This document shows, piece by piece, positions 1 to 64,000 of a DNA stretch of 64,000 bases. The DNA is taken from assembly GCF_037042905.1 (NCBI RefSeq), contig NC_087245.1, positions 25,174,001 to 25,238,000 of the forward strand, given 5' to 3'. The notes below the pieces were generated by a model. It searched no databases and had not been told where the DNA came from. It was given only the letters and a program-made list of their open reading frames with translations. A program made the translations under genes and the position numbers. This DNA is from Lytechinus pictus. Taxonomy: Eukaryota. Position 1 is the stretch's first letter. The number at the start of each line of letters is the position of its first letter.

Positions 1-187
1 GAGTTGAGTATCATAGACTAGATTCCAATGCCAGAAGGGCATTAGCTTTAAAAACTCCCTTACTTTCCTACCCAAGACGGTATCTCCTGTCCCAGATTTT
101 AATATCAAAGCTTTATAGGAAAGCTAAATATTTCTTTCTCAAAGGGGCATTTTTGTTGAGCACATTTCTAAAAAAGTACAATTTGTC

Positions 188-442
188 AGGGGTTATTTCT
201 GAAGCAGTTGTAAAGTAATACAGAACTTATACGTATACCAGGATATGGCAAGCCAAATGTTGTCTCACTTATATGAGCTTATGTAGAAATACCTGAAAAT
301 ATATATCAATGTTTAAATCAGTCAAAGTCAATACATCACTATTAATTATGCTTTTTAATTTTGGTGCTTTATAATCCGGTGATTCATAAAGTCATTGTTT
401 ACTTAAATATTACTTTACAAACAGCTTCATGAAACCTCCCCT
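188..442. mobile_element. Degenerate MITE (GG..TTTCATRAAG-type TIR, PIF/Harbinger-like)
   Basis: Left AGGGGTTATTTCTGAAGCAGTTGTAAAGTAATA is an imperfect inverse of right TATTACTTTACAAACAGCTTCATGAAACCTCCCCT. Confidence 0.6.
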
Positions 443-2555
443 AAATAATTCTCATGTAAAGCATCATAAAACGAGCTGTATTGGGGCTGTCGAAAGCCCT
501 CCGGCACCAGCCTGGCGATAATTATCAAAGATTGATTTGATAGTGCCATAAACCGTATAAACATCAACAACTGCACCAAAGACGATGTTCTATCAATAGC
601 TTGATAAAATTTCCTTAATCATCATTCAGTCCACCAAACTATTAGACCTACCATTTAGACTTAGCCATCTCACAGTTTTTTTTCTGTCTGAACAGGTTTA
701 AGTTGGGCTGTGAGGTCAGATATTAATATCTTTTCCATTTTGTGTACATTTCAGTAATTTGATCCTCCCACTGAGCCCCCTACTAAGATGGGAAGTTCAA
801 TATTTATCTTATATCAAACTTCATGCTGTAACCCAATGGTGCTGCCTTGTGTGTTCAAAGTATCTTATTTCATGTATACATGTCTAATGTTGAGATTTTG
901 AAAATTTATTTTGCTTGTGCATAGCGGTTTTTTTCAGCCCCCTCCCCATCCCTGTCATGGATTTAGTTATCTCTTTATCCAAACACAATAAAGCATTGAC
1001 TTTCTTATGGACAATTATTTCAATGTTAGATTTTGTCCGAGAAAGTACTAAGCATCATCCGTGAAGAGGGACAGCATTATTCTTTAATTTATTATTTCCC
1101 GGGTTTCTTATGTAAATATGGCTATTTCTAACAGTAACATTTATTGGTTGTGTTTGCTGCATATATTTATGGTGGTGGTGCTGACTTTGCTAGTCGTATC
1201 TTATCTTGTGCCATAATGCCTTTATAGTAGGAGAGAAGCTCTAAAAAGGTATATGGTTTGTATTATTTAATGTCATTAAAATATATGACAGGAGAAGGCT
1301 GAGATGTAGGCAGTATGTTGGTTTATTTCATCACAGATGAACATCTGAATTTTATGCAGATAATACATATACATGTAGATGCTAATAATATGACCATATA
1401 AAAACACATGAACTCATTCAACTCATTAAGAAAATATAAACTCATTATTTTTTGAAAACCACTTCTATCTGCATCTATTTATCTAGCATTATTTATATGT
1501 GGTTTCATAAAAGCAATGCAAAAAGTTGCTATTTAGATACCTTATCTTTTCTTTGGTCATTCTGATTAATTTCCTTACAAAGTGAGTTTATGAGGTTTCT
1601 GTTCCTGGTACTTAAGCCCTGCTATTCTTTGTCACAAACACAAAGGTAATAATTACTAGATTTGGGAATCTGGCAGTATTCAATCCTTGAAGGGCACACA
1701 TGAGTTATTCATCCGCGTGCAGTGCGTTCTAGACAGGTGTAAGTAAAGATCACATGACTTTATTTATTAGAATAATTCATCAAAATACACAACATGTTTG
1801 TATATAAAAATATAAATGATAGGAATAATGCCTTCATCACACTCTTTCATGATAAGGGCCTTTGGAGAGGCTAGACTGCATTTTTGTATTTTAATTAGTA
1901 CTATCCGCAATGCAGTTCCAGTTTTTTTGCAGTGAACTGACCAAAATTATTGTCAGTTTTATTTCAGGCCATTTAACTTTTGTTTGAGCTGGACAAGTAC
2001 GGTTTTAATGTACTATTCAATGTGATCAATGTCAGGGAATTAAGGCAAAATCTCTTAAGGGATTGATTTTTAATGAGATCTGATTTAACACGTGAGTGAA
2101 TGGAATCACTCTGAATTACTCATGTGTGCCCTGAAAACCCAATCTGTGTGTGCAGCTCAATGCAAGAGCTCCCTCTGTTGGTAAACATTTGTATCTGCGC
2201 CTCTCTCTCATTCTCATTGTGTATACCGGTACATCTGAAATTTCCACTTTGGGCTCCAGTCTGCTTCAAAATATTTGGCTTTATGATGATGAGGCTTTCG
2301 GAAATTAATTAACTACTCTTGATCAATAAGGGGGGGGGGATGGGGTGGATTAATTTCTCCAGATCCATTTTAAATGGTTGTTGTATTCAAACACATTTTA
2401 GCCTGGTGATTTTGTTTTTTTCTCCCGGAAACAAGAACTCTGTTTTTTAACTTTGCTCTTTCTTTTGATCAATACCTTTCCTTGATAGCAGGATTCTGAT
2501 ACATGTATCTTCTGTAGATCTTTCAACCATATCTCCTGTTTATCCAACAAATCCA

Positions 2556-2687
2556 GGGGTCTGTTTCATAAAGTGTTAAAATATGGCAAGTACTATAGAA
2601 TCCTTGATGGTGATTGGCTGCTGAGACATGATACCATGGTAGTTGACATAATGGCAAACAGTTGTAAGTCTTTTATGAAACAGCCCC
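2556..2687. mobile_element. Short MITE (~130 bp)
   Basis: TIR GGGGTCTGTTTCATAAAG ... CTTTTATGAAACAGCCCC; internal GATTGGCTG also present in the 41661 element. Confidence 0.7.
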
Positions 2688-2888
2688 CCCCCCCCCGGGC
2701 CCTGGCCTTTTTTATGATTAGTAATAGAGACCTTGAAAGTTCATTAGCATGCAAGAAGACAGTAGACTGGCCCTAATTACCGAGGGGGGGGGGTACAATG
2801 GCTGTCTTTAGAGTGCTCTGCCATCTTATAATAACTCACTTTCTGGTTTTCTGCTTCAACTGGGTTTACTTACTAACAAGACACTGTT

Positions 2889-3082
2889 GGGCAATTCCAT
2901 AAAATATGTATGTCCGACCCCCTATATGAGGGACCTTCATGAAATTTTCTTTCTCTGATTTCTTGTTCTCTTTACAGTCTGTAATGTTCTCAAAGGACTA
3001 TGACTTAGTTTATGGAGTGATAAAACTTAAGAAAAATAGGGGTCGGATGTACAAAAAGGTTGATCATTTTATGGAATTGCCC
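2889..3082. mobile_element. MITE with 4-bp TSD (Sola-like)
   Basis: Perfect 17-bp TIR GGGCAATTCCATAAAAT/ATTTTATGGAATTGCCC; inner IR TCCGACCCCCTAT/ATAGGGGGTCGGA; TGTT flanks both ends. Confidence 0.8.
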
Positions 3083-4740
3083 TGTTATTACATTGCAGTT
3101 GTACAGGTCATCTAACTAATATGATATGTACATACACCATGGTGATCACTTAACTGAAAACCACATACATGTAGCTTTTCTTGCCACTTTTTAACAAATC
3201 GGGTGCTTCACATGTATAGATATAACATTTTGTAAAATTTCCTTTAAAAAGATTTGATATTTGGCATACCATTTCATCAGACTCTGATCAGGTTTTGGTG
3301 CTCATAGTTAAATAAATTTCTGTCAATTCGTCTTAATTATAATGTATTTTTATAGTATGTATTTGAAATGCTCAGCATTCATATCTTATCAATCATCTTT
3401 TAAATGTTTTTGCTGTGTCACTGCCACAATGGAAACAATTATAAGTATGAGAAAAAAAAAATAAAAATGTGAAATGTGCTTTAAAGTTTACGAATTACAA
3501 TGAAAGTTAAAGTTAATATATAAAGTAATACTCTACTTTACAAAATTTGAATTCATACATGCTATTCTGAAATATCTAAATTCTTACGAAAGGTATTTGT
3601 TTCAGGTGTACATTGAATACCGTTTTGATAAAAAAAACACCTAACCCATGCCCATCATTAATTGGGACTTTCATACAAAGTATTACTCAAGTAAAATGTG
3701 TTGTCATGCTAGTTTCAACAATATATTTGGATTAGAATTAGGATTAGAGTAAAGATCATGATAGGGGTTAGTGTTGGAGGTAGGATTAGCTTACAGATGG
3801 GGTTAGCTTGTGGATCAAGGATAGTTTGAAGGCTAGAGATGTAGGAACTGGGTTAGGGTTGTGCTGTGGAGAAGGGGTAATCTTATTTTCAAAGGTTAGG
3901 ATTGGGGTTAGCTGTATATCGATGCTGGTGATATCTATGCAGTGGGGGATTGAGCCCTATTTCTTTTCCTCCAGATTTGTAAAGAAATTTACCACGTGTA
4001 AGTGGTGGAGAAGAGTTAGCCATTGCATTTGTATACTACATGTATATAATATTATTGCTATTTTTGATTAAAGGGCGTGGTGTCTTTGTTATGGTGGTTG
4101 GAAGTGCAATGAAGGTTGTGGGTGTTTCCATGGTGATGATTTCAATAGCATTGTTTCATTGAATTCAACTTGTAACCTATGTTTTGCTTTATTTGTTCTG
4201 ATTTGTTTTGCTTTGCATGAAATGTTAAAGCTTTCAATTTGTTGATTTAATATTTTATTTTATTCATTTTGTGTATTCATTGTATAAATATAATATATAA
4301 TCATAAATATTATTTTCATGTCATGATTTTTCATTTTTCATATGTTATATCATCATTCACATATTTATCATGTTATCATGGTTTGTGTTGCATATATTTT
4401 GATATTATACTAACATATCATAAATTTATCCAATCTTACTGTGTATAAAACTAATATAGTTGAATAGAGAAAAAATATATCCATTAAATGTTTGTACAAG
4501 TAGTTTGAAGCAAATTTTGTATTTCATTTTCATTGCATGTTTGACTAAAGTCCATTTATGTATTAGGAATCAAAATTAAAACTTATACCAAGATGTAGAT
4601 TTATGAATAATTAATGAGCTGCCATTTGATGAAAGGGGAAGGGGAAGAAATCGATATGCAAGTAGGATGACTTGTTTATTCATCAAATTTCTTGTAATTT
4701 GTTTCTTTTTCTTTGTGAATTGATTTTTGTATTTGTAACT

Positions 4741-5114
4741 CAGGGGTGGTGCCACAGGCAGAGTGGGGGAGGGCAATGTTGCACCTTTAAAATTTCAAGT
4801 GCTTAAGAAAAGAAAATAATACAGGAAAAAGAAGATAAGGATGAAAGGGGAAAAATAGAAGGTAAGAAGAAGAGGGATGGCTTTGTCATGCTACTCTGAA
4901 ATACAATTTTTTTAAAATCTAAAATGAATAAAACTTGCATCTGGGGCCCGTAACACAAACCTTAGCAATGGTCGTAGAACATTTTTCTACGATTGATTCC
5001 ATTGACTACAATGTACAATCACCATGAAAATCAAGCATACGATCAATTGCTAACCTTTGTGTTATAGGACCCTTAATCCTCTTACCTCCTAATGAAACCG
5101 TGGCACGACCCTTG
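4741..5114. mobile_element. Old hAT-like MITE with a nested MITE
   Basis: CAGGGGTGGTGCCACAGG vs reverse complement of right end CAAGGGTCGTGCCACGG; TSD not preserved. Confidence 0.5.
4943..5072. mobile_element. Short MITE (~130 bp); second copy at 38838 in opposite orientation
   Basis: TIR GGGGCCCGTAACACAAACCTTAGC / GCTAACCTTTGTGTTATAGGACCC; core ATTGACTACAATGTACAATC is inverted in the 38838 copy. Confidence 0.8.
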
Positions 5115-8100
5115 ACATATTATATATTTTGATCAAGATACAATTAAGGCTCTGATTTTTTATTTCTTATTTATCTGTAATGGTCTGTAGATAAACCCCC
5201 CCATCAATTTGAGTGTTTGATGTATATTTGTTCTTTTACTTATTTTATTTACATATAGGTTTTTATATGAACATTGAAGGCTGAAATTCTAAAACTTTCT
5301 ATCATTGAATGCAAATATAATTCAGCATCATAGGTAGACATATTTTTTAATTTTAATGTGTAGAACACAATATCTATGCCACAATAATTAGTATTCAAGT
5401 AGTATGAAATTTTCATAATCATTTAGTAATAATATTAATTATATGAATTTCATGAATGATTTTTAGTAAGTGTTGTATGGTTATGAATTGTAAATATAAA
5501 GTCACTTTTCTATCACAGTTTTTCTATCTAGGACCAAATGGATTGAAGGTGTAGGGAAGAGCCACCTCATTCATTTTGAAATTTTATAACGATCGGGAAA
5601 CAAACGGTACCTGATAAAATCATTGTATTTTTGCTTATACAGTATATATTTATATATTTTAGATTAGGGTGTCAAGTTATGGGCTTTCGGAGGGATGAAC
5701 ATGAGTAAAGTGTTTAACAGCCAAATTAATTTTGATGAAAGATGATTTTCAAGACCATACTGCATGATTTTGAACAAAGGAAAGTTCACCAAACAAGAAA
5801 TTTTTGTGAAAGTATGAAGGTTAAAGATTGCCAATATTTTTTTTGAAGGAAAAGTCATTCAGTGTATTGCTATGGTAACCAAATAGATTGTGTTGAGCTA
5901 AGGGCCTAAGTTAATGCACTGTAACAACAAAGTTTTATTTTTATAAATAAATTTTTATAAATAAATTTGTATCACTTTGGTGGTGTATTAAGCCTTGGTC
6001 ATGTTTATTTTAATTGTTTGTTCGTGTAAATAATTCTTATAATGAATTTATCTGTGGTTTTCGTTTGATAAAACAATAATCAATCTGTCTTCCTTTTACC
6101 TTCCAATATTCTAGCAATGCTGCTTTGTAATGGAAACGGGAAAATGAAAAAAATCAAGAAAGTTGTTGTTTATCTTTATTGCAGCACAATAAAGAAAAGG
6201 CACAACAATTTTCCAAGGCCAAAAGAGCATTGAGCCAGTCAATGGAATGTCCTTAATTGACCTTAATTGAATCTCCAAATTTCATTTCATTTGACTTTTG
6301 GCAAACTTATATTTCTCATTATTTCTTTGGGTAATGCTCTCTTGTATATGCTATGATTATTGTGAAGGTATTTGGTTTTTTTGAACATGTGTATGTACAT
6401 TATATGTTAGCCATGTTTGTAGTTTGATATGAAGTTTTATGCAAACCAGTTAGCTTCCTTTATGTGCTGTTGTTTTATACATGGTTATTTCGTTTTTATA
6501 AGATAATTTTTTTTATAGAGGTTATCCAAAGCCAACAATTTGATATAGTTTTTATTCTCTTTCTCTGCTGCATAAGAAGTAATTTTTTTTTTCATTTAAA
6601 AAAAATCCTCACAGTGCCAAAACCAAGAAATATATTTAGACTTTAAACAAATTCACATCTTTAAAGTTTCCTTTGTTAAGGGAGGGAATTGGAATATTCA
6701 TTTAATTCTGATTTTTATTATGTTTTGCCTTTCACCGCACAGAAGTAAAGTTTAGTCATTGTGACTAATGTAAAGCAAATGACAAAATATTATTCTATAT
6801 AATTATTCATGTACGACTTTCTAATTTAAAATCTGGAATAATTTTCTCTTAGTGTAGTAGATTAGTCTTCCTTAAATGTATGAAATGGTAGCTAAATTTA
6901 CATATTTTTAATATATAAAGCTTATATACTACGCATTTAAAGCTTTTAATATGAATATCTGCTGAAGCAAATCAATGAAAAAAAGTAGGTTAGTAAAAGA
7001 AATAATATTGCAGATCATATCTAATAATGTCTTTTGTATAATGCCTTGTGTACTTACATAACGGTTATGCATCTTGTATTTTGCCATTTAATATGTACTC
7101 TACAGTGCTATGATTAAATCATTTATCATTTACCATGAAAAGCTGCATGAGTTCTGATTCATTTTGTGATGTTTTTAATTGACAAATTGTTGCCTGATTT
7201 TGTTCCAGTTTTTACATGCTTTTGAGTTACAACTAATCCACAAGTGACATGCCACATGCATAATAGCTTCAGTGATTTTATTGATTGATTCAGATTCACA
7301 TTTCTGTTATTAAAATAGTAAAGGAGGCTGTGATTGATACAAATTATAGGATTACCTCAATCTTATTAACACGGAATGACAGTTTGCTTTTAAATTCACC
7401 CAAATACCTAACCTAAGTGGGGTGAGATGGGGACCAATCTAGTTTGACTCCTGATTTAAATAAATCCTTTTAATCATGAATAGATGATCATAATATTGTT
7501 GGCCAATAACTTGTGGCATGTCACTTTCTTAATTTCTTCTCATTGCCTGTGTTTTGAAAGTATGAGTTGATTTTCAGTGGTGTCATTATTGTTTCTTAAC
7601 CCGAATTTTTGAGAACTGAGCATGATTATTTTAACCCGTTGGAGACTGGACAATTTCCATAGACTCCAGCCCTATAACTGTTCTTAAATAGTACGATGAT
7701 GCAATCTGTACCGTTCTGTTTGTCAAATGCCACATTCTGACTGAAATATATATCCAATAAGCTAATTGACATTTTTGTCTAGACAGTTTTATGTTATTAA
7801 TTTATTTTTTTATATCATTCCAAATTAATGCTGTTTTTACATTGAAAATTAAAAAAAAAAAAAAAATTAGCCGAAGGATAATCACGTTAAGAACCAATTA
7901 CCAAAAAAACACACAGCAAAAATGGCAAATTGGAAAGAAAAAGTTTGTAGCTGTTTCTCAGGTCACATGATCGGCTTGAACAAAAACTAATTTGTAAATT
8001 CTTAAATTTTCCTCTTTTTTCCCAAATATTTTATATTGACAGACTGAATTCCAGTTGCAACATTATGCTTTAGTGAAACAGTAAGTCTTAGAATGCTGTG

Positions 8101-8479
8101 GTGTAACCTCAAAGAATATAATTTAAAAATGAGATGAGAATCTTTCTTGCTTGTTGAATAAAAATAAATACTTCATGATAATGATATCCACTTTTTTACA
8201 TCCATTTTGAAAATTCCAATGAATGTCATTGACAGACAAAAGTTTATTGGACTAGTACGATATGTATGATCTACAAATTAGAGATTTTTTCCTCTTAACG
8301 TGGAGGACCTCTAAGTTCTTAAGAACCTCCTCATTCAAACAAGGTTTAGCCACATTTTTCATAGGCTTTGTAGAGTTGGTTATCAATGTTTTTGAAATTA
8401 TGTAGTGTCTCCCGACCTGTTGGAATGCATGTGGATGACTGGTCGACTCTCATAATGGCTCCTTGAAATGATGAATGAT

Positions 8480-9062
8480 GTTGTGAAAGACTGATATGAT
8501 GATTGTGTTATTGATTAAATATAATTGGTATTGTGAAACAATGAAGTTGACGGTGGTAAATTTTAATGGAGTGATGATAGTGATGGAGATGGGTTTGCCT
8601 ATTATGATGGTGGTGATATAAATAGGCGGACATGAAGGTGATGGAGATGATGATGGTGATGATCAATGTATGACAAGAGGGGCACTTGATAGATTTTTGT
8701 TCAAAATTGAAACTAGAATATAGTGAAAATGACAACCCTTATTATTTTCACTTAAAATCTGGTCATTTTGTTTGAGATTGGAATCATTATTGCTTCAATG
8801 GAAATCTAATAAATGCCCCTTTGAGATTACCGATGATGTTGGTGATGATGGGGATAATGGTGATGATTATTCGTTATAGTAAGGATGCTGATGGTGACGA
8901 TGATGATGGTGATAGTGATGATGAGAGGGTGATACAGTAAGTATGGTGGTGGTGATGATGATGATGATGATAATTGTGATGAGATGATTGAGGTGATGAG
9001 GTGAGGTGATTGGGTACAGAGATGACTGTGTCAAAGTAATACTGGTGATTCATGATGGTGGT
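8480..9062. repeat. Degenerate (GAT/GGT)n trinucleotide low-complexity region
   Basis: Interrupted runs of gatgatggtgatgat. Confidence 0.75.
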
Positions 9063-11186
9063 GAAAATCTTTACTGAAATTCAAACCCCATATTTCTCTT
9101 AAAAGGGGGAAGAGGATGGGATATGCTTTAAAAAATACCCAGCAACAACAAAAAAACATTGTTGGGAGGGAGGGGGGGGGGTAAGGGGCATTATGTGTGG
9201 AACACAAACTCACACATCTTATGAAGGGCTGTGTTGGATAACTGTCTTTTTACCCGTCTGTTCTATTTTACTTGGAAACCCTGATACTAGAATATTTGCA
9301 TTTTAAGGGTCAGTCTTGTCAGTTGATGCATACAAGAATACCAACACCAAATCAGATAAAGAAAGGTCAGTTTTATTTTTATAGGGGATGTTAATAAGGC
9401 CGAGAGGATTGGGACAGTGCCAATATTCTTGAACTCCATGTAAACAATGCCACCATGTACACAGATTTAGGTCAACTTCTGTTGATCAGACAATGTTCCA
9501 TGCAGTATTACACAAGGAAAAAACCTTTCTCCTTTCTCGTACATTCTCATTTTTAACAAGAAAATAAAAGATTTACTGGCACTATTTTGCTATCAGGGGT
9601 AGATGTTAAGATACTGATATAGTAATGTTTTTTTTTTCAACTTCCTGAAGTAAAATATTTATCTTTTCCTAGTTTTTCATTGTGAATACCTGACCACACT
9701 GAAATCAGAAAAGGAGCGATTTTTAACATTTTCTCCTCTATCATCAATTGATATGTAACCTTAATATATCCTGATTTGATTAGGAAAAGAAATTTTATTT
9801 TCTATCAGCAGTAGACTGGCATCCTTTGGATATATGGAATTGTATTTTAATTTGCTATAGTTGTACAGCATACTTTTTGCATTCATAAACAATGAATTTA
9901 GTTCCATCCCTGTCCTATCAGAAGTAGATGTTGACCTATTATTTTTTGCCATGTCATCAATACTAGAAAAAAATACTATTTTGTTTCAAATGAAATCATC
10001 CACATTTTGCTTAGTCCTAGTAATAAGAATGCTTCTGAAATTATATAAATAATGAATTTAGTTCCATCAAATTCCTATCAGGAGTAGATGTTGACCTATT
10101 ATTTTTTTCCCATGTCAAATATATTATTCAGTTTCATATGAAATTATACTTTGGTTTGTTCAGGGAAGTGTTATAGAAGGAAATGAAACTCGAAAAGTTC
10201 CCTTTGTAGCATGCGCGGAGCCGTTGTTATTCTCCATAATTGGCTTAATCCCCTGCGGTCGGTCGTAAAGTCCGCTCACGGTCGCGACAGTGCGGAAGTA
10301 CAGGACTCGCGCAGTGCAATATGGGATACGCTTATCTGCTAAGATGGACGCCGATTGTAAACACAGTGACATTGACGATATTCTTCGAAACACAATTCTT
10401 GGTTTCAAGATAAATAATTGAATTCAAATATCTTTAAAACTTAACAAGTTAGTCTCCTGCATTGTCATTGCAACGAGACTTCGTCTTCGGGGACTGTATA
10501 CACCTCGTAAGCCTGCGCTCCGGGCCTACGCTATCCCGGTAGATGTGCAGCCTGAGCCGCACGCAAAATCGTTCCCATCGAAACTGAACTTTCAATTCAA
10601 TTCAATTCAATTCAATTTTTCAATTTTCAATTTTCAATTTTTCAATTCAATTCAATGTCTTTATTTCCATATCAGTAAAAAAAATAAAATTCATATTTAC
10701 AACACATAACATTATAAATGCATTTCTAGTCATTAAATATTTACATACATAAAGAGAGCATTAAAAAAAAATGCATTTCATAATTCATGTACAATAATAT
10801 AATAGATGAGGAAAAAGGGGGGAACTAAAAAGCGAAGCTTGTGGGTTAAATGTTCCCCCCAGGAACAAAAATTCAGTAGATTGTGTACACAAAGAAGATG
10901 ATAAAAAAAAGCGTTTAAACAGAGTAACAAAGCAAAAACAAAACAAACACATCCACACCACACAGTCAATCACACAGGCATGGGGGGGGGGGGGAGGTAT
11001 TTGTGCCTAGTCAATTGTGCCTGGAACAAGTCACTCTAAAATTTGTAAATGAAAAGAAAAGAAAAAAAAAAAAAAAAAAGTTTCAAGTGAACCAGCCACA
11101 AAGAGTGAGACGCATCAAATACCGGTAAAGCACAATGTACATACATATTATCCAATTATTAGAGAGAGAAAAAAATATATATATAT

Positions 11187-11402
11187 TTAGTGACTATAAG
11201 TGGATAGCAAGCTTGATTTACATTTTTGTTTAAAAGAGTTTAAATAGCTGCATGGTGTAACATTCACATTCAGAGTATTCCATATCCGAGGACCTTGATG
11301 ACGGATTAATCTCAGTGAGCGATCATTTTCTACTTTTGAATAGTGTAATTTTGAACTTTGTCGGGTATTGTAAGAATGAATATGCTTATTTTGTTGAAAA
11401 AA
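11187..11402 (-). pseudogene. Out-of-frame C-terminus of the LINE ORF2
   Basis: Adding one T to the T6 run (plus-strand A6, 11397-11402) gives FQQNKHIHSYNTRQSSKLHYSKVENDRSLRLIRHQGPRIWNTLNVNVTPCSYLNSFKQKCKSSLLSTYSH*, with the usual H.YNTR / GP..WN.L / FK..K..L CR1-L2 end. Confidence 0.9.
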
Positions 11403-14344
11403 TGAGAGATATTGCTAGGTAATATTGTTTTTTTTAGTTTGAACATTAGAATAGCAGTTTGGTAAGTATGAATATAAAAAATATTCAACGTTTTAAGTCT
11501 AAAGAATATTGGTTGAGAATGGGCAAGGAAATGAGAAGATGTACAAATTCGTAAAGCCTTTTTCTGAAGTTTGTGCAAGGGTTCAAGTTTTGTTGAACCT
11601 GTCCCTCCCCATGCAATATTACAGTATTGTAAATAAGGAAGGATTAAAGAATTGTATAGCATTATCAGATGTTTTTCGGGAAGAATAGATTGGAGTTTAA
11701 ATAAAATGCCTATACTTTTTGATACTTTCCTACATATTTCCAATCTATGCTCACTGAAATTAATCTTATCATCAAGGGTGACTCCAAGAAATTTAACATT
11801 TCTGGTCATTGTAAGATTGACATTATTCATAATTAAGGAAATATTCAATTGATTATGAACAGTATTTTTGTTTGAGAAATATAAAAAGTTTGTTTTTTCA
11901 TAGTTGACAATAAGTTTGTTTGCATTAAACCAGTTAGTAATTTTAATCAGTTCACTATTTGTTTTGTTTATTAAATTAAAAAGATTATGATCTGATGCAA
12001 TAATTGTGGTGTCATCAGCAAATAAGATAAACTCAAAAAAGTCTGATAATTTACTTAAATCATTAATATATAGTAGAAAAATCAAAGGACCGAGAATTGA
12101 ACCTTGAGGAATACCTGAAGTAATATTTGTAAAAGAAGAGGAGCAATTTTTGAATAAAGTGTACTGAGTTCTATTTGTTAAGTAATTATGAAACCATTGT
12201 AATGGAATACCTCGGATACCAAAATTCTTCAGTTTGTACAACAATATATCATGGTTTATAAGATCAAATGCTTTAGTAAGATCAAGAAAAATTCCTAAGG
12301 AATGAAGACCATTATTCATTTTTGTCACTAGTCGATCCTGTAAATCAACAACTGCAAGGTCACATGAATGATGGGGTCTAAAGCCATATTGACAATTATT
12401 TAATAATGCATATTTTTCAAGATGACTAAATAATCTTACATAAACAATTCTTTCCAATATTTTTGAAAGACACGGTAACATAGATATAGGACGATAATTT
12501 GAAAACATATGAGGATCGCCTTTTTTATATAAAGGAATTATCTTACTAATCTTCATATTATCCGGAACATCGCCTGAACAGAGTGACAGATTGAATATAT
12601 ATGACAATGGCATTGCAATAAAATGAATAACCTTTTTAATGACCTTACAACTTATTTCATCAATACCAGAACTGGCTGTGTTTTTCATATTTTTTACAAT
12701 ATCTATTAATTCATTTTCATTGGTTGGATGAAAATAAATAGACTGGCTACACTCTTCAGGTAAATAAAAGGAAAAATCTTTTGAGCCTGAATCAGACCTA
12801 ATTTCTCTTTGAAGATTCATAGAGATATTAGTGAAGTATGAATTAAATTCTTCTGCAATATATTCATTATTTTCAATTTTGGTTCCATTTTTAATAAAAT
12901 ATGAAGGATATTTGTTTTTATTTTTGTTTTGTTTATGTAGTAGGTCATTTATTATTTGCCATACCCTTGTCATACTTTTCCTGTTAATTTCGAGTAAATG
13001 AGCATAGTACTCCTTCCTTGCTTTTCTTAAAATTGCAGTAAGAATATTTCTATACCTCTTATATCTCGCTTCTATGTGAATATTGGAAGAATTGTGAATA
13101 AAATTCTTATACAAACGATCTTTTTTATGTATACATTTCAATAATGATCTTGTTAACCATGGTTTACGAGGAGTATTCTTTCTTTTAATTCTTTTACAAA
13201 TAAAATTCTTATCATATAGTTGTTTGAATTTAAGACAAAAAATATTATAAGCATCTTCTGTAGTTGACTTTGATAAGAGTTCGCTCCAGTCAGTGATCAA
13301 CAAATCATCCTTGAATTTATTTATGGTAGTATCATTTATTTTCCTAGAGTAAGCATCAGTATTCTCAGTAGTGGAGTGATTAACATTGCTGTATTTGTTG
13401 TCATTGACAGATAAAAGAAATACCGGTAAGTGATCACTTACATCACTGTAAAGTATACCTGATTTAAATGTATCAAAGCTGGTATTCGTAAAAATATTAT
13501 CAATTAACGTGACAGAAGATTTTGATATTCTAGTCGGTTTGTCAATCACTGGCTGAAATGAATTACTATATACAATATCGACAAAATCATTTATACATTT
13601 TAACGATTGTTGCAATAAATTAATATTCATATCTCCCATAATATAAACTTCTTTATTTTCTTTTTGAATTTTCTCTAGACACATGTTAAAAGATTCATTA
13701 AACTTATATATGGCTTGTTTTGGATCTCTATAAATAATGCCGATAATAATGTTCTTTTTCTTTGTATGCTTAATCTCAATAAAAATTGATTCACAAAGAT
13801 TTACAGGCATACTTATATCTGATCGAATACAGACATTGATACAATTTTTTATAAAGAAACCAACTCCTCCACCTCTACTTTTCATTCTATCAACATGATA
13901 AAAAGAATATTCATCAGTGTCAAATAAAAGAGGAGTACCAGCATGGATCCAAGTTTCCGTAATACCAATCACAGAAAAATTTATCTTTAATTGATGTAAA
14001 AATAGGTTTATGGAATCTATATTTTTTCGTAAACTTCTTGCATTGAAGTGAATCATACTGAATACATTATTAGAGTTTGCTAAGGATTTATTGAATTCAT
14101 GAGCAAGCCAGTATCTACATGTTACAGAAGTTCTCAAAAAATTGCTATCAGGATCAATATCACAAAGGAAAGAATCATGAACATCATGGGTATCAGAATT
14201 AAAAGTTTCATATAAAGACTGAGAGTTAAGCTCATCAATACTGATATCAGAATAGATTGTTTCATCGTTCTGATATGTTTTGAATTCTTGTTGTAAATCA
14301 GCGTTGCTAAGTGAGTGAAACGGAAATATTTGTGAATCAAACAT
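11330..14344 (-). CDS. LINE ORF2 protein: apurinic-like endonuclease + reverse transcriptase (1004 aa as read; C-terminus frameshifted)
   Basis: EN motifs HFNARSL, IGITETW, GGGV, IYRDP, MGDMN, PTR, IDNIF, SDH; RT motifs YRPIS, QYGFR, FLDLTKAFD, PQGSILGP, LFADDT, KFLGV; N-terminal FPF...DIDPDSNF...CRY segment resembles Crack/L2-group ORF2. Confidence 0.97.
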   Translation of the reverse strand: MFDSQIFPFHSLSNADLQQEFKTYQNDETIYSDISIDELNSQSLYETFNSDTHDVHDSFLCDIDPDSNFLRTSVTCRYWLAHEFNKSLANSNNVFSMIHFNARSLRKNIDSINLFLHQLKINFSVIGITETWIHAGTPLLFDTDEYSFYHVDRMKSRGGGVGFFIKNCINVCIRSDISMPVNLCESIFIEIKHTKKKNIIIGIIYRDPKQAIYKFNESFNMCLEKIQKENKEVYIMGDMNINLLQQSLKCINDFVDIVYSNSFQPVIDKPTRISKSSVTLIDNIFTNTSFDTFKSGILYSDVSDHLPVFLLSVNDNKYSNVNHSTTENTDAYSRKINDTTINKFKDDLLITDWSELLSKSTTEDAYNIFCLKFKQLYDKNFICKRIKRKNTPRKPWLTRSLLKCIHKKDRLYKNFIHNSSNIHIEARYKRYRNILTAILRKARKEYYAHLLEINRKSMTRVWQIINDLLHKQNKNKNKYPSYFIKNGTKIENNEYIAEEFNSYFTNISMNLQREIRSDSGSKDFSFYLPEECSQSIYFHPTNENELIDIVKNMKNTASSGIDEISCKVIKKVIHFIAMPLSYIFNLSLCSGDVPDNMKISKIIPLYKKGDPHMFSNYRPISMLPCLSKILERIVYVRLFSHLEKYALLNNCQYGFRPHHSCDLAVVDLQDRLVTKMNNGLHSLGIFLDLTKAFDLINHDILLYKLKNFGIRGIPLQWFHNYLTNRTQYTLFKNCSSSFTNITSGIPQGSILGPLIFLLYINDLSKLSDFFEFILFADDTTIIASDHNLFNLINKTNSELIKITNWFNANKLIVNYEKTNFLYFSNKNTVHNQLNISLIMNNVNLTMTRNVKFLGVTLDDKINFSEHRLEICRKVSKSIGILFKLQSILPEKHLIMLYNSLILPYLQYCNIAWGGTGSTKLEPLHKLQKKALRICTSSHFLAHSQPIFFRLKTLNIFYIHTYQTAILMFKLKKTILPSNISHFFNKISIFILTIPDKVQNYTIQK

Positions 14345-15884
14345 TTAAAATGGAAATGTAATATGAAAAATAATTAATATCTAAATTGGGGGAAAAAAAA
14401 AAAAAAACCAGGCACACACACACACACACACAAGCACCCTTGTACACACCAATTATTATAATGAGAAGGTACATAAAAAAGTTAAGTGTATAAAGAGATA
14501 TAAAGGCATAGTATACTGCTACACGGTAGACGTCTTTAACGATGAACGGATCCATAATGTATACAGTATGTAGCAGAGATCCAACCATATAAGGTAACTT
14601 TAACTTAAAATGAAACTTCCCAAAGCCCACCAAACACAGCATTTAATGATTTAATAATGGAACATAAACTGAAATAAATAAATCATGGTCATTTCCATGC
14701 AATCTTATACCATTATTCAGCTGCACGAAAGTCGCTTTCCATGCACGCGTGGCGCTCGAATCGAGTCGATCAACGGCCAAACTGGAGATTTCGGTGAAAA
14801 TCAACCAACTTTGAAGTACCATAACTTTTAGGCACGCGAGAACACGCCAATGAGACAACTACCATCATAAAGATATTTTATTCCTCTTCACTTACATATA
14901 ACAGAAGAATAGCCAAGATTAGCGGGTCATACAATGAAATCTATATATCATATCATATACAAAAATGTAAACAAATAGATAACAAACCTTGTTACTCCGG
15001 TTTACGAAAAGTGAATTTGATGAATGAGATATCGGCTGAATCGTTAGACTACACTGGGTGCGAATGTGATAACTACGCATGTCTCCAGCAATCAACAGAG
15101 TGGTGCGCAGCCAAAACGTGTACATATAACTTTTCACTCTGAACTCAGCTATTGAGAAATCATGTAAATGACGTCATGTTATCGGCTCCGAGGTAGTGAG
15201 ATCAAAAGACGAAGTCGTTTGGCTAGGAGAGCGAAGATTAGGAGCGAGGCAGGGAAAGCGATAAAAGTAAGCCTTGGTTGCGTAATCATTGCGGCCTGCA
15301 GGGGTATTTTGGGGGCTGGTGAGAGACTTACCAGCAGTTATCAGCAGGGTGTCCCCTCTCAATTTCACTTCGGATTTGCCTAAAGGGGGCAATAAAATCT
15401 TACTTTTCGAGTTTCATTTCCTTCTATAACACTTCCCTGGTTTGTTCTTGTTATATAGCATGCCTTTTAATTATATAAGAAATGGATTAAATTCCATCTC
15501 ATATCCATCAGTAGTAGATGTAGACCCATTTTTTGTCTTATCATTAGGACTAAGAACTATTTACTGGTTTTTTTTATAGAATTATATTTTGGTTTGTTCT
15601 AGTTATATAGCATGCTTTTTTGGTTATATGCCAAATGGATCTATATAGTTCCATCTTATTCCAATCAGTAGTAGATGTAGACCAATTATTTCTTTCTTAT
15701 GTCATGAAGACTAAGAACTATCTTATTTGGTTTCTTACAGAATTATATTTCAGTTCTAATTATACAGCATGCTTTCCAAGTTACTAGTACATAAGAAATA
15801 GATTAGTTTTGTCTCATTCCTATCAGTAGTAGATGTTGACCTACTTTGAAGAAATATTTGATATGGATGCGAAAATCCATTTTT

Positions 15885-17663
15885 GTCTCGCCTGCATCGC
15901 TGAGCGAGACTATAGACTCCACTTTGAAATCTTAACCAACGTTAAGTTTTTGAAATGTCATCATAACTAAAAAAGTATATGGACCTAGTTCATGAAACTT
16001 AATATAAGGGTAATCAAGTATTAGTAAAGATCCTGCTTTAGTTTTAAGGTCACACGATCAAGATCAAAGGTCACTTAGGGTAAATGAACTTTGGCCATGT
16101 TGGAGGTATTTATAGAATTGTCATCATAACTTCAAAAGTTCATGGATCTAGTTCATGAAACTTGGACAAAAGAGCAACCATGTATCCCTTAATATCATGT
16201 GCGAGTTTCATATCACATGACCAGGGTCAAAAGCCATTTAGTCAACAAAATTTGACATTGTTTGGGGTATTTATGGATTTGCCATCATAGTTTTGAAATT
16301 TTATGGATCTAGTTCTTGAAACCTTGATTTAAGAGCAAACAAGTATCCTTGAACATTCTGTGCTAGTTTCAGGTCACGTGACCAAGGTCAAAGGTCATTT
16401 AGGGTCATTGAACTTTGGTAATGTTGGGGGTACTTGTGGAATTGTCATCATAACTTTAAAAGTCTGTGGATCTAGTTCATGAAACTTGGACATAAGAGCA
16501 ACCATGTATCCCTGAATACCCTGTACGTGTTTCAGGAACATGACCAAGATCGAAGATCATTTAAGGACGTTCCACAGTTATGTTTGTGCGCATTATGATC
16601 TGCGCATATTTTACACTCTGCGCGCTGACGTCACAATGGATGAACAGGTGATTAATTAGCTGTGGGTATGAACTGATTTTTCTCATCATCTGCACTCTAA
16701 TTGCAGATCCGATGCATTAGTTTATGAAGGTAAAAAAATGTAATTATTCCATGGACCATTTAAAAAAACATCTCTACAATTTTAAAATACTTTACTCTGC
16801 AGTGCTGCCAAAAATCACGAATATGACCCCGAGTTTGAATAAATGGTAGAGTGGTTTTGATTTTTTCTTCTCATAGATACAAAGCATTTGGCGCATTTTT
16901 GGTGTTTTAAAAAGCACATTTGCTCTAATGAAAATGCTGATAGTTTGAAAACAAGCACATGAAGCCCTATTTTTTAATGTTTGCACCTCTTAGGTATACC
17001 TTCCTCTACAACTTTGCAAATTTTGGTGAAAATGACATGGATTTTGAATAAAGTGCAGCATTTATTGTACTTTTGTAGTTTGTTATTGAAATTTCACTTT
17101 TTTGAGATTGGGTTTTTGTTATGTTTTACGCCATTTTTAAGAACTGACAGTGCTGTTAGACTTAAAATTGCAAACAAATAGCTCTATAAATAGATTTTCC
17201 ATTCTAACGATACACTTATTAACTCTCTTGCGAAATTTGATGACTTTTTCATGTATTTTGACTGAGTAATAGAGGTTTATTAACTCATTGTAGTGATCTT
17301 GCGAGGTCTAAAAATGCCAAATTCTTTTGAATGCGCAATCCGTAAGAACATTCATTCGGGTGAACTCTGAAGCTCCATAGCAAAAAATCAAGCACATGGA
17401 CCTATGTTAATTTTTGCATATTTTGAATATTCAGGTTCTAAAGTATCTATGTGCAAAGTTTGGTGAAAATGACATGGATTTCATTTTAACTGTGAAACGT
17501 CCTTAAGGTCAATGAGCTCTGGCTGTGTTTGGAGTATTTGTTGAATTGGCATGTTTTATTTTGAAAATAATCATTCAATAGCTGTTTTCAAAGTCAGCTC
17601 TGCTGCTACATGTATATCAAATCGCGTAATGCAGGCAAGACTGCCAGAGGCATTCCACTTGTT
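15885..17663 (+). mobile_element. Helentron-associated non-autonomous element (HINE / DINE-1 / Tsp-like), copy 1, interrupted
   Basis: 5' TTTT|GTCTCGCCTGCA..GCGAGAC hairpin; ~162-bp internal tandem units; 3' TGCAGGCAAGAC + CCAGAGGCATTCCACTTGTT; homologous to the 33287 and 40031 copies. Confidence 0.85.
16565..17502. mobile_element. Kolobok-like non-autonomous DNA transposon nested in HINE copy 1
   Basis: 16-bp TIR GGACGTTCCACAGTTA / TAACTGTGAAACGTCC (1 mismatch); TTAA TSD at 16561-16564 and 17503-17506; purine-purine terminus; internal ~90-bp duplication (about 16952-17045 and 17390-17482). Confidence 0.88.
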
Positions 17664-18629
17664 TATTTGTTATTATTTACCACATCCGTTTTAGATTATT
17701 CATTTCTAAGAGAGGAATATTTTATCACCATTCTGTGAGCAGTAGATGTTGACCTACCGATATTAAAAAAATCTTATTTGATTGGGACTTTAAACATTTA
17801 TGTATGGTCTATGACTGACAGTGAGTTTATGTAGGAAGTTATCAACACCATCACTCTTTTAGTAGAGAAAGTTGACTTATTTCTTTCTTTCTCAATATTT
17901 TTTAGGTCAATAAGTGATATTTCATTTATGAATTGATAAATAGTATGAAAAAATTTAAACTTTATAACAAGGACAAGTGATTTGAAGTCATAGGGATCTA
18001 CATTTACAAAATATGATTGATTAGATAAGGGAATATTTTATTAAAGAAACTTACAAAAATAGAAAAGAGAAGATAAAAAATATGGAAGGTGAAGATATTT
18101 TTATTGTGAAAAGGATACTGAATTGGAATATAGAGGATAATGAATTCGAAATGAAAATATAATATTCAGGTGAGAAGTGAAAATATGATGGATGAAAAGA
18201 AAAATGAAAAGCTAAAATAAATAGAAATACAAACAAAAAATACTCTACCAACCCTGTCAGAAGAAATAACCATTCTTTAATATACTGACCTCGTTGGTTG
18301 ACTATAGGAATGCTGTGTGAATTGTACTGATATGAACGTTAGATAGCTGACCAAGTTAAGTGAAGCGGGCTCAATCTGTAATCTGTGTAGGAGAAGGGGA
18401 TACAGCTATCTCTGTATAAACATGCCATAGGTTTGGTTTGGATCACTGCTAGAGTATTCAATACTGATTCACACTCTAAGAATATAATGGAACATTCACA
18501 TTAGAGGAAATTTGTGTAAACTAAAGTTAGAGGGATGCTCTGCTTACAAAAGTATAGCTCATTTGAATAAAAAGTAGTGATTATTAAAGCTGCATGTAGG
18601 AAATGTCTTGAGATAATATTTCGTTTTAT

Positions 18630-18740
18630 TTGATTGTTAGTTTTGTTGTTATTATTAGTATTATTGCTACTTTTCCTATTATTATTATTATCATTATTAC
18701 TATTATTATCATTATTGTTGTTGCTGTTGTTATTCATATT
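18630..18740. repeat. Imperfect (ATT/GTT)n microsatellite
   Basis: Direct inspection. Confidence 0.8.
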
Positions 18741-20569
18741 CTGGGGTGGGTGGAAGGAGATCAGATGTCTTGTTTAATAATCTATAGAGTCCACAGACAG
18801 TGGGCCATTTCGCATAATGAAGTATCTGCTAAAGCTTAACCAACTTTTTTATGTTTTGAAGGTGACGACATTTGCTAAGTAAGATTTTTTTTCAAAAGAA
18901 ATCGTAAAATATGAGCATTACAGCTGATAAATTATAACATATTTACATATAAATTGCCCTTTACAGTATTATTATTCTCAAGTGGTAGTTTGCCCATTCA
19001 TAAAGGGAATATGACTTTTATACTTAAATTATATTGGAAGAATGGGCAATATGTATCACACTTTGACATTCCATTATATGGCAGAGAGCTTGATGTAATG
19101 TGTGTAGATTGGTTGGGTTAGTTTTAAGTGCACTGGCAGATTCCAAGTTATGATATTATTATGTTTTAGCAGGGAGTAAATAGGTTCATTGCGTATATCA
19201 TGCTTCTATACATCTATTTTTAAATGAAATCTACAATTACATTTTGTTGACACGCCCCTAAAAAGGTAGGTAATGTGATTTCGATATTATGGTCTTGTTT
19301 TTTTTCTGCTGAAGACTAGCTAGCTTCTGCAGTTTGAGATGATGATGATTTACCTACATGCAAACTCCCATAATTCAAAAGCTATTGCTTCCTGTCTCTG
19401 GCAGTCTTACTGTTGATGTTTATCTTTCATCTCCTTGCCTCGCAATCCTGACCTATCACTGTTTTATGTGTCCATCAAAAACTCAACTTTGTCGATGGCG
19501 GTGGGAAATGCAACTCGCTGTATAAGTTGTGTATAATTGCACATGCTGGCATTAAAATGTAATGAAAGACTTGTCTAATGGTAGTTTTGAAATCCTGTTA
19601 GAAGTTGTTTTTATGCTGATCTGAGAGATAAAAAAAATGGTAAATTATTAACTGAATTTTGAATCAAAGCAATGTAATTGGTAAATATATAAATACCCAT
19701 TACAAATCAAAATATTAATTGATTTTGAAAATGGGGTTCTACAAGAAACAACCATTGAAATTAATAGATATATTTAATCTTCTACGAGTATCCTTTTTGC
19801 CTGGCATGACCAAGCCTAGAACCTTCTACAAAAACTTTCTGTCCCTGTCTACAAGAACTCCGGGCATTAATAAACTTTTCATGTATGAATATGTTTTTAA
19901 TAGAATGTGAAGTTCTGAATAATGGGGCAATTCTGCAGATTCCCAATTTTCATGCTGAACATGATTAACAATTTCACTGTTTCAGTTCTTAAAAGGAGGC
20001 AAAAATTACATTCCCAACCTCACAGTAACCCTTTATTGCATTACCTATGTTTTTTCCATGCTATTTTTATCTTACGAGACGAGAAACCTCAGCTCTTTGC
20101 CCAAAAGCCATCAGGAAACATCTGTGTGCTGCCCTCAACCTGATAATATTTCATCAACTTTGCCAACTTCCTTTCACATTTTTGGCTCAAACCCAAGATC
20201 ATGTTCTTCAGTCCTTTTAAACTTTGTCAATATAAATAAAAGACTCATGCATTAAAATGTTCCCTTTCTCCTTCGTGTTCATGTACATGATCTTTTGATA
20301 ATGTTACTGTGCTGATTATTTGCCTCAATGATAACCAGTACTCTTTAATTGCATGATGACATTTAAAGGTTAGAGGTTTATCAAGTAGTACATTTTAATG
20401 ATTTCAACATGAATTTCAAAGACTTTGTATGACCTTTTACAGGTCTGGCAATGATTCATGCACTCATCAACTGCATCTCTTGTTATTAGTTTGGGAGAAT
20501 TTGCTCAAGTTAGGTATGGGGGTATGGATCAGTAGGATTTGCTTGTGAACAGTATAGTTTATTTCGCCA

Positions 20570-20813
20570 ATTTCCTATCTTGAAAATTATCATTTTGGTC
20601 ATCTATATCATGTTTATTTACCATTTACATGGGAATGTATGTCATTTTTGAGAAATTAATCCGTTGCCATGGCAACGGCCGAAAATGGCATTTTAAAATT
20701 TACCTCCCATCTTTAAAATAAATCTTACGGCATATACTTATACTTGTGAAAGTTTCATGCTTTAGTCAAAATTTGCACAATTGTTGTGATTTTTGGAGCT
20801 AATCCGCTCTACT
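20570..20813. mobile_element. One end of a DNA transposon (possibly Academ-like)
   Basis: GTTGCCATGGCAAC palindrome and end AAAGTTTCATGCTTT...TGCACAATT...TAATCCGCTCTACTA (TAG terminus on the minus strand); partner end not found; family call is from memory. Confidence 0.35.
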
Positions 20814-20914
20814 ACTTGGGGAAAATACAAATGGAAGTTTTACCTCTTCTTCCTCAATTACTCTTATAACAGGGAATTAAGACTTCATATTTAATTTCCT
20901 CTTCCTTTACAACA

Positions 20915-21935
<1,021 letters not shown>

Positions 21936-22232
21936 CATTTTTGTGCACAGATCTATTGAAATATATATGAATCAAAATTCAGGAAAATTTCAACTTAAAT
22001 TATGAACACTGCCTTCTTATATGAGATGAAGAATAATTTCAAGGTGTATGGGCCATCATATGAGCATGATCATGACATTTTGTGTCAGAACCAGGTCTCA
22101 ATTATCTGCTTCAAGTTAAATCTCCTGAAGGCCATTGCCCTATCATCTACCTGGTTATGTCCTTGATTGAGAGTTCTTACAGTGGACGGTCTGTGATCAA
22201 TATATTTGTTCTGTCCCTACTTCTGATTTCTT

Positions 22233-22768
22233 GGGCCCCCATATCACAAAGCTCAATGATTGATCTGATACCCCTTTCATAAACCCAATAAAACCCAATT
22301 ATGCGGCTAATAGCAGCATAATTTGGTCGTAAAATCAGAGGAGGACAAGAGTTATCCGCATTATTCTGATGCTGCTATTATCCGCATAATAGCGGCATCG
22401 GGACAAGATTTTGAGTTTATGAACGTATTTCCAAATAATGCGGATAATTGCCATGGTGCGGTCACAAGGTCACCCTTTTCCAACACAACCGCATCGGAGG
22501 GGGCGTGTCCAGTTGTCATGACGATTATCAGCCTTTTTCAGGACGGGCGCTCGTAAAAATAATGCGGAAAATTTTCGGAGTTTGTGAACGCAATTTTTAT
22601 TGAATTATCCGCATTACTCTTAGGCGGCTAATTGGAGGATAGGTTTTATTGGGTTTATGAAAGGGGTATTAGGGCTGATTCCTATGATTGATTGCATTGA
22701 TTAATGTCTATGATCAATTGTAAAAATTAGCCTCGCAATCGATTGCTAAGCTGTAAGTCATCAGGGCC
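22233..22768. mobile_element. Old short MITE related to the 4943/38838 type, split by a younger MITE
   Basis: Left GGGCCCCCATATCACAAAGCTC...GATTGATC; right GATTGCTAAGCT...CAGGGCC. Confidence 0.5.
22268..22669. mobile_element. PIF/Harbinger-like MITE (~400 bp)
   Basis: Perfect 28-bp TIR ATACCCCTTTCATAAACCCAATAAAACC / GGTTTTATTGGGTTTATGAAAGGGGTAT; internal TATCCGCAT/ATGCGGATA repeats. Confidence 0.85.
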
Positions 22769-25509
22769 TTGGACTGACATGAGAGTTCTTCCAAAGGGCA
22801 TACCGGGATCAACATGAGAGTTCCCTCAAAGGACAGTAGCTTATAGATCAGTCAAGTCAACTCTGTATCTGACTCATTGGTTTAGGATCAATGGTATTCA
22901 TGAATGATAAAACAGTCTCTCAGTGATATAAATTTACTTTTACTTGGGTGATAAGCTCCCATCCAATTGTTCCTGTTGATGGGATCTGTGGGGGAAATAT
23001 AGAACCAATGCCTGGATGCAAGGCTTACCTGTTAAAGGAATTTAGTCTCATTCAGTTGATTCAAAATGTACTGCACATACATTCTAAGTAAAATAGTAAA
23101 ATAGTTTCATCTGTGTACCTTTGATTTTTTTTAAGTAAAAGAGAAAAAATTGAATAATTATAATGCCAAAGATCAGAATCTGATGTAAAAGAAGAAAAAA
23201 ATGATCACTTTATTTCACAAAACAGTTATATGCACATCCTGCTTGATATGCAAATAAGGGAACCATAACCCACTCACTATTTCATTTGTATTTTACTTAT
23301 TCATAAGGGTATTTTTGTGATCAGATTTATGTGAAAGCTCCTTGTGGAGGAAATTTTTAACTTCTCGGTGTATTATCTTTCTTTTGGTTTATAAATTATC
23401 TCAAAAACTTGTTTAGGTTCACTTGAATGCACTTTGTGTTTATTAAAAAAGGGGTGGGGAAGGTAGAGTGAGAACCTTGTCACATGACCTTTAGATAGCG
23501 TCTAGACGCTCACCTGTTCAATGATATGGATTTCCTCTAAGCTCACTAGGTGTTCCAACTTTATCGTCTCATGTTTACAACTTTGATATGCCAAGATTTT
23601 GTATTTTGAAGGCAATACAAATTGCAGGTGAAAACCATAGTTCACCTAGTGATTTTACACCAGCAAGTTGGGAGGGGGGAGTTAAGATTTGTGTAAAAAA
23701 AAAAATCATTAATTTCCTCTCAGGGAAGTTATATAAAAAAGGAGGTTTTGCTTGAAAAATAGAATGCACCATTGAAGTTATTCACGAAAGTGTTACATCT
23801 GGAGTATTTTGTAATTTTGTAAGTGAAACCAATCATATTGACCAATGGTTATCTTATGGACTTTTCCATTTCTGATAATGATGCTATGTCTTAGTGATTT
23901 TCAAAAAGACTATTAAAAAAACACCACTAGATAATGATTTCAGGTAACGATTCATTTTGCTTCTAACTGACTGAGCTCTGAAGCCTCTGATAAATTCAGG
24001 ACTTGCCCTAGAATGAATTTATGTACATCAGACATGACTATCCAGGGATATCACTGTCACAGTGAAACCAAGGGAAAGAATTGTCATTGCTAAACAGTCA
24101 CTGATACAGAGAGTGTGGGGAAAATGGTGGGGGGGGGGGGCAAATGGGGCTTATGCCCCTCTTTGAGGATTTTTAAACATTAGCATTTTTATATGGGGGT
24201 TTCAAATGTCAATATGTGAAATATGCTCCCTGTATGTGGTAATAAGCCTTTTCTTTTGCTTGTCAATTTTTTTCTTTAAAGTGCCCCCCTTTTGGGTAAA
24301 TTATGGATCTGCCCTTGAGTGTACCCTATTTGGTTGCATTTTTTTTCTTTGAAGCGATAACCCTTTCTTCTCTTTTTGGCCCATTTAACACTTGTCTCAA
24401 AACGTTTTGAAATTTATGTACTCCCTCTGAAATGAAATCCTAGAACTGCCCTTACAGCTAACAAATTCACATTACTTCCTGACTCCTAGGGTTGAATTAA
24501 TGGGCTCTTCAAGGTGTCATTGTTTTCAGTTAGTAAGCCCACATCTGAAAATGATTTAGGAAATCTTGAAACTATGCTTAAAGTAAAATATCATAATTCT
24601 AAACTTTTATCATTTCAAGAATTACAGCAAGTTTAAAACATCTTTATTATAGTTCAGTGACTATAATATTGTATATACATACAGTTACCTGTTTTGTTTT
24701 TTGTTTCCTAATATTGTCATTTTTCATAAAATTGTATAATACAACTCACTTCAAGATCTCAATCAAATGATTGGAAGTGTGCAGAAAAGTTATCGAACAT
24801 TCTTTTCCTGAAAAGTGTTCTGACCTACGACTCCTATCCAACATTTGATGGACAGGTCCGTATTGGATTTTGATTTGATATTGTTTATTTTTCTGCATTT
24901 TTTCATAATGAGAATATTCTGCCCCTGAAAAATTGCATTTCCATGAAATTCTGTGACTTATTTTCTTCTTTTATCAGTATCGGTGTAAACTAAGAACAGT
25001 TGATGTTTTCGATGTTGTGGTACTACATCTGACCAACCGTGAAGAGAAAACCCTATTATTTATAAGTGTGTATGACTACATGTACATGGCTATCAGTACC
25101 ATCAATTTATGCTCCAATTGCTGCTTCCTTTCTTCATTTTCAACATCTCCCTGGTGGCTGAGTCACAGTCTAATTCTTCTCAATAAACTATACCATTCAT
25201 TGCTTGATAGATTCACTTCATTGATGTCCCCTCCTTTCATTGAGGTTAATATGTCAATTTTTCCTCCTTATTTTTTAAACTTTTTGTTTAAAGAAGACCG
25301 TGATTAGGGTTAGATTCATGACAAAAGTCGTATTGCAAACCTGACATGATGATCAGTAGGTGAATAGAAGATATGGTCTATATCATAAATGGTTTTACCT
25401 GTTTCAATTGATATACAAATATTCTGAATAGTATACTTTCTCGATGATTGATCTGGCACGTCTCAAAGATATACTGTCTAGGCGCATGATTATCATGATA
25501 TAATCAAAA

Positions 25510-25725
25510 TAATAATATAATAATAGGATTTGTATCCACCTTGCTAGGTGCTCAAGGCGCTCCTATATTACCCTGGCTAAGCTAGTCTACCAATTTTGGT
25601 GCGCACAGCTTTTTGAGGAATTACTTCCTGTCGGTACCCATCAGGAAAACACGCCATGGCTTGGAATTGAACCCATGTCCTTCAGATTGAAAGACAAGAG
25701 TCCTAACCACTAGACCACGATTTTC
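25510..25725 (-). mobile_element. tRNA-derived SINE with L2-like 3' tail
   Basis: Minus strand: A box TGGTCTAGTGG, B box GGTTCAATTCC, body with TGGGTACC, 3' GCGCCTTGAGCACC...GGTGGA...AAAT then (TAT)n. Confidence 0.85.
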
Positions 25726-25872
25726 ACACATAGTAATCACAATAATGTCATCTACTATTTTCTCCGAAAATATAAAAGGAAGATGGTGTTTTAAGCGTTT
25801 TGTCTGTCCTAATGATTCAGCTATATGACATAGGAATATCAAACATAGTACAGTCATTCCTTCGACAGCAAA

Positions 25873-26095
25873 CACTGTACTGTTAACCGGTGTACATCAA
25901 ACCAGTTATTTTACACCGATGTTAATTTGACAGTGTTAGTTTAACACCTATAGATGTTATTTCTACACTTTTGGTTGTTACATCTAAATTCTTTGGTGTT
26001 ATGTTCAATTTCTAGGGTGTAATGTTAACACCTCAAGGTGTGGTCCTCTATTAACACCAACTGGTGTCAGTTTTAACACCACAGTTTTTACAGTG
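25873..26095. mobile_element. CACTG-ended (CMC/EnSpm-like) MITE
   Basis: CACTGTA ... TTTTTACAGTG ends; many AACACC/GGTGT subterminal repeats; left end degenerate. Confidence 0.55.
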
Positions 26096-27147
26096 TGTCT
26101 AAAAGGCCATTCAAAGAGAAACACAAAAAGTGACCACTAGAGGCAGTTGACTTTACAGATAGCCACAGGTTGTACTGTATAACACATGTATTCCTGTTAA
26201 TAAATGGGAGAATATTTTCTATGGCCCCTAAAGATGGCTTTACACTGTAAAACAGAGGGCAGCTAAGAAAGGTTTGACTGTTTATTATTCTTATCATTTG
26301 AATCATCACTCATCTGTATTTAAGTCTGCTTTGAATATTTAATATGATTCAATAATATGGGAAAATATGGTCTCCATGTATTTACATTCTCCTGCTACTT
26401 CCATAAATAGAAAAAATAAAAGAGGAATGCACTCTGCGGATGCTGGTATATCGTTGCCATGCTAATTGACATGATTTGACCAGCCACAACAGGTTTGGTG
26501 ATCTAATAAGTCCAGCTTTATTTTTGACAGTGCTTCTTGAAGTCGCAAAGACCTTTGTGCCATCATGCATTTCCCGTAAGATGAGCAGGACTTGAATTCT
26601 TTATTGATTTACAGTAAGGAAGTGACTAGATCATCCTAATTCCATTCATATTTTCTTCAGTGAAGAAAGATCTTACTTGTTCTTCCTTCTGTCAGAAACT
26701 GAGACGGAGTTAGTTCTCAGATGCAATATCCACCCTCATGTCAGCTTAATTCACATAAATAAAAATCAACAAGTCAAACGGTAAATATTTCCTCCATGTT
26801 CACTTTGCTCAGAATGGAAATAAAAGTTCATTATCAGTGTGACTTATTTTGATAAAAGGGAATATTTTTTCTTTACAAAAAATGGATTTCATGTAAAATA
26901 GAGATGAAGTAATCTATAATTATTCAATTATTTTCAAGCCTGCATTAGGCTTACCTTTGTTTTCACATACATGTAAAATAGCAATAATTTGAAATGGCAG
27001 AATACCCCAACTTTCATGAATATGTTTTTTTATTCATTAAGTTGTAAAAGTATGTTTGGTCTGTGAATGTTAAACATAGACACTTCATGACTTTTATTGT
27101 CTTTAATATCTGACTACCCTCAGACCATCTTTAGATATATATGTTCA

Positions 27148-27297
27148 TAGTGGCTCAGTGGTAGAGCACCTGCTTCATGACGGGACTTTAGATAGAGAAG
27201 GGTAATAATAACATATTATGTTATGCGGGGCCCACTCAAAAATCAGCTACTAGTGGAAGTACCTACCCTCGGTAAATAAGAGTTATTATTATCATTA
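27148..27297 (+). mobile_element. Internally deleted SINE remnant
   Basis: tRNA-like TAGTGGCTCAGTGGTAGAGC (A box), no B box; 3' GGGCCCACT...CTACCCTCGGTAAATAA and (TTA)n tail. Confidence 0.5.
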
Positions 27298-28802
27298 GTT
27301 CTATTGTTACTTGATGAAGTTTTTATTCAAGTTATAGGTTCCCCAAAAGCATCATTATTGTGATGAAAGAGAGCTGAGGGAGTGAAGACACCTTAAAGAT
27401 AACCAGTAATTTTCAAGGAAATCCAAATATGAACAGAAAATCCAGTTGTATTCCAAAATAGATTGCCTTGATTCTCCCCTTGGCATTAAAATCAAGAGGT
27501 CTTTGTCTCACAAAGAGGAAGCTTCAAGATCGCCATCCCCCTGATGATAAGAATTAACCTATTGACTGCTTAATTCTGTAATTCCCATAGGTTTTGTACA
27601 GTGTCCATCCGGTTCCAGTAGCAAATGAGTTAAGGTGCATCCAAGGAGATGTGGACAGTAGGTGGCCTTCAACCCCATGAACTTGACATGATTTGATGAT
27701 GCCGGTTGAACGACTTGGAGCGCATCCTGTTGGGGGAGATAATTCTGTGCTCTTGACAGAAGTTTCCTGTCCTAAAAACTGTCCCTCCCGACTTTTTAAA
27801 TTCAAGCTTGAAATAGCAGTTGTATGTGAGCTGGTGTTATAGTAGGTGTTTTTAAATTTGAACTGCTTTCAGCTCTCATGTAACAGCAATAACAAATTTG
27901 GATTTAAAAAAAATTAATGACATTAACATTGCATCTTTATTGGCAAGTAAACAATAGTGCTTTCCTTGTTTTAGTTTTCGGATCAACAGACTTTTGGAAT
28001 AACAAACCTCTGGATTAGCGAACCTTTGTTTGGACCAATGAACTTGGGGAAGATTGAACCGTCAGAGTATCGAACGTTTAGAATAATGAGATGTAACCCT
28101 GAAGAAACATTTTGAATTGCCTATTTCTATTATGATAATTAGAACTAAACTGGTTCAACAATACTGTACGCATTATATTTGACCTAAATGTAACATAATG
28201 TAATTATGCTATAAGCTATTGGGAATTGTATGTACACTCTCCCTTGATCTTATAAACCAAAAAGTCAGAGAAAGGAAGTTCATGAGAAACTAAAACACAT
28301 ACTTAGCAGTATTTATTATCAAAATATAGAAATGTAAACTTGTATAGCCTTTTGAAATCACAGTGGTCAGACAGCTAATAGTGAAAAGTGCAATCTGTCA
28401 AAACGATAGCACACAGGCGCTGTTAGTATAATGGGTCTTGTACAAAACAATTAGTTGGCCTACGATAGTGTTCCTTTATTATTGTCAAAATAGACCATTC
28501 TTTCCAATGGAAGCCTGCTGTACTGTAGGTATATAACGCAGAAGTAGTGAAAAGAAATTTTAGCATATGTTTGAAATTATTGATTAACCAATTTTGACGA
28601 GTGGTATTCAGTGGAGAATTCCTTTCTGAAAGAATGAAAAGCAGTTTAAAAACATCCTGTTTGAGAGTGATATTTCAAGTCTTATTATGAAGCCCACATC
28701 TCTTGATTGACATTGAAAGTGTTTGTGAGAAGCTGTGAACTTGACGAATGTAACGGCCTGGCGACTGTTAACTAGCTGTTGACGGAAAGATAATTTTGTG
28801 GG

Positions 28803-28870
28803 CTTGCCAGAAGTTTCCTGGCTATAAATACACAAGCAGGGGGAGTAAGTCATAGAGCTAATTCATTCTT
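28803..28870 (+). promoter_or_regulatory. Candidate TATA-containing core promoter
   Basis: TATAAATA at 28823-28830, Inr-like TCATTC at 28863; downstream candidate donor CAG|GTAACA (29054) and acceptor TTTTCTTTAG| (29669). Confidence 0.3.
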
Positions 28871-29736
28871 AGATAGTATGGAATTTCTCTTTTCCTGAAA
28901 CTCGGAGGGAGTCTGATTTGTCGTTTGTCTGGCCAATTCAGCGGACTCCACTGCTGCATCCTGAAGCTTTCATCCAAGTAGTAGTTCCACACCTAATATG
29001 AACTCTTAATGCAACTCCGATTGGGAAGTAGGAAATCATGTTTTGTCAACGCAGGTAACAGACTCCAGTCTGTGATCGCTTTCGTTATGAGGAATACTTG
29101 GATTTTAGCTTTTCCCTTTTCAACGTCCTGAAGGATAATGTCTGTCATGACAAACCAAAGGACTTCTTCCTTTCCTTGACATTTGATGTGGATCTAACCT
29201 TATTGTATCTCTTGGAGATCAGGTGAATTGTTCTCTTGGTGACAGTCAGAAATTTGGTTTCCTATCATTTTTCCTTTCCATGCGTGTCACCGAGTTGGAA
29301 TAATCTTCCTTCTGCTATCTTTGAGATATCAGTTGGTGGTAGCAAGCTTAATCAGATAGCTGTATTCTCTTTGTAATGGTATGGTCTGTACCTCCGTCTT
29401 CTTATGATGTTTATCTTCATCGAATGCAGCTTTCTAAACTTTTTAGAATGATGTCTGCTGGTAATACCTCAAATGTATCAGGAGTGTGATGCCTAATCCA
29501 AGGGCTAGGGAATTCTAACTAAACCTAGATGACAAGTAGTTTCGCTCAAGATTAATTAATTGCGGTTTCAGTTCCCAAGGAGGAATCATATATCATACTT
29601 CATGTGATTGTACAAACCAATTGTCATGTGTCTCTTGAGCCAGACCGCTGGTTTTTAGCTTTTCTTTAGGAATAAACTATAGGAGGTATCTTTACAATTG
29701 GATTTATACTTTGGCATTGTTTACATAACTACCACC

Positions 29737-29785
29737 ATGTCAACGCTAGATGTTATATGTGAATACGAGGCAGCCTATAATCAAG
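29737..29785 (+). CDS. Candidate first coding exon segment of an unidentified host gene (MSTLDVICEYEAAYNQ + 1 nt)
   Basis: ACCACCATG Kozak context, strong donor AAG|GTAAGA (phase 1), upstream polypyrimidine acceptor at 29669. Confidence 0.4.
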
Positions 29786-30575
29786 GTAAGAATGTACTTT
29801 TATTGATTATGAATTTATATTTTTACCAGTATGTTTTGAAAGTACAGTTGAATTCCTGTAGCAATAAGTTGTATATTTAAGTCTTCTAATGGGCCCTGTA
29901 CAATATGTTATTACAACCTTTTCCATTCCAATATGTCAATTGGTACTAGGTAGAGGTTTGAACCTATCACCTTTGGTCTATGAAGAGGGGGGGGGGGGGT
30001 AGATCACCTGAACCATCATGCCCTGTTAATCTTGACTTATCAAGAAATTTCTTTTGTGATTCTGAGAATTTTCAGGAAAAACAAACATTCAAAAGAGTTG
30101 ATTAAAGCCCAATGTCAGACAAAAATCATGATTACGACTGATTAATTATGATTTAATATCAGGATTCTACATGGAATTTTACCTGAATCTTAACAAATGG
30201 TCCTACACGTGTCAGAGAGTGAGAGCAAGCAATATGCCTTATAGAATTGATGAGGGGTGACTTAACAACGTAATAGACCAGAAAGGTGGCAGAGTACATC
30301 GCTCTGGCTCACTTACACTGAGATTTTAATTTAATTTCACCAAGCATTGTGCACCCGAGGTGCTTGGTTATGCCCTGAAAAGCGGAGCTGGGAGAGGAAG
30401 TGTAGGGAATATTGGCTTCCTGTGTTTTCAAGCCACGGTTCCCATCGTCCCATTCATGGTGAAGTGAACCTGGGAAAGATTATAGGGTCACTGACAGCAC
30501 CAGGATGTTTGGGAGAAAAGGGTGATGGTATAGTCCTGTTATGCCTGTCTTAATCAGCCTTAGATTGCAATTTAT

Positions 30576-31379
30576 CTGATGGGTGTTTCATAAAACTTAC
30601 AAATTGACTTTATGCATGACTGGTGACTATTTCTTGATATCGTCAGTGAGTTTGCGAACTGGCACAAACCTCGACTGGTCTTCAAAACACAATTATGAGC
30701 ATTTCTTGATGCTCATAACTTCGGCCTTTGAAAGAAACCAGATCACTTATTTATACCGATTTAAAGCATACATTCTACCCTTTAAAATATGCAAAACTTT
30801 GTTTGCAATTCAAATTCTTTCAATATTTAAAAAAGAAGTGCAGGTATGCATTTCAGAAACTGCTAATTTTTATGAAAAAAACAAGGAGGTTTAGGTCACT
30901 TCGTTAAATCATGCATGCCATGCCCATTGTTTTTAGTGGCACAAACCACGGTTTGTGCCAGTTTGTAAAATCATTCAATGCATATGCGCTGCATACGCAC
31001 AACATCTAGGTTTGGTTATTGACCTTCGCGCACCATTCTGGAGAGAGCTACAGTACAGATGGAATGGGTTGTGCCACCTCGTAAAATCAAAGGAGAGGTA
31101 TATGTGTCTTTGTGAAAGGTTAAAAAGCTCTTATTCTTTAAATAATATAAATTTTGATCTGAAATTTCTTCATTCTATAGAGTTAATGATGGGCTCTCAG
31201 AATATGCAAAAAACTCAATTTTGAAAATTTGATCGAAAATTAGGTTTGTGCCACTTTGTAAAATCACTGATGATATATTCCTTCCATGCCTTTGTAACTG
31301 ACTTAGCACCTCACAACATGTTCAAATCATGCATAAAGTTGAGCGTAACTTACAAACTACTTTGTTAAACACCCTCCTG
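30576..31379. mobile_element. Short MITE (same family as 47715) split by a nested element
   Basis: Left half GGGTGTTTCATAAA...GACTTTATGCATGACTGGTGA and right half AACATGTTC...CGTAACTTACAAAC...AAACACCC match the uninterrupted 47715-47890 copy. Confidence 0.75.
30641..31272. mobile_element. Non-autonomous DNA transposon with ATAT TSD (Sola-like)
   Basis: Imperfect 30-bp TIR CGTCAGTGAGTTTGCGAACTGGCACAAACC vs CATCAGTGATTTTACAAAGTGGCACAAACC; ATAT at 30637-30640 and 31273-31276. Confidence 0.8.
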
Positions 31380-31990
31380 GCAATTTGGGGCTTATGTTCA
31401 GTTAGTCCAGTAGGCCAATTTGTTTCATTAGCACTGCAATTGAGAGGAATGTTTGATTAGGATTCGAATAATTCATAGGATAGGAATGTTATATTACCAG
31501 TCAGTCAAAACACATTGCACTGTTTCATTTTGTTGCGAAATATCACTTAAAAATGGATATATGTGTGCTGAGCAAATATGAAGCCGATAAGAATAATCAG
31601 AAAGTTCAACGAAAACTTTACCCCTTTGGCTAACCATAGCATACTTTCACCTTCTGTTCAACACCCACTTTCTCCCTCTCTCACTCTCTGTCAACTGCAA
31701 TTAAGATCTGGATATGAATGGCTGTTGCAGTAGACAGTATCCCCATTATGGTCGAGAAAAATTAATTATGATCCCAGCTTTACGGTAGCAAGAGCGTCAA
31801 ATGCTCCATTACTCATATGAAGTCATAAACAAGTCACCCTTAACTAGGCTTCAAGCAATCTTTATGAAGTTTATTAGTACATTTTTAATGCTTATAAATT
31901 ATATACTTTCTTTATAAACACTGTCTTTGCAAAGTTATTTGAATAGGAGTGGTCTCAGAGGCACACCTTGTGGCAAACCTGTGGTTGGGT

Positions 31991-32350
31991 GATTTATTTT
32001 CAATTCGTCCAATTGCCACTTTGCCTACTATCATTTGGTCTACCATCAGTTCATCCACTATCCACATGGTCAAATTGCCAGTTCGTCCACTCACCATTTT
32101 GTCTAATAACCAGTTGGTCTTATCCATTTAGTCCATATTCCATTTGGTGTAATTGGACTAAGTATTAATTGTGCAAAATGAATGAAAATGAAATGGATAT
32201 TATATGAGACGAAATGGTGATTAGACGAAGCAATGATTGAACCAAATGGTTGTCAGATGAAATGTTGATGGACGGAATGGCAATAGACTAAATGAAAGTA
32301 GACCATGTGGTGAGTGGACGAGTTGGCAGTAGACGAATTGGCAATTTACC
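31991..32350. mobile_element. Foldback-type MITE with laddered subterminal repeats and 8-bp TSD
   Basis: GGTTGGGT at 31983-31990 and 32351-32358; left arm repeats GTC(C/T)A, right arm repeats T(A/G)GAC; ends GATTTATTTTCAATTCGTC vs GGTAAATTGCCAATTCGTC. Confidence 0.8.
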
Positions 32351-33286
32351 GGTTGGGTTAGAGGTGGGTGTGCTTGTGAGGGTGTGTGTGTATGTGTAAG
32401 GAGAGAGAGAGGGAAAGAGGTATTGGGGTATTATTTTTTTTGGGTATAGATATGGACTGTGGGATTTCTCTTTCTGGGGGGATTTCTAATGACAGAAGAT
32501 AATATTATTTATTTATAATTTTATTTTGTAAGATATACTGTACGTCCCAGTTGTAAAAAAGTACCTTTATTGCTACTATACTTTGCCTGATCCCAGTCCA
32601 TTGTTAGCATGATTTATGTGAATTCACAGGCTTATTATGAACTGAGTGTGAACATGCCCCTGTAATCAGAGACACACCTGTGGTACTTCAAAAATGTTCT
32701 CATATCCTGTACGTAAAATGGTGGGCACATTCGTACCCACCTCAATTTCCTTTGTCCGTGCCTCTCCCATCTCAAAATGACATCACAACTGACATTCTCC
32801 CCTCCAAACTTGACATTCATTCAAAACTTGCATGTCACTCCCAATCGAGATTTGTTTATTGGAGTTTTGTGAATGTTTGAAAGGTACCTGGTTCTTTCTT
32901 GTTTTATTGGGACCAATCTTTTCTATTTTAGTGTTTTTTTGTTGGGAGGTCTCAAATGTTGATTTTTGTTGTTGAAATGATCAATGCACGTTGTCAACAA
33001 GAGTCTTACGGAAAATGTGCCCCATAAAGAATTAGACTCATGTTTCTGCAATAATACACATTTGTTTGACTTGTGAAGATTAGAATCAAGGTGTAGGATT
33101 AACATTTTTCATATCCTTCTTTAGGTAAGTACATATTAATACATGTACCTTAGTCACATTTTCTCTATGTTATAAGCAGCTGTTTTCGACTCGATGTACG
33201 GCTGCAGTAGAGCAAATGTGACTGAGGTATTACCAAAGTATCGAATTGAATGAACATATGTGCCCTTGTGAAATTTAAGTATTTTT

Positions 33287-34136
33287 GTCTTGCCTTGCAT
33301 AGCAGAGTGAGACTATAAGTGCCGCTTTTCCGACGGTTAAGGTTAAGTTTTTTAAATGACATCATAACATAGAAAGTATATGGACCTAGTTCATGAAACT
33401 TGGACATAAGGATAATCAAGTATTATTGAACATCCTGCCTTGGTTTCAGGTCACATGATCATGGTCAAAGTTCATAATAGGGACAATGAACTTAGACCAT
33501 GTTGGGGGAATCAATATCGAAATTTCAACCTAAGGTTAAGTTTTTAAAATGTCATCATAACTTAAAATGTATATGGACCTAGTTCATGAAACTTAGACAT
33601 AAGGGTAATGAAGTATTACTTAACATTCTGTGCAAGTTTCAGGTCACATGACCAAGGCAAAAGGTCATGTAGGGTCAATGAACTTTGGCCATGTTGGGGG
33701 TATTTGTTGAATTACCATCGTAAACTTTGAAAGTTTATGGATCTAGTTCATAAAACTTAGATATAAGAGTAATCAAGTATCACTGAACATCCTGTGCGAG
33801 TTTCAGGTCACATGACCAAGGTCAAAGGTCATTTAGTGTCAGTGAACTTTGGTCATGTTGGGGGTATTTGTTGAATTGGCATCATAACTTAAAAAGTGCA
33901 TGGATCTAGTTCATGAAAAGACATAAGGGTAATCAAGTATAAGTGATTGTTTTGCACACATCTTAGATCACATGATCATGGTGAAAGGTCACTGTGGGTC
34001 AATGGGCATAGTATTTTATTATCATATGAATGATTTCTTTTGTGAATAATTATTCAATAGCTGTTTTCAAAGTCAGAACTGCTGCTATATCAAATCGCGT
34101 AATGCAGGCGAGACTGCCAGAGGAGTTCCACTTGTT
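33287..34136 (+). mobile_element. HINE/Tsp-like element, copy 2
   Basis: Same termini and ~162-bp internal units as the 40031 copy; GGC microsatellite missing. Confidence 0.88.
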
Positions 34137-37100
34137 AGAGAGTCTAACCCCTTTTTATTTTTGGTCACAAGAAGAGGGGACAAATTGTCAGTAAAGTATG
34201 TTTTTGAATATGTTTGTGATATTTGTAAGATTGCCCCTTGATATACTTTTTATTTTTTGTCAATCCTTAAAAAGAGGAAAGAGAGGATAAACTTGATAAA
34301 GTTACTCTTTTGGCTTATTTTCCTGGGGGTTTTGTGGTGGTTAAAAAGGTATTCCATTAGAGAATGGATTTTGTAATTAAAACAGAAAAATTATACTTTT
34401 ACATGGTTTATTTTCCCTTTAATCATTGCACCTGTATACAGTATATTTGAACAAATTAGTTTGATTGTTGCATCAAGGACTAACTCAAACTCCTGAATCA
34501 CTGTGATAAAGTCATTTTATTCATGAGCTAATATTTACAGAGTTGAAAAGTTTACTCGATTGATACACCTCTTTCACCCATTTTGCCTTGTCAAAGAAAT
34601 CACCATGGAGAACTATTATTCTGAGTGCCTTATCATGCTTCATTAACGTTGACTAAAATTATTCAAAGAGTGGTTTGTTTACCTCCACAAATTGATTTTG
34701 ACTCCTTGATGTTGACAATGCAAACAGGTCCAAGAATGGAACTACAAATACACTTGGGGCTTAGTTGATACTATCTTTCCAGTTCCGAAGGTTAGATGTG
34801 TCTCAAGTGGTGTGTTTGGTCTTCCTAAATTTGTTAAAAGATGAAGGAGTGTTCATATTGCAATTGAATTATATGTAGACTTGTGATATTAACTTGTGAT
34901 ATACTTGCAATAATTGTGAATATTATTCATATTATTAATACCTAAATGCATAATACTACCACTTGAAATGATAATGGGTTCTTATGTAGTACTTCTTCCT
35001 GTTAGACATGATCTGGGCATTTCCAAAATTCATACATTTGCATATTTCAGCTAGGGTAAAATGGTGACAAATGGCATCTCTTGGAAGCTAATGGATTGCT
35101 CAAAATTAGCAGGACATATGGCCTTCGTTGATGGTGTAAAAATCTCTGCGTCAGTGAGCAAATGGAATGAAGATCATGAAGATGGAACTAATCTGGTGAC
35201 CTAAATTTGAAACATTTATTTACTGAATTCAGATGATTTATGAAGTCTGGAATGTCAAGTTTTGTGCCTTGTTAGATGGTATATATTTGTGTTAGATTTT
35301 TTTTTTTTTGGGGGGGGGGGGTAGCTGTATTAGTTTAAATTTTTTATGTTGATAGATTTTAGTGCACTGAGTACTGACATACCAATCTCTATCCATTCGA
35401 GTGAAATGATTGAAAAAAAAGAAGGGATAGCTCAGTGGAGGATCCAGGGTAGGGGGATTGAAGTAAGTGGGCCTTTCCCTTTTCCTGTATTGATGAAAAC
35501 CCTTTTTTGTCACAATGACTACAAAATTAGGTCACTTCTTGCCAACAAGAACTTTTGTGGAGTTGTCAAACTAATTGCTAAACAAATGACTCTCGTGCCA
35601 TTCTTTGATGACATCCTGGACTCCTTTAGTTTAATTTGCAAGTTTCATAATGAATATTTTAAGAATATTTGAATGTTTGAAAACAAAGTGCAGGCTTTCT
35701 TGCACTTCCAAGCAGAAATTCCGTTTTTTATTTTTGTGTATGATTTTCCTGTGTTTTATCCAAGTCAGTCGACTCTGAGTTTGGAACCGTTTTGAAGCAG
35801 TCTTGTTCAGGTTGTCAGGTTTACAATTTTAAGTGCTTTGACCAGTATGAGGTCCAAACTTGCTTATGGTAGTGAGATGTTTGTACTCTCACGCTGTTAA
35901 AGATAAATCTCGAGAGTGGACTTGCTGTTAATTTCCAAATTATGACGACATCCCCAACCAGCTGTATAGTGCATCAACATTTCTCACTCAAGCTGAACAA
36001 TATCACTACCAGGCATATGTAGGGCTGAGACAAGTGAAATATTAAGCGAAGCGATCATCATATGGCAGATATTGAATTAAAGCCGCTTTGATCACGTTGA
36101 TGGTCGGCCGTCGATGATGTGACCCGTGCCCGGTCTTCCTCCTCCCTCCAAGCAACTGTTTTGATGGTCATTCTTTCTCAAGTTCTCTGGTTGTGCAGCG
36201 AGTGATGGGGAATAAACATTGGTTCTATTTCCAGAGGGTCACAACTGGAGGGAGTTTAGTTCAAGGGTGACTTGTACGCTTCTTCTGTTTCCTCCTTTTG
36301 TAGATCCAGAGGAGAAAAAATCAATTGCTACCAATTAACTACTTTTGTCTGCCTTTCTGGTTGGAAAGATGATTATTTGCTCTTGTAATGCATCTTTATG
36401 TATACATGCATATAACTAATTGTCTGTGTGATAAAATCTGTGACAATATTTTTTTTGTGACTGTTGTGGAGTTTCTTCTCACCCTTTCCCGGAAATTATT
36501 TTTTGGACATTGTAACATCTCTGGTATGGGATTCACTTTCTAACCTTTTAAGTTTATCAATGGTTTGATGCGCAGTCATGTATGTAAACGAGCCTGCAAC
36601 AGATTGAAATGATAACTTATGAATGGATTTCCATGGATTTTTCAGCACGTGGGACATGTTCCATATTTTTGATTAAAGAAACATACCTACTTGAAGAGAA
36701 TCATTTTTAACAGAGGAGTTGACTGATAGATGGCACAAATCATAAGCTAATTCTCCTTGGATGGAATTAATTTTTGTATTAAGATACATTATCCTGTTAA
36801 AAGTTAATGTTCTAACATGTCTCACAAAAAATGTGAATTTAACATGATATACTAGTGAGGAAAGGATATTTCAAATATAGCATGAGTTGGTGTTCCTTCA
36901 AGCGTGAAACACATCTAAAGGAGATATGAATGTGTTTTTACCTTAATTGTGATTCTCTAATAATCTGGTTTAGTAAATCAAGCAGTTGGAACCACACAAA
37001 TAAGGTGTTGAGGAAACCCTTTCAATCTAGGAGTACTAGAAGGGTTAAAATTCAATGTTGTTTACTTGTTGATGGGACCTGGATACTCTTCCACCCATAA

Positions 37101-38777
37101 TTATAATTAACAATGACAAATTTCATTCGACTCTTTCAAAGTGTATGTGGGATCGCATTTCTTCTCGTGTCACTTTCAGTTTCTACTCTAGAGAGCATGA
37201 AGTGGTAGCAGCAGCAGCAGCACAACACATACTGCTTTTAGCCTGACCCTGACACTGCTACTTGTTTCCTGGACTGGACAGTTTGAGCTCGGTCCCACAC
37301 ACTCCTTCCTGAGCTGGGATTATTCAAGAAAACACTTTGAGCTAAATCCGAGCTACAGGGCTGTCCCAAGTACTATCCATCACTATTCTAGTTATTCAAG
37401 CATAGGATAAGATTCAGCATACTATGGATATAGCCTCGATTCTTGTGAAAATTAAAAACTATATTTACAGTGTTGCTGGAGTGCATACCTTTACTTTACA
37501 AAGTTGTTTCCTCTTAATAATGACACCCCAGTTTTCTAGGACTTCAATCTTGTAATCTTCAGAGAATACGATATCAATACCTCATGATATTATGTAGCAA
37601 GTGAAACTTACATGAAATCAACATTTGGTGCAACTTCGGCCATCAAAGAAAAGGAAGTATCCAAATTGTACTCGACTTTTTCCAGGTAGTCACTCTATAC
37701 ACAGACCTCTAACCTACACATATATGATGCTACTTCTGGATGCATTTCAGGGTATTGACTTTTACTCTTCTAAATGACACCAAATGGACTGCATGCAAGA
37801 AGTGAACTTCTACCTCATTACAGATCTTCACCAAGGTTTACCCAATTAACAGTCATTGATGGATTTATTAGATTGATTTGGATGAAGCATCATCTTGATT
37901 TGACTGTGAAAGATGATATTGTTGGAGACATGATGTGATTATCAACTTACCACTGCACTTCCTAGGCTTGCTTCTAACAGGAAAGAGAAAGTTATGTGTT
38001 TATGATGTTTACATTGTAAAACAAGGAAAAATTTTCAAGCTAGTTGTTTCTAAAGTTCACAATTACATCGTCAATGATACGGCACCTTGCATTCTTCAAG
38101 CAAGCACACAAATAATACAGCAGTATACTGTGATCTGAATGTAAGCCCACTACATGTAGTTGTGAATCTAAAATATAGTACAAATTGACCAAGAGTTGTC
38201 GTATTTACACCACTTTGATTGCTTCGTTCCTTCTTAACTAAAGGTATTTCTGCAGGAGCCATTCATTTTCAGAGGGAAAGCACTTGGAACAATAAAACAA
38301 ATTGTATGAAATTACATGTATTGGGAATATCTATGTGCAACCTTTCTGTTGTTAGTCGCCTGGTATGCTTCAAGCCGACTCCAGTGCTTTCGAGTACTCA
38401 ACACCAGATGATTAAATGCTAGCTGAACTTTCAATGATTATTAATACTCCAGTTATGAGAATCATAAATCATACCTTTCATGCCAATTGGACGTAAAGTT
38501 TGCATGATCTTCTCTTCGAGTTTTAACGTCAGACTGTGATCATATATTTCTTTGTTTTGCCGAGTGTGGGTGACTCTCTGAAAGAACAGTGATTCCTACC
38601 TTCAGAAAGAAAGTTTTATTATTTCAAAAGCTTTTATTTCGCAAGCGGAGTTAAAATCACTGAGTGTACGGTACCCAAGGAAGTAAACATCGGAAGGATA
38701 TTGGGCGTTGGATGTACAGTTTATGATTGAAAGGAAGTCAAGTATTGTTTACTAGCTACATCTCAAAGGAGTCAGCC

Positions 38778-38814
38778 ATGACAGATGATTGGATGGATGT
38801 TGATCTGTTCATAG
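38778..38814 (+). CDS. Candidate alternative first coding exon segment (MTDDWMDVDLFI + 1 nt)
   Basis: GCCATG context, donor TAG|GTAACT, phase 1 like the 29737 candidate; upstream unique non-TE sequence with CCAAT (38483). Confidence 0.3.
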
Positions 38815-38837
38815 GTAACTATAGAATATCATGTACA

Positions 38838-38968
38838 GGGTCCCGTAACACAAAGGTTAGCAATTAATCATACAATTGATTTTGATGATTGATTGTACAT
38901 TGTAGTCAATGCAGTTAATCGTATAAAAATGTTTTGCGATCATTGCTTACCTTTGTGTTCCGGGTCCC
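38838..38968. mobile_element. Short MITE, family of 4943
   Basis: TIR GGGTCCCGTAACACAAAGGTTAGCAAT / ATTGCTTACCTTTGTGTTCCGGGTCCC. Confidence 0.8.
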
Positions 38969-39448
38969 GGATTATATTATTGATAAACATAGTGAGAAAA
39001 TAGAATTGCACTTGTTATGAGTCTGGTGTGCTTGCAACGTAGGCTTGAGAAATACGATGATATGAGACATGATATGTTATGAGATTGAAAGCAATGCATA
39101 GAATAGAAAACCACGAGCAAAAAATGTCAAAGATATTAATAGGAGAATATTTTTGCAGATTTGGTCAGTGGTAAGAGTATGTTTTCCAAGTTCTCATTCC
39201 ATACTTTGGCAAAGGCTGAGAGCCCAGCAGACACAATGCTCCCTGAGAACAATCATTGCAATGCAAATAACATGGATGTAGTTTAAAACTTTTATTTGTA
39301 TTTCGTTCATGAGTGTTATAAAAGAATATGTTTAGAAAATGATTGGAAATAAGTGAAGAAACCATTTCATTGCAGAAGTACTCAATCTTGCAATTGCAGG
39401 CATTGTAAAATGGCAAAGTTAAGGATTAAACTTATTGGGCCTTATGAT

Positions 39449-41095
39449 TTTTAGCTCATCTGGTCGGAAGGGCCTGATGTGCTGATGCTGTGGCGTGGTT
39501 GGTTGTCTTTCAGTTGTCGCCCATCATCCTAGAGCTGTCCATAATTTCAAAATGCTTTTTCATCGTCATGTCATATGATATATCATATATGATAGCACTA
39601 GATGGGGGGTACCAAACTTCTACAAAGAATTTTGAAACTCATTAGACATGCTAATATGTCAACATTCACAAAAAATGTTTCTTTATTTTGTTGACTTTTT
39701 ATTTTTTTATGTTCTATCTCCATCTGGCAAAGCTACATGAGGTTCACCAAATGTGTACTTAATTTATCGAAATTCACAAAATATGTTTCTTGCTTTATGA
39801 CTTCACTAGGTGAATGTATTCTTCTACTCAGAATTTTGAAACTCACGCTGATTTATACTCACTTTTTAAAGTTCACAGAAAATGCTCTTTTTAAATTGTT
39901 AAACAGTTTCATTGTTTTGGTTCAAATTTGTATAGCTACATGAGGTTCACCAAACTTCTACTTAGAATTTTGAAACTGTGACTAGAAAATGTATAATAAA
40001 ATAAAAGAATGCTTCTCTTCCTTCATTTTTGTCTCACCTGCATAGCAGAGTGAGACTATAGGCGCCGCTTTTCCGACGGCGGCGGCGACGGCGGCGGCGG
40101 CGTCAACACCAAATCTTAACCTGAGGTTAAGTTTTTGAAATGACAGCATAACTTAGAAAGTATATGGACCTAGTTCATGAAACTTGGCCATAAGGTTAAT
40201 CAAGTATTACTGAACATCCTGCCTGAGTTTCATGTCACATGACCAAGGTCAAAGGTCATTTAGGGTCAATGAACTTAGACCATGTTGGGGGAATCAACAT
40301 CAAAATCTTAACCTAAGGTTAAGTTTTTGAAATGTCATCATAACTTAGAAAATATATGGACCTAGTTCATGAAACTTATACATAAGGTTAATCAAGTATC
40401 ACTGAACATCCTGCATGAGTTTCACGTCACATGACCAAGGTCAAAGGTCATTTAGGGTCAATGAACTTTGGCCGAATTGGGGGTATCTGTTGAATTACCA
40501 TCATAACTTTGAAAGTTTATGGATCTGATTCATGAAACTTGGACATAATAGTAATCAAGTATTACTGAACATCCTGTGCAAGTTTCAGGTCACATGATCA
40601 AGGTCAAAGGTCATTTAGGGTCAATGAACTTTGGCCAAATTGGGGTATTTGTTGAATTACAGCCATAAATTTGAAAGTGTGTTGGTCTAGTTCATAAAAC
40701 TTGGACATAATAGTAATCAAGTATCACTGAACATCCTGTGCGAGTTTCAGGTCACATGATCAAGGTCAAAGGTCATGTAAGGTCAAAGAACTTTGGCCAC
40801 GTTGGGGGTATTTGTTGAATTGCCATCATATCTCTATAAGTGTATTGGTCTAGTTCATAAAACGTGGAAATAAGAGTAACCAAGTATCACTGAACATCTT
40901 GTGCGAGTTATAGTAGTTTTCAAAATCAGCACTGCTGCTATATTGAATCGCGTGATGCAGGTGAGACGGCCAGAGGCATTCCACTTGTTTAAAATCAGTT
41001 TCAGTTCCACTTGCTCTATTTGATAGCACTAGGTGGTGGATACAAAACTTCACCAAATGTTTAAACTCATTAAATATACTAATTTATGCACATTT
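39449..41095 (+). mobile_element. Older, second-family HINE-like element interrupted by HINE copy 3
   Basis: 5' TTTTAGCTCATCTGGTCGGAAGGGCCTGATGTGCT hairpin-type head; degenerate units (GATAGCACTAG, ACCAAACTTC, GAATTTTGAAACTC) on both sides of 40031-40989. Confidence 0.55.
40031..40989 (+). mobile_element. HINE/Tsp-like element, copy 3 (best preserved)
   Basis: Subterminal IR GTCTCACCTGCA (40031-40042) / TGCAGGTGAGAC (40956-40967); 5' hairpin; (GGC/GAC)n microsatellite; units spaced 192, 163, 162 bp; T-rich insertion site with no TSD. Confidence 0.92.
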
Positions 41096-41660
41096 TAACA
41101 TAATATTTAGTAACATTCCTATTAGGCATTTCTTCAAATTATGTTACCAGTATAACTAAAACATTTTTTTACTCACTACATTGTCAACTGGGCTAAAATA
41201 ATAAATGATAAATTCTTAAACAACATGCATCAGGTTAAAAAAATGCTCACTAGTGTTAGTGGAAGGGGGTGGTTGGTGATGTGTGCAAACTTCCAAAACC
41301 AAGAAGACTCAAGACAGAAAAAAATTCCAGTAACATTAAGAGATTTGCTTACGACTTTTAAGGAATTATAACATTTTGTAACTTATTTATGTAACTGAAA
41401 AATTGATTATATAACTTATTGTAAAATTAATAACTTTTTTTAATTACAAAATTAATTGTAACCTAGTGTGATTTTAGTTATGATTTTTTGTTACCTACAT
41501 ATAATTGAACAATTTATTATATTTAAAAAAAAACAGGGTCCTGGGCCTTTAGCAATTGATAAAAAAGTTGATTTTTTTTTGGTCTGGTGCAAAGTACAAT
41601 GCATAATACTTATTTATTGAAATCCATGTTATGATCCATAGAAAAAGCTTTGAGTTATCT

Positions 41661-41811
41661 GGATCCCGTTTCATTATACTTTATACAATAACAAATTTGC
41701 AATAGCACTTAAAAGCTACAGAAATCCTGCTATCTGATTGGCTGATAGAAAATTTGTTATAGTAATTGTTCACTTGTAACTATATATAACAAGTCTTTAT
41801 GAAACTGGACC
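41661..41811. mobile_element. Short degenerate MITE
   Basis: GGATCCCGTTTCAT ... TTTATGAAACTGGACC; internal GATTGGCTG. Confidence 0.55.
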
Positions 41812-44800
41812 TAGATTCTGTTGATCGAATGTGTACTGTGTATGGTATGTCACCGAGTTTGCTCCCAGATCATCATCCTTGTTTATCAACATGTGAGTGG
41901 ATTAATGATGCCATCTTACAAACTTCAGAACATAGAGGGGGCTATATAACTTGTATCACGGTCTGCTTCCATGGTACCCCATACGAATATTAGCTGTGGC
42001 ACTGCAGGCAGTGACCCTAAAGAATTTAATTGTGCTTTGATATATCTTGGATCGTTGCTTTCTTCATTAAACCCATTGGTCATAAGTAAATTGATGCTTT
42101 TAGAAAAACTATTGCCTTGGTTATGTTTGTGTGCACTATCAATCACATATAGGGGATCCCCTTTGTGAATACATGACAATGTAATTTTGTAAAGGTTTTT
42201 TTTTGTTCACCAGTTCAACTCAATCTGCAACTGAAGTACTGATATAATCTGGTAATAAAAAGAAGGAATTGTTGAGACAAAATTGATCATAACTTATTTG
42301 TGGGTGAATATATTAGCAGTAGGTACATTCTTTAGAGAGAGGAGAGAAAACTTCTCATGTTGTCACAAAATGAAATGATATATATTCAACGGCAATCATG
42401 ACATAAAAATTACTTCTACAGATGGAGGGACTCAGGGACTATAGAGGGAGCTTTCGAGAAAATTATTTTACGACTCGTTAGACTTGTCTGCGGACCAGTC
42501 TCATGTTTTGCACATTATATTCCATTGTTTACATCAATGTTCAAGCCATCTGCTCTCCATTTGTTATGCTAGGCTGACTCATAGACATAGATGATGTTAC
42601 CTAAATTTACATTTTTCTTCTGCCATTTAGAGATGGCAACAAGGAAACAGAATTTGCTTATATAAGTCTAATATCACTTTGAAATTAGCTGTATATTATT
42701 ATGTAATTCACATTGATGTTATATATCTTAGCAGGTTGACTTTGACTGTGGGTTGCAGTATTGTTACATACATTAAATCACTGGTGCGACCTCCATCCCA
42801 CATACAAAAAATTGGGGGAAAAACTGTGCCCCTCTCACTACAGAGAAATGTTTTCAGTAGCCGCATAGACCTCAGATGGGAGGCTGCCTATTAGGTTTAT
42901 CTAGAATGCGAAGTCCTAGGGAGATTAATGAGAAGACAAACCAAGAAGTCTGTTCTTCCTGGTAGAGGAGATCATTCATTGTTCTGTCAAAGCTGCAAGG
43001 ATAACAAACCCATCCCGTGCCCCTTTCTCAATTCAGGAGCAATCAGTTACCCACTAATCACAGTCAGAGATAAATATTTGTTCATGCACGAGATGTGTTT
43101 TTATCCAAGAAGATGCTTGCAAGTTCAATATTATTCTACAGCTAACAGATCTTTTTTTTTCAAAAGATATAACTAAAGTTTTCATCATCCCTTAATTTTT
43201 CAAAATTTCTGTTGAGCATGCCATGTATGTATTTGTTTTAACCAATATGTTTATCCACTGGTCATATCCAAAGGACATGTAATATTTTGTTTCATGAAGA
43301 ATATTCTTCAATTTAAAAAGATTAATTTTTAATTCTCTAATCACTTTGTACCTTATAATTATTACTAAAAAGTTAGACAACCAGTTTCTTTTATTTGGAT
43401 AATGACCTTCATGCCCATGGAGTATGTAGCAGAAAGTTGTATGAGCTAAAAGTTTTTAGGGTCAATTTCTTTTTGCTAATTTTATTAATCTCATTCATGT
43501 TCTGGATTGGATTTTCACTTCTTTGCAAGTCAAAGATTGGCTAATAATATCATCTTAGCCATTGCTACCCATGTAAAAACTACTAAATTTGCAATTACTA
43601 TGAATGTACATAATCTTAAGCAAAATCATGAAATATCTGCATTGGGTTGTTTGATGATTTTTTTTTCCATTAAGAAATTACTTTTGAAGTAAAAAACAAC
43701 AACTCAATTTGAGTCTTGAAATGCTATTTAGTTTGGTTATTGGGGCATGTGAATGTAGACAGAGCTTTGAAAATACCAAGGAGATATCACCTCTAACTAT
43801 CTCCTTGAAAATACCATATACATCCCCTTCACATCAGATCTGCAATGCATAAGACCTTTAAGTTGGATTCCTGGGACATTTCTGTGAAAAGGGATTCTGT
43901 TATCTACAGTAGATATTGACTTAGTCAATCTTGAAAAGTGGATATGAGAAGTTGATACGTACAAATCCATTTGATCTTTCATTCCAGATGAATAACCTCT
44001 GCTATTATAGCATGTCTGTGAGCTCCTTTATATTTTTTATGTCTTATTTTCATATAATTTTTCTTTTCTAGTATTGCGTGGACCTGATCAGTGGTCTCCA
44101 TTCAAATTATGATTGAAAATTAATGGGTGTTTAGATTTTTGACATCTCTACAAAGATTTTTCTAAAACAATAATTTTGTGATTATTTCATTGTTAAACAA
44201 TGTATTCCCTCTTCTCTCTCCTCATTTTTTGTAATCACTGCTTTATTGTTTACATTTACTTATACCAGTATTCTGTATTCTAGCCTTATCAGCATTTTCT
44301 CATTCTATTTAAAAAAGCTCATGGTTTTACTCTTGATTTTTTTTAAATAAGTCGTTTATCTTTTTCAGCTTTCTGTTCTCCTGAAGGACTACTTCATGTT
44401 TTTTTTTTCAGATTTGTTTTTTTCATCTCTGTGTTTCTTTAAGTGACATATTTTTTTAAAACCTGTGTTCTTGCTTCTTTTAAAGAAACTTTTGTTCTTT
44501 TCTCTCCTTCCTCAACTGGTTTGTATGCTCTCCATCCCTCTTTCTTTGTCTGTTCTTCTCTCTCTCTCCATCCATCATGGTCTGGATCACGGATGAACTC
44601 CATGCGCAAAATGTTTACAGGGCACCAGTTACATTGGCACGGGCCTTGAGTGGGTGGAGCCTACTCATAACTCAGCTGGCCTGCCTGACCAATTATGGCT
44701 ACATCCATCTCATGTTTATTCATGAGAGGCTAGCTTTATGACTATGCATGTGTAAAGTCACCTAGAGTCCATGTTTTCACCCTCATCATCCGCAATATAC

Positions 44801-47714
44801 CTATCACAAAGGCCTGCCCAGTGCTAGTACCGTGCCATAAGATGGGATGTTGAGAGAATTCAGGATTGCTGTCGTCCACAGTTTTGTGAGCATGCTTTGC
44901 TCTACGGAAACTTTATGAGCAAAGAATTGTCATCCTTGATTTTTAGAAAGTCTGGAAAATTAATTTTCAGTGCCTATGAAGTGTGTGTAACTCACCAAGA
45001 AGTGAAGGGAATTCAGAGAATTAAACAGAATTTATTATTACTTTGATTTCTTATTGACAATTTTTTTTAAAAGGACTGGCCTACTTTTGAACTCTTGTAT
45101 ATTTTTCATATCATATATATTGATAATGAGATGTCATGTGATTTACAATCATAAATGTTCATATAGATGAACGCTATTACAGATGTCATTCCAATGTGCT
45201 AAGTGCTAATGTATAAAACCTGAATATTATTATTTTAGGAATAATGATAATGTTTTAAAGTATGCTGGATAGGAAGCAATACAGTAGGCATAATGCTGGA
45301 TTATGTTGTTTTCTAACTAAACAATATTGTAGTATCAGTGGTTCAGAATTAAAAATTATGACAGGGGGTGAAATGGGTATGTGCTTAAAAAACACTTTAT
45401 TTTTTATAGAAGTATGTAATGTGTTTATGAAACACACATAAATTCCTGATCATTGTTTCTCACACACCTTGATGCACCGGATGATAGTGTGGAAGCTTGT
45501 ATCCTAGTATGTGAGACAGCTCTCCTGCCTAGATCAGGGTAATTTGATTATACAACATCAGACCATTGACTGAGCTTATAAACAAATTCGTTATCAAACC
45601 AGATGAATATTCATAAGCTGCAGACAGCCTGTCAGAGCTTCAGAAAGTTTGCACTCATCCTTAAGTATCAATATTCATGGTGGATGAATAAAATATCATG
45701 CATATTCATGAGCAGACAACAGGCATGATGAATAATCATGGTGATGATGGTGAACGATGGTTATACAGATGTCGGGTTGGGAGAAGAGGAGGGGAAGAGA
45801 GAGAGAGAGAAAAGGGTCAGACCGGTCCATTAGCAATTCCAAAAATGCAGTCGACCGACCGTGTGAGCGCTTGTCAAAGTCAGGATGCAAGCGAAAGCAT
45901 CAATTCTGGAATGCTTTAGCCGAGCAAGAAGAGGGAAAGCCAGCCGGTCGGTGGAGCTCCACCAATATGTATGGCTTAATAATCCAAGTTTGACTGGCTG
46001 TATGCAGAGCACCCCAATCCCTAGTTAATATTTAGCCACTAATGTCAGTAGAAAACCTATTGTAGGGGCCCTCCAAAGGGATCTGAAGTACCTGTTTTAT
46101 GTCATTTGAGCTTAGGCCATTCTCATATAGAGTAGACTTATCGTATAGATGAAGACGATAGGAATATATTGTGTGATTAAACTAGTTTGAGGTGTGGGTT
46201 GATCATGATTGTTTATAATGACATTACGAGGCCTCGCTCGCTCGGTACTGGGAATCTGAAAAGAGTTAGCTGACCATTTTTCCCCCATGTCAGTCTGCAC
46301 TTATACTTTGTTTTCGGATATATATGTTTTGTCACGTGCAAGCAGCAAAGATACTAGCGAAAAGGTGATATAATCAGCCATCTGCGGGTTAAAAGAGTCC
46401 AAGCTACCTAAAGACAGGTGAGGTGATCCTTTCTTTTGTCTTTCTTCTCCATTAACACCTACTTACTAGCTATTGATAGTGTAAGTTAAGAAGCGATCAC
46501 CTGTCTCCGTTGCTCCCTGCTGCCTAGTGTTGATGAAGATGAAGACTCCATGGTTTCTGGTTGCCGGGTGATTGCTCCCGCCTGCTTGCTTGCCCAGTCC
46601 AAGAAGACAATTCAGAGAGGGGCCAAGGTCCCATAGCTCACTGATTGCAATTCCACAGTGGAGATACCTTAATCTATTTTTGTTTATCGAACAGGGTATC
46701 GACTCCCACATCAAGTATTCATAGGATGTGATGGAGAGGAGATGGGTTAAGAATAAAGGTTTGTTAATGGCTTTGTTATGTGGGTACGTCCTCGCCTCCT
46801 ATTCATCTCACATCCCGATCACTTCTCCTTCTGTGTCTATGCTTTCTAATGCTGTTATCAAGTGCATTACCATGCATTTTACCCATTTTCTGTTTATATA
46901 CTATTAATATGTAGTTTTTTTTTCAATCTCTATTTTTATTGTAAATACAAAGGAGTTGCAACCAAGGCTATTTGGTTAGAATTGTTAATGATTTTAAATG
47001 AGCACATTTCTAAAATGAAAACATGAAACATTTTTTTTGTACCTTTTTTACTATATACCCTGCAGTATTTTTTTTTTTTTTTTTAAACACCAAACATTAA
47101 ATGATATGAAGTCATATGAATCTAAGTTATTATTTTTGTGCACTTACTCATAAAAAAAAATTCTTGTCCTATTTCTTTTTGGAAACGATCGGATATCTAT
47201 CCAAGGAGAACATTTATATTTTTTAATGATTTTTTTTAAACTGACACAAATTAATTACAAAATTTTAAGATGCATAAATGTCAATTTCTACATTTGAAGC
47301 ATGTTTTTCTATTTATGCTGCTATATTAGGGTAAACAAATAATCTACTGCATGGTAGAATTCATTTCAATACTGGCATATTGGTGGGTGGGGCTGGGGCT
47401 GCCCCATAAAAAAATTAAAAATGGGTAGATTTTGCTCAACTGATGTACGTTGAAAATTTGGCTGAATTGTTCTTAAGACATAACAAAATACCTTCTGAAC
47501 TTATGACATAATCATCCTGAAATTAAAAAAGTGTGCTCACTTTGTACTCACAAAATTTTGCTAATATGCTCTTCTTCATAGAAGAGGGCCTTTGTGATCA
47601 TTACTAGAACTGTAAACCTTCCGACACTATCAATTGCAAGTATTTGTTGTAAGCTGATGTTAATAGGCTTTTTATAGTTAGGATGCAGTTGAGAAGAAGA
47701 GGGATGGTGCAATA

Positions 47715-47890
47715 CTGGTGGGTGTTTCATAAAGCTGTTTGTAAGATACAAATGACTTTACGCATGACTGGTGATCCTTTCTTGTGCTATGTGATATCCC
47801 TATGTAATTGAGTTATGGCCTAAGAACATGTTCCAGTTGTGTGTAAAGTCGTTCGTAACTTTACAAACAACTTTATGAAACTCCCACCAG
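47715..47890. mobile_element. Short MITE (PIF/Harbinger-like, CWG flanks)
   Basis: CTGGTGGGTGTTTCATAAAGCTGTTTGTAA / TTACAAACAACTTTATGAAACTCCCACCAG. Confidence 0.85.
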
Positions 47891-50511
47891 GACTGCATGG
47901 CGTGATAAATAGCCAGCAGATATATGAGAGTTGAATCATAGGTGTTTCACCATCCCTCTAATTCTTACCATACTAAACACCTTGCTCATAATTGTGTAAT
48001 TGTTGTAACAAGTACATAGTATCACAGGTTAAAAGAAGAAGGCATCCTGTTCTTACTTGTGAACACTATCCCATGGACTAATAAGGTGGTGCTGACAAGT
48101 CTTTTGGGGTTTCTTTAGTGCAATTAAAAACAGAAAATAAAAAACACCTAACAATGATGAGCAAGGCTGAGACTCCAAAAATAAACTCTGGGTAAATCTA
48201 GTTTCTTGATATTAAGAAAATGACTTGATTGTCCATGAAGTAAAATTTAGTAAGATACAATGTAATGATACTATTTATTTCAACAATACATAATTATAAT
48301 CACTGAATATATATATATTCTGTTAAAGGTTATACATACATTTAATGTACATATCTTTTAAGAACACACAAAGCTTTCCTTTTTTTTACCCCTATTTCAG
48401 AAAGACCGTTCATTTTACAAAATATCCCGGAATTTAACAAATGTTCTCCAATCTTCCACAATAGGTTATAATTCTCTTTATGCACAAAAAGGGCCCAGTG
48501 CCGTACATTGATCTAAAATTTTGAGGGGGCAAAATATTACATTTGACAAAATTTATTAAGAGTTGCGAGCGAGAGAGCGAGCAAAAATTTATGACATTTT
48601 GATTACAAAGATCCAATTTTGTTATAGATTTTGACATAATATTCAGAAAATAACATCATTCCCGGAAATAATAACTCCCCAGAAAACTTCCTGGAATCAT
48701 CCTGGAAAAAAGCAAAACTTCCCAGAATTTCTGGATTTTGGGGATTTTTTAAAGTGATGTACATATTTGTTTTTAGGTCATGTGCCATCTTTTCACCAAG
48801 TATGTGCTATTTACAAGAGTTTGGAATGACTACCTGGTCAGTAGCATGAAAGTATGTATTTGTTTACAATGATGGGCTGTATGCCTTAGGCCCCCACAAC
48901 CCAATTCATGTCTAATTTAGTGTGCAAAGGTGTTTCATCATAACTAAGGTCATGAAAATGCTGAAATGCACAAAAGAAAAATGATGACCTCACACTTTGT
49001 TACTTTTATGCCTTCTGCTTAATGCCCGTTTTGCATTTGGGGGTAACATATCAGTTATAGTAGGCTGTATGCTTTTTCATATCCATCATCATGTTTATAT
49101 TTTACTCTCCAGTTCTATTTTCAAACTTCTCGAGATGGTCAGATAGAGATCTGTGTCTAGCAAAATTGAATTAGACTTGTGGTAATGTGCAGGTTCTCAC
49201 ATGACCATGCAACTATTATGTATAAGCTATATCTCTCATTGTCTTGGTGCATATATATTTCATTTCACACCTGACGTAGCAGAGTTCTCGAGCAGCTGGC
49301 ATACAGAGGCTGGTGGGCAGGTGTTACAGGTATTTGTCATATGCAAGATCGCCGTCATCATCATTATTATTATCCCCTTTACTATAATGAGTAAATGAAA
49401 TGATTTGAATTTTAAAAATAAAAAAAAAGTTTTACAATGGAATGTTCATTAAAATAAAATAAGTCATGGCATTTTTAATCTGGGCATTATTTTTCTGCAA
49501 TTTTTTAAAGCATTTAAATTGGAATATGCAGTGAGTAAGGTGATGATTTTCCAATTTTTTGTTTGCATTTTATTACATAAAATAACATATGAAAGTATAT
49601 TTATTTAATTTTCTGCTCCAAGAATGTAAATATAGCATTGACTACTGAAAGATCATTTATTTTAAAGGAAAAGAAGAATGATTTCGAAGGACTTTTAAAA
49701 TGAAAGAAGACACCTCTTCAGCTTATAATACACATACTATTAGTTTACTGAAATAATGCCACATCATAAGATTCAATAACTTTGTTATTGTTTCATCAGA
49801 TTTTGATTTAATTTACTTGTTTGATTTTTATTGTATTATTTTAAATCATATCATAGTTGGCATGAATTACCCTTGTAAAGAGAATTGCCTTATTATGTAT
49901 GTAGGTGATAATATAAGGAGTCCGCAACATATTTTTTCAGCCAATTCCTCTCATGATTCCATTGCACTCATCATCCTCATCATTGATTCTTGAGACGAAG
50001 CAGAGCTTCTTGGTGATGCTGCAGTCTCCTCCTGGTGACTCATCCTGTCGCTATGGTAATGGGAGGCCCTAATCCATCCTCGATAGGGATAATGGATGGA
50101 TGGATGTTATCCGCTCCTGACATGATGGAGAGGATTGAGAGAGTGTGGGCAAGGATGAAGAAAGCCGACTGATAAATTCAGATCCAATCAATTTGTGACA
50201 TGGCCAGATTTTTATTTACATTAAAGGATTTTCCCCCTTTAACGGTTGGGGTGCTGCTGAATGGAAATAGAGGGATGCTAGCAGGAGGAGATGGAGATGG
50301 AGTTGGAGCGGGAGATGAGGTGTGGATGTTTATCTAAAAAGGATGTAATTGATATACAGAGAGAGAGAGAGAGAGGGAGAGATACAAACGGTGCTGCCAT
50401 GAAACTTTATGCAATTATAAGGGATTTGCGGCATGTACGCAGTATAAAGTTATAGAAATGGGAGGTTTATGTAATTTTGAGTTGGTTTAGGGTTCAATTT
50501 ACATCACATTT

Positions 50512-50610
50512 TAAGGAGGGGACCTTAAGCCGTCGGTCCTCTGGTTGCTTGCTTACAAGCATTCATGCTTTCTTAGCAATCAGGTAAAAAAATCACCACC
50601 ACCACCACCA
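50512..50610 (+). mobile_element. Probable SINE 3' fragment
   Basis: GGAGGGGACCTTAAGCCGTCGGTCC motif followed by an A-run and (CAC)n tail; recognised from memory only. Confidence 0.4.
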
Positions 50611-51118
50611 AATTAATTCCTGCTAATCTCACCTCTTGCTGTTTTGCCAAAATCATTGCTGTATGGAAAACATGTATCTTCATGATACATGCTTAGGAAC
50701 AATGATATATCTGGCATCATTTTATGAATGAAATGTATGGAGATTTATTAGTCAGTTCGACCTCACTTTTAAATTATTATCAAACAAGTCACTAACTCTG
50801 ATGATTCCATGAAAATGTGAAATAAAAAACATATTAAGTTAGCAATTGATTATGTCACAATCAGAACATTCTTATTTGAAAAATCATATGTCTCATTATT
50901 AATCTTATGAAAAAGCATATTTGTTTTGTAATGCTATTTCCTCATTGAAAAATAATAAAATGGAACATACATTACAAATATTCTTGGTGTAATATCAACA
51001 ACTCTTCCAATTGGGTATGTACAGTACCATGTTATGTTTATATTACAGTTTGAACATCATGTTTTGTTAGTATAATGGATACCCTTATTAGGTTTTCTCT
51101 ACTTTTGAGCTCAACTAA

Positions 51119-51580
51119 GAGGCTGTTCTCACTACGTTCCTAAAACTAGTTTACTGGAAACTAGTTTAGTGGAAACTAGTTTAACGCGTAGTGAGAACGG
51201 ATAAAGCGGTCTTGGAAGCGATCTTCCAAACCAGTTTGGAAAACCACCTCGCGATGTAGTTTTCAAGATCGCTTTGCCACGTTAAACTGGTTTTAGCGTA
51301 AGTGAGGACACAACCGTTCTTCGGAAAGCGATCTTCGCACATTTTGAGCGCGCTACTCCACACGACAGGTGTAGAATGCCTATGCTGCGGTTTCGAATTT
51401 CGCGCGAAACATGTCAACCTTATGAGAGTTTCCATAGCAACAAGAGCGCTTTACGTGAAGTGATTTTGAAAACCACTTTCGTGTGATCAAGTGGGAACGC
51501 TAGCAAAGCGATCTTCCAAACTGGTTTCCTGAAATGGTTTCCAGTAAACTAGTTTTATAAAGCGTAATGAGAACGGCCTC
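51119..51580. mobile_element. PIF/Harbinger MITE
   Basis: ~43-bp imperfect TIR GAGGC(T/C)GTTCTCA(C/T)TACG...TAAAACTAGTTTACTGGAAAC; TAA TSD at 51116-51118 and 51581-51583. Confidence 0.9.
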
Positions 51581-54500
51581 TAATGTGGGATGAGACTTGG
51601 GCCATTATGTAATTACTAGAGTGCCTTTAAAGAAATAATAAATAGAATTTTCTCCTGATGATCGTAGAGAGATTTCACAGCTTTTTTTTCTGGTATTCTA
51701 AGCTGCTGACTTATTTTTAAAAGACGCAGAATGTTAGTTAGGAAACATGAGTAGTCATAGATTCAAAGTACTGCAAGATGAAGCTTAAAGTTGAACTCAG
51801 AAGATGTAGAGCATAATAGATTGCAACTCCAAGAATGTAGACATGTTTATGTACAAGCATTCCTCGGTCGACTGCTCAGAAGTTAATCACGCTAATGCAT
51901 GCACCATCCAAACTTTGTCGTTTGTCCCCCAGCAATTAGAAGAACATAGCATTGCGGGTAGGTTTGTCCCGTGGTGTGCTGGCCATAGTATGTCGAAGAG
52001 TCGTTCCAGATTACGGGAGTCATTGATTTTGGGGGTTCAGAGCTGAATGTTTGTCTTAAGATGCGTGATGCTATTGCATGAATGTAGCATCGAAAGTGTA
52101 TTGAAAGATTACGTCACCGCATGGTGGGGGGGGGGGGGACATTCGAAGAACAACAAAAAAAGTGACATCAGAATGAACATCCCTTGCTCTCGATCCATTC
52201 TCCCAAATATTTGGACATATCAAGTTTTATTGGTTCCAATCAAAACCCAAATTGGATTGATTTTGTATTCATGCAATTTAGAGTGTAACCACTCCCTTCT
52301 TCAAAAAGCTGTTTTGCAAACTTATTCTGAATAGTTTTTGGCCATAAAAAGAGTATACATGTTTATTAGTTCAGTATGAACTATGACAAAGTTGTTCTTG
52401 TTATTGGTCAGTCTCCACTCTGCACTTGATTAGGTCATCTCTGAAATGGCTTATAATCAGAATAGTAATAAACTTGAGCATGGATGAAAAGAAAAATATT
52501 TGATTTAGTATAATAAAGTTCATTCAGGCATTTCAATTAAACGGGTTCTCGGCGGAGAGATGAACAGTTATAAAAATGCAATTACATATTTTTGAAGATT
52601 TGTTTTGTTGTCTAAGATTGCTGTTGGTTGTAATGGGTTCCATATAATTGAAGGCAAAAGATACATTGTAAAAAGTTAAATTTTGTTGCATTGCTCCAAA
52701 TTGCAATTGTTGAGTATATATTTGCACCATATTGGCAATGCTTCTTTTTCTGATTAGATAGTTTGATGACCTCTTCATAGGCTCATACATATTGTAATAC
52801 CGTTATGCACTGACATCATGTTAAATTTGACTTGAATAGTAAGTTTCATTGTGATGTATATTTCAGGTAGAAGAAATCTTAATGATATTGACAAATTCAG
52901 TGTCAAACTCACCATCTGAAATACAGATTGACCTATCTCTGCACTTTATAAATCTCTACCTTTTTAGTACAATATTTTTCTAAAAAAGAGGACCAGTGGT
53001 TACATGTATTACAAGTCAACTTGTTTACATCAGCAAGATAAGCGGATAATTTGACGCATTATTTTCTGCCAAGGAGGATGATAATATTGGATTTTGCCAG
53101 CTTTTCAGTGTGCTTTTTCAGCAAGGGCAGCTACAGTAACTGATGATTGCAATTACGGCTCCTGATCTCTAAAATTTGACCGATTAATTGCTTTTATTGA
53201 GGATGTGCTATGTATACATTTCAACTTTGTAGTGTCAGTTTGAGAAGACACATGGTTGATTGAACTCCAATTATGTTCCATCAGAGGGTGTTCTGACAGA
53301 CTAATCTGTTTTGGATGGAAGCAGTAATAATACAAGGTGATCCCTGTGGACTGTTAACACGTCCAGAAATCTTAACTCCAAACTAACGATTGCCAAAATG
53401 CAATGAACTATGTGTACTTTGAATCGGCAAAACTTGCAGAGTTGCATTTTTAATTTGTATTTATTTGCATTTTAGGTAAAATATCTGACCCATACTTTAA
53501 GGAGTAAGCAGCACCTTTGTCACTCAAAGTGCTCAGCAACATTTTGCAGGATTTTGCTCAGCATCTTTTCCATTTCCCAATCTCTCTATAATCGGAGAAC
53601 TTGTAAAATCCTGCATGCAGAGAAGCTGATTATTTTTTTTCTTAAAAAATACCTAAACATTGAGGGGCCTACTTAAAAGTGCCATGCTATTATCACCTTT
53701 GAAATCATCAGCTTTCAGGAGGTGTTTTCAAACCAACTCAGAAAAGTAAATGTTGCTGACAAATTGCATATACTTTAAATATGGCAGTGTGAACAGGTTT
53801 GGATAGGCAATGCGTGTTTGCTGTGCATTGGGTTGGAACCTTGTTAACAAGGTATTGAGCCTTTTGAGCTGTTTAGAGTGGAAACCTGTCCTCCTTTTTG
53901 TGAAACCCTGATTGATTTCTGCCCCCGTTTATTCATGATGCTCCCATCTGACCTTCCTATTCAATGTTTATCAATGTACATTAGAGTAGGGACTGTAAGC
54001 TTTTGGTTAGACAATTTGCCAATGAATCTATGCATGAATCTCTGATCGATAAGTCATTATATGATGTATGAGACACTTTGATGTACAATCTTATAATAAA
54101 TCTGTGATCAATGACACGTTTTGATGTGAAATGCATAATACAGTGGATGCATGGGAATGAAAAGTTGATTTGAAGATGGAATATTTTTATTTAAAAGAAA
54201 GTGACCATGTCTAGAAACTCTAGAGGCAGGGCAAATGAATGTATCAAGGGATTGATGCTAATGCTAGAGTGTTTTAGAATTAAATAAGGAAAAGGAACAA
54301 TTTGAAGACCACCCCCCCTCCCCAGATCTAATGTGGAAGGGGAATTGGCTATCAAATTAGCTCAAACGCAATATTCCCCCCAAAAGAGAAATACTGAGAG
54401 CATGGAGGAAGGAGAGAGAGTGAGAGAGAGAAAAAATGGAGGGGGATGTTCATAAACTTAAGTGAGAATTGAACTTTGAATAGTACAAAACATTGTTTAA

Positions 54501-55809
54501 TTTCAAAGTTGTCTGAGGCACCAAGTTGTCTGTCTCAGGTAACAAGTTATGAATTATTACCATTAATAGGATGCAAAGTCAAATTATCGTAGCTGGGGGC
54601 ATTTCCGTCTTTTTTTCTGATGGAAAACTTTGTATAAAGAAAAGCACGTTCTCCCACAAAGCAGATAGTGCTGTGTGGGGGATAAGTGGTGTGGTTAGAT
54701 CCCATCTTTACAAACTCATTCACTATGAATGATAAACTCATATCAGAATATGTATAAAAAAAACTGTTAAACCTATTAATACCAAGGTCATTTCATCAAA
54801 TTATCCTTTGACCCCTCAATAACTATCTCTTCTTTCCTGATACCAATTTTATTTTTATCAGATCATATGCTTGCCCGACCACAAAGAGTATGAAATACAA
54901 TGTACGTATAATATTTTCATTAAATTAAATTCGGAGTTTAAAGCAAATATTTATTAATTTTTAAATATAAAATTTGGTATGTTTGTGAAGGGAATATCAT
55001 CTCATATTTGGATATGGGCCCTAAAACTTTGTTTACACCAAATTGCAATATGGAGGGAGAAATTTGACCAAAAAATGGCAGCAAAAAGGGGATCAAACCC
55101 ATCACCTTCAGCTCAGGCACTCCCTTCCACTGAACCACAATTTCTGGTGGCTCAGTGGAATTCTGTAATTCAGTTCCATTAAGCACGGAGGTCGTAGGAA
55201 GATTTGCATTAAGCGATTAAAAAAAAAAAATCACCTTCCCAATCCTCATTCAGGTGTATAGAAGGAGTGATATCGGGTATTCTACTTTAGGACAGTGCTC
55301 TAATTCAATGCATGGTGCTTTCTGCCATATCTACTGCTCCAGACAATCATACAATCAAGTAATCCCATCTCACTCATTTATTGACACGTAAGGGGGTAGA
55401 AACATGCATTATGAATAGCAGAATGGGTGTCCATGTCAAGGAAAGTCTCTTTGAAATGCTGGATTTAATGTCCCTATGCAGAATATTGTTATCATGGTTT
55501 TAACTGTCACAAGGGGGGGGGGGGGGTGTCTTGGGGATTTAGTAGTATTAGTAAAGAACATTCATCTATTTCTCAAAAGGGACTGGTCTGGTTCATTTTT
55601 TTTTACATTTTATTGATGGCTGAGAATATATTTTTTGTGTGTACAGTTAAATGATTTTGTTTTGAAGTGCTGCTAAATAAGTAAGTTGAATATGATGGGG
55701 TAGTGATATAGGCCTAGGTCACATTTGATCATAATAGCTGATAGGTTTTGTATGTCAACAAGCATTCTCGTAGCATGCTTACTGTAAATGTAGATCATTA
55801 AGAACTATT

Positions 55810-56055
55810 CTGCCGTACTTTGGCAAAAGGAAGCAAGTTACAAAAGTAAGTATCATTTGTTGTAAATGAGCAATGTGTGTTTGTCATTTACATAGGCGTC
55901 AATGCAATGTAACACCATATTTTCTTCAATAACTTTCCATAGAATGATCATTTCTTCCCCAAATTTTGCCTGAACATGCAACCTACAAAGGTTGTACAAC
56001 AATAACTAGAATTTGACTGATGTGTCACTTGCTTCCTTTTGCCAAAGTTGGGCAG
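55810..56055. mobile_element. MITE with 4-bp TSD (Sola-like)
   Basis: TIR CTGCCGTACTTTGGCAAAAGGAAGCAAGT vs CTGCCCAACTTTGGCAAAAGGAAGCAAGT; TATT at 55806-55809 and 56056-56059. Confidence 0.85.
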
Positions 56056-56439
56056 TATTGCATTTTTGTCATGGTTTGAAATTCCATGTAGACTTAGATA
56101 CAGTTGGAAGATGGAGAATTGTTTACCCCTGTACAGCGATGATTTAGAATAAATAAACCTGTATGTAGCCGGGTGAGATCAAAGTGACATGTCTGCTGTG
56201 AAAGCCGGTGAAATTGTAGGGCTTTTCTGGTGTTAGTATGTGTGATGGTTGTCAAAAAAAGGGGAGAAAAGAATACATGAAGCCTGCGAAAGGAGATTCC
56301 AGGGGAGGCGGAGAGGTGGAAGTGGAAGCTTTTGCAATACCCCCACTTGCTCGGCTCCCCTATTTATCCTGATTTGCACCCATTGTCTGGGTTTAATACC
56401 CTGTCTCTGTATACACCTCTATCCGAGATGCACACGCTG

Positions 56440-56956
56440 GTCTGAGCCAATTGTACGCGCCCCAAATGAATGAATGAGAGAGGGAGAGAGAAAGAGAGAG
56501 ACAGCTTGGGAGACCTTTTAGACCAAACAATTATCCTGCTCTATTTGGCGGTAGTCTGCTGCTGCGATGTGTGGAAGTAGCGGCAGAGTAGAGTGAGGAT
56601 TTCACCATATCTGATTCTCATTCAGTCGCCAGCTGCCAAGGCTTTTCTGCTGGTAGCACCTCTTTCTCCGTTAGTTATTCGGATAGACAGTTCCTACTCC
56701 AATTATTGCACTTTTCCTTGGATTTCATTTATCGTTGTTATTACAGTCTGAATGTTGTGCTGACTCGTCTTGGATATATATATTGGACTATATAGCTGAT
56801 TCACCGTGAACTTGAATATCAGCTTTCAATTCAGGATTCATTTTTTTCGTTGGATTTCTGGAAATTGCCAAGGAAGAGGGAGGTTGAAAAGGGGAGGGGT
56901 GGATGATGAGCTACCAGTGATGGAGGATGGAGCTAATGTTCTTTGTCTGTGATGAG
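56440..56956 (+). promoter_or_regulatory. Candidate promoter and first exon (optional short ORF MELMFFVCDE from 56927)
   Basis: CCAAT at 56447, GA-repeat ~56475-56500, Inr-like TCAGTC at 56622, consensus donor GAG|GTAAGT after 56956. Confidence 0.45.
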
Positions 56957-58304
56957 GTAAGTCGAAAATTAAAGCTTGACATCTGTCAGGATGAAGACAT
57001 TCAAAATACAGTACGATATAACATCATACAGGAAGGGTGTAACGTGATGAAACATAAACTGAATAATTGCAACCCCCCCTTTCAAAGTTTCAGAGAAAAA
57101 AAAATTTTTGTTGATAAATGCATAGTCATAGATATATTAGTATGCCAATAGGTCTACTTATTTGGAGGAATATAGAGATAATATCTTAGCATATGCCTGT
57201 TTGACAAGATATCCAACATATTACATAAATTTCTTTATTAATGATTTTTTTTCTTCATTTCCACACATTACCATAACCATGTATGCTGTAATAACCTACA
57301 TCTGTTAAAAAATTACCCAAAACAACTTAACACCCAAAACACTTTATTTTTGGTACACAATCAAGTCTGTCTCTGTCGGCATTGCATCACACCTATTGAG
57401 CAATTAAGACCCCTTTGGTGCTTATAAAGGGGTTCTTTATACACGACCTGATTAAGAAATGAAGCTCGTTTTAGAAAGAGAATTAAAGCCCTGCTGTATT
57501 GGGATCAAACTAAAGGTATGGACAATGAACCCAATCTCAATCCCTTGTGAGTAAAGAGGCTTGAACAGCCAGGGATGGTCCGTCTCCATTCATTGGGCGC
57601 TAGCTCTTATGGTTACACAATGAGGATTAATTGACCAACAAGTAATCAGACAGAAGACGAGAATACATAAAGAAAATAGTTTATTGATTTTTCTTTCCAT
57701 GCTGTGATTCTGACTGACTTCATCCTTTGATCATGGAGGTACATGTATATATCCACCCTTTCATGATGGTTTGCAGCTTCAAGTTGCTTTTTGTTGATAT
57801 TTTGGAGATGTTGTGTATCTATTTGATTTGTATTCTCATTTCCCTGTTCATTCCTTCAAATCTGTCAACATGTATCTCGCTTTTCATCTACTTGTATCTA
57901 TCATTTTATGAAAAAAAAACGCTCAGCTCAGCATCATAATTATTTTGATTTTCTAGTGAAATACAATCCAAATGAACAAATCCTTTGTGATAACATACCT
58001 TGTCAAAGGCTATGTATACAACATGAACTTTCTCAACTTTCTCGCTTTTCCTGACCGGAAATGGTTTGAAGTGGTTTCAAGTTCTAATCGTGCAACACCT
58101 GACCTAGAAATGTCCTCGCTCACTTTAAACACCTTTTATTTACAGAAGTATTTAAACTATGGACAAATTGGTTAATTGTTTAGCACAACAGTAAACCTTT
58201 CCACATTGTGCCTGTACACGTAAGGATAATGTATCTTAGGTATATGCTTGTGTGTATACTATGTCAATTATTACGAAGGTAGAACCACTAATTAGTGATT
58301 AAGA

Positions 58305-58634
58305 AATAATAATAATAATAAAGAGTATTTCTAAAGCGCCAAATCCACATTGATTATGTGCTCAAGGCGCTGCGAAAAGGAAATAAGAGAAAAATTACAC
58401 GGTACAGGAAGGGACAAAGATAAAAAGAATGACAGTCATGACAATGAAAGGAAACTACTGGAAGGCTATTTTAAACAAATGGGTTTTTAGAGTAATTTTG
58501 AAATTATCGATATTTGAAATACTACGAATGGAATATAGCAACTGATTCCATAAGGATGGCCCAGCATGTGCAAATGTCCGATCCCCCCATGATTTCTTGG
58601 ATTTAGGAACTGTAAGCAATTTAGTATCAGAAGA
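58305..58634 (-). mobile_element. 5'-truncated L2-type LINE (ORF2 C-terminus + 3' UTR)
   Basis: SSDTKLLTVPKSKKSWGDRTFAHAGPSLWNQL...FKITLKTHLFKIAFQ*; 3' stem-loop GCGCCTTGAGCACAT...TGTGGATTTGGCGC and (TAT)n tail. Confidence 0.9.
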
Positions 58635-58672
58635 CACAGGATTGACAAGAATTGAGCCGAAAATTAACTATT

Positions 58673-59150
58673 AGGTGGTTTCAAACCGCCTCGATCACAA
58701 GAATCCCCGTTAAATTACGAGAACTTTTTTAGGCTGAAAAATACCCATTAATTATTCCTGCATTCACACCGCCTTGAAACATACCCTTCGGGATAAGTTC
58801 CTGAAGTTACGAGCATGCGCAGTATGGTCTGATAAGCAGCAAGGCGCGAAATTCAAAATCACTAGCCCAGCAGCAACCCATGTACGGCGCCGCACCCAAC
58901 GACACGCTGGGCTAAAAGTTCCCGTAATTTGCTTTCAGACCGCCAAAATACCCACGACCTTGGAAAAATCCCCGCGAAAGTTCTCGTAATTTCGCCAAGT
59001 ACCTACTATTTATCAGGTATTTTCTTTCGGGGATATTACGCGTAATTTGCTTTCACACCGCCAAAATACCTGGTATTTTCTGATCGGGGTAAATTTCCCG
59101 ATCAGAGAATACCTGGAACTGGCGAACTTCGAGGCGGTCTGAAACCACCT
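58673..59150. mobile_element. PIF/Harbinger-like MITE
   Basis: TIR AGGTGGTTTCA(A/G)ACCGCCTCGA; 3-bp ATT on both flanks; internal TTCA(C/G)ACCGCC repeats. Confidence 0.88.
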
Positions 59151-59495
59151 ATTGAGAACCCAAACTCATGTTATATTTGATTGCTGTCAGGGGGAGGGGG
59201 GGGGGGGTTGAATACAGTAGTGACCATTGATTCAAGGCAAAAGGGTTGGCTTTTTCCCCCCTCCACCCTCCGAAAAAAATATCAGCATGTTATAATTATA
59301 TGCAAGGGATGCATGGATATAAAAGTTCAAGTGGCAGTATTGTGATAATTATCAAAGGTGTCATGCTTCATTTTCTGCATTGAGCCATTATATTTATTAA
59401 TTTTTTTGTGAAATTTTATTGTTAAAATTTGAATCATGCAGGCTGTAATATAGGCCTATATGTAAAGTATCAACATCTAATCTCCGTAGGATTTA

Positions 59496-60312
59496 GGCTG
59501 CGTTTATGCGACCTCAAGCCAGAATCATGATTTGAATCATGATTCAAAACACAAACATGAATCACAATATCACAGAATCAGCGTTTAGACGACCTTCATT
59601 CCAATGCTGTTTCTCCTCAGATTCGGGCCAATCCAGTGCGCATCACTAGTGCGCAGTTTGACAGAGGAAGTTTTTCGCACGTGTTTCGGCTCTCGAAAAT
59701 TCTTTTGCTTCCATCAGAATTTAGTATATACCTCATTTTGTTAACTTCTATCATATAGAGCCCATATGCTTCTATTCATCTTGTTAGTTTATCCAAAATG
59801 GTGTTCGGAAGTGAATTTCAGCGTAGATCCAATTTAATATTGATACTGTATACTCAACAACACCTGAGATCATTGTCTGTCCAGTTAATTCATTTACTAG
59901 AACTTGAAGTTGAAGACATGACCAAAAAATGAAAAGTAGTGGACGATGCGATGACCCACACACAACTTGAACATGACAAGAAATGCATGCATACTGCATA
60001 GTCATGTACATACAATGAGCATATAGAGCGCCTTGAGCTTGGCAATTAAGAGTCAAACCGAAAGTAGCCCGACACAACAGTGAGGTCATAGAATCATGAT
60101 TGTAATCACGATATCGTTTATTCGAACATTTTCGTACGTGATTCTGCAGAAACGTCTTTCCAAACGCCCCTTTTTTCGTGTTCCATGTTTGTGATTCTAA
60201 TCATGATTATACTCAATTTCGACTAAACGCAATCGTGATTCTGCAGAATCATAATTTGAATCATGATTCAAATCATGATTTTAGGGTAAAAAAGTGGCGG
60301 ATAAACGCACCC
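59496..60312. mobile_element. PIF/Harbinger-like MITE (~820 bp)
   Basis: GGCTGCGTTTATGCG vs GGGTGCGTTTATCCG; subterminal inverted AATCATGATT arrays at ~59521 and ~60255. Confidence 0.8.
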
Positions 60313-61491
60313 ATTGACAGCTTTAATTTGTTGCTTGTGATTTATTTTAATACACAAAGAAGATTGATTGCAAGTGATTGATTATTGATCCCGGCCTATA
60401 GTATTGTGTATGCTCCCTTTAAACCTTAGGTGTTGTTTGGATCCATGAGATCTTTGGATAAACTAGAAACCGATTGCCAGGAAGAATGGAAGAAAAGGAA
60501 GGAAGCTTCAATGGGAGAGAGAGATGAGATATCGAGAAAGAGAGTGGTGGGGTAACATCTGCATGCATTGCACATGGCTGTTTGTTTCCTCGTTTGTTTT
60601 TAAAAGAAACAAGAATTATATGATCAGCTTGAACTATACATCTCCGACCTTATGATTATGTAAAAAGGCAATGCAAGTGTGATAGTGGAATTGGTTAACT
60701 CCTACAGTAATTTCATCATTACTAAATTATTCATACCATAAACATGTTTCATAGGAATGTTTCTATTGTACGAATAAAATCTTGAGTTGATCAAACTATA
60801 AAGGCATTGATTGAGTACAATATGTGATATTCTATCCTTTGTTGTGCATGCACTATACAGGGAAAATCAGATCAAATAGGAAAATCAGTTCAATGAGAAT
60901 AATCAGCTATAAGATAGAAAATCAGTTAACTGGGGGGAAACTAGATCAGTTTGGGAAGCTGGTTCACCTGGGAAAATACATTTCAACATGGAAAGTTGTT
61001 AAGCAGGTCCCTGGAATAGGTGTATAGATACTAGTGAAAATCTGCAAAACAAGGACATTTTGGGGGTGATTTTCTTAGTAGATTAATTTATTGCATTACT
61101 GGTATATCCCTTACAAAAACACCATTTTATGACTGAACATTCTGATGCATAAACCAGTATACTGCCATTATTCAATCAGAAAATTACTTCCAATGAGAAA
61201 TCCATACGAAGAAAAACCCCAGTCATGCTGACTCACGGTGAGTGGAACCATCGCATCATATAGGGAACATATGGATGGACGTCATCATCGTTCAACATCC
61301 ATCTCTCTCAAGAATTAGGGGAAATAATTAGAACTAGAATTTTTGCAACACTCAACGAGCATGACACCCCAGAGTGAGATGTCAATTTACATTCACTTCA
61401 ACACCTTCATGTACCCTCTCACCTGGTCTTCAGTCCAGTCAATATTTTTTTTGTCGATTAAATTAAAATTTATCTGATATAAATATTACTG

Positions 61492-61725
61492 ATAATAATA
61501 ATAATAATAATTAAAGATTTGTATAGCGCACATATCTGTCGATGACACTCAAGGCGCACAATTAACTACTTATATAAAACAGAAATCAATAAATACATAA
61601 AAATGAACAAACTGAGAAGAAAAAATACACAATCAGTTAAGTTGGTAGTCAAAAAATAAAAAATGGCCTTATCACACAACAGTTAAGGAAATGCTTCCCT
61701 CATGAGGTAAGTCTTCAATTTGCTG
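61492..61725 (-). mobile_element. L2 3' fragment
   Basis: Minus strand SKLKTYLMREAFP*, then GCGCCTTGAG...GCGCTATACAAAT and (TAT)n. Confidence 0.7.
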
Positions 61726-63559
61726 TGATAGCTCAAGTCTCATGATATTTTTTTTCATTTTTGGAGAAAAGAGACTTAAGAATATAATGAGGTAACATAT
61801 TCCTTCCTTCATTAATATTTTCTCCAAACCATTAATGAATATAAATCAATGTGTAATTTACTCAAGAGATGAAAATGATTGATTTTTACTGACTGAAAGA
61901 CTATTATTATTAATATGATGTAAAAACCAGTAGAGTTCAATACTGGCCACATGCACAGCATGGATAAATGGCAACAAATGGTGACAAAATTGATACCAAG
62001 TGTGACAACATTTCCAAGAATTTTATTAAGATTTTTGATTGGATATTTGGACTTGATAATCCTCATAATAGGGGTTCCAGGGATGTATGGTATGGATGTT
62101 ATACAAAATTTTGTTTTCAATAATTTGCATAAAGGCAAATTCTTGGTATAAGTTCATGTGAGCTAGTTGAATTGTTGAATATCTATCTGCCAAAATGAGA
62201 ATCTTGAATGTGTCCTTATTTCTTTAATACTCAAATAAATGAAAAAATACCTGATTTTATAATATTTCAGAACCTTAGTATTTCTCTTTTATTTTCCTTT
62301 GTCCTTTGTCACTTTGTCACCTCATGTTCATTTCCTTATTAATATTATCATTTCCTTATTAATATTATCTTCCTTTCTGAGGTCATTCTTTTCTTGTGCT
62401 TCCTGTGAGGTTATATTGAATCTAGTGAGTTCGTAGGATAGCTAGTAGAACAGCATAGTCATGTGGGAGGTAAACATCCTTTCATTCCTTTGACTTTATC
62501 AACAAAAATGTAAAATTGTGATTCTTAGTACTAATGATTACTGAAAATGCAGGATATGGTTAAGTATTCTCATTTAATTCTAATAATTTTTCATTGTGAA
62601 TTGTGATGTACATGTAGGCCAAATCTCACCACTATATAATGTACTTGGTAGGAAATTGTCCATGTGAAGAACAAAAATTTGTGTTGAAGTTCAAGTAACT
62701 TCAAAGAAATTTGAGATTTCCATAAATGTATTCATTCTTCCTTTCATGAAAAGATCACAGCTCGTTATATTTTATGAAATTCTACACGACAAAATGAAAG
62801 TTGGGGAGTATATTGGCCTAAAAAAGAACAAAAACAATGTTCCTGCATCAGTTGAAGTTTTATAGATGAAGGACAAAGTATATGAATTAATAACTGTTTG
62901 TGAGAAAAAAAAAATCAAATGATAGGCCTATGTGTATTGCGCTTCCATCCTGTCTTTAACCTTTGAGTGGGTTGGAGTATTTGCATTAAGTTTCGTGGAA
63001 AGATAATCCAAAGGCCTATGTGAAATTCACAAGGTGTAACCCGGCCAGACTAACCTCTGCCTATATAGGTTGCCCAAGAGTTTATGGCATTTGGAAGGAA
63101 AAGCCAACGGCTTCCTTGCTGTCATCATCAATAACCTGCAATTAGATGAAATGATATTTCACCAAGGTGGATGCTGTCCTCTAAGTCTGGATGGGAATGA
63201 ACTTGATCGGCTTGCTCAAACCGTTTCCTCTCTTGTGAAACAAGGAAAGGACCTTGTTACCGAGCATTTTCCCCACTTGACACTTTCAAAAGTTTGTATG
63301 TACAGTGTGATGGAAAATTGAAGTTTCTTACTTGATATTGCAGCATTTATCATGCGATATGGGTGTTCGCTATACTCATCAAATCGTGATAATGAAATGA
63401 TAATATATGATGAAAAGTCACAATATGTCTGATCAGCAGAATCGCTTGAAGCATTACAAAAGTTTTTAAAATCCTATCTGTTTTCTTCTTACTTTTGTTG
63501 AATATTTTAAGGTATAATTTGATATGTCCATACACCCTCACAAGCAAACATTATTTTAT

Positions 63560-63648
63560 CTGTAATCCCCCCATCCCTATGCGCCTCGGAATAGTTAACT
63601 AGATAGATGGCGCATAATAAAGGTTGTTTATTATTATTATTATTATTA
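63560..63648 (+). mobile_element. L2/SINE 3' tail fragment
   Basis: TGCGCCTCGGAA...GGCGCATAATAAA followed by (TTA)n. Confidence 0.6.
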
Positions 63649-64000
63649 ATTGACCATATATACATTTTTACACCTTGACACCTTTCACTGTAAAGTCGTC
63701 ATTGTGCAATGCGCAATGCGCATAATTTATGTCCAAATCAGAAGTAAGCATGTAGTTTTGCAGAAACTTTTTTTTTCTTCAAAATGCTCATTTTTCAACG
63801 TTTTATGTTTGTGGTTTGAATTCTATCATTTTGTTGACCAACGAATGAATTAATCCATGGCAGGAACTGAACATCTTTGAAAACCATGTATTGGGGGTAA
63901 AAACTAAAGTGTCAGTTGTATACAGTGCTCACTAGATGACTCCATCCCCAGTGAGGGGATGATACGGACACCGTTGTCACAGTAACGGTGTACAGGGGTG

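Follow-up and report, generated by a model that had tools for sequence, protein, structure and literature searches.

A LINE inside a non-autonomous cut-and-paste element of Lytechinus pictus, most readily explained by a single nested insertion

In a stretch of Lytechinus pictus DNA of 64,000 nucleotides (NC_087245.1, positions 25,174,001 to 25,238,000; in the following, the window), a unit bounded by terminal inverted repeats (TIRs) encloses a LINE. This raises the question whether the LINE entered a small non-autonomous element in a one-off event, or whether both form a composite class I/class II unit which moves a reverse transcriptase (RT) gene by DNA transposition. The initial annotation had left both readings open. 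The features of the locus are listed in Table 1.

Table 1. Features of the nested unit and its host site (positions in the window).
Feature	Position	Strand	Remarks
Tandem array, left portion	9835..10153	.	diverged ~157-160-bp units
Left target-site duplication	10154..10160	+	GTTTGTT; alternative 9-bp version 10153-10161
Left TIR	10161..10198	+	38 bp
Left arm, non-autonomous element	10161..10591	+	non-coding, GC 47%, CpG o/e 1.32
Left copy of LINE direct repeat	10587..10591	+	AACTT, 5 bp
LINE 3' UTR and microsatellite tail	10592..11186	-	tail ~10592-10656, TTGAA / TTGAAAA units, no poly(A)
LINE ORF2, apurinic endonuclease and RT	11187..14344	-	catalytic motifs present; one-base gap 11404/11405
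LINE leader	14345..14601	-	low-complexity, 257 bp; no ORF1 seen
Right copy of LINE direct repeat	14602..14606	+	AACTT, 5 bp
Right arm, non-autonomous element	14607..15439	+	non-coding, GC ~41%; joined left arm at 14602 in LINE-free copies
Right TIR	15402..15439	-	38 bp
Right target-site duplication	15440..15446	+	7-bp reading
Tandem array, right portion	15447..15850	.	same array as 9835..10153; diverged ~157-160-bp units

Positions 9519-15938 of the window were compared with 4 of 24 listed public runs, which originate from two organisms, A and B. X1 comprises contigs of organism A (kind not on record) and X21 raw RNA of the same organism, while X9 and X13 are DNA contigs of organism B from two studies. 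Since X1 showed no differences to the left flank over 455 bases, organism A is probably the species of the window. For the contig comparison, 24 of 292 loose ends and 24 of 1752 pieces were listed, and positions 10581-10625 were skipped as repeat. Contig depth does not equal copy number, and contigs drop rare variants.

Both the length of the unit (5279 bp) and its perfect TIRs were re-measured and hold: the two repeats of 38 nt showed a complementarity of 100%, and every further 38-mer in the 64-kb window lies at least 15 mismatches away. The motif GTTTGTT, proposed as an exact target-site duplication (TSD), flanks the unit at both ends (chance by base composition ~1.5e-4). An exhaustive boundary test of the nearby positions resulted in two symmetric readings only, namely a 7-bp duplication with the termini CAGGG..CCCTG and, equally symmetric, a 9-bp duplication (GGTTTGTTC) with the termini AGGG..CCCT and TIRs of then 37 bp. 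A contig of X13 (record 13), representing a copy at another site, matches through 15439, which weakly favours the 7-bp over the 9-bp TSD. The host site is a diverged tandem array with a period of ~157-160 bp, which is interrupted by the unit. Pattern scans with the TIR gave 0 matches in metagenome contigs and 0 in viral contigs. At the right TIR (position 15425) the depth was higher than in the arms, with 468.6 compared to 121.1 in X9 and 265.5 compared to 52-63 in X1; further elements probably share the same TIR, perhaps with an autonomous partner among them. The organism-B copies showed two additional bases near 15425.

The element was found separately from the LINE in the other samples. In all three contig sets (X1, X9 and X13), the left arm was joined directly to position 14602. 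The depth of this LINE-free joint amounted to 121.1 in X9 and 38.2 in X13, with likewise 121.1 and 38.2 determined for the arm at 14696. Accordingly, all visible arm sequence passes through the LINE-free joint. In X1, the joint lies on record 2 (889 nt, depth 52), where 10580 and 14602 are separated by the expected six letters. Furthermore, the X13 contig mentioned above covers 14801-15439 and continues beyond the right TIR with 609 letters that did not align to the flank of the window, so that the bare element occupies another site in organism B. Joints skipping the entire unit (10151 to 15438, 5286 bases) were observed in X9 and X13 and may originate either from an unoccupied site or from adjacent units of the array. 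In X9, the unit-skipping contig (10151/15438) and a left-arm contig (10329) both showed a depth of 87.1. If these two contigs are one, a bare element would lie within a similar array in organism B.

Because the left arm continues at 14602 in the contigs lacking the LINE, the LINE could be delimited to 10592-14601, corresponding to 4010 bp with AACTT on either side. One copy of this motif is present at the LINE-free joint compared to two in the window, for which the probability by chance is ~0.002. The presence of a LINE in the interior, as initially described, is confirmed, while its inner limits and the extent of ~4.1 kb had to be revised. The same holds true for the arms, which had been placed at 10161-10588 and 14674-15439 on the basis of a chance 8-mer, AAACTGAA; the corrected right arm is 72 bp longer. 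As a candidate TSD of the LINE, AAACTGAA was rejected, as an equally long match occurred in 74 of 500 random draws and the LINE-free joints lie at 14602. The designation of the LINE as cargo is also wrong, since it shows an insertion signature separate from that of the element.

Without the LINE, the bare element comprises 1264 bp. The CpG o/e was 1.32 for 10161-10591 and 0.98 for 14602-15439, but only 0.49 for the LINE. Two segments of the organism-A copy in X1, one of ~240 nt at position 10384 and one of 26 nt at position 10252, are absent from the left arm of the window. The left arm (10248-10538) differs among copies in general, and the X13 copy skips 10384-10537. A Pfam search of the arm ORFs (four and one straddling the LINE end, then three more) gave no match and hence no transposase match, in agreement with the earlier statement that the unit encodes no transposase in cis. 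Among 144 other stop-to-stop frames of the window with at least 62 aa, four weak Pfam matches were obtained, all under the cut-off. Neither arm recurs in a window-wide search for more copies, and an Rfam search gave 0 matches.

Endonuclease and RT motifs were found in ORF2 of the LINE, whose start coincides with the start of its relatives. The ORF from 14344 to 11330 on the minus strand encodes 1004 aa and showed a match to RVT_1 with an E-value of 4e-35, while Exo_endo_phos in the same ORF (E 2e-4) remained under the Pfam cut-off. A single frame switch is located near 11404, so that the final ~70 aa, ending at 11187, lie in a different frame, in agreement with the single lesion initially described. 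The family contigs in X1 and X13 comprise one more base at 11404 and no frameshift. The frameshift is either private to the copy in the window or an assembly error. The closest ORF2 relatives showed an identity of 51-52% over 96-98% of the query; among the members inspected in 10 clusters, none carried a name, and an Atlas search with ORF2 returned RVT_1/endonuclease clusters only. A scan of metagenome contigs gave 11 ORF2 loci with 29-51% identity, which are too distant for use and showed no similarity to the arms. Elsewhere in the window, the LINE is represented by a 26-nt match only.

CR1-group LINEs carry a microsatellite tail, and the tail of the present LINE is of the TTGAA type and comprises no poly(A). 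Together with the ORF2 containing apurinic endonuclease (APE) and RT domains, these sequence features suggest a CR1-group-like LINE, with no superfamily assigned. In the account given in PMC13343379, the members of this group (L2, Crack, Daphne, Kiri and kin) likewise possess an ORF2 with APE and RT, carry no poly(A) tail except Zenon, and include ORF1-less forms. Since no ORF1 is visible, the LINE could be either 5'-truncated or ORF1-less. It differs from the named CR1-group LINEs in that the closest relatives found are unnamed and 51-52% identical.

A depth that is biased toward the 3' end is the pattern of 5'-truncated retrocopies. In the two organism-B runs X9 and X13, the ORF bins of the LINE showed 3.4 times the arm depth (median), and the bin at the LINE 3' end reached 24 and 62 times the arm depth. 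Toward the 5' end of the LINE the depth fell in X13 (rho -0.70, p 0.001); in X9 the decrease was not significant (rho -0.37, p 0.13). The LINE thus belongs to a separate, more abundant and 3'-biased family.

Among the pieces listed, no contig spanning an arm-LINE junction was seen in the three contig sets. The arithmetic of the bins covers five of the six junction bins (left in X1, X9 and X13; right in X1 and X9). For the left junction, the depth is explained without a junction contig in all three sets (50.06 vs. 50.0, 22.18 vs. 22.2 and 7.14 vs. 7.13), as it is for the right junction in X1 (12.88 vs. 12.9). In the bins of X1, a junction contig of depth 2 would add 0.21-0.28, which is near the limit of the test. 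In the right junction bin of X9, the contribution of the LINE contig amounts to 161.6 bases, compared to 161 bases for 14441-14601; this independently fixes the 5' limit of the LINE at 14601. Furthermore, no depth attributable to 14227-14601 was observed in X1, and several copies with common internal junctions and distinct TSDs were not found in the three contig sets.

These observations weigh on the leading alternative, according to which the LINE was acquired elsewhere in the genome of organism A and one or a few cut-and-paste transpositions subsequently brought the 5.3-kb pair to its present position. The perfect TIRs and TSD imply that the unit should remain a substrate, the TIR depth above the arm depth in X1 (265.5) and X9 (468.6) hints at more family members, and hobo_AC families are reported to have amplified with pieces of CR1, RTE and Penelope aboard (PMC3014272). 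The missing junction contigs in the testable bins, including those of organism A in X1 with no depth for 14227-14601, speak against such a jump, as does the rarity of multicopy cases among the animal Pack-TIRs described in PMC8277862 (4 of 370). Altogether, this alternative is considered unlikely. It is still less probable that joint transposition has carried the pair to multiple sites in organism A, thereby spreading the nearly intact endonuclease-RT gene, whose transcription might then start from the right arm with its high CpG content. The composite reading of the initial annotation is not supported, based on the LINE-free arms in all three sets and the lack of a junction contig among the pieces listed. 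Arms occurring without the LINE had been named beforehand as the observation that would speak against it, and this is largely what was found.

Very little probability is assigned to the Pack-TIR route, in which gap repair or template switching, and not retrotransposition, would have copied the LINE DNA into the element. The short microhomology at both junctions would fit this route, which is given as the origin of single-copy Pack-TIRs (PMC8277862); however, the insert stops exactly at the LINE tail with no foreign flank, a direct repeat is present and the target sequence shows no loss. An assembly artefact, in which a repeat was mis-joined into the element, would agree with the fact that no junction-spanning read or contig was seen among the pieces listed, but can practically be dismissed, since a mis-joined repeat would not be expected to be flanked by two clean copies of a 5-bp motif.

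With the arms joined without the LINE in three of three contig sets, the simple reading of a one-off LINE insertion into a non-autonomous element, for which ~1.2 kb had been estimated, is supported. The locus is thus very probably the result of a one-time event, in which a CR1-group-like LINE was inserted by target priming into a P- or hAT-like element of the non-autonomous type. This element of ~1.3 kb would earlier have been mobilised in trans by a transposase encoded elsewhere and integrated into the diverged ~157-bp array, as suggested by the TIRs and the TSD together with established knowledge of TIR elements. A young LINE would then have entered the element by target-primed reverse transcription with duplication of AACTT; the tail, the duplication and the depth profile of the family point to this step, which agrees with established knowledge of LINEs. 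The LINE presumably arrived after the element had reached the site. In principle, the pair could still be excised as one piece like any TIR-bounded DNA.

The assignment of the DNA element to a superfamily is less clear. The P superfamily is characterized by TIRs, CA..TG termini, a TSD of 7-8 bp and a THAP-DDE transposase, and the unit comprises TIRs of 38 bp (100%) and, in the 7-bp reading, the termini CAGGG..CCCTG. A transposase partner was found neither in cis nor by the TIR scans of metagenome and viral contigs. Mutator/MULE elements produce a 9-bp TSD, which corresponds to the reading with 37-bp TIRs and the termini AGGG..CCCT, against which record 13 of X13 weakly speaks. TSD lengths reported in PMC3698922 are 7 bp for Galileo and 1360, 8 bp for P and 8-9 bp for BuT5. 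For hAT elements, YARNG termini and an 8-bp TSD are given in PMC3014272; CAGGG fits the termini, and the TSD of the unit is not 8 bp long. Repbase mentions hAT families with a 7-bp TSD as well (PMC4455052). The initial label "P-like" is therefore plausible as a description, but membership is unproven, and a hAT affiliation is also conceivable.

DNA transposons that carry other elements are already published, as for example Galileo and hobo_AC. Galileo, a member of the P superfamily, resembles the present element in its TIRs, in TSDs that mostly measure 7 bp, and in the occurrence of non-autonomous copies and of inserts; in PMC4168063, nesting is described as common (33 of 191 copies hold inserted elements), with a portion of the inserted fragments having been incorporated into copies that transpose. 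In contrast to Galileo, the element in the window has short TIRs of 38 bp and no known transposase, and its insert is a near-intact LINE ORF2. In hobo_AC and hobo-N of Anolis (hAT), class I sequence (CR1, RTE, Penelope, SINE) is likewise found inside a DNA transposon (PMC3014272). As described there, these are multicopy families amplified with old fragments, whereas the window holds one copy with a young LINE and no amplification was seen. The animal Pack-TIRs share the TIR shell around foreign DNA, and most of those reported in PMC8277862 occur in one copy and are not mobilised as a whole. Their filler is described as host sequence acquired via gap filling, whereas in the window a retroelement was inserted that is flanked by a separate duplication. 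In the literature searched, no description of a mobile composite of TIRs and an intact LINE was found, which is no proof of absence; Pack-TIRs and hobo_AC come nearest.

The nested insertion can be used to mark the young age of both families in the lineage, and the data are useful for the curation of two repeat families, which are probably unnamed. A multicopy pair, if it existed, would represent the spread of an almost functional retrotransposon gene by means of a cut-and-paste element, which goes beyond the degraded fragments in hobo_AC.

A comparison of organism B with the window, among the listed pieces, showed differences of 1.8% in the LINE (64/3574; window 11196-14164), 3.7% in the arms (63/1688) and 9.6% in the flank (27/282). 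The low divergence of the LINE between both organisms could originate from purifying selection on an active LINE, from a recent exchange between the organisms or from paralogous flank units. In the raw RNA of X21 (~6% of the run), the depth amounted to 0-4 in most bins, with 11.5 reached in the 3' UTR, while joints were not observed. A handful of these RNA reads map to the right arm on both strands (depth ~2-4), which are too few for interpretation.

Elsewhere in the window, a dispersed repeat consisting of a ~163-bp tandem array with common end segments occurs three times (15879-17665, 33281-34136 and 40024-40991), and its first ~45 bases were extremely abundant in all four runs (X1, X9, X13 and X21). 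An (ACT)n array of ~320 units at 20870-21970, open among others as a poly-threonine frame of 366 aa, could represent either a mucin-like exon or a plain microsatellite. Another dispersed repeat of 136 bp is located at 4939-5073 and 38837-38972, in opposite orientations and with an identity of 83%.
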